DNA of 64,000 nt, taken from positions 6,406 through 70,405 of the IMG/VR virus record IMGVR_UViG_3300017987_005475. The stretch is one strand, 5' to 3'. The notes beneath the pieces were generated by a model. That model was not told where the DNA came from, did no database searches, and saw nothing but the letters and a program-made list of their open reading frames with translations. Both the position numbers and the translations under genes were made by a program. This document shows positions 1 to 64,000 of this stretch, piece by piece. The first letter of the stretch is position 1. Every line of letters starts with the position of its first letter. This DNA comes from a virus. Its lineage: Duplodnaviria > Caudoviricetes.

Positions 1-1
1 C

Positions 2-553
2 GGTCAGTTTGTCGAATGCCGCACGTTTGAAAATGGATTCATCAGGCCAAAATCGAACACAGGTGCCAGACCGTTTACGTTTGGCACTGGATTGCCTCAG
101 TCTCTTGTTTGTTGGCACGGCGTTGACGTACTCACGATACCACTGCGTCTTGCCACGCTGCACTGTCACCTGCATGCGTTTTGAGAGCGCATTGACGACT
201 GCCGCGCCAACTCCATGCAGTCCCCCGCTAGTCTTGTAAAGATTTGAGTCGAATTTGCCCCCGGCGTGCAGCATGGTGAAAACAACATCGACCGTTGGAA
301 TTTTCTCGGTGGGATGCGCCTTGGTTGGAACTCCCCTACCATTGTCCGCCACTTCCACACTGCCATCGTTGTAGAAGACTAGCCGAATTTCGCTACAGTG
401 TCCAGCCATTGCCTCATCGACGGAATTGTCAAGTACCTCCCACACAAGGTGATGTAGACCGAGGCTCGACGTGTCCCCGATGTACATAGCCGGTCTTTTA
501 CGGACGCCCTGGAGCCCGGGAAGCACCGTTATGCTGTGTTCGTCGTATTTCAT
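2..553 (-). CDS. gyrB: DNA gyrase/topoisomerase II subunit B, N-terminal GHKL ATPase part (runs off window start)
   Basis: Manual translation from ATG at 553 (GAGG RBS): MKYDEHSITVLPGLQGVRKRPAMYIGDTSSLGLHHLVWEVLDNSVDEA...DNGRGVP...LHAGGKF...GGLHGVGAAVVNALS. Absent from the ORF track because no stop lies in the window. Confidence 0.95.
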   Translation of the reverse strand, partial: MKYDEHSITVLPGLQGVRKRPAMYIGDTSSLGLHHLVWEVLDNSVDEAMAGHCSEIRLVFYNDGSVEVADNGRGVPTKAHPTEKIPTVDVVFTMLHAGGKFDSNLYKTSGGLHGVGAAVVNALSKRMQVTVQRGKTQWYREYVNAVPTNKRLRQSSAKRKRSGTCVRFWPDESIFKRAAFDKLT

Positions 554-595
554 CTGTTCCTCAAACGTCAGTGCCACCAGGTTTCCGTCTCTGGC

Positions 596-604
596 ATTAT
601 ACCG
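596..604 (-). promoter_or_regulatory. Putative -10 promoter element CGGTATAAT upstream of gyrB
   Basis: Intergenic TATAAT about 43 nt upstream of the ATG; same GGTATAAT core recurs before other replication genes. Confidence 0.55.
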
Positions 605-632
605 TTTCCGTTGAGATTATTAACGGCATTTT

Positions 633-1061
633 TCAAGAATCCGAAGGTTTCTCGTCCGAACTTCCGTCTTTTTCCCGTCTTACCGGAGCCGCGTCACCGT
701 ATTTTATCATCCTTCCATTTCGAAACTCAAGGCAGCGCACAGCAGCAAGTGGCGCTTCCGTGATAGATGCCACAGCCAATCTTTCACCGGGACGCACGAA
801 GTGGATTCCCTCGTCGCCTACCGCAACCACCACAAGCCTCACCGCTTTATCACGCACGCTCGCCGCAACCACCACGATGTCCTCGCGCACTGAAGCGGAC
901 ACAGATAACGCCAAATCACTCGGGAGCGCCATCTTAATCCCGGTATTCACAACAGCCATACGACCGCTCAGCAACATTTCGAAACCAGAAGAATAGAGCG
1001 AAAAAGGATTGCTTGTGATCGGAGGCACAGTCATTTCGCGCTCATAAGACACCACAATCAT
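633..1061 (-). CDS. Hypothetical protein (142 aa)
   Basis: Co-oriented ORF; ATGA overlap with upstream gene; no recognisable motif. Confidence 0.65.
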   Translation of the reverse strand: MIVVSYEREMTVPPITSNPFSLYSSGFEMLLSGRMAVVNTGIKMALPSDLALSVSASVREDIVVVAASVRDKAVRLVVVAVGDEGIHFVRPGERLAVASITEAPLAAVRCLEFRNGRMIKYGDAAPVRREKDGSSDEKPSDS

Positions 1062-1327
1062 GCCATGTCCTCGTATTGTGCCGCCTCATCCGCCGTAAGC
1101 ACACGCGTAATGCCATCAGCGATATTTCGGCATATTTCCCCCAAACTATCGTAGACAACGTGCCCCGGCTCCGCAGATGGTCCACTGCCCTGTACCAATA
1201 CACACCTGAGTAAGGGACCGTCTTTTCCCTGCACCTCTGGACCAGCAATTTTGAAAATACAAACCCCGAACGTGTCTTCTAGTGTTTGCGTCTGAACCTC
1301 GATGTAATCACCTATCCCGACTTCCAT
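1058..1327 (-). CDS. Hypothetical protein (89 aa)
   Basis: AGGAG RBS; follows dnaE directly. Confidence 0.7.
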   Translation of the reverse strand: MEVGIGDYIEVQTQTLEDTFGVCIFKIAGPEVQGKDGPLLRCVLVQGSGPSAEPGHVVYDSLGEICRNIADGITRVLTADEAAQYEDMA

Positions 1328-1336
1328 CTCGCGCTC

Positions 1337-4300
1337 CTATCTCTTGACCACGGTTACGTCTTTGGCACTGTCGAAGAACCGACCTTCCCCTTCATCAAAC
1401 TTCTTGAGGGGAACAGCAATGATGTATCCCTTTTTGACCTGCATCTGGAACTTCCTGAACGCGCTCTGCCACACATAAAAGTCCACCGAATCCACGTCGT
1501 CCGAGAGCGTCACAATCATCATCGGGTTCTTAGCCTTCGACAGGGTTTGCCTCGCCTCGTCAACCCTGCCAAAAACGTAAGTCCTCCCGCGAGTCGACAA
1601 TTTATCAATGGTACACCACCGATTCTCCCTGATTGTTTCGGCATACTCAAAGCGAATCGGCATGCGCGACAGGCACACCCCTATAGCATCAGCCTCCGCG
1701 CGTTGCCACTCTTCCTCACTCATCAGAACTGGTGGCTCTTTTTCTTTCCGCAACTCATAATATCTCTGGAGCACCTCGTTCCGCGTCCCAAACTCGTCAA
1801 AGGCACCCGAGGCAATCAAACTCGCCACCACGCGTTTGTTCGCCTTGCGTCTGTTAATGCGCTTGAAGAAATCATCCAAATCGGCATAGGGCTGGCAACT
1901 CTCCACCAAGGCAGCCGACTTGCCTAGATGTTTGATGTGTGTGAACGAAAACCGAATTTTTCCGTCGTCAATTACAAATTGCGCCTTTGACCGGTTAATA
2001 CACGGTCTCGCCACGCTAATGCCTCTTCTCCGCGCATAGTTAATGTAGATGACATGCGGCGGCGTTGCCCCTTTAACTCCTGCCGTTTTAGCATTGTTGA
2101 TAACCGCGCATAGATACTCGGTCGGATAGTGGTGTTTCAAGAAAAACTCTGCACCTGAAACCGCCGCGTATTCAAAAGCATGCGATTTGCAGAAGCCATA
2201 GCGCGTGAAGCTAAGCGCCAAATCCCACCACAGTCTCACCTCATCTTCAGTTATTTCTCCTCTGGCAATCCTGTCCTTCGCCCCTTCCATAAAACGTTTT
2301 TGCATCGCTTCCAGGATTCTCTCATCCTTCTCTTTAATGAGCACCTTGCGCAACTGATTAGATTCCACGGCAGAGAAACCCGCAAGTTGCTGCGCCATAA
2401 GCATCGCCTGCTCTTGATATGCAATGATTCCATACGTTTCCTGCAATACCTCTCGCAGACATGAGGGAACTTCATATTCAACATTACCCCGTTTGCGTTC
2501 GGCGTATTGTTTGTCCATTCCCATGTCTCTCGGTCCAGGACGAATAAGAGATGTCACCGCACCAATGTCAAAAATAGATTCCATACGCACTGCATCGGCT
2601 ACGGGCTTCGTCGCCGGGTTCTCAAACTGAAAGATACCCACCAAGTCTTGCCGCGAACTTAGCCGGATTGAGTCACGGTGATCAATGTCCACGTCGGCTT
2701 TTGTCAGTTGAATACCCCTGTTCTTCGCCACATTATCTAGCGTATCCTGGATGATGTCGAGGTTAGTGAGCCCCAGAATGTCAAATTTCACCAAACCAAC
2801 CGTGCTTAGTTCATGTGTTGCCATGCCTTCCGTCCATGTCGAAACAATTTGTCCGCTCTTGTCACGGTATACTGGCACTCGGTCAGACAAAACTAAATCA
2901 GAAATGATGACTCCGCCAGCGTGTTTCCCCATGTTCTTAACTTGATTTCGCAGGACCTTGGCGTGCTGATAAATCGCCGGGAACTTCTCCAGGTACTCTT
3001 TCAATTCAGGATAAAACTCGAACAAATCCTCAAAGGGCATTTGATCAACAGCCATTTCCTCATCGCCCAACTCGTGCCTCGTTTGTCCGTCGAGTTTTTT
3101 CGTCACCTTCATGGCGTCCCACACGTCATGCCCAAGTGCCCTGGCTACATCAATAATCACCGAAGCGGTTTTGTAGGTTTGATATGTGCCGATTGAGCAA
3201 GTATGTTCTTCGCCAAATTCCTTGACGATGTGTTCCTTCACCCAATCCCGCTTGCTTTTCCGAAAATCAAGATCGATGTCCGGGCAATCTGTAGTGCGAC
3301 CGTAATCGAGAAAGCGTTCAAACAGTAGCCCGTATCGAATCGGGTCAAGATCTGTAATACCGAGTGAATACGACACCAAAGATCCGCCAGCTGATCCTCT
3401 TCCCCATCCTACCGCAAACTCGCCGTACTGCTTTCTCGCGTCGTTAACGATTTTCTCAACCACCAAAAAGTAATCCTCGTACCCCAGGCGAGTGATTACC
3501 TCCAATTCAAAAGATAACCTCTCGTCGTACTTTTTGATACCCTTCAGACCTCGTTTTCGCAAGCCCTCCCAAGCACGTCTCTCCAACTCGACAGCCGCAT
3601 CATCGTAGAGCCTGGGAAGTTTCAAAGTAGAATCAAGTTCAATGTCGTCACAGCCTACAGCAATCCGTCTCGTGTTCAGAATCGCTTCTTCGAGAATCTC
3701 CTTGGTAAAGACTTCGTTCTGATATTCATAGTGTTGAGAAGTACCATCTTCCAAATAGAAATCAAAACCCTCTTCCCACAATTCCCTGATTCCTTCCTCG
3801 CTTCGATAGCAGAGGTTCTTGGTCTTGAACTGCCAACCCTCATCAACACTGTCATTCTTCTCCAAACTCGTCCTGCCGTAGCGAATGAGCATCAGAATAT
3901 CATGCGTCTCAGAATGCTCCGGATACAAGTAATGACTATCAAGCGTGACGACCATCGGAGCGCCGACCTTCTGAGCGAACCGAATGAGTTTTCGGTTCAT
4001 CTCTATCTGCTCTGGCCACTCGATCATTGTCAGTTCGATGTAAAACTCGTCAAATGCCTCTTTATATCGTTCGTAGGCAACAAGTGCTGCCTCTTCGTCC
4101 TCGTTAGCCAGCGCTGTTGCAATTTCACCCGAATAGCACGCCGACAGAGCCACTATGCCGCTGCCGAATTCCTTCAATGTCGCGTAGTTTGCTCGCGGCA
4201 GGTAGTAGAAACCATTGAGTTGCGCGTCGTTGTGTATCCGGATGATGTTGTAGAAGCCTTCCTCTGTTTTTGCGAGGAGCACCAAGTGAAAATTGCTGCG

Positions 4301-4870
4301 ATGCTGTTTTCGTTCATCCGGATCTTCACCGCGATAGTCATTCACGTAGGCTTCGATGCCAAACAACGGCTTAATGCGCGCCTTCCGACAAGCATTGTAC
4401 TGCTTAATCCAACCCCCAATTCCACCATGATTCGTAACCGCGCAAAAGAGCCCATTTTGCGCCTTCAGTAACTTTACCAGATCCCCTACCTTACCAAGCC
4501 CGTCACGAATCGAAAATTCATCGTGGTGGTGCAGATTGACGAAGGTTTGTCCCCTCGCTTCTAAAACTTTTTCCGCGATGTTTTTGCTCTCTCCCTTGCT
4601 TCCCCACTGCGGTAATTTCTTGCTCCACATGCAATCAACCTGCACCACAAGACGGTAATTTCCGTACTGCACTTCGCCCATGAGAATTTCGTATCCAGTT
4701 TTCTCGTCACCCTTGAACCACGTCACCTCATATTGCGACTTGTCAATCATAAACGCGCTGACGAAGTGAGACACGTCATAGCCTTGCTCAGGACACACAA
4801 TCAGAATGCGGCGTTCTCCTTTGAGCCGCCGTTTTACCTTGTGCTTGTCGTAAAACTCGCCTAGCGTCAT
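1337..4870 (-). CDS. dnaE: DNA polymerase III alpha subunit with about 108-aa N-terminal extension
   Basis: PHP motif FVNLHHHDEFSIRDG, AVTNHG, GWGRGSAGGSLV, catalytic PDIDLDF, KFDILGL, GIFQFE, YGFCKSHA, C-terminal OB fold. Confidence 0.97.
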   Translation of the reverse strand: MTLGEFYDKHKVKRRLKGERRILIVCPEQGYDVSHFVSAFMIDKSQYEVTWFKGDEKTGYEILMGEVQYGNYRLVVQVDCMWSKKLPQWGSKGESKNIAEKVLEARGQTFVNLHHHDEFSIRDGLGKVGDLVKLLKAQNGLFCAVTNHGGIGGWIKQYNACRKARIKPLFGIEAYVNDYRGEDPDERKQHRSNFHLVLLAKTEEGFYNIIRIHNDAQLNGFYYLPRANYATLKEFGSGIVALSACYSGEIATALANEDEEAALVAYERYKEAFDEFYIELTMIEWPEQIEMNRKLIRFAQKVGAPMVVTLDSHYLYPEHSETHDILMLIRYGRTSLEKNDSVDEGWQFKTKNLCYRSEEGIRELWEEGFDFYLEDGTSQHYEYQNEVFTKEILEEAILNTRRIAVGCDDIELDSTLKLPRLYDDAAVELERRAWEGLRKRGLKGIKKYDERLSFELEVITRLGYEDYFLVVEKIVNDARKQYGEFAVGWGRGSAGGSLVSYSLGITDLDPIRYGLLFERFLDYGRTTDCPDIDLDFRKSKRDWVKEHIVKEFGEEHTCSIGTYQTYKTASVIIDVARALGHDVWDAMKVTKKLDGQTRHELGDEEMAVDQMPFEDLFEFYPELKEYLEKFPAIYQHAKVLRNQVKNMGKHAGGVIISDLVLSDRVPVYRDKSGQIVSTWTEGMATHELSTVGLVKFDILGLTNLDIIQDTLDNVAKNRGIQLTKADVDIDHRDSIRLSSRQDLVGIFQFENPATKPVADAVRMESIFDIGAVTSLIRPGPRDMGMDKQYAERKRGNVEYEVPSCLREVLQETYGIIAYQEQAMLMAQQLAGFSAVESNQLRKVLIKEKDERILEAMQKRFMEGAKDRIARGEITEDEVRLWWDLALSFTRYGFCKSHAFEYAAVSGAEFFLKHHYPTEYLCAVINNAKTAGVKGATPPHVIYINYARRRGISVARPCINRSKAQFVIDDGKIRFSFTHIKHLGKSAALVESCQPYADLDDFFKRINRRKANKRVVASLIASGAFDEFGTRNEVLQRYYELRKEKEPPVLMSEEEWQRAEADAIGVCLSRMPIRFEYAETIRENRWCTIDKLSTRGRTYVFGRVDEARQTLSKAKNPMMIVTLSDDVDSVDFYVWQSAFRKFQMQVKKGYIIAVPLKKFDEGEGRFFDSAKDVTVVKR

Positions 4871-5784
4871 GCAAAATCCTTGACATATGCGCGGTCATAC
4901 TTGAATGTGACGGTCCTATTATACCGGGGAAGGACCTTTTTTTCCAATGACGCGACAGAAACGCGTCCCTTTGTTAGAATATTCCAAAACCGAATAAAAT
5001 CCCCCATGTCGTTGTCGTCCGCCGGTCCCACAAAGCGCACCTTCACCCGCTCAGAAAAATCCTCCGCGTTACCAGAAAACGCCTTCGTGTTAGGGACCTC
5101 TATAGGACAGCAACACGCCGCATATCGCGTTGCCAAGGAAAGCCCCGGAAAATACGTTTGTGCCGCCACCAACGGCACCAGATGTACCCCATCCACGTCA
5201 GGCGGTTTCTTACCAACCAACACGCGTCCATGGAAACACGAATCCCAGACCGTCGAATAGCGTTCGTTCAAAACGGCGTATCCATCCCCACAAAACCGAG
5301 CCATCTTTCCAGCCGCGTCTCCGTCCAATTCCTCGTACTCTAGCACCCGTCCTTCGGCGTGTTCCCTATCAGGTTCCAAAAACCACCAGCGCCGACTTCC
5401 AGGCTTTACCTCCGCAGCATACATCTGGACAAGCAAATAGCCCAGCGCGATTGCAGCATCCCCGTAGCGCATGACGTGTATGGCTGCCGATGGATTCTCA
5501 TCCAACACGCCAAGGTCAGGCTCGTCGATAAAAGCGTAATGCCGCAATGGGTCTTTTCGTGGGAGCGCCGACCACCAATTCAAGATATTCGTCAATGCCC
5601 CACCGGCACACACTTTCACCACGGGACACGAGAACCCGCTGGTTGCCGCTGCTGCAATAATCGAAGCAAGCACCCCATCACAGGGTGCTTGCTTCATCGA
5701 CTGATACTGTTTCCCGAGATACACGATTTCCCCGTTATCCCAGGAAAACGTGTGACCCGTCTCTGAGTCATGACCAATTAGCAT
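4867..5784 (-). CDS. Hypothetical protein (305 aa)
   Basis: Long ORF overlapping the dnaE start by 4 nt; no confident motif. Confidence 0.8.
   Translation of the reverse strand: MLIGHDSETGHTFSWDNGEIVYLGKQYQSMKQAPCDGVLASIIAAAATSGFSCPVVKVCAGGALTNILNWWSALPRKDPLRHYAFIDEPDLGVLDENPSAAIHVMRYGDAAIALGYLLVQMYAAEVKPGSRRWWFLEPDREHAEGRVLEYEELDGDAAGKMARFCGDGYAVLNERYSTVWDSCFHGRVLVGKKPPDVDGVHLVPLVAAQTYFPGLSLATRYAACCCPIEVPNTKAFSGNAEDFSERVKVRFVGPADDNDMGDFIRFWNILTKGRVSVASLEKKVLPRYNRTVTFKYDRAYVKDFA
4918..4925 (-). promoter_or_regulatory. Possible internal GGTATAAT -10 element upstream of dnaE
   Basis: Core motif about 48 nt before the dnaE ATG, but inside a coding region. Confidence 0.35.
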
Positions 5785-7041
5785 TTAGTCTGCCTGCCGG
5801 ATTTTCTCCTTGACTTTCGCCGCAAGCATTGGCTCCAACTCGCCAGCCTTCTTGCGTCCGATGTCCCCCAACTCCACGAGCGCCTGGGCTGTCACCAGAG
5901 CGTAGTCAGAGGGCTCGTTGTTGTCCGCCGTCGTAAACCGCACGTACATCTTCCCAACCGCCCCCAGCGGCATTGACGCAAGATGCTGCGCCGGGTCGAA
6001 ACCCTCCAACCCGTTCAACTCATCCATCAATGCGTTTAGGAAAGCAACCGCCCCGCGCAATTCCTTATCGCATTCGGAGCGGGACATTTCTTTCCTCCAC
6101 TCGATGGCAGCCTTGAGATACCCCTTGATGCCATCGACCGTCGCTGTCGTCCGGGACCTCGCCTTTGCTACCCGGAATTTCAGTTTGGTCCCTTTCGTCG
6201 CCGTGTCAAAAATGAGGAAAATACAGTAATCCACGGCTCCAGCCTTACTCCCAGCCATGCGCTCGTAAAGATGGTCGATGTTTTCGCCCTTCACCTCGGC
6301 ACCGTCCACCGCCCGCATTGCACGATGCTCAGCCTTTTCCAAGGTTTGAACAGAGCGAGTCTGGTTGGCATAGACAGTGGCATCACGGGCTTCCTGCAGA
6401 TTCATGGTCTGCAAATTGACGGGGACCTCAGCATCAGGACCGTATGCCAAAGCGAAGAATGCCAAACGATGGCGACCGCTCCAGCATTGCAGATTCTTCG
6501 GACCATCGCTGAGATTTGCCACGTAGATATCCATCCAAGCGCGACCGGCTTCGAGAATAGCCACGGCGGCGTTTTTCACGCCTTTTGGAATCACGCCGGC
6601 AGACAGGTTGACCACGTTGCGCGTCGGTAATTCATGGAATAGCTCACCAACGGCTTCGCGCTCTGCTTTGCTGCCGATTGATGGCGGCTCCCCTCCGATG
6701 AAAACAGCAATGTCCCGGATTTTCGTGGGGGTGCCATTCAATCCACGCACCAACTGCTTCAGCGGAGGCAGTTCGCTCAATCCAACCTTTTTCAGAGCGG
6801 TAGCAATAAACCGTTCTCGTGCGGTCGGTTTGGGAGCATTCTCCGCTTTCGGCTTCCTGCCCCTGCGTTTCGGGGCGGGACTTTGCTGCTCCGCATTGCC
6901 GTCTGTTGGTGCGGCGCGTTTCGCTTTCTTGGCCTTCGGTGCTTTTCCGTCCGATGGTCCGCCCGTCATTGCCTTTTTCTCAACGCCGGAACGTTTCCTC
7001 GCCCCTTTGCCTCCGAATTCTTCCAATCCTTCCTTGCTCAT
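5785..7041 (-). CDS. ParB/Srx-like protein with Lys/Ala-rich N-terminus
   Basis: WSGRHRL resembles the ParB-N DG.HR motif; N-terminal KRRGRKPK basic stretch; AGGAG RBS before ATG at 7041. Confidence 0.5.
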   Translation of the reverse strand: MSKEGLEEFGGKGARKRSGVEKKAMTGGPSDGKAPKAKKAKRAAPTDGNAEQQSPAPKRRGRKPKAENAPKPTARERFIATALKKVGLSELPPLKQLVRGLNGTPTKIRDIAVFIGGEPPSIGSKAEREAVGELFHELPTRNVVNLSAGVIPKGVKNAAVAILEAGRAWMDIYVANLSDGPKNLQCWSGRHRLAFFALAYGPDAEVPVNLQTMNLQEARDATVYANQTRSVQTLEKAEHRAMRAVDGAEVKGENIDHLYERMAGSKAGAVDYCIFLIFDTATKGTKLKFRVAKARSRTTATVDGIKGYLKAAIEWRKEMSRSECDKELRGAVAFLNALMDELNGLEGFDPAQHLASMPLGAVGKMYVRFTTADNNEPSDYALVTAQALVELGDIGRKKAGELEPMLAAKVKEKIRQAD

Positions 7042-7110
7042 TCTTGTTACTCCTAAATGTGGCAAAGTGTTTCTGCTGCCGGTAATTAAGTTCCCTCTTT
7101 GTTGCGAACT

Positions 7111-8049
7111 TCAATCTCCTCCTTGTTCTCGTTTTGACAAAATGTAGTCTACAACTTCCTTTCTAATTCCCTCCTTGATGGCTGCTCTCTCCAGCATTTC
7201 GAATACATCCGCAGAACTCGCTTCCAGTTCTCTGATGCTCTCAACGAACCCACTGACATCAAGCATCTCTGGACGTTCGCGAATCTGCTCAATCAACATC
7301 TCACCAAACACGTCTTCCCCAGAGACCGCCGATTCCAGCAGAATTTCCTCGACTTCCACTGGTTTGCCGGCTTCAGCAGTCAAAATACCGCACCTAACAG
7401 GGCGCTGGCGTTCGTTTATAGCCAACCTCGCCAGCGCGCCTGGTCCCCAAACCAAAGTGCCTTGCTCCTCCGTCGGCGGCATACCGATATGCAAATCACC
7501 GAAAATGATGGCACTGAACGCACACGGAAGAAAATCCTTGAGCATATTTGTCTGATACGGTTTCTCATCCACCGTGATCAGATGGTGAGCGCACAACACG
7601 GATTTTTTCCTCTTTGAGACCGCCTTGGATGACACAGAAGTCTTGAAATCGTCGTATACGTGACAGGGATACAAGACCACGTCCCCCATCTCAAGCGGCT
7701 CGTGAAGCGTCTGAAATTGGCTACAGTGACGCTCCACGAAGGATAGGGTAGAAGTCTTGAAACTGGTTGGGTTGTAGCCCACCAAATCATGTTGTCCGGT
7801 GATGGCGTATGTCTTAACCTTGGAAGCACAAATCACGTCCATGGCTTCGTTTATGATTTCGTAACTGAAAATGCGGTGATTGTTAAAAAAATCACCCAGA
7901 AACACGACACAATCTACGTCGCGTCTGTTGGCGATGTCATAAACCTCTTGTAATTTTCGGATTAGAGCGCCGCAGAAATCATCCGTGCGATGGACAGGAC
8001 GTTTCCCCGTCAAGTGCATGTCGGTGAATACGGCTATTTTTGTTGGCAC
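7111..8049 (-). CDS. Mre11/SbcD-like calcineurin-type metallophosphoesterase
   Basis: Motifs DMH, GDFF, GQHD (canonical GNHD), CAHH, GDLH, PGAL.R. Confidence 0.88.
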   Translation of the reverse strand: MPTKIAVFTDMHLTGKRPVHRTDDFCGALIRKLQEVYDIANRRDVDCVVFLGDFFNNHRIFSYEIINEAMDVICASKVKTYAITGQHDLVGYNPTSFKTSTLSFVERHCSQFQTLHEPLEMGDVVLYPCHVYDDFKTSVSSKAVSKRKKSVLCAHHLITVDEKPYQTNMLKDFLPCAFSAIIFGDLHIGMPPTEEQGTLVWGPGALARLAINERQRPVRCGILTAEAGKPVEVEEILLESAVSGEDVFGEMLIEQIRERPEMLDVSGFVESIRELEASSADVFEMLERAAIKEGIRKEVVDYILSKREQGGD

Positions 8050-8083
8050 GCTTCATCTCCTGAATCAAGTGGCTTCGAGAGTC

Positions 8084-8093
8084 ATTATACCAA
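8084..8093 (-). promoter_or_regulatory. Putative extended -10 promoter TTGGTATAAT
   Basis: Intergenic, 35 nt upstream of the GTG start; identical 10-mer at 16360, 19062 and 36271. Confidence 0.65.
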
Positions 8094-8130
8094 CGAAGCC
8101 GAAAAATTGATTCAGGAAAAAGCGATTTTT

Positions 8131-8529
8131 TCAACGAACATTGAACGTGGCAATGCCGTCTCTCACGTTCTTTAGTTTGAATTTGGGACTGTATTTCTCT
8201 TGCAGGTGGCTCAGCAGGGCAAGCGCTCTGGGGTCACCATCGCCCTCGTAGGCTTGTTTAGGTTTGACTACGAGGTTCGCGCTGGCGACGTAGGGATGAC
8301 CTTTGAATTTACCCAATTTCATTTCGAGATTTCCCTGCAGCCCTCTTCCTGCAAGGTCGGATTTCAGCGCCGCGTCCATCTTCCTAATGGCATTCTGTGC
8401 CTCGCGGTCAATGAAGCGCTTAGCCTCCTCCCGGATGTCGAAAAAAAGCGCTTTGAACATATCGTCCGGGCGCTTTTTCCCAATCCGTTTTGCTGCAATT
8501 CTCTGAGCGATTGCGCTTTCGTCAATCAT
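8131..8529 (-). CDS. Hypothetical protein (132 aa)
   Basis: Co-oriented ORF with 4-nt overlap to upstream gene. Confidence 0.75.
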   Translation of the reverse strand: MIDESAIAQRIAAKRIGKKRPDDMFKALFFDIREEAKRFIDREAQNAIRKMDAALKSDLAGRGLQGNLEMKLGKFKGHPYVASANLVVKPKQAYEGDGDPRALALLSHLQEKYSPKFKLKNVRDGIATFNVR

Positions 8530-8918
8530 CGCCAGATATTTTCCTCACCAGTACTCCGTTCGCGACCAGCGAGATTTTCATAGGCATCGGGCTCATTGCC
8601 ACTGACAGGTATTGAGGAACTCAGGACCTGGTCGCACACCGTTTGCCGATGCGTCAAGGTAACGCGCGTGTGTAGAAGCCCGTGCATAAGACCGGCGTCA
8701 TCAGCAGCCGGCACCCCCACCTTGACGGGAAAATCCACCGGCCAATTCTCTGGTGAATTCATCCGAAACTTGCGAGCCGACGCGGGTGTAATGCCACCTC
8801 CTAGCGCGTTGCCAGCCTTGCCAGGGGTAAAATCCGTCCTCTCCTCCTGCGACGGGGCATCCTGCAGATAGTAGGTTTTGTCGTCTAGTTTCCACTCGAC
8901 GCGCTCGTTTGTGGCCAT
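8526..8918 (-). CDS. Hypothetical protein (130 aa)
   Basis: AGGAG RBS; operon context. Confidence 0.72.
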   Translation of the reverse strand: MATNERVEWKLDDKTYYLQDAPSQEERTDFTPGKAGNALGGGITPASARKFRMNSPENWPVDFPVKVGVPAADDAGLMHGLLHTRVTLTHRQTVCDQVLSSSIPVSGNEPDAYENLAGRERSTGEENIWR

Positions 8919-8930
8919 ATCTCTACTCCT

Positions 8931-9353
8931 CTAAACCTCGGTGGCTCCAACTTCGCCAACGTCTCCTGGTCCCACGGGTGTCTCTGTACCGTTCTCGCGC
9001 ATGGCACACGTCGCCACCTCCTCGAACCGCTTTCGTACTGTCTCGTCCATGAACGGATACAATGCGACCTCTTCAGGGTCGTGCTGTTTGATGATTCCCG
9101 TGTGCCAGTAGACGTACACCTTGTTCTCGACACAGTTAACCTTGGTCACCATGCCGTATGTGTCATCTCCCTCGACCATCATCGGCTTAACCATGTCGCC
9201 AAAACGAAATTGTTTGATTGCCGCGAAATCAGATTGGAGAGGAGCCACCTTAAGAGGCGATACTTCCTGCACCACGCTTGTCGCTGTTCGCACTTGTTGG
9301 CTACGCATGATTAGGCGACCAATGGCAAGAAGTTCTCTGGCGATTCGTTCCAT
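8931..9353 (-). CDS. Hypothetical protein with N-terminal IARELLAIGRLI tag
   Basis: N-terminal motif shared with several structural-region proteins; central SH3-like beta segment. Confidence 0.75.
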   Translation of the reverse strand: MERIARELLAIGRLIMRSQQVRTATSVVQEVSPLKVAPLQSDFAAIKQFRFGDMVKPMMVEGDDTYGMVTKVNCVENKVYVYWHTGIIKQHDPEEVALYPFMDETVRKRFEEVATCAMRENGTETPVGPGDVGEVGATEV

Positions 9354-9365
9354 CCTAGCGCGTCC

Positions 9366-10649
9366 CTATCTTCCAGGCTGTTGACCTTTTTTGCCGATAC
9401 GAGCGATTTCGTCCATCCGTTCTTGCGGGATTCCTAACTCGCCCAAAATCGTGTAAACAACCATGGTTGGTTTCCCCTGGCGGTCGGCTACTGGTCCCTT
9501 GTAAATGCCCCGATGTACCACGCTGTTTTCCTGCATGATACGCGACAACATTTCAAAACCGTGCTCCAGATTCTCCTGTGGCACCACATCCAGGACCGAC
9601 TCATGTCCTACCACCACACAGGCTGCCGCTTCTGCCACGCGTAGGTCGATATCAGCCACCAAAATGTTCCGTTTGAGGTTGTCCCTGACCGCGTAACTGA
9701 TATCCGTCGGCTTCATCCATTCCTTCAGGTAGGTGGCTCCGAACGTCACAACGCCGCTCTTCAGTACATCCGCCAAATCGGCCTTGTCAAACGTCGTCAG
9801 TTCACTGTCCCTGGTGGCAATGTTGTTGAAAAGATGAAACAGTCCGCTGATGGACTGATTGGCTACCCCGTAAAACTGCGTCACTGGAAGCCCGGGGTAC
9901 ATCTCGTTAATGCGGTCATTATCCACCACAATCAAGGGCGACAGAGTGCGACCAGCCAGTTTGCCAGGCACCTGTCCTTTGCCAACTAACCCAAAAAGCC
10001 CACTGAGTACGTCGTGAGCATTGGCATTGACCTTCTGACCCTCGCTTTTCATCGGCATTGACACGAGCGCCCCCACTGCCGGAGGCTGCCCAGCACCCTC
10101 CAATCGAAAGCTCTCGGCAATGTCATGAGCAATCTTGATGATGGACTGGACAGAACCACTCCCGGTCCCGCCCCCGGCTCCTGCACAGACTATGATTCGC
10201 TCGAAGTCACGCCCAAAGGAACGACGCATGAGGTCATACACATCCTCATAGTACTCTTTTACCGCAGCCTCGCCCTTTTGGGGGTCTTTACCGGCACCGT
10301 CTTCACCGATGTCCATGACCAATTTATTCTCGTCAGGAATTTTGATGTGGACAAGGTCTTTCTCCGTGGTATTTACAGCGCAAACGCGACGATAACCCAA
10401 GGCGTAAAAAGCCTCGGCCATGCGAGCACCACCCTGACCCGTACCCACGAAAGCCAACTTGAAAGCAGCATCACATTCATCCTCGACGATGTCCCTCTCC
10501 CCAGCGTCCTCAGCGGGCAGCGGAATATCTGGAATGAAAATCCCAGGAGCAGAAGCGTCTTGCAGGGGCTTGTCGTCCAATTTCTTCTCCTCACTCTTGC
10601 CATCGGCTTTCTTCGCCATTTCAATTCCTTTCTCATCTTGTCCGCTCAT
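9366..10649 (-). CDS. FtsZ/tubulin superfamily GTPase
   Basis: T1 FVGTGQGG, signature GAGGGTGSG, VDND, T7-like TFDKAD. Confidence 0.92.
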   Translation of the reverse strand: MSGQDEKGIEMAKKADGKSEEKKLDDKPLQDASAPGIFIPDIPLPAEDAGERDIVEDECDAAFKLAFVGTGQGGARMAEAFYALGYRRVCAVNTTEKDLVHIKIPDENKLVMDIGEDGAGKDPQKGEAAVKEYYEDVYDLMRRSFGRDFERIIVCAGAGGGTGSGSVQSIIKIAHDIAESFRLEGAGQPPAVGALVSMPMKSEGQKVNANAHDVLSGLFGLVGKGQVPGKLAGRTLSPLIVVDNDRINEMYPGLPVTQFYGVANQSISGLFHLFNNIATRDSELTTFDKADLADVLKSGVVTFGATYLKEWMKPTDISYAVRDNLKRNILVADIDLRVAEAAACVVVGHESVLDVVPQENLEHGFEMLSRIMQENSVVHRGIYKGPVADRQGKPTMVVYTILGELGIPQERMDEIARIGKKGQQPGR

Positions 10650-10676
10650 ACGCGGAAACTTCGGGAGGATGAACTC

Positions 10677-11252
10677 TCAATCCTCGCCTCTCCATTTCGT
10701 GGTTCCCAGAATCCTGTCTGCCAGGGAAGCACAGAAGGCACCGGCATCGCTCACTTTTCCCTCTAGTTTACGAATACATGCTGACACTTTGTGTTTGGAG
10801 GCACGACCAGTCAGCGTTTTCCAGAACTTCTCGGCCGACTCTTGCGTCCAACCTTTTGGCAGGCTTTCCCACTTCTGAGCCTGTCGTAACTCTGGGAACA
10901 GCACGGAAGCCCTGATTTTGGTAATCCGCCGTTCGCGCATCTTTTCGGCGCAAACACTACAGATGTCGTCCATTTCGTCAACAGCAATAGGGTAATCAGC
11001 AGCCAATCGTTCCGCCAACTCCCGCAATTCATAACTACGATTTTGCTCTCCCCAAAACGGACCAGGCACCGTTAGCCTCCATGCCATTAGCGCCTCTTGC
11101 ATGCGCTTCTTTTTTCCGAAGTTCCTTTCTTTCTCAATCATACGTTTCAACTCGGTAGGTGGCGTATTCAAATATGGATTCACGTCGCCGGCAGCACCTT
11201 CCGCTAAGTTGCCACCGTAATCCCGACGCATTCGCAACGGCTGTGCGCTCAT
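10677..11252 (-). CDS. Hypothetical modular protein (CSVCAEKMR and AFC modules)
   Basis: Likely start MSAQPL at 11252; shares short modules with 52106..52510. Confidence 0.75.
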   Translation of the reverse strand: MSAQPLRMRRDYGGNLAEGAAGDVNPYLNTPPTELKRMIEKERNFGKKKRMQEALMAWRLTVPGPFWGEQNRSYELRELAERLAADYPIAVDEMDDICSVCAEKMRERRITKIRASVLFPELRQAQKWESLPKGWTQESAEKFWKTLTGRASKHKVSACIRKLEGKVSDAGAFCASLADRILGTTKWRGED

Positions 11253-11310
11253 AGAATTTCCCCTCACTCGGCTGCACCACTGCAAGCCGAACACTCGCAA
11301 AAAAGGCAAA

Positions 11311-11325
11311 ATATAAAGAAAATAT
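11311..11325 (-). promoter_or_regulatory. Candidate late promoter/regulatory motif ATATTTTCTTTATAT
   Basis: Intergenic 15-mer identical to 51412..51426 and one mismatch from 58775..58789. Confidence 0.55.
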
Positions 11326-11340
11326 CACGGATGGAAGACG

Positions 11341-11892
11341 CTAGAGCCCCAAAATCTGCATAGCCTCAGAAAGGCGCTCCTCGCCGCGACCACGCACCAC
11401 CCCATGCGGAATGCCCCACTCATCCAGCACACCGAGCATAAGACTGTGGATGGTAAACTGATACCATGGGTCAATTGTGCGAATGCCGTTCCCCTCCAGC
11501 GGCACAACCCCCCATGGGCACAATAAGAGGTGAGTATAAGTCTCGGCGTAACCACGACATACGGCTACTATCTCATTGACCTTCTCGGTTTCGTCTCGCA
11601 ACTCCGCGATTGCATAAGCCGCCAAGTCAATTGAGGTTCGGTCAGTAACGAAGGATTCATGTTTTTCTTGCTGCGCCACTGTGCCACGCAAAATCTGGTC
11701 TTGGCATTCCTTTCTTGCCAGAAAACGCTCCACATAGACGCCGGAACCCCAGTCATATTTCTCGTTTTCCAAGATTTGCCGGGTGATGTCTTTGGCTGCC
11801 AGGAAGGGAACATCCAGTCGCGCTGCTATCATTCGACCCAGCCCACTTTTGCCGGTGCCTGCCGAGCCCACGATGCCAATCCTACATTCCAC
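11341..11892 (-). CDS. P-loop NadR/AAA_28-like kinase/ATPase
   Basis: IGIVGSAGTGKS Walker A and FVTDRTSID; probable GTG start at 11892 after GAGGAG. Confidence 0.75.
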   Translation of the reverse strand: MECRIGIVGSAGTGKSGLGRMIAARLDVPFLAAKDITRQILENEKYDWGSGVYVERFLARKECQDQILRGTVAQQEKHESFVTDRTSIDLAAYAIAELRDETEKVNEIVAVCRGYAETYTHLLLCPWGVVPLEGNGIRTIDPWYQFTIHSLMLGVLDEWGIPHGVVRGRGEERLSEAMQILGL

Positions 11893-12073
11893 CTGTGCGC
11901 TCCTCGCTTGCCTCTTCCTGGATAGATTGCAGCCGGCTATCAATCTCGTCAAGCACACTCATAGCTTCCTGTGTGTGCTGCGCCACGGATTCCTCGGTGG
12001 CAGCCTTCATCTTTTCACGTGCAATATAGAAGCGCCTGAAGAGAATTTCAAGCGATTCCCTGTCACCACTCAT
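11882..12073 (-). CDS. Small coiled-coil hypothetical protein (63 aa)
   Basis: ATGA overlap with exonuclease; helical composition. Confidence 0.6.
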   Translation of the reverse strand: MSGDRESLEILFRRFYIAREKMKAATEESVAQHTQEAMSVLDEIDSRLQSIQEEASEERTGGM

Positions 12074-12963
12074 TCAACCAACCTCCAGGCGTCCTCTTTT
12101 AGACTGTCAAATTTGAACTGCGTCAACCAGTCATAGAAAGGCTTTTTCTGGCGGCGAGCACAACGCAATGACGGCAAATCGTCTACAGTGTCCATCTGCT
12201 TTAGGCTCCTGGCCAACCGCAGCCTCTCTTCGTGGTCTAAAACAGCCTGTTCCTTCTTGCCACGCTTTGTTTTAGCGCGCAATCCCGCCAAAACGCCGTC
12301 TATGTTCCCATATTGCTGGATGAGTTTAAGAGCCCACTTCTCGCCGATACCAGGCACACCATGTATCTCGTCCGACTTGTCTCCCATTAGAGCCCCGCAG
12401 TCCACCCACAGCGCCGGCTCGAATCCAAACGCCCCCCGGAACACATCAGGCGACCAGAACTCGTCTTTCATTGCGTCGTAGACTTTGGTCTGCTCTGTGA
12501 GAATCTGCAAATAATCATGATCCGACGTGATAACGGTAGAGTGTCCTCCCTCAACCTCGTTCCGTTTCGCCAAAGAGTAAATCACATCGTCTGCTTCGTA
12601 GCCACTTGCCCGCACTTGTAGGACGCGAATGAGTTTCAGAGCCTCGCGAAGTGGGTCCATTTGCTCGAACATGTCCTCAATCTCGGGCGGAATCTCACGG
12701 TCTGGGTCATGCCTGGATTCTTTGTAGTGAGTGGGGATAAGACGCTTTTGGACTCCCGCCTTGGACTCAGCCTCTCGTCTTTTTGACCGCGAATCCCAAG
12801 CGACTATCACAAGATGCCCGGGAAACTTCTTACGCAAGTAGATGAGGCTCCGGAAAAAACCGTACAGCAGGGAGACAGGCATGCCATCCAATGTGAGGGT
12901 TCGGTGTGTCCAATGTACCCGGAAAGCCAGGTTGTTTCCGTCAATCAATAACAACTTCGCCAA
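12070..12963 (-). CDS. 5'-3' exonuclease / flap endonuclease (Pol I N-terminal, T4 RNase H-like)
   Basis: LLLIDGNNL, AWD, YKESR, GYEADD, ITSDHD, GDKSDEIHGVPGIGEK; TTG start at 12963 after GGAGG. Confidence 0.93.
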   Translation of the reverse strand: MAKLLLIDGNNLAFRVHWTHRTLTLDGMPVSLLYGFFRSLIYLRKKFPGHLVIVAWDSRSKRREAESKAGVQKRLIPTHYKESRHDPDREIPPEIEDMFEQMDPLREALKLIRVLQVRASGYEADDVIYSLAKRNEVEGGHSTVITSDHDYLQILTEQTKVYDAMKDEFWSPDVFRGAFGFEPALWVDCGALMGDKSDEIHGVPGIGEKWALKLIQQYGNIDGVLAGLRAKTKRGKKEQAVLDHEERLRLARSLKQMDTVDDLPSLRCARRQKKPFYDWLTQFKFDSLKEDAWRLVE

Positions 12964-12964
12964 T

Positions 12965-14170
12965 TCATACCTCCTCTGCGACTGCTTCACCGCCCTCATC
13001 AAAAATGCTAGAATCTAATGCCGGCGCGCTTCGGCTGCCACTCGCTGACTCTACGGACTCCTCTGATTCTGCAGATTCTCCTGACTCTACGGATTCCTCT
13101 GATTCTGCAGATTCTTCTGACTCTGTTCGGGCTTTTCTGGCTGTCTTCTTGGGCAACGCGGCAGTTTTCTCCTTTTCAACAACTTCTGCCTCGATTTGGG
13201 CTATCATTTCCGGATTTTCACGTAGCAACTCTAGCGTTTTCGCCCGACCTTGTCCCAACCGCGTTTTCCCGTGATTGAACCAAGAGCCAGACTTCTGAAC
13301 GACGTTGCTTTCGAGGGCGGCATCCAGAATGTCAACAACGGAATCAATACCCAAACCAAAAGTAATGGCGAAATGAGCCTCCCGGAAAGGTGCCGCCGTC
13401 TTGTTTTTGGTGACCACAGCCTTAACGCGGTTAGCCACCTTGTCGTCGCCCTCCTTGTCCGACCCAATACGCACAATTTCCACACGGCATGACGCATAGA
13501 ACTTCAGTGCGTTGCCCCCAGGCTCAGTGGTCTTTTTGCCAAACATCACTCCAATCTTCGCGCGAACCTGATTAGTAAAGAGTACGAACGAATTCTTCAT
13601 GGACGCAGCCCGGATGATTTTCCGAAGACCTTGTGACATGAGGCGCGCGGTGTTGGCGACATGAGAATCACCAATGTCGCCCTCTAATTCAGCCTTTGGC
13701 GTCAAGGCGGCTACAGAATCAACCACAACCATCCCGACATCAGACATAATCAATTGCTCAAGAATGTTCAATGCCTGTTCGCCAGTTTCAGGCTGGTGGA
13801 CAATCAACAACTCCACGTCTACGCCAATGTCAGATGCATATGCCACGTCAAAAGAAAACTCAGAATCAATGATGGCTACGTCTTCGTCGGGGTACTTTTT
13901 CTGGAATTCGGCAATGGCGTGAAGGCAAATGGTAGACTTTCCCCCCGATTCAGGACCGTATACCTCACATATCCGTCCGCGAGGCCACCCACCCCCCAGT
14001 GCAGAATCCAACTTTCTTGCGCCGGTTGAAAACCTCTCCAGCGCTTTTGCCTCGGATTGCCCTAGAAAAACGAGGGCATCATGGTTATCACCTCCATGCG
14101 GTCCCTTATTGATACCGTCGCAGATAGCCTTTATCCGCTTCAGGCGTTCTGTTCGCTTGTCTTTTGCCAT
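12965..14170 (-). CDS. recA: RecA recombinase with acidic C-terminal extension
   Basis: GGGWPRGRICEVYGPESGGKST, VVVDSVAAL, ARLMSQGLRK, FTNQVR, GGNALKFYAS. Confidence 0.98.
   Translation of the reverse strand: MAKDKRTERLKRIKAICDGINKGPHGGDNHDALVFLGQSEAKALERFSTGARKLDSALGGGWPRGRICEVYGPESGGKSTICLHAIAEFQKKYPDEDVAIIDSEFSFDVAYASDIGVDVELLIVHQPETGEQALNILEQLIMSDVGMVVVDSVAALTPKAELEGDIGDSHVANTARLMSQGLRKIIRAASMKNSFVLFTNQVRAKIGVMFGKKTTEPGGNALKFYASCRVEIVRIGSDKEGDDKVANRVKAVVTKNKTAAPFREAHFAITFGLGIDSVVDILDAALESNVVQKSGSWFNHGKTRLGQGRAKTLELLRENPEMIAQIEAEVVEKEKTAALPKKTARKARTESEESAESEESVESGESAESEESVESASGSRSAPALDSSIFDEGGEAVAEEV
13046..13124. repeat. About 2.2 copies of a 36-bp coding repeat (ESAESEESVESG) in the RecA tail
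   Basis: TGACTCTACGGACTCCTCTGATTCTGCAGATTCTCC followed by a near-identical copy and a partial third. Confidence 0.85.
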
Positions 14171-14198
14171 TGTCTTTTCATGCTCCTATCGTGAGCGT

Positions 14199-14465
14199 CT
14201 ACCGCTTACGTGGTGCTGCCTTCAACAAACGCTGCAATCGCTTCTGCTCGCTCATTAACCTGGATGCAGACACAGAATCGCCGCTGCCCGTGCGAAAACG
14301 CTCTTCCAGTTCCGCACGACGCACCGGGTCCGAGTCCTCCAGCAGGAAATCATACCGTGGAGGTTCGCCATCCAACCCGAGCAAAACAAAACCGTGAGCC
14401 AGCAAGAAAGCAGTGAGGTAGTAATCACTCGTTCTGACAACTGGCTTGTCGTGGTCATCCGCCAT
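14199..14465 (-). CDS. DUF5659-like small protein (88 aa)
   Basis: Start MADDHDK at 14465; RTSDYYLTAFL motif, paralogous to 57415..57672. Confidence 0.65.
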   Translation of the reverse strand: MADDHDKPVVRTSDYYLTAFLLAHGFVLLGLDGEPPRYDFLLEDSDPVRRAELEERFRTGSGDSVSASRLMSEQKRLQRLLKAAPRKR

Positions 14466-15648
14466 GTTCAGCCTTATATTTAGCAACACACTTATCGCGG
14501 CTATCACACACTGCACACTCCGGGTGCTCAGGATCGTCACAAGTACCGTAACAATCCCAACTTGGCTCATCTTCCTTGGCAGCCGGCTCAGGTGTGGGTT
14601 CCGGCTCAGGTGTGGGCTCCGGCTCAGGTGTGGGCTCCGGCTCAGGTGTGGGCTCCGGCTCAGGTGTGGGCTCCGGCTCAGGTGTGGGCGCGGGCTCCGA
14701 CATTGCAGCCTTCTTTGGGGGCGCGGCTTTCTTCTGCGCAACAGGAGCATCTTCCTTTGGTGCCTCTCTGCCAGCCCCGGACTCTTCGCTGGAGGCGTTC
14801 TCAGCCCTTGCTGCCATCTCACTGACAGCCCCTTCGCAAAAACTCCGCACGTCGTCATGCATAGCGTCGAGGACAGATTCTATTGACAACATGCCGCCGG
14901 CGAATCTTCTCAGGTCGTGAATCTCCAAGGCTCGCTCTTCCTCGGTCAGCGGCGTCAATTTGACCTGGATGCCGTCCATGACAGCCTGCGCAGTATAACA
15001 GACACGCACGCCATTGTGCCCTTTGACAATATTGACATCCACTCCATCCTCGATGTCCCAAACGAGGCGGTCAAGTTGCCCACAAATGGCTTCGATGCCT
15101 CTGCTGGCTTCCATTCCGATATTGGCGACCTTGAAACCGAGTCGCTCCTCCTCTGTACCGTCTTCCGCCACTGTCACAACGTTTGGACTGCGACGGTCGA
15201 TGACATTCCACTTGAGTTGGACGGTTGGGCGACACTTATCCACCATGAACTCCAGTTCCTTCCGCTCCGCCTTGTCAAGCGGGTCTTCATCTCGCTCCTT
15301 TTGAAGTTTGTTGGCTTCTTTGAGCGTTTCTTTGGCAATTGCATAGGCAGCGCAAATCGGACAGGTCTTCCCGGGGGCGTCGTCTTCCGCTTCGATATCC
15401 CAGTCCCAACAATTGATCATTGGGGACATCCGCTCTTCTCCCTGAAACGCCTCATTGACACAAAGACCGCGTTCTTTTCGTTTCTTGTCCGGACCAATAT
15501 AATGCTGGTGAACCTCCAGACAATCTCCAACCAGGCGAAAGATGTTCGGACCATCTTCCAGTGTCGCGAAGACATTCTTCGTTTTGACAAAATTCCCGCC
15601 ACCGCGCTCTTTCAATCTCCTCAACTTCTCCAAGGTTTTGCTTGGCAT
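14455..15648 (-). CDS. Single-stranded DNA-binding protein (gp32-like) with PTPEPE linker and C-terminal Cys module
   Basis: Between UvsY-like gene and recA; CPIC motif, NVIDR, GVDVNIVK..GVRVCY pattern; acidic linker; AAGGAG RBS before ATG 15648. Confidence 0.65.
   Translation of the reverse strand: MPSKTLEKLRRLKERGGGNFVKTKNVFATLEDGPNIFRLVGDCLEVHQHYIGPDKKRKERGLCVNEAFQGEERMSPMINCWDWDIEAEDDAPGKTCPICAAYAIAKETLKEANKLQKERDEDPLDKAERKELEFMVDKCRPTVQLKWNVIDRRSPNVVTVAEDGTEEERLGFKVANIGMEASRGIEAICGQLDRLVWDIEDGVDVNIVKGHNGVRVCYTAQAVMDGIQVKLTPLTEEERALEIHDLRRFAGGMLSIESVLDAMHDDVRSFCEGAVSEMAARAENASSEESGAGREAPKEDAPVAQKKAAPPKKAAMSEPAPTPEPEPTPEPEPTPEPEPTPEPEPTPEPEPTPEPAAKEDEPSWDCYGTCDDPEHPECAVCDSRDKCVAKYKAEHGG
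14583..14690. repeat. Six tandem 18-bp units (CCGGCTCAGGTGTGGGCT) encoding PTPEPE
   Basis: Direct inspection: four identical internal units and two terminal variants. Confidence 0.95.
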
Positions 15649-15683
15649 CCCTGCTCCTTTCAATTAGGTGCTTGCCCACGACG

Positions 15684-16325
15684 CTAACATGCGCCAGTTC
15701 GTTTTTTAGCCTTTTTCTGCATTTCCCTTATGTTGCGCATTGCTTGCCTGCCGCTGATTCTACTGGCAGGAGCATCCACCTCAACAAATTCACCACGAAC
15801 TCCGGTATCTTCCTCCTCGTCTGTCTTCCCGTAGATATATGGTTGTGAGCGTCGTTCGTCCGACAAAGTCAAACCGTGCTCACGCAAAGCATAGGACTTC
15901 TGCCGCCATGCTTCATACCACGTGTCCATTGTATCCGACTGAGACTGTAGCTTGTCTATTGCAGATTCTTTTTCGCGGATTTGAGCCTCGTTTTGGAGAA
16001 ACATGTACGCCTCAATGTCCCCAATGGTCACTTTTTTGGTCGTTTGTGCCTCTAAGCCCTTTCTTGCCTCTTGATATTTCCTCTTTTTCCAGTGCTCAAA
16101 TTCTCGTTGGGCTATCTGGAGTTCCCTGGCAGCCGTTTTCTTCAGAACTCCGTAATAGGCAATCGCCGCCGGCTGCATGGCTACGTGCTCGTCAAACAAA
16201 CCATTTCGCACATCGAGCAGTTCAGGACCCGGCACGTCAAGCCGAACTCCCGTTATGTCTGCCTCTCCCGCTCGGTCGCAGGCGTCTTCAATGTTACCAA
16301 TGACTCTGTCTTTCTCGGTGTTCAT
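15684..16325 (-). CDS. Helical protein, possibly UvsY-like recombination mediator
   Basis: Long amphipathic helices, position next to SSB/recA; start ATG 16325 after AGAGGT. Confidence 0.45.
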   Translation of the reverse strand: MNTEKDRVIGNIEDACDRAGEADITGVRLDVPGPELLDVRNGLFDEHVAMQPAAIAYYGVLKKTAARELQIAQREFEHWKKRKYQEARKGLEAQTTKKVTIGDIEAYMFLQNEAQIREKESAIDKLQSQSDTMDTWYEAWRQKSYALREHGLTLSDERRSQPYIYGKTDEEEDTGVRGEFVEVDAPASRISGRQAMRNIREMQKKAKKRTGAC

Positions 16326-16359
16326 ATCGACCTCTAAAAACATCGCCAATGATGATACG

Positions 16360-16369
16360 ATTATACCAA
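16360..16369 (-). promoter_or_regulatory. Putative extended -10 promoter TTGGTATAAT with upstream A-tract
   Basis: Intergenic copy of the recurrent 10-mer. Confidence 0.65.
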
Positions 16370-16393
16370 TGGGAGAGAATTTTTTGCTTTTTT

Positions 16394-17020
16394 TTAGCGA
16401 CCCTTGAGAGAATCAATCACGCGCCGCAAATCAGCATTCCCCGCTTTGCCATCTCGAACCTCACCCAACACTTTGACGAGGGCTTCATCGTTTGTTTCAC
16501 GCAGCAGAACCCTCGCCTCCTGCAATAGTATCCTGCCTTCATCTTGCGCTTTTTTCTCAATCTGGCGTTTCTTTAATTCGGTCTTTTTCTGATAAAAGAA
16601 ACTCTGAAGCACGTTGTTACTAAGAGCCAATGGCAAGCCCGGCGAAAGTTTATCATTGCCAGCAAAGAAATCATCAAAAAGCCAGTTCATATACTCCTCG
16701 ATGCTCGCACCTTGTTTTTCCAGTTTTTCCACCATTCCTTCGGCTATCTTCATTTGCGCGCCGCCACCCATCGTCGCCTGGTATTCGATGTCATACGATT
16801 CAAGATACTTCTGTTTGAATATGGCAAAAACCTTTGCTCCGATTTTTTGACTGTCTTGTTTTGCCATAGATTTGCCCAAATGCTCCTGGATTTTTTCAAA
16901 CAACACCAGGAGAGCCCGCTTCACGTCCGGGTCTTCCCACATCCCGTAAACATCAGACATCTCAACCAGCCAATAGTGAAACCGCTGGTAGTTGTCAGTC
17001 GGTACTCTCTTTTTTGCCAT
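16394..17020 (-). CDS. Hypothetical protein (start uncertain; ORF open to 17074)
   Basis: Co-oriented helical ORF. Confidence 0.7.
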   Translation of the reverse strand: MAKKRVPTDNYQRFHYWLVEMSDVYGMWEDPDVKRALLVLFEKIQEHLGKSMAKQDSQKIGAKVFAIFKQKYLESYDIEYQATMGGGAQMKIAEGMVEKLEKQGASIEEYMNWLFDDFFAGNDKLSPGLPLALSNNVLQSFFYQKKTELKKRQIEKKAQDEGRILLQEARVLLRETNDEALVKVLGEVRDGKAGNADLRRVIDSLKGR

Positions 17021-17474
17021 CTTGCTCTCGCATGTAGCCTCTGACTCGCTCCACCGTTTCATCGTTAGTGTCAAACAAAAGCGTCATGAGACAATCCGCG
17101 CGTCCTGCCCTGCGAAACATCTGAATCGTTGTCTCTCGCACTATTTGGTCTTCGCTGTTCAAGAAAGCCACGAGTTCTTCTATCCCCTCTCGACTCTTAA
17201 ACAGCACCCTCAGCATTGCTAACAGAGTTTCCTTCTCTGTTTCGTCAGCAGCCACCTTGATGATTTCCCCAAAACGACCTGCTCCCCCGATTGCCTGAGC
17301 CGCGCAACGCCTCGTCCAACCATCCTCAGACCTCAAGAAAGGAATGAGACAACTCACATCGACGACACGCTTGTATTTCAGCACGTTCTTAACGTGGCGG
17401 GGGGATAAACGTTTTTCCTTCGCTGCCCAATAGAACATTTCCACCGCGCGCTTAGGAAAAAAATCACTCCCCAT
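16995..17474 (-). CDS. HEAT-repeat protein
   Basis: Repeats LIPFLRSEDGWTRRCAAQAIG and LVAFLNSEDQIVRETTIQMF, LMTLLFDTNDETVERV; start overlaps the helicase C-half stop. Confidence 0.75.
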   Translation of the reverse strand: MGSDFFPKRAVEMFYWAAKEKRLSPRHVKNVLKYKRVVDVSCLIPFLRSEDGWTRRCAAQAIGGAGRFGEIIKVAADETEKETLLAMLRVLFKSREGIEELVAFLNSEDQIVRETTIQMFRRAGRADCLMTLLFDTNDETVERVRGYMREQDGKKESTD

Positions 17475-18450
17475 AGCCTTTTTCCTGCAAAGCAATGATC
17501 AGTTCGTCCGTTCCCGCCGCTTCTATTGCCGCCCACTCTGTCAAAATGTCCTCCGGATTCTGAATTCCAAGGCTATACAATTCCTGCGCCATTGCCTTGG
17601 TTATACCATCGAGACTACATAATTTGACAAGTTCTTCCGAAATCCTATACTTCATCCGCACCGCTAGCCGCTCAAAAAGTGACCTATCCCACCCATCCGC
17701 CTTTCCAATCGCCTGGAGCGCAGCTATAACTCGTGGTGCGTCCTCTTTTACATTCCGCACAGTTTCGGCACATTTTCCTAAAGACGGTCCTCCCAGTAAC
17801 GACCACCACACGATGCCAAGAGCAGTAGCCCCTTTTGGGTCCAGCCCCATTGACAGCACTTGACTGGTGTATTCCTCAACGTAGTGCGAATAGCCACCTA
17901 TGTAAACCTTCTGGTGCGGTACGGTTGCAATAGCCCAAGCGAGGCAAAAAGCGCTTTCACTTTCCTGCGGGAGCACCTCGCGGAAGTTTTGACGCCAACG
18001 AAATACGTCAACAGGATGGAAATAAAAACCAGACGCAATCCTCCCTATCTCGGTCGGAAAGAGAAAATTTCCCCTCTTCACCACGGCTTCCGACTCAATC
18101 AGAATTGTCAACACCTCATCCAGGTCAATCTCGCTGCCGCTGAACGCTGCAAAACTCCGTTCGTGCCAGGATTTGACGTCCTGAATTGTGGTGACATTTC
18201 GATTGGCTATTTCCGACACGAGGTGAAAAACAATCTCATCAGAACAATCCAAGGTCGAGGCTACTGCCAGTTCCTCGGCGTCCTTCATCGCCGCCTCGAC
18301 CTCTTCAACCTCACTTTCGCCCACGATGATATCCACAACGCCACACTGTCCGGCTTTTCTGGCACACCGACCCTGCATCTGCATCATCTCTGTTATGGGG
18401 ACTTTCGTACCGCCACGATGAAAGCCGACAATGATAACCCGGTCAGCCAT
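17464..18450 (-). CDS. Hel308/Ski2-like SF2 helicase, C-terminal half (motif VI, winged helix, ratchet, HhH)
   Basis: Begins MADRVII; motif VI QMQGRCAR; PTEIGRIASGFYFHP; HhH LDGITKAMAQELYSLGI. Confidence 0.85.
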   Translation of the reverse strand: MADRVIIVGFHRGGTKVPITEMMQMQGRCARKAGQCGVVDIIVGESEVEEVEAAMKDAEELAVASTLDCSDEIVFHLVSEIANRNVTTIQDVKSWHERSFAAFSGSEIDLDEVLTILIESEAVVKRGNFLFPTEIGRIASGFYFHPVDVFRWRQNFREVLPQESESAFCLAWAIATVPHQKVYIGGYSHYVEEYTSQVLSMGLDPKGATALGIVWWSLLGGPSLGKCAETVRNVKEDAPRVIAALQAIGKADGWDRSLFERLAVRMKYRISEELVKLCSLDGITKAMAQELYSLGIQNPEDILTEWAAIEAAGTDELIIALQEKGYGE

Positions 18451-19033
18451 CTAGGAGGTCCGCCAACTTACCCAAAGCCCTGTAGAATTCCTCGCGCTTC
18501 TCTTGGCTTCTCATGTTCAGAGGACTTGTATGATAGAGCGGCAGAACCGGTTTGCCGTATTGCGGAGAATACAGCCTCTCGCCGTGTACCTTCGTGATGC
18601 CTCTCTGTCCCGTTATCTGCTTGAGCGCAGGACCACCCAGTGTGACAATGACAACTGGGTCAATCACAGCAACTTCTTTCTGCAGAAAATCTCGGCACAT
18701 AGATGTCTCTTCATCGGTCGGTCGTCGATTTCCTGGCGTAAAACAACGTACCGTGTTGGTAATGTAGAACGATGAGCGGTCGAGTCCCAACACCTCCTTC
18801 GTAGCCTTGTCGAAAAACGTTCCAGAGGGACCAACAAAAGGACGCCCTTGCTCCACTTCTCTAGCACCGGGATTTTGACCGACGACCATGATTCGGGCTT
18901 TCAGACACATATTGCTAAACACGTTACTGAGAAACTCGCCTTTCTTCGTCTGGATTAGTTTTCCACCAATTGCACAACGCCGACAATTGTGGCATTGACG
19001 TTCGAGGTCACACAGAGCCTTAGATTTATCCAT
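18443..19033 (-). CDS. Uracil-DNA glycosylase, family 4 (Fe-S type)
   Basis: CHNCRRC cluster ligands, IMVVGQNPG, GRPFVGPSG, YITNTVRCF, PLYHTS. Confidence 0.93.
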   Translation of the reverse strand: MDKSKALCDLERQCHNCRRCAIGGKLIQTKKGEFLSNVFSNMCLKARIMVVGQNPGAREVEQGRPFVGPSGTFFDKATKEVLGLDRSSFYITNTVRCFTPGNRRPTDEETSMCRDFLQKEVAVIDPVVIVTLGGPALKQITGQRGITKVHGERLYSPQYGKPVLPLYHTSPLNMRSQEKREEFYRALGKLADLLDG

Positions 19034-19040
19034 CAAATTT

Positions 19041-19081
19041 CCTCCGGGACTTGGTTATCTCATTATACCAACTAAGCCCGG
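19041..19081 (-). promoter_or_regulatory. TTGGTATAAT promoter inside a hairpin overlapping the UDG RBS
   Basis: Minus strand CCGGGCTTAGTTGGTATAATGAGATAACCAAGTCCCGGAGG; CCGGG/CCCGG arms, RBS GGAGG overlaps the 3' arm. Confidence 0.55.
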
Positions 19082-19091
19082 CATTTTGTAT

Positions 19092-20006
19092 CTATCCAAT
19101 ATTAACGCCAGCAGAAAGTGTGGACGTGCTAATCAATACGTCCAGTCCAGAAGTTGGGTCGTCAAACTCTCTTTCTATCTTCTCGCGCCTTTTTGGGGAC
19201 AATGATGCATTGTGAAAGGCACATGAGATGCCGTGTCCTTTCGCCGCTTGCGCCAGTTCCTTGCCAAAGCGTTTGCTGTGAACAAACGCAATAACCTTTT
19301 CTCCGGGAGACGCTTCACTGATTCTCTCAATCGCAGCCCTGAGTTTGCCATCCCAATCCGATTCGTTGGTAGTGAAAAACCTCGTGATAATCTTGCTCGG
19401 TCTCCAATCTCCACACGCCTTGATTGTGCGCTTGCCATTCAAACTCTTAACCCATCGCGCAACTTGCCCTGCATTGCTCATTGTTGCTGACAGTGTGATA
19501 ATCCGTGCGGTCGGGTTCGCTTTTGTAAACCGCATCAAGCCGACTTCGACACTTCCCCCGCGCCCTTTCTGACCAATCAAATGGGCTTCGTCAACTACCA
19601 CGCAACAGACTTCGGACAACCATCGCTTATGAGCGCAACTCCGCGTGCGAGCGTCAAAAGACTCCGTCGTCAATAATATCAACCGTGCCCGCTGCAACTC
19701 ATCCAGCGTGGCAACACGGTCACCTGTGCTCAAGGCAATTCCACGTTCGCACAGTCCGCTCCGGTTTATCCACCGACGGTATTTCTCGGCACTCAAAGAG
19801 CGATAAGGGGATAGATAGACGCACCTACCCGTCGAACAGCCTAAGTGATACCCAAAGGCTGCCTCGGCGATGGCTGTTTTTCCCGTCGCGGTTGGAAATG
19901 AAACCACCAAGTTTACGTCTGCTGCGACATATGGGATAGCCGCTTCTTGGGCTTTGTTGAACTCTGGGAATGAAAAACGGAAATATGGAAATTCACTCGT
20001 TCTCAT
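19092..20006 (-). CDS. Hel308/Ski2-like SF2 helicase, N-terminal half (motifs Q to V)
   Basis: FNKAQ, PTATGKT, YLSPYRSL, VVDEAH, LSATMSN, FVHSK, FHNASL, ends STSTLSAGVNIG-stop. Confidence 0.9.
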   Translation of the reverse strand: MRTSEFPYFRFSFPEFNKAQEAAIPYVAADVNLVVSFPTATGKTAIAEAAFGYHLGCSTGRCVYLSPYRSLSAEKYRRWINRSGLCERGIALSTGDRVATLDELQRARLILLTTESFDARTRSCAHKRWLSEVCCVVVDEAHLIGQKGRGGSVEVGLMRFTKANPTARIITLSATMSNAGQVARWVKSLNGKRTIKACGDWRPSKIITRFFTTNESDWDGKLRAAIERISEASPGEKVIAFVHSKRFGKELAQAAKGHGISCAFHNASLSPKRREKIEREFDDPTSGLDVLISTSTLSAGVNIG

Positions 20007-20493
20007 TGACTACCACGGCGGCTCTCTCAACCTCCTCCAGAACGAGTTCCACCAGGCTCCCTATTGCATCAGGACCTATCTCTGCCAGTCCGCCGGCGTC
20101 CCCTCTTGGACCGTTTGTTTCCACCTGTTCGCCGTCAATTAGCACGAAGACCTCACCATCAGCGTGACATCTTACCACCTCGCAGACAACAGGTGGTTCA
20201 TGATCACTCTCGAATGGATGGCTGTCTGCTGATTTTCCTTTCTCGGTGTCTTTTCGCGTTAATTTTCCGGATAGCGCCCGCAGAAACATCTCAAAGGGCT
20301 CCGGAAACTCCCCTTGTCCTTTCGCATACACACCGTCGTACATTTCACTAGCATTTCGTGTAGCCTCCCGACAATTCTTCATTACAAGGCATTTTCGACA
20401 TTCTTCATGATCCGATTCAAACGTCCTAAAGCAAGCCCCCATCGCAATGTTCTCGGTAAGATGCCTGTAGCCGTCCCCTTGCACTTCGGGCAT
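19993..20493 (-). CDS. Hypothetical protein with N-terminal four-Cys module
   Basis: CFRTFESDHEECRKCLVMKNC; overlaps helicase start by 14 nt. Confidence 0.7.
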   Translation of the reverse strand: MPEVQGDGYRHLTENIAMGACFRTFESDHEECRKCLVMKNCREATRNASEMYDGVYAKGQGEFPEPFEMFLRALSGKLTRKDTEKGKSADSHPFESDHEPPVVCEVVRCHADGEVFVLIDGEQVETNGPRGDAGGLAEIGPDAIGSLVELVLEEVERAAVVVNENE

Positions 20494-20517
20494 GCCGTCC
20501 CCCCTTCTCTATTGTTC

Positions 20518-21627
20518 CTAAAACCATTCTGCACCTAGTTTCTTTTGCAAAAACGGGAGCGCCTTGTTGTGAAACACAGACCTCAGCCGGCTCGGAGGAA
20601 CACTAATTTTCCTACCGACTTTCTTGCCCAGTTCCCTGACCATCGCGCGTAGGTTCCCAAAGTGTTCGGGCACAGCAAAACAAGGATCATCAGGATCGCC
20701 ATAGCGCTGCGTGATGCTTTCTCGCTCGCATGGCTTTCCAGCAATGAGTTCTCGAATCGCAGCACGCGCCTGTCTGAGAGTCGTTTCCCCTGAGAGTTTG
20801 CGAAACGATTCGTAGTGACCGGGCAACTCATAGCGTTCGGCGTCGGGATCGCCAAACAGAGCAACGATTTCGACTTTATGTTTCGGATAGGTGTCAATCA
20901 GTTCCCGAAGGGTCTCGCGAAAATCAATGTAAAAGTGCGAGCGAACAGCATCATCGTGGGTTCTGCCATAGTACGATACAAAGCGATGCTCATTCTCCTC
21001 GTCAACACCGTCGTATCTCGCTGAGCATGCTTCGGAGAGGCGACATTTGACACACTCGGGATGCGCGGGGTCATCGCAGTTTCCGAAACATGGCCATTCC
21101 TTGCTTTTCTTTTTCTTTTTGAAAACCCGAATCGGACGCGTAGTATAGCCCTTGTCAAAATTCTCATACGCCATCCGCGCTGTGCTTATGTCGCATTCGC
21201 CAGAGGTAACAGGAGTAGGATTGACTAACCGGTGCATTCTTTTGTGCCGCTGACGATGGAACCGCAGATGTCCTAGCCTCCTCCAAATAACGTTGCAAAC
21301 CCACGTCGAGAATAAGATCCGCTTCGGCTCCTCGCCTTGCTTTTGAATCTTTGGAGGATAGGGATGATACAAGGGCAATTTGCTCCACACGTGCGCGCAG
21401 AGGTCGTGCAACACATCGTGGTATTCTGCAGACGTATCAGAATGCCAGTGTCGTCCAATATACCGACAAAAGAGCCCCCTAATCGAGTCCCAAAAAAGAT
21501 CCACCATCCATGGCTCTGCCCATCCCTGTCCTACCGCAACAGCCAGGCTCTCGGGGGTAGCCGGGTATTTTCGGCTCCTCTCTTGCACGTGGGTTTTTTC
21601 AGACGACGCGCCGACGTGGCTGCTCAT
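20518..21627 (-). CDS. Putative phage sigma70-family factor with central Cys module
   Basis: Region-2-like DVLHDLCAHVWSKLPLYHP...FSTWVCNVIWRR; region-4-like C-terminus SRLRSVFHNKALPFLQKKL; GGAGG RBS before ATG 21627; TATAAT at 21695-21700. Confidence 0.55.
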   Translation of the reverse strand: MSSHVGASSEKTHVQERSRKYPATPESLAVAVGQGWAEPWMVDLFWDSIRGLFCRYIGRHWHSDTSAEYHDVLHDLCAHVWSKLPLYHPYPPKIQKQGEEPKRILFSTWVCNVIWRRLGHLRFHRQRHKRMHRLVNPTPVTSGECDISTARMAYENFDKGYTTRPIRVFKKKKKSKEWPCFGNCDDPAHPECVKCRLSEACSARYDGVDEENEHRFVSYYGRTHDDAVRSHFYIDFRETLRELIDTYPKHKVEIVALFGDPDAERYELPGHYESFRKLSGETTLRQARAAIRELIAGKPCERESITQRYGDPDDPCFAVPEHFGNLRAMVRELGKKVGRKISVPPSRLRSVFHNKALPFLQKKLGAEWF

Positions 21628-21707
21628 ATTCCCCTCCTCTTTAGGTCGCCGATTATCGGCACTCAGCACAGACATACTTCCCGTCAGAGGCAGCATTATA
21701 TCGATCT

Positions 21708-22793
21708 TCATCTACGGTTGCAATTGATTTCTGCTTTTTCCATAACTTTTCTGAGATCTTCTTCAGGAAGACTTTTCGGGTCATAACCCCATGGCGTGTT
21801 GAGTTTAACCGTTGGGAAGAATTCTTTCAACGACTCATACGCTTTTCGTTGAGCCTCGTATCCTGCAGAGTCCCCATCGAACATCAAGCCGACGCGACTG
21901 GGATTCGCCTCAGCCAGCAGCCTGATTTGCGCGGAATGCAATCTCGCTCCGTCTATCGCTACGCCGAAATATCCCAATTGTCGCAGTTTCATGACCTCCC
22001 TTGCACCTTCGGTCAACACGACGGCACAGCCACTCTGCAAATCGTCAAACCCAAAGAGATGTTCGGCACTCCGGAAATTCTTTGGGAACCGCGTCTTCTT
22101 GTAGTCTCTTTCTCCCAATGTCGGGTGTCGCTTGAGCCACGTGTCTTTGCCGAGAACGTCTATCGCAGTAAACCCGGCTAGCGTACCTCGATGAAAATGA
22201 GGAACAATTACGCGATCAGCATAGAATCCACTACGAATTTGCACACACCTGTATAAATCCACCGTCTCGCGCGTTATCAGTGTCGCCTTCTTGCCAGGAG
22301 GGTGCATGAAAAACTCATAGCCGGAGCGGTACATTCTCCCCGTCTCTATCCAGCGCTGCGCTAGTTCGATATCTGACGGCGGCTCTTTTTTCTCCGGCTC
22401 CGCCCGAACCAGTTTCTTCAATTTCACCTGGGCGCGGCGGATGTTGGCAACGCTCATATCCATACCTCCAGTCATCCATTCCGCTGCCTCTTTTGGGGTA
22501 CACTTGCGCAGACGAGACGCGACAAAGACCAAGTTCGACCCGCGACCCTCTGTAAAGCAGAAAGTCTCTCCCGTCTTCCGGTTCACAGTCCATTTCGGAT
22601 GCGATGGCTCCCGTCCCACAAACAGGCGATGATCCGGACACCAACCCCATGTCTGGTCTCCGCGTTCCCTGTCTATCCGTACCCCCAGTCCGTCCAGCAC
22701 GTCTCGCACCTCAACCCTGGGCATCAACCACTCGATATCTCGGAACGGCTCATTCTCCTCGTCGGTTTCTCTCGCCGGCTCTGGTCTGGACAT
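21708..22793 (-). CDS. DnaG-like DNA primase
   Basis: Zn-finger WCPDH...FCF, TOPRIM VLTEG and MFDGDSAG, DP motif. Confidence 0.88.
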   Translation of the reverse strand: MSRPEPARETDEENEPFRDIEWLMPRVEVRDVLDGLGVRIDRERGDQTWGWCPDHRLFVGREPSHPKWTVNRKTGETFCFTEGRGSNLVFVASRLRKCTPKEAAEWMTGGMDMSVANIRRAQVKLKKLVRAEPEKKEPPSDIELAQRWIETGRMYRSGYEFFMHPPGKKATLITRETVDLYRCVQIRSGFYADRVIVPHFHRGTLAGFTAIDVLGKDTWLKRHPTLGERDYKKTRFPKNFRSAEHLFGFDDLQSGCAVVLTEGAREVMKLRQLGYFGVAIDGARLHSAQIRLLAEANPSRVGLMFDGDSAGYEAQRKAYESLKEFFPTVKLNTPWGYDPKSLPEEDLRKVMEKAEINCNRR

Positions 22794-22890
22794 GTGATTC
22801 CCACCACGATCACGGTATTCTTGTATTCCTAACCGGTCTCAAAACCGAGATGCCGTCACTTTTTCTAGTTTTTTCGCAATCAGGAATGAT

Positions 22891-23913
22891 TTAATGCCGG
22901 AGATATCGTTGTTTCCGCTCGGGGTGAAACGCCGTAAACCTGTCGCTGCTCGTGTCTTGAGCAATAAAATCCAACGCCTCTGTCAGCCGCAAATCAGTAC
23001 GCGTCACTGCAGCCAAAACCATCGCTTCCTTCGTCATAGGCTTCACGTCCTGCCAGTCCTGTGAGACGATGGCATGGCGGATTCGAGACAGGGTCATTGG
23101 CTCCATCTTCTTCGTCTTGCCTACGCCCTCTTCGACCAACGCCAATGTCAAGGCTTTAACCCCCACCATGACACCAACATCGCTCTCTGTCGGTTGACAT
23201 CCATCCATGGCATACGCTTTTGTGGCTCCTATCCGGTGCAAGAGAGCCACTGTAAAACTAATCGCCATGGTCAAATCGTCAAAATCGTACTGCGACCCAA
23301 ATCCACCCATCAGATAGGCGACCTTGACAGTGTGCGATAAGAGCCCGCCAACCGTTCCATCGTGAATTCGATCACTGTTCGGAGCATTGAAAAAGTCATC
23401 GCGAAAAGCATCAGTAAAAACCGCCCCAAGAAGACGAGCACAAGTCGCGTCTTTTGCCAAACCACACGCCTCACCAACCCTCTCGATGTACTGATCGAAT
23501 TTCGCGATATCCGACTGCTGATTCGGTCCCACGACAACGTAGTTTGCCATCTCCGTTGCATCCGGTGGCTCGGATGGTTCGAGTTGCTGGGCTACTATCT
23601 GCGGCTTTCCCTGGTACTCTCCCACAGTTGCCAGGATAGCCACCCAGTCGCCATGCTTGAGCCCCTTGGCATCTCCCCAATGGCGTACAAAGGCTTCACC
23701 TGATTTATCCCGCAGTGTAAAGTCAGAGTAGATGTTGTTATTCCGGGCTACCTTCTCGAACGCCGCATGCACGTAATAGACGCCGGCAAAAGTGTCTCCC
23801 ACCTCCACGTGCTTAATCAAGACATGCTCATTCACAGTAACCGGCGTTTTCTCTTTGTCGGAAACAGCACCATTTGCCCTTGCTTTTCGCACTGCGTCTA
23901 GCGCACTTGACAT
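22891..23913 (-). CDS. YhaM/CBF1-like OB-fold + degenerate HD-domain protein
   Basis: OB fold (YSDFTLRDKSGE, YQGKPQI); GGLLSHT; HD motif reads LLHRIG; AGGAG RBS. Confidence 0.8.
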   Translation of the reverse strand: MSSALDAVRKARANGAVSDKEKTPVTVNEHVLIKHVEVGDTFAGVYYVHAAFEKVARNNNIYSDFTLRDKSGEAFVRHWGDAKGLKHGDWVAILATVGEYQGKPQIVAQQLEPSEPPDATEMANYVVVGPNQQSDIAKFDQYIERVGEACGLAKDATCARLLGAVFTDAFRDDFFNAPNSDRIHDGTVGGLLSHTVKVAYLMGGFGSQYDFDDLTMAISFTVALLHRIGATKAYAMDGCQPTESDVGVMVGVKALTLALVEEGVGKTKKMEPMTLSRIRHAIVSQDWQDVKPMTKEAMVLAAVTRTDLRLTEALDFIAQDTSSDRFTAFHPERKQRYLRH

Positions 23914-23949
23914 GGTTTTCTCCTCATTCGGTCTACCAACAGACAACAC

Positions 23950-23957
23950 ATTATACG
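23950..23957 (-). promoter_or_regulatory. Putative -10 element CGTATAAT with upstream A-tract
   Basis: Lies 37 nt upstream of the YhaM-like start. Confidence 0.5.
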
Positions 23958-23973
23958 ATGAAGTCACTATTTT

Positions 23974-24750
23974 TTACTTTTCGTCACAGAAAAATTCAGA
24001 AAACCACGTCTCCGACATCACTGTAGCGAAATAACGCTTGTAGTCTTTGCCAATTTTTCCCTGTACCGCATCTAACTTCACATGTACCCACCCGAGATAT
24101 CTATGCACTTGCTTGCTATCACACAATCGCTTGCAACGTTCATACATCCCTGGTTTCGCAGCAAACGACGACTTCCAGGTTTTTTGCACAGCCCATGGAT
24201 ATTGAGCATAGACTTCGAACACCGCTTGTATGGGTGCAAGTCGCTTTTTAGAACAAGAGGAGGAGGAGAGAGGACCGGCGCGGAGCGCCCTTCCTCCTCC
24301 TCCTTTTTTACCTATTCCCTTTCGTGTTTCTGTTTCTTTCTTTAGATCTATATCTGTTTCTATAGATCTAGACCGTGGTTGTTGAACAACCATGGTTGTT
24401 GAACTACCATGGTTGTTCAACAACACCGCCCTCGCAAGAGCGGTTTGTTTTTGTCGGTTTTTTTGTAGGTGCGCAAGGTGTTTTTCGCAGGCTACGGCAA
24501 CGGTTTTTTCATCGCCAAATGAGATACAAAGAGACCTGCCCGGCTGTCGATGTATGCTCAGAACGCGCAACTGCTCCAGGCGATGAACCAACCCCATAGC
24601 AGTTTTCTTGGAGAGACCGGCGTAATCTGCCAGTGCAGCCAAAGAAACGTGACAATAGCCTTCCAGCATGTGCTCGGCCACAGCGTAGACAACCTGCAAT
24701 TCTTTGCCGACAAAGCAAGGAAAAGCACGCGACACATACTCTGGAATCAT
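23974..24750 (-). CDS. Putative replication initiator (N-terminal winged HTH)
   Basis: HTH VSLAALADYAGLSKKTAMGLVHRLEQLRVL; basic low-complexity linker; immediately downstream of DnaB; internal iteron-like repeats. Confidence 0.6.
   Translation of the reverse strand: MIPEYVSRAFPCFVGKELQVVYAVAEHMLEGYCHVSLAALADYAGLSKKTAMGLVHRLEQLRVLSIHRQPGRSLCISFGDEKTVAVACEKHLAHLQKNRQKQTALARAVLLNNHGSSTTMVVQQPRSRSIETDIDLKKETETRKGIGKKGGGGRALRAGPLSSSSCSKKRLAPIQAVFEVYAQYPWAVQKTWKSSFAAKPGMYERCKRLCDSKQVHRYLGWVHVKLDAVQGKIGKDYKRYFATVMSETWFSEFFCDEK
24373..24423. repeat. Three 17-bp direct repeats with embedded palindrome; candidate replication origin
   Basis: CCGTGGTTGTTGAACAA / CCATGGTTGTTGAACTA / CCATGGTTGTTCAACAA; perfect palindrome AACAACCATGGTTGTT at 24385-24400; AT-rich flank about 24305-24372. 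Confidence 0.8.
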
Positions 24751-26456
24751 TTCTGCGCTGCCCTCTGCGCCTTAAGCCTAGCCAAGAATCCTCCCCTTGG
24801 CGACGTGGTATTTCTCTGGGGAGCGTTTGACGGCTTCTGGGAGACATCCTGTGCCAAGGGGGTTCCCTGTCTACCCTCGCCCGATTCCAATGCGTCAGGA
24901 GCCGTCCCTGGGCTTTTAGCAGCCTTTTTTGCCGGTCTTCCCTCTTCCACTACCGGGTCAACTTCTTCGTGGAGGGTCGCGGCTCGTTTGGTAGCCTCGG
25001 TGTGTTCCTCCAAAACTTCCCCAGCTTCTGCCTTGACGGTGTTTGGCAGGTTAGCGCCCCTACTCCACCACTCGTCCTCCACCGCGCCTGTTTTTACACG
25101 GTGCCGCAGTTCGAATGAAAACGTGGCTCCGTCACGCGATTTCAAAACCTCTGCCGTCCAAAACCGGTCACAATCTTCAACCGTCTCCCTTTCTCCGGAT
25201 TCGACTTGTGCTACATCATTCCCGTTATGAAGAATGCCAATGAATCCGTTAGCGGCATGTACCCGTCTTTTGGAACCGTACACGTTCAGTTTTCCGAAAT
25301 GACGACCTTTCTCCTGACGCTCCTCGACGACAGTAGCAGCCTGTGTTGCGGTTACCAGGGGCACATTCAAATCAATGCAAAGACCCTTACAATCCCACGC
25401 AACCTTCGCTTGCTCGTCGTTTTCACTCCATGTTTTTTTCATTGGCGCAAGATGGTCAAGATAGTCAAGGACAATCACATCAACGCGAAAACCAGCCTGC
25501 TCAATTTCCATAAATTGCTGATATATCTCTCCCACAGTGGCAAATTGCGGTATCTCTTTGATGAAAATTCGCCCATATCCATCGCCGCGCAGTCTCTCCA
25601 TTTCGTTACGCCACGCAATCAAGTCACCCTCTTCAATCGTGGCATTCTTGAATTCGAAATAATCTATCCCCGTGAAGAGAGACGCATATTTGAGATGTAC
25701 CTGGTCGCGATGTTCCTCATTAGTGACGTGCAAGACATTTCTGCCCGGTCGAATACGCTTGGTGGGGTCTGTCTCCTCCATGTCACCAAGCACGATGTTT
25801 TTGGTGAGTTGTTTCAAAAAGGTCGATTTTCCGACGCCTGTGACTGCAGCAATGAGCGTCATTTCCGCCTTAAAAAGACCACCTGTCTTTCTGTCAAACC
25901 GCTTAAACCCAGTAGAAATCCCTCCGTAAAGTTCCGGGTGTGCCTTTCGCTCTTGAATGAGTCCGTCAAGTACCGTGATGTCAGTCATTTCAACCATCGG
26001 CTTCTCAAGACCCACGCCAGAGTCAAGTCGCACCGATTCACTTTTCAGCACACCCGTAGCGCCAGAGATGTCTCCCTTCTCCAAGTATTCCAGAGTTTTG
26101 GTGCAAATATCCGTCACCGAGTCCATCTGCTGGCGCTCTTGCAGTTTGACGATGAGCGCATCAGGAGCCTCGGAGACGACCGATTGCTGAATCAGGGTCC
26201 ACTCCGTTAGATATCGGTCCCTTTCTTCGCTGTCGGTGGCATCAGGGTAATTTTTCGCCAACTCAGCCGCAAACAACTCATTGCTGATGACAGTAGGGGT
26301 CTGTTTGAAGAGGTCATAGCACATTGAAAAAATGGCTTTACGCAGCCCGGTAAACCAGACCATCTTGATGCGCATCATAAGTTGGCGCGCGACGAGTTTG
26401 TTGGTGGTGAGAACCTTCAAGAGATGGCGCTCAATTTCGGCAGTTTCAAACACCAA
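24747..26456 (-). CDS. dnaB: DnaB-like replicative helicase
   Basis: GISTGFKRFD, AAVTGVGKST, IVLDYLD, ATQ, KSRDG; Lys/Ala-rich C-terminal tail. Confidence 0.92.
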   Translation of the reverse strand: MVFETAEIERHLLKVLTTNKLVARQLMMRIKMVWFTGLRKAIFSMCYDLFKQTPTVISNELFAAELAKNYPDATDSEERDRYLTEWTLIQQSVVSEAPDALIVKLQERQQMDSVTDICTKTLEYLEKGDISGATGVLKSESVRLDSGVGLEKPMVEMTDITVLDGLIQERKAHPELYGGISTGFKRFDRKTGGLFKAEMTLIAAVTGVGKSTFLKQLTKNIVLGDMEETDPTKRIRPGRNVLHVTNEEHRDQVHLKYASLFTGIDYFEFKNATIEEGDLIAWRNEMERLRGDGYGRIFIKEIPQFATVGEIYQQFMEIEQAGFRVDVIVLDYLDHLAPMKKTWSENDEQAKVAWDCKGLCIDLNVPLVTATQAATVVEERQEKGRHFGKLNVYGSKRRVHAANGFIGILHNGNDVAQVESGERETVEDCDRFWTAEVLKSRDGATFSFELRHRVKTGAVEDEWWSRGANLPNTVKAEAGEVLEEHTEATKRAATLHEEVDPVVEEGRPAKKAAKSPGTAPDALESGEGRQGTPLAQDVSQKPSNAPQRNTTSPRGGFLARLKAQRAAQK

Positions 26457-26466
26457 GCAACCCTCT

Positions 26467-28272
26467 CTACAACAATTTCTGAATTTCCATAGGACTCAAT
26501 CTTCTCAGGACCGCTTCATCTGTGTCGTCACCAAGCACTTCCGTCGACACCAATTCTTTGCCGTATAAGACCTTTCTGATGCGCTCTTCAATCGTGTCCC
26601 TGACAATGAAGTTGACAACAGTAACGGCGTTTTTCTGACCTGTTCGATGGGCGCGGTCTTCTCTCTGACGCATAATAGCAGGAGCCCAATTATCATCGTA
26701 GTTGACAACGTATGTGGCTCCCGTCAGATTCAAACCAGTGGACAACGCCTCTGTCCCAATGATAGCGTCGTACTTCGGATTTGTGTTGAACGTCTCCTGC
26801 ATAGCCGCCCGCTCTCGCGACGGGGTATCTCCATCGACCCGTAAAAAAGTCAATCCAAGATGCCTCAATTCACGGTCGATGATATTCAGCATCTGTTTGT
26901 ACTGGCTGAAAACAATGGCTTTCTGACCACCATAAAGAATCAGTTCCTCGACCAGTGCCAAAAAAACCGCCATCTTGGAAGACGGCATATCCTCCTCCAC
27001 CAACTCAGGATGGTCGCAAAACTGCTTGCATCGGATGACCCTCACCATTGCCTCGCTGTCTTCGCTACAAGGATGTTCACGCTTCGCAATGGCTTTGTAT
27101 GCCTTCATTTCCCGAGGGCTCAAGGTGACGAACTTATTCACGTAAGTCTTGTCGGGCAACTCGGCTAGCACGTCTTTTTTCAGGCGACGAATGAAAAACG
27201 GTTCAATTCGCTTGCGTACCTCGTCGATGTGTTTATACTTCTTCACACGCCCCCAGTAGTCAAATTCCGCGTGGCGCTGCAGAAAGCGCAACCGGGCAGC
27301 AAACAATCCAGGCTTCACAAAAGCCATCACACTGTGCAGTTCTTCGAGTCTACCATCAAGGGGTGTCCCAGTAAGGGCTATACGAAATAGCCCTTTCAAT
27401 TCCCTTACATGCTTCGTGCGCGCGCTGTTGAACGTCTTTATGTAATGCGCTTCGTCCAAAATGATGCAACCCCAAGCACGCTCGCGAATCGGTGATAGAA
27501 CGGCTTCCCGATGCTTTGCCTTGTTTATCTGCTTGACTTTGCGGGTGGCTACTTCGATGCTGTCGTCGTCTTTTACGGTGATTTTTTTTCCGCCAAACAA
27601 ATCCTGCGTCAAGAGTTCGTAATTCACCACGTAGAAATAAGGCGCTCCCTCTTTCTCAGTGTAGCGATACTTGCCGTTCTGCTTGCGGCGACAAGTGTAA
27701 ACCCCACGCCACTGCTTGACGCGCTCTTCTGGAGAGCCATCAATGACCACATATGGCTCGTTAGTGAATTTTTCAATTTCCAGCGGCCAATTCCATTTAA
27801 CTGCAGCCGGCACGACAATCAGACAGGACTTTTGCCCCCTTTCATAGCGCAAATAGCAACCACAAGCGAGCCCGATGACAGTCTTTCCGAGTCCCATCTC
27901 GTCCGCAATTAAGCAACACTCCCCGTTAGCCAGAAAGTACTTAACACCAAGTTTTTGATAGTTATACAGAACCTTCGTGATACCGCGCACTCGAAGTTGA
28001 ATAGGAGCATCACGTTTGGAGAGTTCCGTAATTTCCCGCAGACGCTCCTCTTTTTGTTGCTGCTCTTTGAAAGCCTGTTCGAGAGAGGCTTCAATGATGG
28101 GATTGGGAACCGCCGCCAACATCGTTTCGAAGTTGGCGATTGTAAGCGGCATAACCCACATTCGGGTTTTTCTGTCAAATGCCGCCCCCGCCCGCTTCAG
28201 TTGCGCGCGGTGTTCGTAGCAATCAAGAGCACACAGCATTCCCGCTCGCGCAAGAAGCATGGACATATTCAA
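26467..28272 (-). CDS. SNF2-family helicase/ATPase
   Basis: ADEMGLGKT, ILDEAH, LTGTP, FSQY, QREDRAHRTGQ. Confidence 0.95.
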   Translation of the reverse strand: MNMSMLLARAGMLCALDCYEHRAQLKRAGAAFDRKTRMWVMPLTIANFETMLAAVPNPIIEASLEQAFKEQQQKEERLREITELSKRDAPIQLRVRGITKVLYNYQKLGVKYFLANGECCLIADEMGLGKTVIGLACGCYLRYERGQKSCLIVVPAAVKWNWPLEIEKFTNEPYVVIDGSPEERVKQWRGVYTCRRKQNGKYRYTEKEGAPYFYVVNYELLTQDLFGGKKITVKDDDSIEVATRKVKQINKAKHREAVLSPIRERAWGCIILDEAHYIKTFNSARTKHVRELKGLFRIALTGTPLDGRLEELHSVMAFVKPGLFAARLRFLQRHAEFDYWGRVKKYKHIDEVRKRIEPFFIRRLKKDVLAELPDKTYVNKFVTLSPREMKAYKAIAKREHPCSEDSEAMVRVIRCKQFCDHPELVEEDMPSSKMAVFLALVEELILYGGQKAIVFSQYKQMLNIIDRELRHLGLTFLRVDGDTPSRERAAMQETFNTNPKYDAIIGTEALSTGLNLTGATYVVNYDDNWAPAIMRQREDRAHRTGQKNAVTVVNFIVRDTIEERIRKVLYGKELVSTEVLGDDTDEAVLRRLSPMEIQKLL

Positions 28273-28335
28273 TTCCCCGCTATGGCAATTCGCAGCCCAT
28301 ATTGTACGCGCAGGAAGATTTTTCTTGAGGAAAAA

Positions 28336-28857
28336 TCAGAGATTCACCGGTTGTTTGAGCAAAATGGTTCCCTCGGCTACCGTATAGACCTTTCCCGAAC
28401 CGACCTGAACCTTGATGTCGAAGACGTACTGCCTTCCGGTCTCCAGGGTAGAGGTGTCAGCGGGAACCAGGTAGAAATACATCTCGCCTTTGTTTGCTGC
28501 GCCGATTTCTCCCTCTCCCGCCACATCAGTTCGTTTCTGGAAAACAGCGACGGAATCATCTTTGCTCATCTTAGCCGTCAGCACCCCTATCGCACCGGTC
28601 AAATCAATCGCCGAGAGGCACCTATCTTTGACGTAGCAGACATAGGTCTTGTCATTCCCGGCGAAAAGAGATAGGCTTTGCAATACCATGTCACTTTTCT
28701 CCTTTGTTCTGTCAATCGTGCAAATAAGGGTCTCTGACCAATTCAATTCGCACTCTAACGTTTCAGGAACACCATATCTCGTATCCTCTGGCTCTGGAGG
28801 AAGCGGCCAGTCTTGATAGCGACCGTCAAGCCCCGGCGTGTTCATATCTAGCGTCAT
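28336..28857 (-). CDS. BppU-like Ig-fold baseplate/structural protein
   Basis: C-terminal YVFDIKVQVGSGKVYTVAEGTILL pattern; ATGA-coupled start at 28857. Confidence 0.55.
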   Translation of the reverse strand: MTLDMNTPGLDGRYQDWPLPPEPEDTRYGVPETLECELNWSETLICTIDRTKEKSDMVLQSLSLFAGNDKTYVCYVKDRCLSAIDLTGAIGVLTAKMSKDDSVAVFQKRTDVAGEGEIGAANKGEMYFYLVPADTSTLETGRQYVFDIKVQVGSGKVYTVAEGTILLKQPVNL

Positions 28858-29042
28858 TGTTTCTGCTCCTTTGCCATGTAGAACTCGCACCACCGACAAT
28901 CATCCTGCCGAACCTCGCGGCGCTTTTTCTCGCAAACACAGAAAACCACCTTCCTGATTTTACCGGTGCAACAACTCACCTCCCTAACCTGATGCCGACT
29001 TGCTAGAAGGCAAGATTCGATGTGTTTTTCCTCGTTCTTCAA
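28854..29042 (-). CDS. Small Cys-rich protein (62 aa)
   Basis: Seven Cys; 4-nt overlaps at both ends; paralog of the C-terminal half of 29039..29446. Confidence 0.72.
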   Translation of the reverse strand: MKNEEKHIESCLLASRHQVREVSCCTGKIRKVVFCVCEKKRREVRQDDCRWCEFYMAKEQKQ

Positions 29043-29446
29043 GTGGACGCCTCATAAGCATCGCAGTAGTTGCAGTCATCTACTTTCACCTGTTTCTTTT
29101 TTTTGGAGCACTGGCAAACCGTAACCTGTCGTGTTCTTCCGTGGCAACACTTTTCCTCGCTCGTCACATATTCTGACCCGTGCGCACAGGGAATAATCTT
29201 CACTGAAAGCGCGCGACCCTCCCTGAATACTTTTGCGGGCTTCCTTCGTTTCTTGGCTATTGACTCGCCATTTTCCAGGCGCGCTTGAAGAATTTGCTCT
29301 TTGCTGGCTCCCAAAGGCAATCCCAGAGGACAATCCCATGAGCCAAATCGTCCCTCTAACCCAATGCGAAATTCCGCCGTGTTTCTGCAAGCATAACACA
29401 AAGAGCGACATTTACAGTGGGCAGTAGTCGTAAAATCTTCCATCAT
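29039..29446 (-). CDS. Cys-rich protein (135 aa)
   Basis: Two Cys clusters; coupled to the fibre gene. Confidence 0.75.
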   Translation of the reverse strand: MMEDFTTTAHCKCRSLCYACRNTAEFRIGLEGRFGSWDCPLGLPLGASKEQILQARLENGESIAKKRRKPAKVFREGRALSVKIIPCAHGSEYVTSEEKCCHGRTRQVTVCQCSKKKKQVKVDDCNYCDAYEAST

Positions 29447-32400
29447 GCCTCCGAAACGATGATGGTGCCTCCCGTCCCGTAGCGATACATGTAATCAGGA
29501 CCAGCACATACCCACATATAACCGTTGAATGTCGCGCCCCAATCGCCCGGAGGATCATCAGCCATGTTCGGTTCTATGGTAACCGGATGAGCGCGAAAGT
29601 CATAGTCGCAACAATCATACGGACCCAGCGAACTTGTCTCATCGTTATAGTATAGAGATGCCAAATCACAAAGCCCCACATCCCAACCTATTCCCACCTC
29701 GCTGACCGGAGAGCCAATGCGATACCAGAGAAGCAAGTTTCCTGGTACGAGATTACACTCTCCCGTCGTCAGATTCTTACTCCCCCATTTGTAGCCGTAG
29801 GGTTCGTTTGTTTGCCACCAACACGGATTGTAATAGTCCATCGCCCAAGTGCGAGACAACGCTGCCGAAGCCGTCACTGGGTCGGACTGAACACAGCCCG
29901 GATTCGTAAACCACCCCACCCAATAAGCATCTGGTATAAAAGGAGGAAAAGGGGGAACGTAGCCTATGTTAGGACGTAGGGTAATGCCGCTGACTGACAT
30001 TTGCAATTGTGGAGTATATGCCAGACAGTAATCCGGGCAGCCTTCTTTTTCCATTGCTCCCAGTGCTTCGTTCAAGGTCTGAAACGGCTCCCAGGGAATC
30101 TCGTCCCCCGTACAAGACCACGAAAAACCGACCCCTGAGATGTCGTAACAGCCACCATCAGCCATCGTATTAAACAAGTCGTACCACTCTTCCAACTTAG
30201 CCTTGACTGTGCCGGCGCTGTCCGTTTCTCCGATAACGCTGATAGAGGGCAGTGTCAAATCTCGACACCGAAGACACCTTGTCGCGTCAACTAGCCGCAT
30301 GTACAACGTATTCATCTTCCGTGGGGTCATACAAGCCGCCACCAAGTGATTCGGCGACATGTACGACTTCATCAGCGTTTGTCGATGGATGTAAGGTCCA
30401 CTCCACCGCGCCCACAAAACCTCACTACGACCATGAATATTAGCATCGTTACCCATTGCATCCTGCTTGATAATGTCCACCGGATAGTTGATGCTGGTTG
30501 ATGCTACCTCATAATCCCAGTCAAAGGGCACAGTGGCACAATCCGTTCCCACGGTTAGTCTCTTTGCCTCGTATTCCCCGGGCATTTCAACGCCAGGAAG
30601 GTCAAGATGCATTGCCGTTTGCCCACATATCCAAGATTGTGAACACGTACCATAGATGTCATTCGGGTCAGGTGGCAACGGCGCATCGTGAGTGAGAACG
30701 TAAAAAGTAAAGGATCCCGACTGACCCGACTGTTTTCCTGTCGCCGTCGCAGTCACAGTGCCAGGCTTACGAATCTGCATGATATTGGTGTCATGACAGA
30801 AACTCGCGACAGTTGACGGAGAGGCAGACCAGGAGAATTTCAAGTCATCGTAACAACTCTCGGCAGACCAGGTAATGCAAGTGCCAACCAAAACGTCCCC
30901 GGATTCCCATGCTGAACTCAACCGGAGATAGTAAGTTCCTGTGCTGTTCGAGGGTTGTATCGCCGCGCCAACGTCCTCCAAAATGTTCACCGCGAGCCCC
31001 AAACTGACCGCTCTGTCTGGATAACTGTCAGAGGCAGCCCACACGAACTCAATTCCGACAGTTAATCCCGTCATTGTGTTCCCACTGAACGAAAGCCTGG
31101 TGCCATAACTCGTATGCCAAGTAAACGTATCCGGACGACCACTCACCCATCTCGGAACAATGCTTTTGGTTTCCCCCACGTGCAGTGCGTTGCAGGCGGT
31201 AAGCATAATCTCATCAGGATACACCCAGAAGTCAGTATCCTGCAGTTCCCACCTGTCCGCCGTGCTCCCACTCCAAATGCCACTGTCAGCCCCTTGATAA
31301 CGCAGTCGGATAGTGCCACCAGAAAAATAAGGGTACGCCGTCAATACGTGCGTGGTTATGACACCAGTCGAAGGATCAATATCCGCAACGTCGGCTCCAC
31401 CGTCCAGGCTCCAGTTATACGAATGGTCGATGGCGTTAACAGTCTCCGCAATAGCCGTTTCAGAATCTATGTGCAACACGCCATTCCAAAAACCGCGCAA
31501 CCGAACAACTCCGTAAGTCTCTTGCTCGTAGACATTTAGTGCGATGGTGCTGGTGATGCCCGAATCATCACCTGTTGCCACGATGTTGGTACTCCCCGCT
31601 GCAACCGCGCTAACTCCCCCGCCGGCAGACACGGTAGCGACCGACTCATTGGAAGATGACCAGGAGATAGATTCGGCTGTGCCTATTTTTGTCGCAGTAA
31701 AGGCGCTGCCATCTCCTACCTCCATTACGCGCCGCCCAGAAACAACAATCAACTCGTCACCGTCTGCGTAAACCCGGATGGACGTGCTTGACTGGGAGTA
31801 GGTATCATCGCCCACCACTTCCACCTCAGCCGTACCAGGCGTGTTGCCGGTTAAAACCCCCGTCGGCGAAATGCTCCCCGCGCCAGTTGCTGACCACTCG
31901 TAGGAAGGGTCCGAAACCAGAGTCGTGGATGCCAATAACGTGATATTTGCGCCCACTTTGACAGCGTTTGCGCCTGAAATATCTATGACCACATACAAGT
32001 CGCGGTAGGAGCCCAATTCGAAATAGCCATCAACACCGCTGTTGAGTCCTACCGCTCGAACCGCAAAGTAACCCCTGTACGGTCCATATGGAGAAGGAGT
32101 AGTCTGCCAGGTAATCAGATTTGAGCGAATGATGACCGATGCAGGCTCCCCAGGCACGGGCTCTATGGTAAACGTGTCATCAGAATTAGAGGGCTCCTGC
32201 AACCAATAACTGGCATACGACCATTCAACCGACCACTCGTATTCCGTGTCGGTCAAATCGGGGCTAACCGTCTCCGCTGTGAATTTTGCGCCCTCTCCCT
32301 GCATAAGACGATTGACGCCCTTGATTTTGACCCAATCGTATCGCCTTATAACGGGAGCATAGGTATTCAACACCGAACTCCCTCCCGCCCTGACAATCCC

Positions 32401-34230
32401 CAATCCGTAGTAAATCGAATTACTGTAGATACCGGTCGTGTCGCACAGGCAGGTTTTGGTCAGAGGATAATGAGGCTCTATGATGACCTCAAAGCATCCA
32501 ACAGCACAAGATTGATTTCCAAACGCCTGTAGGACACCAGTTTCGTTGATGTAAGCAGTATTCCCAACGTTCTGAGGTCCGACAGTGTAATCCGTATCAG
32601 AAGCGCCGACAGTGCTGAGTGTCAATGGAATGCCGTCGCGAATGGCAGAGGACACTACCTGATATGGTCCTTCTATCTGAACGTAGGAATCAGGAGCCAT
32701 GCGGGAATAAGTCTCAGCAGGATATCCACCATCGTAGGATTGCCGCGATATGTCCCGCCAGGTGCCCTTGTTTGTGTAGCCCGTATCATTCCCGACGACA
32801 CTGATTTCAACCCTGGGAAGAGAATAGGAACTGGAAATGGAACCGTCGCCCGTGATGTCGGTTGCGAGGTGACATTTGATACACCTTATCTCAGCCTGGT
32901 TTCCTGTGGCGCTGACTATTTCGAAATTCTCGGACCTGTTGACGCTCCAGGTGTAACTCGTGTCTGTGCCGCCAATAGTCTCTGCCGTAAAGGTCGCCGT
33001 TGTTCCGTTTACAATGTGTGTGGGACCAGTAATCTTTACCAAGCCGTATGTGTAATGTTCTGACCACGCCGAGGTAACCGTTATCTCGTGGTAAAGCCCA
33101 CTATCGAGCCCCTCCGCAGAAAGAGTCGCGGTGCCGATATAGCGAACATTGAAAAACCACGTTATTGATTTCACCAAATACATCACATTGCTATTGTCAG
33201 AAGCGAGGGTGTAACCGCTATCTGTCGCATTTACGGTGACGATTTGCAAAGAACCACCGTTCTCATATATGTATTTGGATTTCAATACCGGAGGATTTTC
33301 ATAGACAAAATAAACATAGGGAGTGCCTGGGGCAAACACGCGCACCACCATGACTTCTGATTCACCAGTATCGTTGCCCGTAGCCGTAATCGTCGTTGTC
33401 CCGGAAGCCAGCGCTGTAAATTCCCCGCCCTCGTCAATCTCTCCGACGCTGGGATTTGATGATGTCCAGGCGTAACCACTGTCAGAGCCCCGGAACGTCC
33501 TGGCTGTGAAAACAGAAGTGTCACCGACTTCGTAACCGTCGCGCCCTGTAACCAAGACCATCGGTTCCACCCATGCCTCTTCGAGCACGACAAGGTCAAT
33601 CTCTGTTGCCTGATTCCCGGGACCATATGACCTGAGAGTAACGCCCAATCCTCTCAACCGCGAATCAAAATAATGGTTTACGGTCGCCCCTTCAAGCGCT
33701 CGCAGGGTATTTGGAGCCGGCAGCGATAGTGCAGAGGCTGTACTGGGAGACGCCCCCTCTGAGCCCATCCACGGCCACCGCAGGAGATACTGAGTTGTCA
33801 GCCCAACATCGACCGGCGTGATATCCTGTTCTTCACCGGCAAACATCACGCGCGAGAAGGAAGTGAGATAAGCAACACGAGGCGTAACCGTCACATCGTC
33901 GTAGGTGAAAAGCGTAGCCGTCCCTGAAACATTCAGATAGTCGTAGCCTCCTCCGGCTACTTCCTTTCGGCGCTGTTCCAGGTAGGTAATCGTAACCCTG
34001 ACTACTTCGGAGGCAGAGGCGGTTACGGTAAAATCACCAGTGTCCTCATCAATTGAAATGCGGCTGCTGTCGCTGGTACTCCACGCGCTGTCAAAAACGT
34101 CATAACCACTTGGAATGTGTCCTATCAGCGTTTTTGCGAAACCACCACTCTCCCCGACAAACCACGTGCCCTTTCCGGTCATCTGATAGAATGGGTTGTT
34201 CGTCTCGTAATTGCCGAAGGAAACGGTCAT
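29443..34230 (-). CDS. Large tail fibre/adhesin with Big_2-type Ig repeats and Cys/Trp-rich C-terminus (about 1595 aa)
   Basis: Recurrent FTA.T..G.D..Y.W.SS...V..I...G..TA...G...I.ATG.D.G pattern; start ATG 34230 overlaps upstream stop. Confidence 0.8.
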   Translation of the reverse strand: MTVSFGNYETNNPFYQMTGKGTWFVGESGGFAKTLIGHIPSGYDVFDSAWSTSDSSRISIDEDTGDFTVTASASEVVRVTITYLEQRRKEVAGGGYDYLNVSGTATLFTYDDVTVTPRVAYLTSFSRVMFAGEEQDITPVDVGLTTQYLLRWPWMGSEGASPSTASALSLPAPNTLRALEGATVNHYFDSRLRGLGVTLRSYGPGNQATEIDLVVLEEAWVEPMVLVTGRDGYEVGDTSVFTARTFRGSDSGYAWTSSNPSVGEIDEGGEFTALASGTTTITATGNDTGESEVMVVRVFAPGTPYVYFVYENPPVLKSKYIYENGGSLQIVTVNATDSGYTLASDNSNVMYLVKSITWFFNVRYIGTATLSAEGLDSGLYHEITVTSAWSEHYTYGLVKITGPTHIVNGTTATFTAETIGGTDTSYTWSVNRSENFEIVSATGNQAEIRCIKCHLATDITGDGSISSSYSLPRVEISVVGNDTGYTNKGTWRDISRQSYDGGYPAETYSRMAPDSYVQIEGPYQVVSSAIRDGIPLTLSTVGASDTDYTVGPQNVGNTAYINETGVLQAFGNQSCAVGCFEVIIEPHYPLTKTCLCDTTGIYSNSIYYGLGIVRAGGSSVLNTYAPVIRRYDWVKIKGVNRLMQGEGAKFTAETVSPDLTDTEYEWSVEWSYASYWLQEPSNSDDTFTIEPVPGEPASVIIRSNLITWQTTPSPYGPYRGYFAVRAVGLNSGVDGYFELGSYRDLYVVIDISGANAVKVGANITLLASTTLVSDPSYEWSATGAGSISPTGVLTGNTPGTAEVEVVGDDTYSQSSTSIRVYADGDELIVVSGRRVMEVGDGSAFTATKIGTAESISWSSSNESVATVSAGGGVSAVAAGSTNIVATGDDSGITSTIALNVYEQETYGVVRLRGFWNGVLHIDSETAIAETVNAIDHSYNWSLDGGADVADIDPSTGVITTHVLTAYPYFSGGTIRLRYQGADSGIWSGSTADRWELQDTDFWVYPDEIMLTACNALHVGETKSIVPRWVSGRPDTFTWHTSYGTRLSFSGNTMTGLTVGIEFVWAASDSYPDRAVSLGLAVNILEDVGAAIQPSNSTGTYYLRLSSAWESGDVLVGTCITWSAESCYDDLKFSWSASPSTVASFCHDTNIMQIRKPGTVTATATGKQSGQSGSFTFYVLTHDAPLPPDPNDIYGTCSQSWICGQTAMHLDLPGVEMPGEYEAKRLTVGTDCATVPFDWDYEVASTSINYPVDIIKQDAMGNDANIHGRSEVLWARWSGPYIHRQTLMKSYMSPNHLVAACMTPRKMNTLYMRLVDATRCLRCRDLTLPSISVIGETDSAGTVKAKLEEWYDLFNTMADGGCYDISGVGFSWSCTGDEIPWEPFQTLNEALGAMEKEGCPDYCLAYTPQLQMSVSGITLRPNIGYVPPFPPFIPDAYWVGWFTNPGCVQSDPVTASAALSRTWAMDYYNPCWWQTNEPYGYKWGSKNLTTGECNLVPGNLLLWYRIGSPVSEVGIGWDVGLCDLASLYYNDETSSLGPYDCCDYDFRAHPVTIEPNMADDPPGDWGATFNGYMWVCAGPDYMYRYGTGGTIIVSEA

Positions 34231-35135
34231 GTGCAGGTTTCCCAAGTGCCCGGAGCATCAATTTCCACACGCCGCTCTGCCGAAATACTGTAAAGACCAC
34301 CTGCTGAGTCATAAGTGAAATCCTGATAGTACGCATACAGGTAGGACCCATGGAAAGAAGCCCCTGTCTGTACCGTCACAATCACACCATCATAGTCCGC
34401 AGCATCGTCCACCCTGTTCCACGTGACGTTTCTGGCTGGCGAAAGGTGCTCGCCCGCATAGGTAAGGTCTTTGGGGTCAACAGGTTCCGAGGCGGTTGCT
34501 CCTCCTGTGCCGGCAAAGTCAATTATCGGCACACCATCGGAAAAGCCTTCAACAGGAGATAACCGCACTGCCTTAATTTCCGGCTTGGTAAAAATTGGCA
34601 GATAGTCGTAACCGTCGACAGCATCCTGCACGCTTCCGCCGCTGACGTGATATCTGTTTATCGCCCCGCTGCAGCAACACAATGCTCGCCACGCTTTTTT
34701 CGTTGCGTCAAAATCCGATTCGTCAATCCAGTAAAGCGTCCCTTCGGTATCGTCATATTCCGGTGGGGTTCCTGATGGCTCGACCTCAAAGTTGGTCCAG
34801 AACCACAGCATGAGAGTATTCGTATCAGAATCATAGGTCAGAGTCGGACTGATAACCTCTCGCAATGGCTTCAGAGCAGTGGCGGATTCTTTGTAGGTTG
34901 CACACCGTAATCCGTTTGCAAACTCACCATCCGCCAGTGAACGACCACACATCAGAACGCGCTCATTGGTGCTCGGAGCGTCGGTGGCATTCATCTCCCC
35001 CATTAGGTTGCCGCCGTCCCAGTCATAGACGTTCATCTCGCTAACGTCCTCTGTCAGGCGGTCAGGGGTGAAACAAAAGGTGTCAACGTCCCGGTAGACA
35101 ATCGTTTCGGGTTGACGGGATATATGGACGACCAT
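34227..35135 (-). CDS. Putative tail/baseplate protein (302 aa)
   Basis: Acidic, aromatic beta-rich ORF in the tail operon. Confidence 0.65.
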   Translation of the reverse strand: MVVHISRQPETIVYRDVDTFCFTPDRLTEDVSEMNVYDWDGGNLMGEMNATDAPSTNERVLMCGRSLADGEFANGLRCATYKESATALKPLREVISPTLTYDSDTNTLMLWFWTNFEVEPSGTPPEYDDTEGTLYWIDESDFDATKKAWRALCCCSGAINRYHVSGGSVQDAVDGYDYLPIFTKPEIKAVRLSPVEGFSDGVPIIDFAGTGGATASEPVDPKDLTYAGEHLSPARNVTWNRVDDAADYDGVIVTVQTGASFHGSYLYAYYQDFTYDSAGGLYSISAERRVEIDAPGTWETCT

Positions 35136-35144
35136 GGCGCTTCC

Positions 35145-36047
35145 TCAAACAGATTCGTAGAAAACGGTTATGCTAATCGGAACACCTGCCTCACCGTCGT
35201 TATAAATGCAAATCGTCATGTCTTCCATGACGCGCACCGCAACCTGTCCAACCAGGAAAGTGGGTCCTTGCCCTTCCCATACTTTCTCATGCACCACAAC
35301 CCCATGGACACCTTTGACTCGTCCGTCCTTGACTGTAACCCCTGTACTGCCACCGGTCAGTTCATCCACAACAAGCACGTTTCTCTCGATAGCACGGTTC
35401 AAGAGCCCATTGCCGCCCTTGTTGAAAAGCAGCACGTCTTCATGCTCGCCATTGGAACGGTCAAGTCGCCCCCACAAGGAGTCCAAAATCGTCGCCTTGG
35501 TTTGTTGAAGATGCTCGCCGTGAGGGTCCTGAGCGTCGCCGGTGTGTTTTGCAAGGTCATTAGCATAGAATTTTCCGGGTGGTTGCGCATCAAGAATTGG
35601 CGACTTCCCGGTTAGGTCAAGGGTAGCAAGCAAGAGATAAGTCGGGATTGAATGGGCATAAGGGAGGGTCTTGGCAACAGGAGTAAACGCGCTTTCATCC
35701 TCGTAAAGATGAGAAGTAGCCGCGACATAGAGATAGTATTTCCTCCCGGAACTCAGATTCTCCCACATGATTGGCTCAGGAGTGTAACAATAGCCGCCAT
35801 TCAAAACGCCCTCCAAGGAGACATTTTGACCAGTCCTCGATAAAAGAACGGTGCGACTCCCGTTGTAGTTATCAATGACGCGGTAGTTCCCATCCTGAAA
35901 GACGCAACATTTGATCCCTTTGGTGCCGGCAAGAAGTTGGTTTTCGATGATATTGGCTCGCCGTTGTTCCTGGGCGGCGCTCATGAAAGTGCCATCTTGC
36001 ATGTAGGGAATGCCAAAAACAGGAGTTTTCTTGTACGGCTTCGCCAT
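35145..36047 (-). CDS. Putative tail fibre/baseplate protein
   Basis: Start MAKPYKK after GAGGAG; tail operon context. Confidence 0.6.
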   Translation of the reverse strand: MAKPYKKTPVFGIPYMQDGTFMSAAQEQRRANIIENQLLAGTKGIKCCVFQDGNYRVIDNYNGSRTVLLSRTGQNVSLEGVLNGGYCYTPEPIMWENLSSGRKYYLYVAATSHLYEDESAFTPVAKTLPYAHSIPTYLLLATLDLTGKSPILDAQPPGKFYANDLAKHTGDAQDPHGEHLQQTKATILDSLWGRLDRSNGEHEDVLLFNKGGNGLLNRAIERNVLVVDELTGGSTGVTVKDGRVKGVHGVVVHEKVWEGQGPTFLVGQVAVRVMEDMTICIYNDGEAGVPISITVFYESV

Positions 36048-36057
36048 TTTGTTCTCC

Positions 36058-36258
36058 TCATGTCCCCGCGCATTCGTCACCGCCGCAGGTAGACTGTCCG
36101 CAGCAGAACGTGCCTTTGCGTTTTCGTTTCTTCTTTGCGCTGCTCTTGCCGGCGCTGGTTGCGTTAATGATTTTGCTCATCGGCGTCATGGCTGCGCTTT
36201 TTGCAATGGACCGATTTATGAACCAGCGATTTGCCGAACTACGGTTGCGAAAAAACAT
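36058..36258 (-). CDS. Small basic peptide with Cys-rich C-terminus (66 aa)
   Basis: Fills the gap between two genes; GAGG upstream of ATG; KKKRKRKGTFCCGQSTCGGDEC. Confidence 0.45.
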   Translation of the reverse strand: MFFRNRSSANRWFINRSIAKSAAMTPMSKIINATSAGKSSAKKKRKRKGTFCCGQSTCGGDECAGT

Positions 36259-36270
36259 TTTGCACCCTCG

Positions 36271-36280
36271 ATTATACCAA
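36271..36280 (-). promoter_or_regulatory. TTGGTATAAT copy overlapping the stop codon of the hub gene
   Basis: Identical to the three intergenic copies, but partly dictated by coding sequence (KLV-stop). Confidence 0.4.
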
Positions 36281-38983
36281 TTTGCCCGATGCGAGTTCGA
36301 AACTTGTCGTCCAGGTCTTCGCTTGCAAATCTATCGAATGCGTCACCGAGTAGATGATGTATTCCCCAAACCTATCGTAGGGAACAATACGCGGATCACC
36401 CGGAATGCTCACACTACCAGTCAACTCGTAGACTTTGGTGAGTCGGCTGACGTTGTCCATGATGTCTTCCAACTTTTCCTCTGTCACAAAACCAGGGACA
36501 CCGTAGACCATCGGCTTTGACCATGGAACCCTTGGCGTAATTTCGTCGTGCTGGTTCTGCGTGAGGATAAGCGGCAGAAGAACAGAATTGCTCGCGCCAC
36601 CAGCCTCGCTCACTTTGAACGTGGGCTGCCTCTCCTCGGTCTTTATCTCCTGCAATCCAATGACCACAATCTCATTGCGCAAGTCCTCGAAGTCCGGCGT
36701 TCGGTCTATGCTCATGATTTTTACGTTTGGATAATCTTCCCTACGGTCAGGTCCCAAATCACTCGCCGGCGGCAAACCGTCTTCCTCTAACTCGTAAAAG
36801 AGCAAAACGCCATCAGGAGACATGACAAAATTGTGGTGACTCAACTCCATAACCTGGTTTAGGGCATCCAGGACAGTTGTTCCCGTTTTGAAATCAACCA
36901 GCGGCGCGGAGATGTCCGTACTGGAGTCTAGCCGCGAATCCCCATCGGCATGAGCAAGACTATAGTTGATACCCGCGTACCGGCACAGGAAATCAACCAC
37001 GTCCTCTAGTTTGTAGCCATCGAAGAAGGGCACATTGATGAGGACGATGTCTTCCATCTTCTTTGTGAGCCCCACCAACGGAACAGTAGCATCAGCACCG
37101 TCAGAAGACGCAGTGTCCCCAAATCCCATGCCAAGACCAGTAAACAACCTCTGGGTTTCCGGGGTGTAAGGACTCGGAGACTTGTCAACGTCAACCGTGA
37201 TACCGCCAATAGCCTGTTCAAAATCACTTGTCTGACCAATGTAACCGTACTTGTCAATGGTTAATTGCCCGTTTATGCCATCGAGACTCGTGGTGATATT
37301 GACTGCCTTTATCCAATCCTGTAACCTCTTGACGTTAGCAGAGTAGGTCGCCGTGGTTGCCGTATCTAACGGAAATTCTCCATTATCCGTAATCGTCGAA
37401 ACACCGCGCCTTTCTTTTGAGCGTAAGAGGTAGCCGAAACACTCAGCGGCTCGGCGACCTGGAAGTTCGTCGCTGGATTTGATCCCTATCCGGTCAAACT
37501 TCCATTCGGCGTCCTCAAAACCCTCCAGACCGACATCCTTGAAGTTGTAAAGCCTCTCGCGCACTTCATAGCTCGTCCGATTGTCCGTCCAGATGGCATA
37601 GGCAGTATGAGTATAAACAACACCGCTTGGAGGCGCTTCATCGGGATCAACGTCCTTCGGCGAGATGAAAAACGAGTCAAGCACAGCAGCGGCACTGAAG
37701 AATGCGGGAACGTAAGCGACTTGAAACCGGCAACCGATCATGTTAAAGTAAATTTCTTCGCCGAAATCCACCACCGCTTCGTTCGACGTTGCCCCTTCTT
37801 TGTTGACGCTGATGAAAATGTCTGCTGGATTGTCAGGGTCGAAGACACCCTGGGCACCTCCTTGTCCTTGGAAGTGATAGTCTGAATTGTTGATGTTGAG
37901 GGTTTTCGTTTTCACGCAGAAGCGACTGGAAACGTTGACATTGGTGCGAACGTCCTGGACCCCGTTTTGGACGACAAGACCATTCCACACAGGGTAAAAC
38001 AAGAGGATGTACTTGAGATCCCCTTTCACGGCTCCGAATTGAGGTGGAACTTCTTTGGCGTCAGCGGCAAGAAGTTGCACCTCGGTTACCTCTTCGCCAA
38101 TCTTGACAATAGCTTTGCCGTTGTCATCCATCCTCACGTAAACTTCACCAAAGATAAACTCGATGATCCATTTGCTTTTCGCGTTGCTAGGACTTCCTGT
38201 GCCGCCTACACACGGGGTGATGTTGAAAAAGAGACAAAACGCACCTTGCCCGACTAATTTAGCAGGGGTCCACTTGTCCGCTGCGTCTGGGGGATCGGTG
38301 GGCTCTGGAAGCGTCAACACTACTATCGTGGGCTCATCACTATCATCTGATTTGTGTCTGCTCGTGAAAGCAACGCCGCTTCCTGACCGGTCAAATTTCT
38401 TCCGTTTTTCAAGTGTGGAAGGTACGGCTCCTTGAACAGCCTCAGCCTTCCAATTGAAACCATCTTTTCCAAAAATGTTTTCGTAGTAGTCTTCGTCAGA
38501 CGGATTGTTCGTCACATCGCTAATCCTGGCAAATTGTGTTGCGTCACTCTCAAGAACCCCATTAGCCAGAAGTGCCTGGCTTGGGATAATAATCTTCGGC
38601 ATCATGGAACCCACACCAGAAATGAAACCAGACGCAGCATTTTCGAGTGCGTTGTTCCACGTAGCTGGATTCACGAAAACGGGAACCTGATCACCTTCCC
38701 AGTAATATTGTCTAACGTGTTTCAGATTCCAAAAGTACATATACTGCATCAAGAGATTAGCATCGTCTCCGGCAGGGTCAAAATCTTCAGGCACTTCCGG
38801 GTCGGTGTCTTGGACGTTGACATCCGTCCCGTAAACCCTTATCGTGCTCAAGTCAAAATCAACGCGCGTGAACGTATATCGCGTAACTGTCGGATCACTT
38901 GGAACCGGAACATCATTCCCGAGTTTGATACGGGGATTGTTGGACTGCACGATTTGGGGCAGCAGAATTGTCTGAACAGTCAT
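36272..38983 (-). CDS. Tail hub / distal tail protein (903 aa)
   Basis: Directly after tape measure; C-terminal hub-like pattern DVVDFLCRYAGI...TVLDALNQVMEL...FVMSPDGVLLF. Confidence 0.65.
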   Translation of the reverse strand: MTVQTILLPQIVQSNNPRIKLGNDVPVPSDPTVTRYTFTRVDFDLSTIRVYGTDVNVQDTDPEVPEDFDPAGDDANLLMQYMYFWNLKHVRQYYWEGDQVPVFVNPATWNNALENAASGFISGVGSMMPKIIIPSQALLANGVLESDATQFARISDVTNNPSDEDYYENIFGKDGFNWKAEAVQGAVPSTLEKRKKFDRSGSGVAFTSRHKSDDSDEPTIVVLTLPEPTDPPDAADKWTPAKLVGQGAFCLFFNITPCVGGTGSPSNAKSKWIIEFIFGEVYVRMDDNGKAIVKIGEEVTEVQLLAADAKEVPPQFGAVKGDLKYILLFYPVWNGLVVQNGVQDVRTNVNVSSRFCVKTKTLNINNSDYHFQGQGGAQGVFDPDNPADIFISVNKEGATSNEAVVDFGEEIYFNMIGCRFQVAYVPAFFSAAAVLDSFFISPKDVDPDEAPPSGVVYTHTAYAIWTDNRTSYEVRERLYNFKDVGLEGFEDAEWKFDRIGIKSSDELPGRRAAECFGYLLRSKERRGVSTITDNGEFPLDTATTATYSANVKRLQDWIKAVNITTSLDGINGQLTIDKYGYIGQTSDFEQAIGGITVDVDKSPSPYTPETQRLFTGLGMGFGDTASSDGADATVPLVGLTKKMEDIVLINVPFFDGYKLEDVVDFLCRYAGINYSLAHADGDSRLDSSTDISAPLVDFKTGTTVLDALNQVMELSHHNFVMSPDGVLLFYELEEDGLPPASDLGPDRREDYPNVKIMSIDRTPDFEDLRNEIVVIGLQEIKTEERQPTFKVSEAGGASNSVLLPLILTQNQHDEITPRVPWSKPMVYGVPGFVTEEKLEDIMDNVSRLTKVYELTGSVSIPGDPRIVPYDRFGEYIIYSVTHSIDLQAKTWTTSFELASGKLV

Positions 38984-41900
38984 GTCGTCATATTCCTAAC
39001 CGGGACACCAGCCGCACTCGCCGAACGTAGGAATTCCGGGCTACGAACGACCTCTGGCATGATGTTCTTGACTATGCGCCTTACGCTCGGAGTGATATTA
39101 CCGTCGCCATCCAAACCAAACGTCACTTCGACGCTGATGCTGCCGCCCGCCACACCTCCCGCTCTTCCGGCAGTCTCGGGTGTCGCTGTTCCACCGGCAG
39201 CAGCAAGAGTTGGACCTGCTCCCGCTGAAATTGCTTCAGGGGGAGGAATCACACCGGCTCCAACCCCAATGCCTGGGGCGGCTGTAAGAGGAGCAGCGCC
39301 TCCAGAAGGAGCGACCGTCAACGCTGCCTCATTCCTTTGGACAACTTCAGCAACCCGTTCGCTCACGCTTGCTGATTGCTCGTTTGCTTTCGCAGATCTA
39401 TTTATCGCTTTTGCTTCTGCACGGGCATCTCCTCCGCGCGTTGGAGCCACGGTTGTGCGGATCCCCTCACCTTTTGCCAACGAATATAGATTTCCCATAG
39501 CCTTGTCGGCTTCGTGACGCATTGGGGTCGCGTCTAAGGAGCCTACTATCCGGCCGAATTGGTCCACATAACCGCCAAATCCCTGTTGCGCATTCTGAAG
39601 GATTTTTGCCGCGCTAAGATTCATCTCGGCGGCTTTGCTTCCCTCTGGGACGCGACCTGCTGTGGCAAGCCTCCGCGCCTGCATTCCCGCAATTGTCACA
39701 GCACCCTCAGGAACCACGAGACCACCAGGACCAATTGCTTGACCTCGCCCCATAACGGCAGCACGCGACAGCAATCCGCGCCGGGCTCCTCTCTGCGCTC
39801 GAATGGCTCCGAAGGTTTTCTCTAACAGTTTATCGTAAGCATCGCGCTGAAGTCCCATCGCCTGCTTTGTCACCTCAGCAGCCGCCTTCGCATAGTTAAG
39901 TTTCAGGCGTTCAGCATGCGCCGCCTGCTGAGCCTCTTTGGGTGTGTTTTTCATGTAGTTTTCGTATGCTTCTTTGGCGATATTTGCCTCGCGTTGAGCA
40001 AGAGCAAGACTCTTACCCTGTACGTCTAAGATCATCCCAATGCTTGCGCCGGTCGCCTCAAGAAGATCACGCTGAATGTCAAGCCTTTCGCGTTCAAAGT
40101 CGATTATCTTTCGTTCTGCTTCGAAACGACGTTCAGAAGCCTGGGCTAACTCGGTTTGCGCATCTAACTCCACCTTTTGTCGAGCCGCTTGTTGTTCGTT
40201 TAACACTTTCGCAAATTGTGCGCGAATCTTGGCCCGTCCTACTTCTGTTTTCGCCGCCTTTAGTTGCGTTTCCCTGTCTTCCAGAGCGCCCTTTTCCAGA
40301 GCATCTATTCTCGCCAATGCGTCCGCTTGTCCCTTCAGGGTAGCTTCGCGTGCTTTTGCTTCCGCGAGAGCAGCGTCTCCTGTGTTCAAAGACACAGCAG
40401 CCGCATCAAATAGCGTGCTTGCGTATTCTTTCTGTGCCTTCGTGGCTTGTTGTAAGTAGGAAATATCTATCGCTCGTAACTGCTCACTATAGCCATCGGT
40501 AAGTTTGGCTGATTGCAACAGGAGATCTGCCTCTTTCTTGGCAACCTCCTCAAATGCCACCTCCAGTTTTCCGCTCGTGGCAATAACAACACTAGAGACG
40601 ATGTCAAGTGGCCCGACAATACCGGAAACATCAATTGTTGCGTCTTTCCCTATGAGTTTCTGGGCTTTCGTGAGCGCCTTGTCTAATCTGTCTCGCGCCG
40701 TAGCAAACTTCTCACCGAGGGCACGAATCTCTCCTTCTGGTTTGCCTTCCTTTATAGCCTTTGTCAACTCGCCAAAAGCCACGCGCATGGCAGAGACACT
40801 ACCACTCGCGGCAGATTGTAGTTTGGCAGATTGAGAACCGAGGATCTTCCCAACATCACCACCGAATACATCCTTCAGGTTTTCCCCGACAACATCGAAG
40901 CTAGTCGTCGCCTGCTCAAGTGCCGCGTTGAGTCCCGTGCCTCCCTTGGAAATCATTTCCAGGTTCGCCCTGGTCTCCTCTACTACCTCAAGTTGTCGAT
41001 TCAAGGCTTTTCTCTGCGCCTCCATCGACTCTATAAATTTCTCTTCGCTATTTCCTACAAGATTTGCGAGTTCAGATCTCTTTTGGGCGATTTCTGCCTC
41101 GCGCTGCAGGCGTTGAACCGTTGGATCTTTTTCGAGGAGTTCAAGCGAAGAATTCAGAGTTGAGAGATACGCTTCCGCCTGACTAACAAGTTCTTGCGTG
41201 ATTTTGTCATGAGCACGAGTAATATCAACGCGCTTCTTGTCGATTTCTATTGCTTTTTTCGAAGATGTCTCAATAGTTTCCAGCGTGCGGAGCCTGTTTT
41301 TGAGGACAACGCCTTCGGCAATGTTATCCTTTACGATTCCCTTTGCTATTCTCAAGAGTTCTTCGGTTGTCTTGCCCTCAGCAACGCCTTCCCCCATCGC
41401 TCTTTCCACGGCTTCAACGATCCTGGCGCGAAGCGGGGCAATCTTGTTAGCTATGTCAGCAGATTCCTTGGCTTGTTTGGCGTATTCGTCTTCGTATTTT
41501 TTGACCTCATCTGCCAGCGCCTTGTGTTTTGAACTCTCTTTACTGACCTTCCCCAAAGAAAGATTTGCATCAAAAAGGCTCTCGCTAGCGGCGCTGAATT
41601 TCTCGTCTGTCAGTTTGGCGCTGTCATCCAAGACCCTGAGTTCGGCGAGATTAGCCATGCTGACGGCAGAAACAATCTCGTACTGTTTATTCAAATCAGA
41701 GATGCGCTCCGCTGCCTCTTTTGTGACATCAGAAATCTCCCCAATCTTGCCAGATTTGAGATGAAGGCCGCGCGCGTCAATTTCGACGGTCCCCTCAAGC
41801 CTCTCAAGGAGTTTGACGTCCTGCGCATCGACGACACTTCCTTTGAGTTTTTCCAACTCTGTGCCGACTTCCCTACCCGAGCGCTTCATCATGTCCTCAA

Positions 41901-44900
41901 GTTTCTTGCTTGCTTCAGGAAGTCTGCGGAAGTCCTCTATTGCTTGCTCAGTGGAAATCGCAAGAGATTCCGACTGCTTTGTTATGATTCGCGAAAGGCG
42001 CTTAAGAGGATCGCCAAGAACCTCTGTGCCGATGGAAAGTTCCAAATCGAGGAGTCTTTTCTCTATGCCGGACTCAAGGGTATTCTTAACAACGTCAGGA
42101 ATGCCTTGGTATTGACCGACGCTTTTGAGGATTGCCTGTGTGAACTTCTGAGTTGCTTCTATTTCAGCTTTGTGAAGCATTGTGAGAGCGTTGCGCCTGT
42201 CTGTGGCATTCATATCAGCATTGTTGAGAATGTCGCGACGAATCTTCGCAAAAGAGCCACCAAGACGATCAAACTCTCTGGTACTCGCAGCCACGCCGTC
42301 GCTTAGTGCCCTCTTGAACTCAGCGGCTGATCCGCCGAGATTTGCAAGTTGTTCGAGTTCCAGCGCGCTTACTTCCTGACGCAACTTCGCAAGGGCTGTA
42401 ATCTGAGAATCATTAGCCGCTTTAATCGCACCAAGAGAAGATTGGAGTGCTTTTGCAGAAGATTGGACACGCTCTAGTTCTTGCCGTGCGCTTCGTTCAA
42501 GATCTGCCCTTTGTTCTGCTTCTCGCGCGGCGTCTTGTCGAGCCTTTCTTTCTTTCTCACTAACAAAGAGAAAGTCGCTTGTGGCAGAAACCCAATCCTT
42601 TGCTCCGGAGAACCACGTATCCCATTGCTCTCCTGCCACTTTTGTTTTCTCGCCAAACCATTCTATCGCGTCTGATGCCTTTGTCGCGCTGCCCGTAAAA
42701 GCACCAATGGTGGCACCGGCGGGAGAAAGAAAAACATCAAGCATCTTTCCGAAATTCGTTTCTTTGAGGAACCTGCCACTCTCCTTCGCGGCGTCGCTAA
42801 TCTCATCGCCGTACTTGGACAAAACAACAGCCGTCCCCGCGAAAACCGTCGCAAACGTAGCCGCCGCAGCCCCGGCAACACCAAGTGAGGTAGCCAGAAC
42901 CTTGGTGCCAACCGTCCTGACAGCACCCCCCAATCCCTGCTGCGCCACCGTCTTTCCTGCTCTTACTATCCCCCCTGTTACGCCTGTCGTGCGTCCTCCG
43001 ATGCGTTCGCGAATCTTGTCAGTAATCCTTCCAAGTATCCCGCGTGATAGATCGGTGCCCCCTACCTTCCTGTTGATTCTCCTGAGAAGTAGTGTCTGAG
43101 TAAAGGCTGTTTTCGTCAGGATTCCTAGTCCACCTGCGGTTGCAAATGCGGCAGTCGAAATTCCGCCAAGAGTCGCAAGTTGAGCAGGCAGCGCTTCGAC
43201 CAAAACACGCTGGACGTCCTCCATCACCTGATTCGTGCGGTTGATAGCATGAAGCGTTTCAACCTGAGCCTCAGATCCTTGAATAGCCGCCTTTTCCTGG
43301 TCCGCCCCAAGCAGTCCAGCCATCTGAATCTCAATAGCCTGCTGTACCTTTCCTTGTTGCGCCAGTGCAAACCATGCTTCCGCTTGATCATCTAAAGAGG
43401 CAGTAATCCTGAGATCGGTCTCAAGGCTAGGAATCTCTTTCAGGAGATCGATATACGTTTCCAGTCGCTTTGTCGGGTCCTCACCAAAAGCCGCTTCCAA
43501 CTTTCGAGCAGCCCCAGCAAGTTGCTCCACGCTTGCCACGCCAGAAACAGAGCCGCTAACCAATACCTTCTGAAACTCTGCCGCCTCCGAAGTGGTGAGC
43601 CTGAGTTCCCTCCGAAGAGATTCCAGGCTCGCAATCGAAGCATCACTGACAGGAAGTTGCCGAGCCGCAATGTTGGTTTGAATCTGGTACCTCGCAAATT
43701 CCTTTTGCATCCCGACAAATCTATCGGACAGTTCCTTAACCTTGCCAGCAGCGTAAACAAGCGCAACACCGAGCGCCAGAGCCCCCGTCGCACTTCCCCC
43801 GAGACCCCCCGCAAAACGCTTGGCTTCCTCGACTCCTTCTTGCATCTTTTTCTGGAACAGGTTGAGACTCTTCTCGCCCTCTTCAACTTCATCTTCGAAT
43901 CTAACTATCGCTTCAGCCAGGCTCCCAATCTCAGCACGCTCGTCAGCCAACCCCGCTAGGCTCTCCCTAAGTTCCTGGGCTTTTTTCGCCGCCTCTCCTG
44001 ATTCATCCCCTGCTAAACGTATCGAGAGTTCAAGATCAGCCAATTCACGAGCCTCTTCACGCATTTGATCTGTCAGTGTTTCGTACTTGGCTGCCTGCTC
44101 CCGAACCTTGTCAGAATGCTTCCCTGCCGCTGCTGCCGCCGCATCCCACTGTTCCGGACTAATCACATTCCCCAAATCGCGCATGACATCAGTAAGGCTA
44201 GTTGAAGCAGCAGCAACCTCTTCAATTTCCTCAACGACGTTTTCGTAACTGTCAACAACACTTTCAACAACCCCAATGACATCGCGCATTCTTTCATTTT
44301 CAGCAGTCAAACGCGCTACTTCGCTTTGTTGGTCTACTGTCAATTTCGTGCCGGCTGCCATCTGCGACTGGTATTTACGGAGTTCCTTGGTGTTTTCCTC
44401 GATGGTTCGCTGGGCTTTCTGAAACTCTCCGCGCATCCTGGCGAATTCAACAGTCGACGTCCCGACAGCCTTGCCGTAGCGATCCCAATCTTCCGGCTTC
44501 AGTTTTGTTGAAACGCCACCCAATGCCTCAGATACGCTCTTCAAATCAGAAGCGGTTTGATTGAAGGTTTTGCCAATCTTGTCAATCGTGCTGTTGGCTT
44601 TCTCCACTTCATCAGCCAATCCAGCGTATTCGGTTTTCAGTTTGCCGAGTTCACGTGCCGCTTCCTCAAACTCAGCACTGTCAGGAGCCGCTTGTGCTTT
44701 CTGTTTCTCGACCTTTTGGATGTTTGCCGCTAAATCTGTCATCTGCTTTTTCGCAGAACTCACGCGCGCAGCCATCTTGTCAATCAAAGTCGCCGCGTCT
44801 GACAGCGTAGCGTCCGTCTGGCTCGCAAACTGTTGGAGAGCCTTGTCATAGTCTTCTAGCGGATTGGCAGCATCCGTTTTGAGGTCGATATTCCGAGGCA

Positions 44901-44901
44901 T
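38980..44901 (-). CDS. Tail tape measure protein (1973 aa)
   Basis: Long Ala/Glu/Lys coiled-coil, Gly/Ala hydrophobic segments, downstream of chaperone and tube genes. Confidence 0.9.
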   Translation of the reverse strand: MPRNIDLKTDAANPLEDYDKALQQFASQTDATLSDAATLIDKMAARVSSAKKQMTDLAANIQKVEKQKAQAAPDSAEFEEAARELGKLKTEYAGLADEVEKANSTIDKIGKTFNQTASDLKSVSEALGGVSTKLKPEDWDRYGKAVGTSTVEFARMRGEFQKAQRTIEENTKELRKYQSQMAAGTKLTVDQQSEVARLTAENERMRDVIGVVESVVDSYENVVEEIEEVAAASTSLTDVMRDLGNVISPEQWDAAAAAAGKHSDKVREQAAKYETLTDQMREEARELADLELSIRLAGDESGEAAKKAQELRESLAGLADERAEIGSLAEAIVRFEDEVEEGEKSLNLFQKKMQEGVEEAKRFAGGLGGSATGALALGVALVYAAGKVKELSDRFVGMQKEFARYQIQTNIAARQLPVSDASIASLESLRRELRLTTSEAAEFQKVLVSGSVSGVASVEQLAGAARKLEAAFGEDPTKRLETYIDLLKEIPSLETDLRITASLDDQAEAWFALAQQGKVQQAIEIQMAGLLGADQEKAAIQGSEAQVETLHAINRTNQVMEDVQRVLVEALPAQLATLGGISTAAFATAGGLGILTKTAFTQTLLLRRINRKVGGTDLSRGILGRITDKIRERIGGRTTGVTGGIVRAGKTVAQQGLGGAVRTVGTKVLATSLGVAGAAAATFATVFAGTAVVLSKYGDEISDAAKESGRFLKETNFGKMLDVFLSPAGATIGAFTGSATKASDAIEWFGEKTKVAGEQWDTWFSGAKDWVSATSDFLFVSEKERKARQDAAREAEQRADLERSARQELERVQSSAKALQSSLGAIKAANDSQITALAKLRQEVSALELEQLANLGGSAAEFKRALSDGVAASTREFDRLGGSFAKIRRDILNNADMNATDRRNALTMLHKAEIEATQKFTQAILKSVGQYQGIPDVVKNTLESGIEKRLLDLELSIGTEVLGDPLKRLSRIITKQSESLAISTEQAIEDFRRLPEASKKLEDMMKRSGREVGTELEKLKGSVVDAQDVKLLERLEGTVEIDARGLHLKSGKIGEISDVTKEAAERISDLNKQYEIVSAVSMANLAELRVLDDSAKLTDEKFSAASESLFDANLSLGKVSKESSKHKALADEVKKYEDEYAKQAKESADIANKIAPLRARIVEAVERAMGEGVAEGKTTEELLRIAKGIVKDNIAEGVVLKNRLRTLETIETSSKKAIEIDKKRVDITRAHDKITQELVSQAEAYLSTLNSSLELLEKDPTVQRLQREAEIAQKRSELANLVGNSEEKFIESMEAQRKALNRQLEVVEETRANLEMISKGGTGLNAALEQATTSFDVVGENLKDVFGGDVGKILGSQSAKLQSAASGSVSAMRVAFGELTKAIKEGKPEGEIRALGEKFATARDRLDKALTKAQKLIGKDATIDVSGIVGPLDIVSSVVIATSGKLEVAFEEVAKKEADLLLQSAKLTDGYSEQLRAIDISYLQQATKAQKEYASTLFDAAAVSLNTGDAALAEAKAREATLKGQADALARIDALEKGALEDRETQLKAAKTEVGRAKIRAQFAKVLNEQQAARQKVELDAQTELAQASERRFEAERKIIDFERERLDIQRDLLEATGASIGMILDVQGKSLALAQREANIAKEAYENYMKNTPKEAQQAAHAERLKLNYAKAAAEVTKQAMGLQRDAYDKLLEKTFGAIRAQRGARRGLLSRAAVMGRGQAIGPGGLVVPEGAVTIAGMQARRLATAGRVPEGSKAAEMNLSAAKILQNAQQGFGGYVDQFGRIVGSLDATPMRHEADKAMGNLYSLAKGEGIRTTVAPTRGGDARAEAKAINRSAKANEQSASVSERVAEVVQRNEAALTVAPSGGAAPLTAAPGIGVGAGVIPPPEAISAGAGPTLAAAGGTATPETAGRAGGVAGGSISVEVTFGLDGDGNITPSVRRIVKNIMPEVVRSPEFLRSASAAGVPVRNMTT

Positions 44902-44912
44902 TGATTATCCCC

Positions 44913-45626
44913 TTAAGTCAGAAGTGCCTGACGTTCGAATTCTGTCAGCAGCACATCCATGAGCGACGGGGTGATTCCACCAACTCGGCTCATGCATTCG
45001 TCAGTCAACGAACCCCCGTCAAATTCCAGTTTCACCGTCTGTCCTTTTGCATCCACCACCGACCAGTCTTTCAAGTGATAGCGCAGGTAGAAAAGGCGCA
45101 ACTTAACTGGGTCAGAAAGGAACTGCCGGGTCCGTGCATCCCATGTCATCGCCTGCTCGCGGTAAGTCAGCATGTCATCGTATGTGGGATGGGTAAACTC
45201 AGCCCATACCATAAACCTCTTCAGATATTGCAACTTGCCTGTGGGCTCTTGTCCCTCAGCCACCGCGACGATGAGTTGAGGTCTTTTGGTTTCAGGGTCA
45301 AAGAGGATCTGAGCATTGATACGAAGTCGCTCGCTCTCCTCGATGAAAAGCGACGGGAAAACCTCCTCTTGGGTAATTTCCTGCTTTTCTGTCGCTTTTT
45401 CGCCGTCTGTCTTCTCCACAACATCCTTATCGCCGGCTTGCGTCTTAATTCCCGTCGCGGTCTGCTTCTCCGCAGAATCGTCCTGGACTGCCTCGTTTGA
45501 GCCATTTTCAGGCACGCTAGCAGCCTCTTCGGGCACAGCAGCCTCTTGTGCATCCTGCGCCTCGCTGTTGCCGTTCCTGGCTTTCTTTGCCACTTTTACA
45601 GCCTCTCCTTGTTTTGTGTCCGTCAT
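44913..45626 (-). CDS. Tail assembly chaperone-like paralog 3
   Basis: WAEFTHPTY...LRYHLKDWSV...ITPSLMDVLLTEF, aligns with 46545 and 47263 proteins; precedes tape measure. Confidence 0.6.
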   Translation of the reverse strand: MTDTKQGEAVKVAKKARNGNSEAQDAQEAAVPEEAASVPENGSNEAVQDDSAEKQTATGIKTQAGDKDVVEKTDGEKATEKQEITQEEVFPSLFIEESERLRINAQILFDPETKRPQLIVAVAEGQEPTGKLQYLKRFMVWAEFTHPTYDDMLTYREQAMTWDARTRQFLSDPVKLRLFYLRYHLKDWSVVDAKGQTVKLEFDGGSLTDECMSRVGGITPSLMDVLLTEFERQALLT

Positions 45627-45706
45627 CTCATCCTCTCCTTACGCTGCTCTTTTCGCAGCATAGGTCCCCATCACGACAAATCTCACGTCGGTCAATGGGT
45701 ATTCCG

Positions 45707-46543
45707 CTAAAACGCGCCGGAAGAAATCACAATGGCATCCGAGCCACTGTTCGCCGGTGCTCCTGCTTTCCACGTGTGAGTAAACGTCCCCAGGTCTGTC
45801 GGTCCTCCAAAGTTGTAACCCTCTGACCCCGTCGTCCCAGTCAAGGTAAAAGCCGACGTGAATATCTTGATGGTGTCATGCGCCAGAACGCCGTCGTAGG
45901 TCGTCACATCGAGACCGTATTCAACAACTCCCACCCTGATGTAACGTGGCCAACGATCATCCTCAGCCGGGAAAGAAACTACATCAGTGACCACCATCTG
46001 ATTCAAATAGACTGGCTCCGCCGACTGGGTGTAGTTGAATGTCCAATCACGCACATTCGCATTTCCCGCAGCCCAGTAGCCAATCGGAGACTCTGGACGA
46101 TTGAACAATCCCGTTGCCGCGTCAGGTTGTGGCTGCCAATCGTGCCTGCTCACAAAATTCAAACTGGCAGTCACAAGACCACCAACGGAACCAGACAAAG
46201 ACAGACTCGTTATGAAACACTCCCTGAGATAATAACCAGTCTCGCCATCAAACATGCGAATCGGAAAGTTATAACCACGCCTGAGCAGCCGACTTACAGT
46301 AAACAGAGCCATTCCCGGAGCATTGATGTCGAAGCCTATACTGCCTGTGAGCGTGATTGTTCCGTCGGCGTATTGCACTCTCGTTCGCGATGGTCCTCCG
46401 GCGCTTCCCTCGATATTTGGAATGTCGAGGGGTTGAACATAGGGGACGTTGTGTTCTTTGCTCATGCTGCCAGACGTAATGAGCACTTGCTGCATGTCAA
46501 CGAACCCAACCCCGGCAAATCCCAGTTGTTTGACGATAGCCAT
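45707..46543 (-). CDS. Tail tube-like paralog 3
   Basis: LGFAGVG, GSIGFD, CFITSLSLSGSVGGLVTASLNFV, PIGYW motifs shared with 47918 and 48854 proteins. Confidence 0.6.
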   Translation of the reverse strand: MAIVKQLGFAGVGFVDMQQVLITSGSMSKEHNVPYVQPLDIPNIEGSAGGPSRTRVQYADGTITLTGSIGFDINAPGMALFTVSRLLRRGYNFPIRMFDGETGYYLRECFITSLSLSGSVGGLVTASLNFVSRHDWQPQPDAATGLFNRPESPIGYWAAGNANVRDWTFNYTQSAEPVYLNQMVVTDVVSFPAEDDRWPRYIRVGVVEYGLDVTTYDGVLAHDTIKIFTSAFTLTGTTGSEGYNFGGPTDLGTFTHTWKAGAPANSGSDAIVISSGAF

Positions 46544-46544
46544 A

Positions 46545-47288
46545 TTACGGGTTCTCGATTGTTATGCCACGGCTCGGGCGCGTTCTTCCGCCTGGCCCAG
46601 CGATTCTGACGGCATCACGACGTCTCTTAGCACCAGTTTGAGCCTTCCGGTGATCAATCTCTCTCTGCAGCACCATTCTGAGCATCACGTATTCCCGGTA
46701 AGGCAGCTTCTTAATCTGAAATCTGTTGATGCCAAATTTTTCCCACATGTTGCCAAGAACACAAAACAGCGTCACGGCTTCGCAGGCATCATCAACCCCG
46801 CGCGTTTTGGGACTGAACAGCACCGCACACTGCCGGTCAATTTTCTGTTCCTCACTCATAGTGACAATATAGGTAGATTGGTATTCCGTCACCAAGGCAT
46901 CCACGAGGGGTGCCGGCTGCTGCATGACGACTTTCCAGCATTCTTCAGTGAGTCGCCCTGAGTCGTCGAAGGTCAAAGGCACCCCCATATTCCAATCAAG
47001 CAACTGGAAGCGAAGTATCTGGCGTTTCATTTCTTCGCCGTCGTAATCCACGATGGGCTTGCCGTCTATCTCTTCGGTGCGTGTAGTGAAGCGCTCAATC
47101 ATCCAGAAGTCACCCACATCCATGCGCCGGAGTTTAGCCCATATGCTGTGGTCACCGTCTGCATCCGGGAGCCATGACTTCCCGTGACGACGCGCTTTGA
47201 CCTGAACCCGAACGGTATCCTGGTGACAGAGGAGTTGGTACTCCTTGCGAAGTTGTTCCTCGTCAACCGTTGTATTCAAGAATCCCAT
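46545..47288 (-). CDS. Tail assembly chaperone-like paralog 2 with C-terminal extension
   Basis: WAKLRR...LRFQLLDWNM...PAPLVDALVTEY plus about 100 extra residues; own GGAG RBS. Confidence 0.6.
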   Translation of the reverse strand: MGFLNTTVDEEQLRKEYQLLCHQDTVRVQVKARRHGKSWLPDADGDHSIWAKLRRMDVGDFWMIERFTTRTEEIDGKPIVDYDGEEMKRQILRFQLLDWNMGVPLTFDDSGRLTEECWKVVMQQPAPLVDALVTEYQSTYIVTMSEEQKIDRQCAVLFSPKTRGVDDACEAVTLFCVLGNMWEKFGINRFQIKKLPYREYVMLRMVLQREIDHRKAQTGAKRRRDAVRIAGPGGRTRPSRGITIENP

Positions 47289-47778
47289 TCATCTGCTCCA
47301 CAATGTACCGCAGAATATTCGGATGCAACTTCATCACCCGAGCGAAAACCTCATCTACCAGGATGCCGTTCACGTGGTGCAATTCCATGCGGGGATTGTC
47401 TTTCTCAAACGACCACGCCTTGAGGAGTCGCTTCAATTTCAGGCGGTTCAGCAAATCGTTATCCACCAAATGCAGTCGTTTGATGGGGTCGAAGTTGGTA
47501 GCCTGCTTGCGTAGTTCCACTTCTTCCTCATACGACCACATCCGAAAGAGAGCCCAGTGAACCTTCTCCGCTTCTTTCTCTGAGCCTACTATGGTCCAGC
47601 GTTTTTCTTGCCGCTTCAGATACACGTCAATCTTGAAATCCTCGTCATTCGTAATCTCGTACTCCCCTGGCATGTAGAGAGTACTATCCGGACCTGGTTG
47701 CGACTGCTGCGGCGCTTGTGGACCCTGGGCAGCGGGTTTTGCCTTTTCAGGGTCTCCCGGTATCACTTTCTTTGCCAT
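47263..47778 (-). CDS. Tail assembly chaperone-like paralog 1
   Basis: WALFRMWSY...LKRLLKAWSF...LHPNILRYIVEQM. Confidence 0.6.
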   Translation of the reverse strand: MAKKVIPGDPEKAKPAAQGPQAPQQSQPGPDSTLYMPGEYEITNDEDFKIDVYLKRQEKRWTIVGSEKEAEKVHWALFRMWSYEEEVELRKQATNFDPIKRLHLVDNDLLNRLKLKRLLKAWSFEKDNPRMELHHVNGILVDEVFARVMKLHPNILRYIVEQMNGILEYNG

Positions 47779-47798
47779 CTCATATTCCCGTCATCACG

Positions 47799-47866
47799 AA
47801 AAAAGGCACAAAACCAATCCCCTCGCCATAGCCAGCGAGATACAATTTGGGATTCGTTTTGTGCCT
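47799..47866 (-). terminator. Long branched hairpin followed by U6 tract (intrinsic terminator/attenuator-like)
   Basis: AGGCACAAAAC/GTTTTGTGCCT 11-bp stem, AATCCC/GGGATT 6-bp stem, inner CTCGC/GCGAG hairpin, TTTTTT on the minus strand. Confidence 0.65.
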
Positions 47867-47917
47867 ATCTTTAATGTCATATTTCATTTCATATTGTCCA
47901 GCACAACAGCCGGCGTA

Positions 47918-48838
47918 TTACAATGTTGCAGACGTCAAAGCCATGGTGTAGGGGCTATATGTCGCGGATATCGTTATCGTGTCACTCCCCGTCTTCAGTG
48001 GTTGATCATGGCTTTGCAGTTCCAAATCCTCAAAGTCGAAACCGTCTTCGTCGTCCCCAATAACCACTGATAGGGCAGACACATCGTAGGGAAGTTCATA
48101 GGGGCTGACCGAGACGTACAACTCTATTGCAATCTCGACCGTCATGGGACCTATGCCTACAATGGTCGGTTCTACCGCTTCGAGTGAAATCCCTTCGCAT
48201 GCAAAATTCTTCGCAACTTCCTGGTTAAAAGTGAGCGTCCAGGACAAAGGCTCTGCGCCGGCTTCAATTAGGCTTGCGCTTTCGATTTTACCTTTCCAGA
48301 ACGGAATCGGGTCAAGATTTTCTCCTGCCGGGTTCAGCGCCCTAAGTTGTTCCTGCAGAAGACAAGCCGTATAGTCTGAAAGCACGCCGTCTAGCAGTAT
48401 TCCTCCCCGGTTCTCTATGTAGTCGTTCCCTTGCTCGTCGCTGTCACGGTTTATGGCAACAAAATTGGCAGACCCTGAAAGGAAGCCGCCTTCTGCTGCC
48501 TCAAGCGTAATCGAGGTCCAGTAACACTCGGCAAACCTCTGGTACGAGCCCCGGCATGGATAAAAAGCCACCTCAGCCGGAGTCTTTCTGTTTACAATCC
48601 AATCCTTGATAACCCTGAAGAAATCCAGACTGGTGTCCCAAGACATACTGCCGTCGTTGGTCGGCCAATCATACGTGTGAGGCGGCATGATAGCCTCAGT
48701 GACGGGCAGCGTGGGGTCTGTGCTCCCTCTGAACGCACTGGCTGAATCAAGCCTGTTCCTTTGTTGAGGCACCCCCATTCCCGTGCAGAGAAAGGGGGTG
48801 CCGTTAAGAAGACCTATGCCTTCGTACCCCAGAGCCAT
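47918..48838 (-). CDS. Tail tube-like paralog 2
   Basis: MALGYEG, CYWTSITLEAAEGGFLSGSANFV, PIPFW, WTLTFNQ...C.G...P..VGIG. Confidence 0.6.
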   Translation of the reverse strand: MALGYEGIGLLNGTPFLCTGMGVPQQRNRLDSASAFRGSTDPTLPVTEAIMPPHTYDWPTNDGSMSWDTSLDFFRVIKDWIVNRKTPAEVAFYPCRGSYQRFAECYWTSITLEAAEGGFLSGSANFVAINRDSDEQGNDYIENRGGILLDGVLSDYTACLLQEQLRALNPAGENLDPIPFWKGKIESASLIEAGAEPLSWTLTFNQEVAKNFACEGISLEAVEPTIVGIGPMTVEIAIELYVSVSPYELPYDVSALSVVIGDDEDGFDFEDLELQSHDQPLKTGSDTITISATYSPYTMALTSATL

Positions 48839-48853
48839 GCGCAGCCTCCTGGA

Positions 48854-49984
48854 TTAGGTGGCGTTCGACATGATGGCTGGCGGGTAGATGACGCTGGAAC
48901 AATCAGTACGACCACCGAGACCCTGAATGGTGAACCCGCGATTGGTCACATCATTCTGCCCGCGCAATCCGTAATCGTCCGCCGTCACCAGAACCGCAGG
49001 CAACTCGATATAGACCGGATTGGCAGAAGCCGGGTCACGCTCAATCTCTACGCGGAAAATTGTACGCTGTGCATAGAGATACGGGTTTTCCTCTGTGCCT
49101 TCTGTGCCTGTCGGTCCCAGAATCGGGTCAAAGACACCAGAGGGCGAGAACAGCGTAACGGAACCCGAGGCGTCCATAGCACCCATCAGCACTGCCGTTG
49201 CTTCGCGGTCACCATCGCAGGTGTAGAGGAGAACCTGATTGTTGGTGATGTCCACTGACCACTCCACCGTTTCCAGGTCAGATTGGAAAACAGACCCGCT
49301 GACAAACGGCGTGTAGGTCGGGTAGTTCGGATACGTCGTGACACCGAGGTCCAACAAATTCGCGTTCGTGCGCCAAAACGGAATCGGCGAAATGTTGGCC
49401 GAGGACGGATTCAGCGGAAACGTCGTGCAGAGTTCGCTGGGCAACGTCACGCCAAGACGGTTCTCGATGTACGGACCACCGTGACCGCCTGCACCCGTGA
49501 GCAATGTCATCACGCGGTGCAACCCAAGAGCGCCACAAGAGACCGTCACGAACGAACCCTCACTCGTCGCAAACCCGAGGGAGGTGCAATACATGCCATT
49601 GTTCGTGAAAGAATTGGTATTGTGGCTTCCGATACTGTAGTCGCCATCCGTATAAAAACTGTAGACGCGGCGACCATCAGGACTAATATCGGCACTCATC
49701 GGGAAAGCCCGGTACTCGATACCCCAGTCCCTGATGAAATTCCACAGTTCATTTGTGCCTTGAAGTTCGATGTCGATGCTTCCTTCGTAACGCAGCGGCC
49801 CGTCACCATAATGCGACGTTGATGCCGCGTTGTACCAGCCAGCACCCCACACCGCTGTTGACAGGATAGGCTCAAGAGTGAGATTTACACTTGCGCCGGT
49901 TGCCAAAAGCAGGAGAGGGGTCGAGGGCGTCCCTCCAGAGGATGCGAGGTAGAATTTTGCGAACCCCATGTACCCCATGGACAT
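48854..49984 (-). CDS. Tail tube-like paralog 1 (candidate major tail protein)
   Basis: MSMGYMG, YEGSIDIE, CTSLGFATSEGSFVTVS, PIPFW, WSVDITNNQ...C.G; strong AAGGAG RBS. Confidence 0.65.
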   Translation of the reverse strand: MSMGYMGFAKFYLASSGGTPSTPLLLLATGASVNLTLEPILSTAVWGAGWYNAASTSHYGDGPLRYEGSIDIELQGTNELWNFIRDWGIEYRAFPMSADISPDGRRVYSFYTDGDYSIGSHNTNSFTNNGMYCTSLGFATSEGSFVTVSCGALGLHRVMTLLTGAGGHGGPYIENRLGVTLPSELCTTFPLNPSSANISPIPFWRTNANLLDLGVTTYPNYPTYTPFVSGSVFQSDLETVEWSVDITNNQVLLYTCDGDREATAVLMGAMDASGSVTLFSPSGVFDPILGPTGTEGTEENPYLYAQRTIFRVEIERDPASANPVYIELPAVLVTADDYGLRGQNDVTNRGFTIQGLGGRTDCSSVIYPPAIMSNAT

Positions 49985-50094
49985 TTCTTATCTCCTTTCT
50001 CTCACGTTGTTTCAACTCAAATTTGTGCAGGTGCGACCTTTTACAACAAGCGGCTCCTCGCCTTTTTGGCATCCGTCACACTACGTCCTCGTCA

Positions 50095-50862
50095 CTACGG
50101 AGCAACTTGACGTTCTTTCTTGTTTTCAATGCGCACGATGTTCCCAGAAAGGTCACCGGAAACCTTCACTATGTTCGTCACGTCCAAGAACCGGTCAGCA
50201 GACGTACCAATGTCCACCTCAGTCCCCACACCGCCCGTGATAGCCGGCGTGTCGATAGTCGTGGGAACATTGTCCTCGTCCTTCACCGACAAACGCAGAA
50301 TCAGGCTCGTGCAAGACGTGCTGCCAGTATCCACGATAGCCTTCAACTGGGTAGCCGCGAAATTGGTTCCGCTCGCGCGATTCGTGGGAGAACCATCACC
50401 ATAATCAATACCATCGGTGAAGGTGTCACCGTACTGCCAGGTCCCAAACGTGTCTTCTGTCTCGGAGAAGACGTTGTTCGCAAGCATGTAGGTGGTCTTG
50501 GCACCGTAGTAAAGTTGGTTGAAATAGTCACTTACACGCTCATCATTACTGGTCAGGAACCCATCCCAGCCGCCGGTGTAGGTGACGCGTCCGAAGTGTG
50601 CATCCATGGCAGTGACAATGCTCAGGAGTTTCGGAAGACCGGACTTGACGGTTGTTTCCAAGTCAAAACCAGTAGTGTCCGTGGTGTAGTATGTGTTGAG
50701 CAATGGGATTTCCACGTCCGGGTCGTCCGTAGCCGTCACCCTCTGCCAGTAGAAACCGCCGCCAGTCACGTTAATAACCTCGAACGGGGCTACGAGAAGG
50801 CCGTATTGGTATCCGGCTCGGTCAGCAATCCCCAACAGCGTAGCAGAGTCGATGAGACCCAT
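50095..50862 (-). CDS. Putative virion structural protein (255 aa)
   Basis: Thr/Asp/Gly-rich beta composition; AGGAGG RBS; upstream of tube genes. Confidence 0.65.
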   Translation of the reverse strand: MGLIDSATLLGIADRAGYQYGLLVAPFEVINVTGGGFYWQRVTATDDPDVEIPLLNTYYTTDTTGFDLETTVKSGLPKLLSIVTAMDAHFGRVTYTGGWDGFLTSNDERVSDYFNQLYYGAKTTYMLANNVFSETEDTFGTWQYGDTFTDGIDYGDGSPTNRASGTNFAATQLKAIVDTGSTSCTSLILRLSVKDEDNVPTTIDTPAITGGVGTEVDIGTSADRFLDVTNIVKVSGDLSGNIVRIENKKERQVAP

Positions 50863-50863
50863 G

Positions 50864-51112
50864 TTATTTCCTCCTGTTCTTCTTCAGAAAGACCTCTATC
50901 TCTTTTTTCAGATTCTCAGCCTCTGCAAGGGCATGCTCTGACTCGCTTAACCCCGCTTCCAGGACCTCAACTACCTCATCCTCGCTCAAATTCTCGCCAT
51001 TGTAGGAGTCGAGTTCTGAGGCAACACGTTTCATTCCTCCGAGGCGTCTCGCTATTGACTTGAGTTTCCACACAACCTTCAAGCGCGCAAACTCACGGCG
51101 TAAAGGGGTCAT
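50864..51112 (-). CDS. Hypothetical protein (82 aa)
   Basis: Helical; contains KLKSIARRL and RVASEL segments. Confidence 0.6.
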   Translation of the reverse strand: MTPLRREFARLKVVWKLKSIARRLGGMKRVASELDSYNGENLSEDEVVEVLEAGLSESEHALAEAENLKKEIEVFLKKNRRK

Positions 51113-51118
51113 CACTGA

Positions 51119-51370
51119 TTAGGCTCCCGTGACGAAGGCGATATCCATGATGCCCCGCCGATATTTCATTGTCTCCGCTTGAAAGGCTTTCAGATGAGCA
51201 GGCATGTCCTCTAATGCCACCAGCCCAGCGTCCTCATCCTCGTCCAGCGTAAGAGCAAAAAGCGCCTCTTTGTTCGCATCCCAAGCTTCTTCCATGTGCT
51301 TGTAGGTGTTTCGCCAACGAGCCATCAGGTTCGTTTTTGAGATTTCTTGTTGGACGCGCTCCGGATTCAT
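51119..51370 (-). CDS. Hypothetical protein (83 aa)
   Basis: GAGG RBS; downstream of the ATATTTTCTTTATAT motif. Confidence 0.65.
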   Translation of the reverse strand: MNPERVQQEISKTNLMARWRNTYKHMEEAWDANKEALFALTLDEDEDAGLVALEDMPAHLKAFQAETMKYRRGIMDIAFVTGA

Positions 51371-51411
51371 GCCATCCTCGTTGCAAAGCGTAAGCCTTCG
51401 TAGACGGCAGG

Positions 51412-51426
51412 ATATAAAGAAAATAT
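51412..51426 (-). promoter_or_regulatory. Candidate late promoter/regulatory motif ATATTTTCTTTATAT
   Basis: Identical to 11311..11325; intergenic. Confidence 0.55.
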
Positions 51427-51433
51427 GAACTAC

Positions 51434-52015
51434 TTAAGGCACCAAAATAAGTTCGCGCGGCCGTACACCAATCGCCTCTGGCTGGTTCGCGAAAAATATC
51501 CAAAAATGAGCATCCGGAAAAGGCTCGTGTATCATGGCAAACCAGGAAAACTCCGCCACCCGAATGGTCCCCTCTTTGTTGCTGTTGTAAGTCACATTTT
51601 CTACAAGGCTGTCGGTGATATAAGTTGTACAAAGACCACGGTTTGGAGACCATCTTACCTCGTTGACCACTCGCAGTTGTAGGTTAGCCGGGTCGTTGAT
51701 AACCTCCGTCAGCGCCGAAACTATGCTCGCGATATATTCAACGCCGTAATCCTCGTTGTCATTCATCACAGTCAGCGTGCACTGAAACTCATAACGCGGC
51801 ATCTGAGAACGAGTTGCAAACCAACTATTCGAGCCGGAGGTGGGCTCAATCTCCAGGCTCGGGAAAGCATCCGCCGGCAAGGTGCGCCGCATTCCCTCCA
51901 GAGCCGTCAAAGTTGCCGAGGGGTCATAGTGCCTGATGACCTGGTTGATACCCTCGATATTGGACTCCAACATGCGAAGGAGAGTCTTAATGAGATTGGA
52001 TGGGTTCGTGTACAT
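51434..52015 (-). CDS. Putative tail terminator / neck protein
   Basis: FPSLEIEP...YEFQCTLTV pattern typical of tail-completion folds; position upstream of tube genes. Confidence 0.5.
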   Translation of the reverse strand: MYTNPSNLIKTLLRMLESNIEGINQVIRHYDPSATLTALEGMRRTLPADAFPSLEIEPTSGSNSWFATRSQMPRYEFQCTLTVMNDNEDYGVEYIASIVSALTEVINDPANLQLRVVNEVRWSPNRGLCTTYITDSLVENVTYNSNKEGTIRVAEFSWFAMIHEPFPDAHFWIFFANQPEAIGVRPRELILVP

Positions 52016-52040
52016 GACGTTCTCACTCGCCGCAAAGTAT

Positions 52041-52092
52041 CCCGCATCTGAGCGCCTGGGTCATCTCGTTTTTGTTAACGCTCAGATGCGGG
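52041..52092. repeat. Perfect 14-bp inverted repeat with 24-nt loop
   Basis: CCCGCATCTGAGCG ... CGCTCAGATGCGGG, intergenic, no U-tract. Confidence 0.85.
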
Positions 52093-52105
52093 TGAAAGCA
52101 GCCAC

Positions 52106-52510
52106 TCACTTTTCTTCCGGGTGATAGCCCTTCGGCACCTTTCCCTTTGGACCTTTTTTGACGGTGCCATGTGGTCCATAGGCGCGAAGCCAACCACAAA
52201 ATGCTTCAGGGTCGCGCTTGCCTGTCGCCTTAGCCTCGGCAATACACTCGTCCCAGGTCATGTCTGCCTGACGGAAAAAGTGTTTCTTCGCCACCTTAGT
52301 CGCGTTGGCTTTGCGCATTTTTTCAGCACACGGGGGACACAGGACCTCCACCTCCTCGACCGTCAGATAATCGCGTTGTTCCAGAGCCTCTAGCAACTGA
52401 CCGGCGACTTTCTGACGCAGCCCTTCTGCGGTCTCCTGCGTGGGCGAACTCCGGCGAACCAGTTCCTTCGCCAACTTCACGAGTTTCTGCGCTACAACTT
52501 CCATCTCCAT
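52106..52510 (-). CDS. Hypothetical modular protein (tag + CPPCAEKMR + AFC modules)
   Basis: VVAQKLVKLAKELV N-terminus; GAGG RBS. Confidence 0.75.
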   Translation of the reverse strand: MEMEVVAQKLVKLAKELVRRSSPTQETAEGLRQKVAGQLLEALEQRDYLTVEEVEVLCPPCAEKMRKANATKVAKKHFFRQADMTWDECIAEAKATGKRDPEAFCGWLRAYGPHGTVKKGPKGKVPKGYHPEEK

Positions 52511-52537
52511 CGCATTCCTCCCAGTTTGTTCAGCGTC

Positions 52538-52804
52538 TCACTTGATTGCGTTATGGACGGCTTTCCAGAATTTGCTGTCCTTGTTGCTGTTGATGGCGAA
52601 CATGACCATTCCGCGACCTGCTTTGTCGGCTTTCTTGAAAAACTTTGCCACCGCAGCAGCAGAGGTTTGGTCCTCAAGGGGTTTGTCCTCGCTGAGTCCC
52701 AGAGCATCGCGGAGTTTTCCATGTTGCACGCTACTGGGCCAGCCTGCGCCAATGAGTTCTTTCGCTAGGGTCAAAAGTTCGCGTGCTACTCTTTTTCGGT
52801 TCAT
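52538..52804 (-). CDS. Hypothetical protein with RVARELLTLAKELI tag
   Basis: GAGG RBS; shared N-terminal motif. Confidence 0.75.
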   Translation of the reverse strand: MNRKRVARELLTLAKELIGAGWPSSVQHGKLRDALGLSEDKPLEDQTSAAAVAKFFKKADKAGRGMVMFAINSNKDSKFWKAVHNAIK

Positions 52805-52901
52805 TTTTTCTTCCTCGGGAAAAACGATGCAAGCATAAGCAAAAGCAGACCCACAAGTAAAACGACGAAGAAAGCCATAGTTTTTCCTTTTTCAAAAGAT
52901 G

Positions 52902-53807
52902 CTAGGCTTTCATATCTACAATCTCTCCTCTCTTGATGTATTTGTCCTCCAGATTCGGCAAGAGGTATTCATTCCGGAGCATCGACGGAGTGTGACCAAC
53001 GCGCTCGGCTACGTCTCTCAATGTCTCAAGAAAACGCTTCTTCCGTCCTTTTTCGTCAGGTTCAATTCCCCGACGCCGCAACGAAGAAATCATATAGCGG
53101 TTGGCTGCATGACCACGAACGTCTTTCGGCTTGATACCAAAGGGCTTCAGGTAACGAGACACCCTATCAGCCCTAACCTTGAACCCGTCTTCCGTCACAA
53201 ACACAAAATCGCCCGGGTTTTTGGCTCGCTTCAACAGACTGCTAACCATCTCAGCCAGTCGCGCGTCTTTGAATTCTTTCTCGTGTTTGACTCCTGATTT
53301 GCCGGTATATTCCAGGTGTATGCGCCCGTCGTCAACACGGATGTTTTTCTTCTTGAACCCCGTGACCCCTAGATGCCCCTGTGCCGCTGATTCATCGTTC
53401 CCCACTCTCTCTGCGGTTCTGTCCATGAGAGTGATAACGAGGGCAGTCAGTCGCTCTTTCTCGTCGTCGGAGTTGAGATCATCATTCAATTTCCGGCGCA
53501 ATTTACTCATGTTTGCGGCGAGGTTCTTCACCCCCACAGTTTTTTTGCGCTGTCTATTTGCCTTTTCTTGCGGTGTCATTTCCTTTTGGGCACACAGACA
53601 ACGAGCAACCCGCAGAAGTTCAGAGGCTAGACGCTTGTTGTCCACTTTGTTCGCCACGCTCCACGCAATGGGAAAGCAAGTGCCATCGTCTCCTCCGCCC
53701 GCAAAGCATTGGTTAATGGCGCTCAGCCACCCGCGCTGGGCTTTCTCGCTGTATTTGGCAAGCCCTGGGTGTTTTTTGATTGCGTCTTTCACGGTTTTGA
53801 AGGGCAT
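52902..53807 (-). CDS. DNA topoisomerase IB catalytic domain fused to a ChaB-like N-terminal domain
   Basis: ERVGN, YTGKSG, KDVR, VGHTPSMLRNEY (poxvirus-like His and catalytic Tyr); N-terminus MPFK...AQRGWLSAIN...IAWSV. Confidence 0.9.
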   Translation of the reverse strand: MPFKTVKDAIKKHPGLAKYSEKAQRGWLSAINQCFAGGGDDGTCFPIAWSVANKVDNKRLASELLRVARCLCAQKEMTPQEKANRQRKKTVGVKNLAANMSKLRRKLNDDLNSDDEKERLTALVITLMDRTAERVGNDESAAQGHLGVTGFKKKNIRVDDGRIHLEYTGKSGVKHEKEFKDARLAEMVSSLLKRAKNPGDFVFVTEDGFKVRADRVSRYLKPFGIKPKDVRGHAANRYMISSLRRRGIEPDEKGRKKRFLETLRDVAERVGHTPSMLRNEYLLPNLEDKYIKRGEIVDMKA

Positions 53808-53810
53808 TGG

Positions 53811-54203
53811 TCAACTCACATATGCGGTAACATCATAAGATTCCAGTGGGTCGGAAACTCGCCCCGCACCCGAACCGACAACCCTGCCGTAGAGTGTTGT
53901 CGGTTTGCCACGGTCGTTCTCGTACTCAATCTCAAACGTCCACACCTTGCGCACAGGGACGCCGTTCTCATGCTCATATTCTGACTTTGTGATACGCCAA
54001 TCGAGTCCCATGTTATTAAAAAGCGTCCATATGTCATTCACAGGACGCCATCCTGTGTCTTTGTGCAAGCCTTTCGTCAACGGGTCAATGAGTTTGTTGA
54101 TGATGCGCAGGGCTTTGCGTTTCGGCTCTCCTTCAATCTCAGCAGCCTTCACAGATAGCAACAAACGAGCCACGCGAATGAGTTCTTCGGCGACGTGTTT
54201 CAT
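53811..54203 (-). CDS. Hypothetical protein with HVAEELIRVARLLL tag
   Basis: Shared N-terminal motif. Confidence 0.75.
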   Translation of the reverse strand: MKHVAEELIRVARLLLSVKAAEIEGEPKRKALRIINKLIDPLTKGLHKDTGWRPVNDIWTLFNNMGLDWRITKSEYEHENGVPVRKVWTFEIEYENDRGKPTTLYGRVVGSGAGRVSDPLESYDVTAYVS

Positions 54204-54215
54204 CTCAACTTTCCT

Positions 54216-54701
54216 TTACCAGTTAGGCTCACGGTTAACACCCGGCATCATGGTCGGAGGAGCCGTTCGCAGATTGTGTTTCCACCGCTGTCCTGGAATC
54301 CTCGTCGTGTATCGCGTGTACTCGTATGCTTTCTGCTTGCTCTCGGTGATGTAATTCTGAGCGGCTTCGTTAGCGTTTGGGTCGAGTCCTTGAAACTCAG
54401 TCGTCAGAAGCGCCCCAGCAGTCCAATAGCGCGCCAGAGACCGAACACCCCCCGGGAATACTGATTCATGGACACTCCTTGCCGGTTGCCACTGATTAAA
54501 CGGTCTGAGCGGAGTGTAATAGAACTGTTCCAGGATACCGTCAATTTCACGGTCAACCATCTCCTGGTAGTAGTTGACAAGTTGCTGGGTCACTTTCGCC
54601 AACTTGCCCTCGCCGATGTTCAAAACACGACAAAGGTCGCGGATGTCCTCCCAACTTCCACTATAAAACGGCTCGCCTGTAACACTAGATATATCAGGCA
54701 T
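54216..54701 (-). CDS. Putative head-tail adaptor (gp36/DUF1320-like)
   Basis: Y...EDIRDL...IDGILEQFYYTPL...LARYWTAGAL pattern; start MPDIS overlaps upstream stop. Confidence 0.55.
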   Translation of the reverse strand: MPDISSVTGEPFYSGSWEDIRDLCRVLNIGEGKLAKVTQQLVNYYQEMVDREIDGILEQFYYTPLRPFNQWQPARSVHESVFPGGVRSLARYWTAGALLTTEFQGLDPNANEAAQNYITESKQKAYEYTRYTTRIPGQRWKHNLRTAPPTMMPGVNREPNW

Positions 54702-55389
54702 CGTTCGAATCCTCAGTCGGATAATCAAATTCCGGAAGTTGCCTGATGTGTTGTTCCAGCAACCTCAGCACGGCGGTTAGATTTCGTGCATGGTCCTCGC
54801 TGTCAACCTGTGCCTTTGTCTCAGCCTGCCGCGCGAGAAAAGCCAAAATGTTGTTCCAGGTGCCAGGCCAAACGATGAATTTGCTGAGTACCTCTTTCCC
54901 TCCGTACCAGCTCGGGATGACGACATTTGGAGCGACGTTTTCCGGAGGGTCCACATGAGTTCCAACAGTGGCTCCATTGTCAAAATACATTGTCCCGTAG
55001 GAATCACTTAACTCGCCAACGTCATACGCCACAAACTGTAACTCGCAACCCAAGGCGTTGCAGATAGAACCCGGACTCTCGATAATTGCGGCTCTGCGTT
55101 CCGCCTTCCGCGTCGTCTCTGCTATCCATGCGCCTAGTGGCTTGCTCATGCCGTTATTCTCCCATATCCCGTCATACGTCGTCCCGGTTTGCTTACAGAT
55201 GTCACGTATCCAGTTCTCTACGAAGGCAACCTGTCCCTCGCTGCCGGCGTCCCCGAACGTCCTCGCTTCCTGTCCACCATCCCACTCATACTGCACAGAA
55301 ATACGCCCTTTTTTGACATAGAGAACCAACCTCGAATCATCAGACAACTCATTCACCGCGAGAATTGTCGGTTTTCTTCGGTTTGCCAT
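54694..55389 (-). CDS. Hypothetical protein
   Basis: TGATG coupling to the carboxypeptidase gene. Confidence 0.7.
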   Translation of the reverse strand: MANRRKPTILAVNELSDDSRLVLYVKKGRISVQYEWDGGQEARTFGDAGSEGQVAFVENWIRDICKQTGTTYDGIWENNGMSKPLGAWIAETTRKAERRAAIIESPGSICNALGCELQFVAYDVGELSDSYGTMYFDNGATVGTHVDPPENVAPNVVIPSWYGGKEVLSKFIVWPGTWNNILAFLARQAETKAQVDSEDHARNLTAVLRLLEQHIRQLPEFDYPTEDSNDA

Positions 55390-56327
55390 CAATCAGCCCC
55401 AAACGGGTTTCCAAAGGCAACGGTGCAATCCTCACAATCCAAAACTGCCTCGACGCCCAAAGGTATGGTTGCCACCGTATCCCCGTGACTAAAATTGAGC
55501 CCATAGATACAGGGAAGGCGACCTCTGAACATCTGCACGACAACATCCTCAATGGTGAAATCCTGGTCGCCTCTGTCTGGCACTTTTTCAAAATCGCCAA
55601 AAACTACTCCCTCGACTTCGTCCAATACGCCGGCTAATTCCAAGCGATTCAAATTCATCGACACTTCGTAGCCGCTTGCGTGGACGTCCTCGAAAAACAG
55701 AATAGCCCCTTTCGTATCGGGCATAAAAGGTGTTCCCAGCAACGAGCAAAACAAGGTCATGTTGCCACCAAGCGCTGGACCTTTTACTATGCCCTCGCAG
55801 ATGCACCGGGGAATGGTGTTGAGCCGCCTCCAGGGTCTCGTCCCCCAAGGCGAGTCCATCTTCAACAATTCCAAGGCATCCGCAAGATTTTGAGCATCCC
55901 TTGGTTTATCTTGACGAATGCGAGTATTGGGACCACTGAAGTTGACCAGATGGCTGCAGCGTAGCAGTGCGTTGTTAATAGCCGTGATGTCACTCATTCC
56001 CATAAACAAGCGACCAGATTTCTCAATGGCTTCATACGGAAGATATGGCAACAACTCCATGCAGCTATAACCACCCTCCGCCGCGATAACACCAGAGATT
56101 GAGGGGTCAGTAAAAGCCCACTCCACCTCCGCCACCCGATCATTTAGGGGAGCAGACCGCCATCCTTCGGAACGCATCTGAGTGACGTTAGCCCCGAGAA
56201 CAGGTTCCAGACCGTGTTTTTTCAGCACTTCGACCGACTGTTTGATAGCCACCATAGAACTGAGCGGCGAAGAAGGTGCTATGAGAGCCACGCGGTCGCC
56301 GTCATGAAGAGGTCTAGGCTTCCTCAT
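55389..56327 (-). CDS. S66-family LD-carboxypeptidase (LdcA/MccF-like)
   Basis: GDRVALIAPSS, catalytic GMSDIT (Ser), GGNMT, LFFEDV (Glu), FSHG (His). Confidence 0.93.
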   Translation of the reverse strand: MRKPRPLHDGDRVALIAPSSPLSSMVAIKQSVEVLKKHGLEPVLGANVTQMRSEGWRSAPLNDRVAEVEWAFTDPSISGVIAAEGGYSCMELLPYLPYEAIEKSGRLFMGMSDITAINNALLRCSHLVNFSGPNTRIRQDKPRDAQNLADALELLKMDSPWGTRPWRRLNTIPRCICEGIVKGPALGGNMTLFCSLLGTPFMPDTKGAILFFEDVHASGYEVSMNLNRLELAGVLDEVEGVVFGDFEKVPDRGDQDFTIEDVVVQMFRGRLPCIYGLNFSHGDTVATIPLGVEAVLDCEDCTVAFGNPFGAD

Positions 56328-56631
56328 CTTGTGCAAACCTTCCTCGGCGAGCATGTCTGATCCCAAGCACATTTTGCGTCAAACTGTCTATTTTTTCGAT
56401 TTCCAAGTCGGCAATTCCCCGCAACCGTCTCTGAATCAGTCCATTGCCTTTTTCTCCGGACTGGTGAACAACAACCACATCGTAATCTGAATGGTCTGCG
56501 AACTCACCGCCCACAACCATTGCCCGTCTTCCACTCATAGCCCGGCGAACTTCCTTACGCACAGTGGTAAGGAGGTTAGCAGAGTCTATGATGCGACCTA
56601 TTTCCGCAAGTTCTTCAGTGATGTCGTTCAC
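56314..56631 (-). CDS. Hypothetical protein with DITEELAEIGRII tag
   Basis: Variant of the shared N-terminal motif. Confidence 0.65.
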   Translation of the reverse strand: MNDITEELAEIGRIIDSANLLTTVRKEVRRAMSGRRAMVVGGEFADHSDYDVVVVHQSGEKGNGLIQRRLRGIADLEIEKIDSLTQNVLGIRHARRGRFAQDEEA

Positions 56632-56640
56632 AAGAGCACC

Positions 56641-57402
56641 TCAGATATAGCGATTGAATTGTATGCCCCGTAACCTCCCAGTACGTCCACGGCACAAACC
56701 ACCGGCACCTATTCCTCGCACTGCCGCATAGTAGATACTGGTAGGCGGAGCGAGCAAATTGCCAATTTTGAATTTCTCGTTATCCAGAGATATCTTAGCA
56801 CGTTCCTCAGCGTTGGTTTTGATGGTTTCGAGTTGACCAATGATGTCCCCGCCGCCCTCTTCGAGTTGATTTGCCCCGATAGCAAAGATCAGTCGTCCCT
56901 TCCACAAGTCGTAGTCGAGGATCAACTTCTCCATGCAAAGAGCCACTACCAGATCAGCAATCACCCCGTTCCAATTATCCGGGGCATTATCAATAGTATA
57001 GGTGGTGGGTGCCTGTGCCTGACCGGAGTTATTGATGACATCGACAGACTGATAGATAAAGCCAGCCAAGATGCCAATCGTGAACCAGTCGATGTTGTAA
57101 GTCACATGCACCGTGTCTCCGTCTGCCGCAGGGTTTGTAAAGGTCACCGTCCCGAGCGTGTAGTCGATAGAAGCGGGCGTCGTAGGCTCACTGTTGTAAT
57201 TAGCCACGAGCGTAAAAGCCTCGTTCCAATTTCCATACGTCAACTTCCAAGTTGCCGTTCCCACCCTCGTCGCCATCTCATCGTAGACGGATATCTGGCG
57301 AAACTCCAAAATGCGCGGAGTCACCATGTTATCGACGATGTAATTCACACGGGCGTTACTGGACGCATTGATTAGGACGTAAGAACCCGGGAACGTAGCC
57401 AT
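56641..57402 (-). CDS. Putative neck/head-completion structural protein
   Basis: IDYTLGTVTF...DGDTVHVTYN Ig-like segment plus helical adaptor-like C-terminus. Confidence 0.55.
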   Translation of the reverse strand: MATFPGSYVLINASSNARVNYIVDNMVTPRILEFRQISVYDEMATRVGTATWKLTYGNWNEAFTLVANYNSEPTTPASIDYTLGTVTFTNPAADGDTVHVTYNIDWFTIGILAGFIYQSVDVINNSGQAQAPTTYTIDNAPDNWNGVIADLVVALCMEKLILDYDLWKGRLIFAIGANQLEEGGGDIIGQLETIKTNAEERAKISLDNEKFKIGNLLAPPTSIYYAAVRGIGAGGLCRGRTGRLRGIQFNRYI

Positions 57403-57414
57403 CACTCGGCCCCC

Positions 57415-57672
57415 TTAGACGTAACACATCTGCTTAAGGTTGCGCAACGCCTCGACGTATCGCTGGACCTTGACCGTCGCATGACCACCGAAGAACGCCG
57501 CTCGCATACGGTCAAGGTCTGGACGAGCCACCTTGAAAACAAAAATGACCTTCGTATGATTGTCGCTCTGTTGGCGCTCCGTAGTTTGCAGAACAACATC
57601 TATGGCACAGAGATAGCTGGCGAAATAGATGTCACTCGTGCGATACAGGATCGGTTCTTTCTCATCTGACAT
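57415..57672 (-). CDS. DUF5659-like small protein
   Basis: YRTSDIYFASYL...VIFVF motif. Confidence 0.7.
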   Translation of the reverse strand: MSDEKEPILYRTSDIYFASYLCAIDVVLQTTERQQSDNHTKVIFVFKVARPDLDRMRAAFFGGHATVKVQRYVEALRNLKQMCYV

Positions 57673-57691
57673 TTCGTCTTCCTTTCGCCGT

Positions 57692-57967
57692 TTATCGCTG
57701 GTCGATAAGTTGCGGGGCGGTTCCGGTCCTTTCCTTGACCATGCGTCTTCTGGCGGCTTCGTTTCTGTCGGTCATTTCCTGGTTGAATCTGCCTTTTTTG
57801 CTCGGCCATTGTCCAGCAGGACCCTTCAGCACAAAATTCATGCCTCCATAGTGCCGCTTGCATTCAGTTCCGCAGTCCTCGCAGGTGACCACGTCGGATG
57901 CGCCTCCGAGGGGGAAATTACGCTCGATAACCGCATTGCAGGTCTCGCAGAGATACTCAAATGTCAT
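57692..57967 (-). CDS. FmdB-like zinc-ribbon protein
   Basis: MTFEYLCETC...CEDCG...FVLKG. Confidence 0.8.
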   Translation of the reverse strand: MTFEYLCETCNAVIERNFPLGGASDVVTCEDCGTECKRHYGGMNFVLKGPAGQWPSKKGRFNQEMTDRNEAARRRMVKERTGTAPQLIDQR

Positions 57968-57968
57968 C

Positions 57969-58703
57969 TCAATCCTCCCCGAGAACACTAGCATCGAGTT
58001 TCACCGCGCGACGAGCCTTGCGTGCGCCTCCCTTAGTGACAAATTTCTTCGGGCTCTTTTTGGCTCTTTTCTTGCTTTTCATCTCATTAGCAACCCGCTC
58101 GTCTGTAAACCCTTCTGCTGCCTTTTCCTGTCCTGCCTTGCGGAGACGTTCATGCTCTTCGGCGGTTCGCGTCTTGACCGTGCCAGCGTTCAAAGACGGA
58201 CCACTGGACACCGCTGTTCCCAGGCTGTCATCACGGACAACGGGCATTTTCTCTGCTTCCTGTTTCTCGCGAAGCCGTGCTTGGTGTTCTGTAGCCTCCA
58301 CATCACCACGAATCACCTCCATGTCGCCGGAGATTTCACGTGTTCCAGTGTCGTTTTCTTTGCGCGTGTGGCTAATGTCGATAATGTCATGCTCATCATC
58401 ATCAGACTGGACCACCGGCAAATCAGAAGGACGCTCCTTCATTTGTGCCACAGCAGCCTCACGCGCCGCTTCAGTTTGTTCCCCCTCGCTTCGCAGTTGC
58501 TCTTCTTCCTCCGCATTCCACTCTCTCACCCACCCATGCTTCTTGAGGATGGCAAGGTCGCGCGTATCCTCAAACGTCTGACCGTCGATTTTGATTCGTC
58601 CTGCGGTCACATCATGCGTAATAACGGTTCCAATGCTGACGGAGTACTTCACGCATCCAAGGTGCATTCCCCGCGTAACCAGCCACTTCTGCGTCTTAGC
58701 CAT
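57969..58703 (-). CDS. Hypothetical charged protein (244 aa)
   Basis: GAGGAG RBS; downstream of the ATATTTTGTTTATAT motif. Confidence 0.75.
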   Translation of the reverse strand: MAKTQKWLVTRGMHLGCVKYSVSIGTVITHDVTAGRIKIDGQTFEDTRDLAILKKHGWVREWNAEEEEQLRSEGEQTEAAREAAVAQMKERPSDLPVVQSDDDEHDIIDISHTRKENDTGTREISGDMEVIRGDVEATEHQARLREKQEAEKMPVVRDDSLGTAVSSGPSLNAGTVKTRTAEEHERLRKAGQEKAAEGFTDERVANEMKSKKRAKKSPKKFVTKGGARKARRAVKLDASVLGED

Positions 58704-58774
58704 ATCGCGCTCCTCTCATATCCATTTCATCTATCGGGACCACGTAGCCCCGTAATCCTCTATCTGAGCGCAAC

Positions 58775-58789
58775 ATATAAACAAAATAT
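58775..58789 (-). promoter_or_regulatory. Candidate late promoter/regulatory motif ATATTTTGTTTATAT
   Basis: 14/15 match to the copies at 11311 and 51412; intergenic. Confidence 0.5.
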
Positions 58790-58882
58790 GCGTAGCCCGA
58801 ATCAGCAATTACGCACCAAAAATGCCAGAGAATTTGATTTGCAATTTAGGAGTGACGTTGTAACTGCTATAGCAATCTACAG

Positions 58883-59326
58883 TTAGGTCTCAATATTTTC
58901 AGCGAGACCTTGTTCTAACACCTCTTTCGTGCGCTTAGCATGCTCGGCGACTGTACTCAAGCGCCGAAGGATTTGAGCGGTTGTGACGCCATCGCTACCG
59001 TTTGCTCGCTCCAGAACCCCTCCCAACAGCCCGATATTGTCTGCAGGTAGCCGCATCACTTTGTCAGTCTGCACACTCATCTCTCTATCCTTTGCCACGA
59101 TAACTTTGGATACGTCTTCCCCCACTATGCCTTCATCGACCCAACTGTTTAGCAACTCCAAGCCGCTCCCGTCCGGCAAATCACTTTCTATGACTATCAC
59201 CTGCGGTATGAAAGTCCGGACGCGATAATTGGCTTCCCTCGCACCTCTAGCAGTGATGATTTCTTCGCGCTGCAAGAGTCGAGTCACAGCCTGCGGAAAC
59301 GTCCCAACCAGCAAAACTCGACACAC
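58883..59326 (-). CDS. Degenerate response-regulator receiver domain (pseudo-receiver)
   Basis: VIVIESDLPDGSGLELL matches the LDxxLPDGxGLEL receiver signature with Glu at the phospho-Asp position. Confidence 0.7.
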   Translation of the reverse strand: MCRVLLVGTFPQAVTRLLQREEIITARGAREANYRVRTFIPQVIVIESDLPDGSGLELLNSWVDEGIVGEDVSKVIVAKDREMSVQTDKVMRLPADNIGLLGGVLERANGSDGVTTAQILRRLSTVAEHAKRTKEVLEQGLAENIET

Positions 59327-59338
59327 GCATGTCCCCTG

Positions 59339-59875
59339 TCATTTCCAGCCAAATCTGTACAGTAGATAGGCAATCAGCAACGTAACACCAACCGTAAGAA
59401 TGCGGTCTCCAAGACACTTTAAGACCGCCCAGGCGCGCTTTTCTTGCCTCAACAATGGCGCAATCCCGTCATCCGTGGCTTTGATTTTCTCGCGCAATCC
59501 ATGGATCTCTGCTTTCAGGTCATCGAGTAACTTGGACCTCCCATCGAGAAAATCCAACAACCGCGTCAAATCCTTCACCGTTGCACTGAGCGTGTCCAGA
59601 AGGGCACTTATCTGGTCAAGCCTCCTTTTGTTCTCGACACAGCGCATGTCCTCCATGCCCCGACAGATTTCGGCAACGCTCTTCCCCAAGCGCGCGACTT
59701 CTTCACTCGTAGAACGCAAGTCGGATGAAATTTTGCTGTCAGCCGCGCTGCGATGCTCTTTTTCCGCGTCCACTTTGTCAAACAGCGTGGAAAGTTGATC
59801 AGGAATCGGGCGCAGCATGCCAGCGATTTCACCTATCTTCTGGTTAATGCTGCCAAGGTTAGTGTCGCTGCTCAT
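59339..59875 (-). CDS. Coiled-coil protein with a single C-terminal TM helix (holin-like?)
   Basis: Start MSSDT after AAGGA; ILTVGVTLLIAYLLYRF hydrophobic end. Confidence 0.55.
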   Translation of the reverse strand: MSSDTNLGSINQKIGEIAGMLRPIPDQLSTLFDKVDAEKEHRSAADSKISSDLRSTSEEVARLGKSVAEICRGMEDMRCVENKRRLDQISALLDTLSATVKDLTRLLDFLDGRSKLLDDLKAEIHGLREKIKATDDGIAPLLRQEKRAWAVLKCLGDRILTVGVTLLIAYLLYRFGWK

Positions 59876-59933
59876 CGGTTGTTCCTTATCCGTGCTCACG
59901 AATGGACTTCTACTACTGACGAATATCAAGAAA

Positions 59934-60188
59934 TTATGACTTGCGCCCTCGTGAACGGATGTCCTTAATCGCCTCATCCAGCAACAGGCTAAGGTTAATG
60001 CCGTAAAGCCTCTCCACATCATCAATTATGGACAGATCTTCGATGAACGTACAGCCTTTTTCCCAGTTTGAAACGGTGCGGACGCTGACCCCAAGAGTGC
60101 GCGCCATGTTCTCCTGAGTGACACAGGCACGCTTTCGGCTCAAACATAAAAGTCTTCCAAATTCCTTTTTGATTGTCTCATTTTTCAT
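59934..60188 (-). CDS. XRE-family HTH transcription regulator
   Basis: VTQENMARTLGVSVRTVSNWEKG. Confidence 0.85.
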   Translation of the reverse strand: MKNETIKKEFGRLLCLSRKRACVTQENMARTLGVSVRTVSNWEKGCTFIEDLSIIDDVERLYGINLSLLLDEAIKDIRSRGRKS

Positions 60189-60230
60189 AATTTTTCCATA
60201 TTTTCGAATTACCAGTGATTATCTCGAACC

Positions 60231-62822
60231 TCACACGTAGTCCGGATAGGCATTCGGTGGCAACGGGAAAGACGCGCTCCAACGGTCAATGTGCGAAAAG
60301 CGGAATTCGTCGATGTACCCGTTCAGGTTGTCGGAAGTATCTATTCCGCCGATGTAGAGATAGCCCGAGAAGTTTGGAATCGCGCTGGCATCAGGGGTGC
60401 CGGACGGGCTCTGACTCACGCCATCCACGAAGAAATACCAGTTGCTGCCCTCTCGAACGACCACCAGGTGATACCACGTACTGAGCGACGGCGACCAGGC
60501 TTTCTGAATCGACACAATAGTGGAGCCGCTGTCAACAACGTCAAACACAAGGTTGGTGCCGTCGTAGTAAAAAGACCAGTAGTTTGAACTGTCCTCGTAG
60601 TGAGCAGCCAGGACCTGAGTGGTTGTCGCCCCAAATCTCACTCGCAACTCAAGCGTGAAATTGGCAGCCGGAGTCCAGTCAGCATGGTCGTTCAACTTCA
60701 GACAGTCGCCAGTGCCATCCAAGGCGAGTGAGGCACCCCCGAAGACACTTTGTGAGGTCGAAATGACAGCATCGCCGCTAAAGAAGACGTCATGTGCTGA
60801 TCCCGATTTGTCCTCCACATAGGTGTTGTCGCCGTATTTATTCTCGTCAAAGTGGAGAAGAAGTGCCGTGTCAGGATCCTTGACATCCGGGAAATACGTC
60901 GTCTGTGGGGTGAACTTGCCGGCATATCTGACTTCTCCCTTGACCGCTCGAATCTCGTCCATGTAGCCGTAGAAATACTCCCCTCCCAGGTAGTAAGAAG
61001 GAAAATAAACTGTCGTCTCTGTTATGTCGTGGTTTGTTAAGCCCGACTGGGAGGCAACATTTATTCCGTCAGCCCACAGAGTGAGAGTAGATGCACTCGA
61101 ATTCCACGTCACGGCAACATGATGCCAGGTGTTAACCGAAAGAACAGAGCCTGATGCGACCGGAGAACTTCCCTTCGCATAGCATTGTAACGTCGCTCCA
61201 TACATTCGAAAGAGGAGGCTGGTTGTTGACGCGCCTCCGTTGGTCCCGAAAAGTCGTCGGTAGCCGCTGATTGAGCCCGGCCTTATCCACATCTCAACCG
61301 TGAAATCCTCTGTTCCCAGCGCCAGTTCAGAATCCGTAGCGCTGAGATAATCACCTGCTCCATCGAAGTAACCCGACGAGCCAAGGAATTTATACTGAGC
61401 AGTCGATATCTTAGAATTGCCGGTGACGCTAATGGTATGGTTAGCAGGTGAGTAGTCTCTGAAGGTGGTAGAATTGTTATCCTCATTCATGTGCAAGAGC
61501 AACTTCGTTTCCTGCCCTACCACGACAGGCGAATAGAATTTTGGATGAGCCTCCATCGGTGGCACGAACCATTCCGTTTTGCGCGCGACTCCCTTGGTGA
61601 TCCTGACCTCGTCCATGTATCCTGGACCAAAAAGCGAACCTCCTCCCCCGAAAGAAAACGCAGCGCCCACTCCCAGTTTGCTTGAGGACGCATACAAGGA
61701 ATCCGACGCTCCTATTGCGCTACTGCCGACCTGGGAGCCATTGACAAACAGACGAATCAGATTTGCCGAGTTGTCACGCACAGCCATAAGGTGATACCAG
61801 GTGTCAGACGCGGGCGAGAAACTACTGTTTGCGTTGAAGCTATTCGCGCCAGTAGTAGACCAGTAAAAATAGAGAACACTGGTGTTTCCGTCGAATTGAA
61901 AATACCAACTTCTCTGGTTAATTGGTCCATCCCACACGCCCAACAGGCTCTCTCCGGAGGCTGGAACGGACGATGGCCAATAGACCCAAAGGCTAACTGT
62001 AAATTCCTCGGTGCCAAACAGGAACTCAGAATTGTTCGCTGCCCAAAGGTAACTGCTCCCGTTGAAGTAAGCCGACGAATTCCCAAACTTGTACTGGGCT
62101 GTGCTTATCTGGACGGTTCCTTGCACCGAGATTGAGTGGACCGACCTGGAAACGTCCTTGAATGAAGTTGAACCGTTTGAACCATCTGCCGGCATGACAA
62201 AAACATCGTACTTGTCAATTCCTGGAGCAGAACTTTCAGGAGGCACGAACTCAAACGGCCATACCGCCCGGTTCCCGTAGATGCGACACTCGTCGATGTA
62301 GCCATTCAAGGAGAGCCCGCCATCGTGTGCTTGTCCTATTCTCAAGGTCAAGGCGGAGTCTACTACGGCATCGGAATCGTTGGTAGTGGCACACGTTTTC
62401 CCGTCAATGAAACTGTAAAAATCGTCCCCGTCCCTGACTACTGTGACGTGATACCAGACACCAGTAGAGGGATTCCATGCACCGCTCAAAACAATGTTGG
62501 CAGAAGCGCCCGAAAACGACTGAAAGACCAGATTACCACTCGCCAGACCAACTGACCAGCCCGAAACATCCGTCGCAGACCCTTTACCGCCGTGATTGAT
62601 GATTATGGTATCTGACGTGCTGTTCAGGTAAATCCAGAGATCTATTGTAAACTTCGCGGTTCCGAAGTCCCACATGTCGTCATCTGGAATGTCGATATAG
62701 TCAGCATCACCATCAAACTTGTAACTAGCAAAGTTGAATTTGTACTGTTCTCGACTCAACACGGCACCAGTTGCGGTCAGCACGTGCCCTTGCCCAGAAC
62801 TGTCAGCGAAATCCTCTACCAT
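60231..62822 (-). CDS. Virion protein with four LamG/concanavalin-like jelly-roll repeats (863 aa)
   Basis: Four units of D.S...H.....G...IS..QYKF....F.G...FT...W...WYH....GY.DE.R; AGGAG RBS. Confidence 0.85.
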   Translation of the reverse strand: MVEDFADSSGQGHVLTATGAVLSREQYKFNFASYKFDGDADYIDIPDDDMWDFGTAKFTIDLWIYLNSTSDTIIINHGGKGSATDVSGWSVGLASGNLVFQSFSGASANIVLSGAWNPSTGVWYHVTVVRDGDDFYSFIDGKTCATTNDSDAVVDSALTLRIGQAHDGGLSLNGYIDECRIYGNRAVWPFEFVPPESSAPGIDKYDVFVMPADGSNGSTSFKDVSRSVHSISVQGTVQISTAQYKFGNSSAYFNGSSYLWAANNSEFLFGTEEFTVSLWVYWPSSVPASGESLLGVWDGPINQRSWYFQFDGNTSVLYFYWSTTGANSFNANSSFSPASDTWYHLMAVRDNSANLIRLFVNGSQVGSSAIGASDSLYASSSKLGVGAAFSFGGGGSLFGPGYMDEVRITKGVARKTEWFVPPMEAHPKFYSPVVVGQETKLLLHMNEDNNSTTFRDYSPANHTISVTGNSKISTAQYKFLGSSGYFDGAGDYLSATDSELALGTEDFTVEMWIRPGSISGYRRLFGTNGGASTTSLLFRMYGATLQCYAKGSSPVASGSVLSVNTWHHVAVTWNSSASTLTLWADGINVASQSGLTNHDITETTVYFPSYYLGGEYFYGYMDEIRAVKGEVRYAGKFTPQTTYFPDVKDPDTALLLHFDENKYGDNTYVEDKSGSAHDVFFSGDAVISTSQSVFGGASLALDGTGDCLKLNDHADWTPAANFTLELRVRFGATTTQVLAAHYEDSSNYWSFYYDGTNLVFDVVDSGSTIVSIQKAWSPSLSTWYHLVVVREGSNWYFFVDGVSQSPSGTPDASAIPNFSGYLYIGGIDTSDNLNGYIDEFRFSHIDRWSASFPLPPNAYPDYV

Positions 62823-62824
62823 GA

Positions 62825-63946
62825 CTATTCTCCTGCCGTGTTTGCCTCTTTATACGTCTGAAAGTACAGCGGGTTCTTTTCGGCGCTCAGAACCGCATGC
62901 ACTCGTGATGCATGAGACCACCTTATCCGCATAAATTCACAATAAGATGGACTCACTTCGTAAAAGGATTTTCCCCGGCTGTGTTTCATGGCGACATGGT
63001 GACAAATGCCAGGACAACTCTTGCTCTGCCCAGCAGGACAATCAGCACACTCCGGTTTGCGCGCGATGTCGAATTCACGAAACCTCTGAAACATTTCCTC
63101 GTTGGTGTAGCCCTTCTCAACGCTGCCGAGTTTGTATTGGGGACACGCATCGTAGTTTGTGAAACGGTTGCACGGCCAGATGTCATTTTTCGTGTCTACA
63201 CCAACGCGCCCCACCGCAGCATTGCACGCTCTCTTGGGTCTGCCCTTACCAAAGGATAATTTCAACGTTTGGCATATGGCGTTCACGTAGTAATATTTTC
63301 CGGCTCGCATTTGTTCGACCCACCAATCCGCCACTCTTCCCAATTGATCGTCATACTCATCGAGGTGCTGCTGTCGCCAGTCAGATGAGGTAGAAGGCAA
63401 AATTGTGGTCTTCGGGAGCCTAAATTCTTCACACATGAAAACAATAGATTCAGCCAGCAAATGAACGTTCTCCGGAGTCACGGTTCCTCTTACCAGCATG
63501 TCCATCTCTGGATGTGTTTTTGCTGCGTGTTTCACGTTTTGAAAAACAACTTCGCTGGAGCCCCTGTGCATCTCTTGCGCCTCTGCACATCCATCGACAC
63601 TAGCACAGACAAAACAGTCACGCGCCGCACACCAAGCAGCCTTTTCCGCATCAAAGAGCGACACATTGCTTATGATGTAAAACCGGAGATTTGGATAGAC
63701 ACCAAGCGCCCAATCCACCACCTTCACCAGCGTGTCCCATTCTACTAGCGGTTCCCCTCCGTAAAAACAAACATGCAGTCGCGAGTTCTCTTTCGCTTGT
63801 CCAAAAAGCCACAGAAAGGCGGCTCTAGTCCTTTCAAAATCAGGACCTATACCAAAATTGTTTTTGGCATAGCAAAAGTCGCAGGAGAAGTTGCACCTGT
63901 CTGACAAGTTAATGTCCATCCAACTTACAACCGGCGAAAAAGACAC
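62825..63946 (-). CDS. Radical SAM/SPASM-domain protein
   Basis: CNFSCDFC, YGGEP, SPASM Cys pattern CNAA...WPC...CADC...CPGIC...YC; likely GTG start 63946 after AGGAG. Confidence 0.93.
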   Translation of the reverse strand: MSFSPVVSWMDINLSDRCNFSCDFCYAKNNFGIGPDFERTRAAFLWLFGQAKENSRLHVCFYGGEPLVEWDTLVKVVDWALGVYPNLRFYIISNVSLFDAEKAAWCAARDCFVCASVDGCAEAQEMHRGSSEVVFQNVKHAAKTHPEMDMLVRGTVTPENVHLLAESIVFMCEEFRLPKTTILPSTSSDWRQQHLDEYDDQLGRVADWWVEQMRAGKYYYVNAICQTLKLSFGKGRPKRACNAAVGRVGVDTKNDIWPCNRFTNYDACPQYKLGSVEKGYTNEEMFQRFREFDIARKPECADCPAGQSKSCPGICHHVAMKHSRGKSFYEVSPSYCEFMRIRWSHASRVHAVLSAEKNPLYFQTYKEANTAGE

Positions 63947-63959
63947 CTCATGCTCCTGG

Positions 63960-64000
63960 CTACGGGTCTGGCGTGCAAAACACACAACCCTCTGAACTGG
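63960..64000 (-). CDS. Possible 3' end of an upstream ORF (...SSEGCVFCTPDP-stop)
   Basis: One minus frame ends with TAG at 63960-63962 just before the rSAM RBS; only about 40 nt visible. Confidence 0.3.
   Translation of the reverse strand, partial: SSEGCVFCTPDP

Follow-up and report, generated by a model that had tools for sequence, protein, structure and literature searches.

A Hel308-like helicase gene of a large uncultured phage is cut at the end of motif V, with a uracil-DNA glycosylase gene in the gap

A 64,000-nucleotide stretch of DNA from a virus of the Caudoviricetes (IMG/VR record IMGVR_UViG_3300017987_005475, positions 6,406 to 70,405), hereafter the window, was analyzed. A Hel308-like superfamily 2 (SF2) helicase is encoded there by two genes, the N-half and the C-half. 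The gap between them holds the open reading frame (ORF) of a family-4-like uracil-DNA glycosylase (UDG), and a gene for a HEAT-like alpha-solenoid follows the C-half (Table 1). The UDG ORF lies in a different frame, and the two halves also differ in frame. As originally predicted, the start of the C-half overlaps the UDG stop by 8 nt (ATGGCTGA at 18443-18450), and the HEAT-like gene is coupled to the C-half by an 11-nt overlap (ATGGGGAGTGA) between the C-half stop and the ATG at 17474, the most likely start of the HEAT-like gene. Both the UDG and the HEAT-like gene are translationally coupled in the window, and both are conserved neighbors under selection. The genes neighboring the split helicase encode RecA/UvsX-like, SSB-like and primase proteins, and the window contains a DnaB-like helicase gene at another location; on the basis of this gene content, the split helicase would most likely serve in fork repair or recombination and not as the replicative helicase. 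The Cys-rich ORF upstream of the N-half was weakly conserved in L004 and L011.

Table 1. Features of the split-helicase locus; positions are those of the window.
Feature	Position	Strand	Length	Remarks
Cys-rich ORF upstream of N-half	19993..20493	-	166 aa	Stop overlaps N-half start by 14 nt
Helicase N-half	19092..20006	-	304 aa	Pfam DEAD 1.1e-24, NCBIfam Hel308-type models; RecA1 and beginning of RecA2; Walker A TATGKT, DEAH, SAT, motif V TSTLSAGVN
Spacer N-half/UDG	19037..19091	-	55 nt	TTGGTATAAT at 19062-19071; GGAGG at 19041-19045
Family-4-like UDG	18443..19033	-	196 aa	From ATG 19033; Pfam UDG 9e-34
Helicase C-half	17464..18450	-	328 aa	Motif VI QMQGRCAR in the final RecA2 strands; winged-helix, ratchet, HhH
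HEAT-like alpha-solenoid gene	16995..17474	-	159 aa	Weak Pfam HEAT_2

The cut lies in the loop ending motif V, within the second RecA-like domain. The N-half terminates with STSTLSAGVNIG followed by TAG (GVNIG-TAG) and the C-half begins with MADRVIIVG, in agreement with the termini first described (TLSAGVNIG-stop and M-ADRVII). The join is exact, as TLAWGLNLPARRVVILG reads across the cut point in the intact 675-aa orthologue of the huge phage LR756511.1; no residue is lost and one Met is gained. The Pfam Helicase_C match of the N-half was restricted to positions 4-81 of 110, and its match to phrog_6819 covered 18-302 of 645. The halves matched successive parts of Hel308-type models, the first stretch of the N-half falling at 36-213 of PRK02362 and residue 4 of the C-half at position 349. 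A profile of 54 C-halves aligned with residues 340-671 of Hel308 9b15_A (E 2.7e-33) and residues 342-674 of 2p6r, and the NCBIfam Hel308 model was matched at 631-680 of 704 (C-terminal domains); Hel308 profile matches also identified the winged-helix, ratchet and HhH domains as the C-terminal part. SF2 motifs I, II, III and V in the N-half and motif VI in the C-half were all present and conserved, with Q24, G27, R28 and R31 of motif VI invariant or nearly so among the 54 C-halves. Both the intact orthologue and the Hel308 models agree with the claim that the halves rebuild a full Hel308 architecture without loss. The curated equivalog cutoffs were missed (142.6 bits against 887 for PRK02362 and 98.4 against 1200 for helicase_Hel308), and the helicase is therefore termed Hel308-like, not an equivalog. 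It resembles archaeal Hel308/Hjm and the Pol theta/Brr2 cassettes (PDB 9b15, 2p6r, 2zj2, 2va8) in its SF2 motifs I-VI and in the span of the C-half, but it differs from archaeal Hel308/Hjm in its two-chain layout, viral origin, HEAT-like partner gene and scores far under the NCBIfam cutoffs. The literature searches turned up no account of this split helicase.

The loci of relatives were found with small alignments and a degenerate DNA pattern, and gene order was read in about 20 contigs; a single C-half used as the query for related loci found nothing. The order N-half, UDG, C-half and HEAT-like gene was shared, at 30-55% identity, by about 20 contigs of IMG/VR and JGI that are independent of each other and come from different samples. 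Among the 150 best C-half relatives, 67 start at the same residue as the C-half, and the cut is conserved over a large clade. Estimates of dN/dS, which rest on the single pair L021/L022 with dS near saturation (1.2-2.1) while other pairs were saturated, were 0.05 for the N-half, 0.07 for the UDG, 0.095 for the C-half and 0.12 for the HEAT-like gene. An assembly chimera, a decaying pseudogene or a rejoining of the halves by a group I intron, a split intein or a programmed frameshift is very improbable on these data. The window does come from one metagenome-derived record, in which a chimera is possible in principle, and a frame difference between the halves would also fit such an artefact or recoding. 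The independent contigs and the low dN/dS values, however, contradict both chimera and decay. The original prediction had seen no intein or intron core, and an Rfam scan of 16000-21000 at E<=1 was likewise empty, while Pfam found no Hint/intein domain in either half, both of which end or begin exactly at helicase residues. Moreover, gap lengths in the relatives lie between -4 nt and about 1.9 kb, with changing frames, so no single conserved recoding or splicing signal is possible.

The best reading of the locus is an ancient, intein-less "fractured gene" of a Hel308/Hjm-type SF2 helicase in a large uncultured phage. From the helicase gene, cut at the end of motif V, two chains of 304 and 328 aa would be made. 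These probably associate non-covalently, and an active ATPase/helicase would result once RecA2 is completed across both of them. The conserved cut, the conservation of motif VI and the dN/dS values support the earlier proposal that the helicase works as two chains, and we assign a probability of roughly 0.75 to the reading in which the two-chain helicase is functional and the gap carries the UDG as cargo.

The UDG scored 117 bits against Pfam UDG (cutoff 24.3) and 9e-26 against PDB 4zbx. Its ATG at 19033 is preceded 7 nt upstream by GGAGG, and the longest ORF starts at TTG 19036. Across the nine lineages compared, a CxxCxxC near the N-terminus, two later Cys columns and motif B (HTSPLN) were conserved, and motif A was GQNPG throughout, with GQSPG in L006. 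The protein is similar to family 4 (UDGa; PDB 4zbx, 1l9g, 1ui0) in fold, in the Cys ligands for a 4Fe-4S cluster and in motif B (H[PT]SP). It departs from that family in its TIGR00758 score, which is just below the cutoff (123.0 against 125.3 bits), and in motif A, where the family-4 GE[AG]PG is not present and the aligned motif of 4zbx is vGEaPG. An Asn at the third position of motif A is also found in the motifs of MUG/TDG and SMUG1.

The original prediction held that the UDG gene splits the helicase. An alternative to the cargo reading takes the UDG as the cause of the split and as an obligatory third subunit bridging the halves, in a helicase-UDG(-HEAT) machine that removes uracil at forks. 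All clade-A loci with a UDG do have it as the next gene behind the N-half or behind the endonuclease ORF; in the window and in several relatives its translation is coupled to that of the C-half, its identity tracks that of the helicase halves (r 0.61-0.72), in keeping with co-divergence, its dN/dS points to selection, and the GQNPG motif A is clade-specific. The same cut nevertheless persists where the UDG is missing. In the sister clade B (L018-L020), which consists of two diverged lineages, L018/L020 and L019, the N-half is followed by the C-half with a 4-nt ATGA overlap; GVSL-TGA overlaps ATG-IDKV with no foreign DNA between, and the clade-B contigs, which are only 4-10% complete, yielded no UDG. 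L060 also has the cut without a UDG, and the gap of L050 retains a 17-codon UDG remnant, whereas its roughly 88%-identical relative L055 retains the UDG. The remnant in L050 documents loss from a UDG-bearing ancestor, and the state of clade B could therefore be a secondary loss too. Neither an N-UDG nor a UDG-C fusion was present among the 150 best relatives, a scan of ten long relatives and of ten more that were long or atypical gave no UDG fusion, and other genes separate the UDG from one or the other half in several lineages. A split caused by the UDG is thus rather unlikely. The best explanation is that the UDG is a selected tenant, co-expressed through its stop/start overlap with the C-half, and that the cut does not require it.

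Under the cargo reading, the gap would be a stable slot for other genes, occupied in clade A by a vertically inherited family-4-like UDG. In some relatives the gap also contains a small ORF or a pair of them; those of about 90 aa and about 140 aa gave no Pfam match. Two of about 20 loci, L052 and L067, have a DUF559/Vsr-like ORF in the gap, a putative homing endonuclease, which is missing from the gap of L008, a close relative of L067; the gap in the window contains no homing endonuclease gene. Intact relatives carry inteins at TLAWG^CNLPA, four codons upstream of the cut. The view that no selfish nuclease was involved is therefore not upheld by these relatives. A free-standing homing-endonuclease cassette may have invaded the motif-V coding sequence, which is also an intein target in the intact relatives; this is the favored origin of the cut, proposed tentatively and at somewhat less than even odds. 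The Vsr-like endonuclease, present in two lineages only, could also be a later invader of an already existing intergenic site.

Plain gene fission could do without a mobile element: the stop and start would have arisen by a point mutation or indel, and the UDG, nuclease and small ORFs would have arrived later by illegitimate recombination. We consider this origin unlikely, though it agrees with the ATGA overlap of clade B as a minimal state without foreign DNA, with the rarity of the nuclease and with the variable content of the gap. In the tree, the split clades A and B fell together on one side of a branch marked 95*, and the relation of clade B to clade A was a polytomy; were clade B nested in clade A, its empty gap would be secondary. 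P0041 and P0123 start at the same residue yet nest among intact helicases, a placement that hints at a recurrent, site-specific event and so speaks against plain fission, as do the inteins targeting the same motif and the homing-type nuclease, polymorphic between close relatives, in the gap. When the loci of P0041 and P0123 were sought, the relatives returned were all intact or intein-bearing. P0039, an intact protein, nests inside the split clade, and re-fusion or misplacement must be assumed for it.

In Aeromonas phage Aeh1, nrdA is split by the mobE homing endonuclease, and the enzyme works as two polypeptides. The present locus resembles Aeh1 nrdA/mobE as an intein-less split in which an essential enzyme gene is interrupted by an inserted gene, but the insert here is a UDG instead of a homing endonuclease, and there are also loci in which the gap at the cut is empty. 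Phage fractured genes with Vsr-like endonucleases were described for eight enzyme types, including one intein-less SbcD-like case (Dassa et al, 2009; PMC2677866). Shared with these are a DNA-metabolism gene in two parts, with locus, order and orientation kept, purifying selection, foreign gene(s) in the gap and, in relatives L052 and L067, a Vsr-like free-standing endonuclease there. In contrast to them, the split intein is missing here, which rules out ligation of the halves; most often the UDG, a repair enzyme, occupies the gap and not an endonuclease; the arrangement is fixed over a deep clade (30-55% identity) and does not represent an allele-level polymorphism; and the host gene, an SF2 helicase, is outside their eight enzyme types. 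The phage fractured genes known before are transient scars left by endonucleases or inteins, whereas this one is clade-fixed, and its gap carries apparently useful cargo (UDG, small ORFs, an occasional endonuclease). The locus shows that an SF2 motor cut through its second RecA fold can persist under selection over very long periods with no intein to rejoin it, and the motif-V cut offers a natural split site for helicase engineering. In annotation, both halves should be labeled as one split helicase instead of two partial or "hypothetical" genes.

Clades A and B, the two split clades, both have the HEAT-like gene downstream of the C-half, and it is absent beside intact helicases. Foldseek of the HEAT-like model returned designed armadillo/alphaRep matches only, with no functional lead; the AF2 model itself comprises ten helices with a pLDDT of 89.8. 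The HEAT-like protein is inherited together with the helicase and the UDG, and this suggests that the three make up a repair module of huge phages that can be put to the test. As the original prediction proposed, they might form a helicase-UDG-HEAT complex, perhaps one that counters cytosine deamination. In a speculative and improbable extension, coupled translation would yield the helicase, the GQNPG UDG and the HEAT-like protein as one stoichiometric machine in which uracil excision is linked to the unwinding of stalled forks; the motif-V cut would persist as a docking site or regulatory point, its gap kept open by recurrent homing-endonuclease traffic.

The suggestion that the UDG has its own promoter was borne out in part. 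A sigma-70 scan ahead of the UDG gave no full promoter match, an RNA hairpin around TTGGTATAAT was no better than shuffles (z -0.5), and relatives did not conserve the 55-nt spacer; in these, the stop of the N-half often overlaps the start of the UDG. In favor of a signal, the window has four exact copies of TTGGTATAAT, all of them on the coding strand and a short distance ahead of a start codon.

Four genes, identified from the ORF list and the sequence, were tightly packed on the minus strand of the window: the N-half and C-half, which encode parts of one Hel308-type helicase, a uracil-DNA glycosylase (UDG) gene in the gap between them, and a HEAT-like gene (see table). The C-half ATG and the UDG stop overlapped in ATGGCTGA. 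The N-half matched Pfam DEAD and Helicase_C, the latter only over positions 4-81 of 110, the UDG ORF matched Pfam UDG (9e-34), the fourth ORF weakly matched HEAT_2, and a Pfam search with the C-half ORF gave no match. Both helicase pieces matched the same archaeal Hel308-type models of NCBIfam, the N-half on the N-terminal part, and position 349 of PRK02362 aligned with C-half residue 4. A 54-sequence C-half profile compared with solved Hel308 matched 9b15_A residues 340-671 (E 2.7e-33), a stretch that holds the RecA2 end as well as the winged-helix, ratchet and HhH domains. Since an intact 675-aa orthologue of the 595-kb phage LR756511.1 reads through the cut point (TLAWGLNLPARRVVILG), the alignment places the cut in the loop ending motif V, with no residue lost and one Met added. 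The original prediction of an N-half ending GVNIG-stop, a C-half starting M-ADRVII, an exact join and a UDG gene in between was confirmed in every detail by the ORFs, the sequence and this orthologue, as were the overlap of the C-half start with the UDG stop and the coupling of the HEAT-like gene to the C-half.

Features of the split helicase locus, its relatives and the window (L, related loci on other contigs; P, related proteins from database search)
Feature	Location	Strand	Remarks
Helicase N-half	20006..19092	minus	304 aa; end ...STSTLSAGVNIG-TAG
N-half/UDG spacer		minus	55 nt
UDG	ATG 19033 to 18443	minus	ATG 7 nt behind GGAGG; longest ORF from TTG 19036
Helicase C-half	18450..17464	minus	328 aa; N-terminus MADRVIIVG
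HEAT-like ORF	best start ATG 17474, end 16995	minus	11-nt overlap with C-half stop
TTGGTATAAT copies	8084-8093, 16360-16369, 19062-19071, 36271-36280	minus	window
SSB-like protein	14455-15663	minus	402 aa
Protein sharing its Cys-rich module	20518-21711		397 aa
Motif-V inteins (TLAWG^CNLPA)	P0063, P0069, P0086, P0120, P0151
Motif-II inteins (DE^CH)	P0054, P0061, P0098, L047:492-2504, L067:123-2123
DUF559/Vsr-like ORF	L052:1478-2389, L067:2176-3003		275-303 aa; between N-half and UDG
~140-aa ORF family	L008:5573-6001, L067:3573-4001, L021:5613-6008		between UDG and C-half
~90-aa ORF family	L021:5368-5646, L022:5723-6001, L047:3100-3354, L049:2449-2712		between UDG and C-half
17-codon ORF	L050:343-390		compared with L055:1-312

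The window derives from a 70.4-kb IMG/VR record classed as a provirus, with a CheckV completeness estimate of 21%. The order primase ... N-half, UDG, C-half, HEAT-like, two unknown genes, SSB-like, RecA-like recurred in many independent contigs from IMG/VR (L004/5, L006/7, L008, L009, L010, L011, L014, L021/45, L022) and JGI metagenomes (L046, L047, L049, L052-L059, L061, L067) at 30-55% identity to the window, which rules out an assembly chimera. The N-half end was GVN[ILVM]G in all of these loci except L006, where it was GVNL, and the C-half started MADRV. With the C-half as query, a set of 1.84 billion representative proteins yielded 502 matches; the best 150 included both split and intact relatives, 67 of them proteins of ~330 aa whose first residue lay exactly at the cut (M[AS]D[RK]V...) and 54 of them intact helicases 650-1300 aa long. 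In L021 and L022, the one pair close enough for a dS estimate (dS 1.2-2.1), dN/dS was low in both halves (0.05 for the N-half, 0.095 for the C-half; UDG 0.07, HEAT-like 0.12), and motif VI residues Q24, G27, R28 and R31 showed little or no variation across 54 C-halves, which together rule out decaying pseudogene halves. The split helicase is thus real, conserved and encoded by two genes.

The claim that the gene was split by the UDG was not borne out, because the cut was also found without a UDG in clade B, L060 and L050. In clade B (L018-L020; C-halves MIDKV), the N-half ended ...GVSL-TGA and the C-half began ATG-IDKV, overlapping in ATGA and leaving the gap empty, while the HEAT-like gene and downstream synteny were as in UDG-bearing loci; no UDG was found on these contigs, which are only 4-10% complete. 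L060 had a 24-nt spacer and no UDG. The C-halves of L050 and L055 were about 88% identical in DNA, and the UDG of L055 was replaced in L050 by a 17-codon ORF (MSSWEELRAKFLEEQNG) joining a UDG-like start in frame to the UDG end, clearly a recent UDG deletion after which the helicase stayed split. The UDG is therefore not what keeps the helicase gene in two parts, and it should be read as long-term cargo of the split gene. On the 1.5-kb contig of L060, the C-half (438-1547) lay in two ORFs (438-1046, 1062-1547); a second break in the gene, a frameshift or a misassembly may explain this.

Trees of the C-half region (FastTree, 124 rows; IQ-TREE quick tree, 47 rows) agreed with each other. Clade A, whose observed loci all carried a UDG, grouped with clade B and the intact P0039 on one side of a well-supported branch (95*), and all other intact helicases lay apart. 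If the root is among the intact forms, one old cut accounts for both clades, and P0039, an intact single protein nesting in clade A, would have been re-fused or misplaced. P0041 and P0123 start at the cut residue yet nest among intact helicases, so this site may have been cut a second time independently; a search for their loci did not find them. UDG identities followed those of the halves (r 0.61-0.72; N-half versus C-half, r 0.92) and mean pairwise identity was 0.52 for both UDG and N-half, indicating from sequence comparison that the UDG is vertically inherited since at least the clade A ancestor. The first event may have been arrival of the UDG, arrival of an endonuclease or a simple mutation creating a stop and a start. 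Two proteins of about 340-360 aa, P0101 and P0119, matched only the C-half part after motif VI; their N-terminus was unrelated and conserved (...IEADSIEDAISWIKENDP...), and they may point to a further cut site or to a ratchet/HhH protein that exists on its own.

The predicted lack of an intein or intron core held: an Rfam scan of window positions 16000-21000 (E<=1) gave no match, and neither half contained Hint residues. A conserved splicing or recoding signal was excluded, as the halves overlapped by 4 nt at one extreme and lay about 1.9 kb apart at the other, with changing frames. Inteins did occur elsewhere in the family, both mini and LAGLIDADG-bearing, at two sites: in intact relatives four codons ahead of the cut (TLAWG^C-NLPARRV) and in motif II, the latter also inside the split N-halves of L047 and L067. 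The gap ORF of L052 and L067 combined zinc-ribbon repeats with a DUF559/Vsr-like nuclease domain (2.9e-9, 7.6e-11). It was absent from L008, a 72-83% relative of L067, and was 72% identical between L052 and L067, whose flanking genes were 44-65% identical, which makes it a candidate free-standing homing endonuclease; alternatively, it may be a T:G-mismatch repair partner of the UDG. Several lineages carried one or two of the small ~90-aa and ~140-aa ORFs, and the window none; neither family had a Pfam match. From the gap contents at the cut and the nearby inteins, motif V of this helicase family is a mobile-element hotspot.

Among published arrangements the nearest is the fractured gene of Dassa et al. 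2009 (PMC2677866): a phage gene for DNA metabolism is interrupted at its own locus and the gap holds a free-standing endonuclease of the GIY-YIG or Vsr-like type, usually with a split intein and in one SbcD-like case without. Aeh1 nrdA/mobE, the precedent originally proposed, is of the same kind. Unlike these, the helicase lacks an intein, the broken gene codes for an SF2 helicase and the cut falls within a RecA domain, the split state is fixed over a deep clade and the usual tenant of the gap is a repair enzyme. A literature search found no description of a split helicase with a UDG in the gap.

The UDG aligned with family-4 enzymes (4zbx, 9e-26; 1l9g; 1ui0), kept the Cys columns and motif B H[PT]SP, and scored 123.0 against TIGR00758, just below the cutoff of 125.3. 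Motif A was GQNPG across the nine lineages, with GQSPG once, compared with GE[AG]PG in family 4. As Asn is the type of residue that MUG/TDG and SMUG1 use for catalysis at the third position of the motif, UDG activity is likely. The HEAT-like protein was confidently predicted as a ten-helix alpha-solenoid (pLDDT 89.8) resembling designed repeat proteins only. Its gene lay beside the C-half in clades A and B and was not found beside intact helicases; these come from more distant phages with different synteny, so the evidence for a special tie to the split state is weak.

Both halves matched phrog_6819, 'Holliday junction branch migration helicase', and were surrounded by RecA-like, SSB-like and primase genes; the window also codes for a DnaB-like helicase, a large DNA polymerase and another SF2 helicase. 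By analogy with archaeal Hel308/Hjm, the helicase most likely works in fork repair or recombination. RecA2 would be reassembled non-covalently from strands of both chains, and the stop/start overlaps, which join UDG, C-half and HEAT-like genes in the window and also N-half and UDG in L004 and L010, would help to keep synthesis of the chains balanced.

The proposed promoter of the UDG was upheld in part. No full sigma-70 site was found ahead of the gene and the N-half/UDG spacer was not conserved in relatives, but the 10-mer TTGGTATAAT, a perfect extended -10, had four exact copies in the window, against an estimated expectation of ~0.1 for a random 10-mer when both strands are counted. Each copy lay on the coding strand, 11-35 nt ahead of a start codon. 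The 10-mer is likely a promoter element of the window phage, and an internal promoter ahead of the UDG is plausible. Short inverted repeats flanked the copies at 8084 and 19062; hairpins around TTGGTATAAT were no better than shuffles. The SSB-like protein had a PEPEPT repeat run followed by a C-terminal Cys-rich module, which also occurred in a second protein of the window (local tblastn match between the two proteins in L004 and L011).
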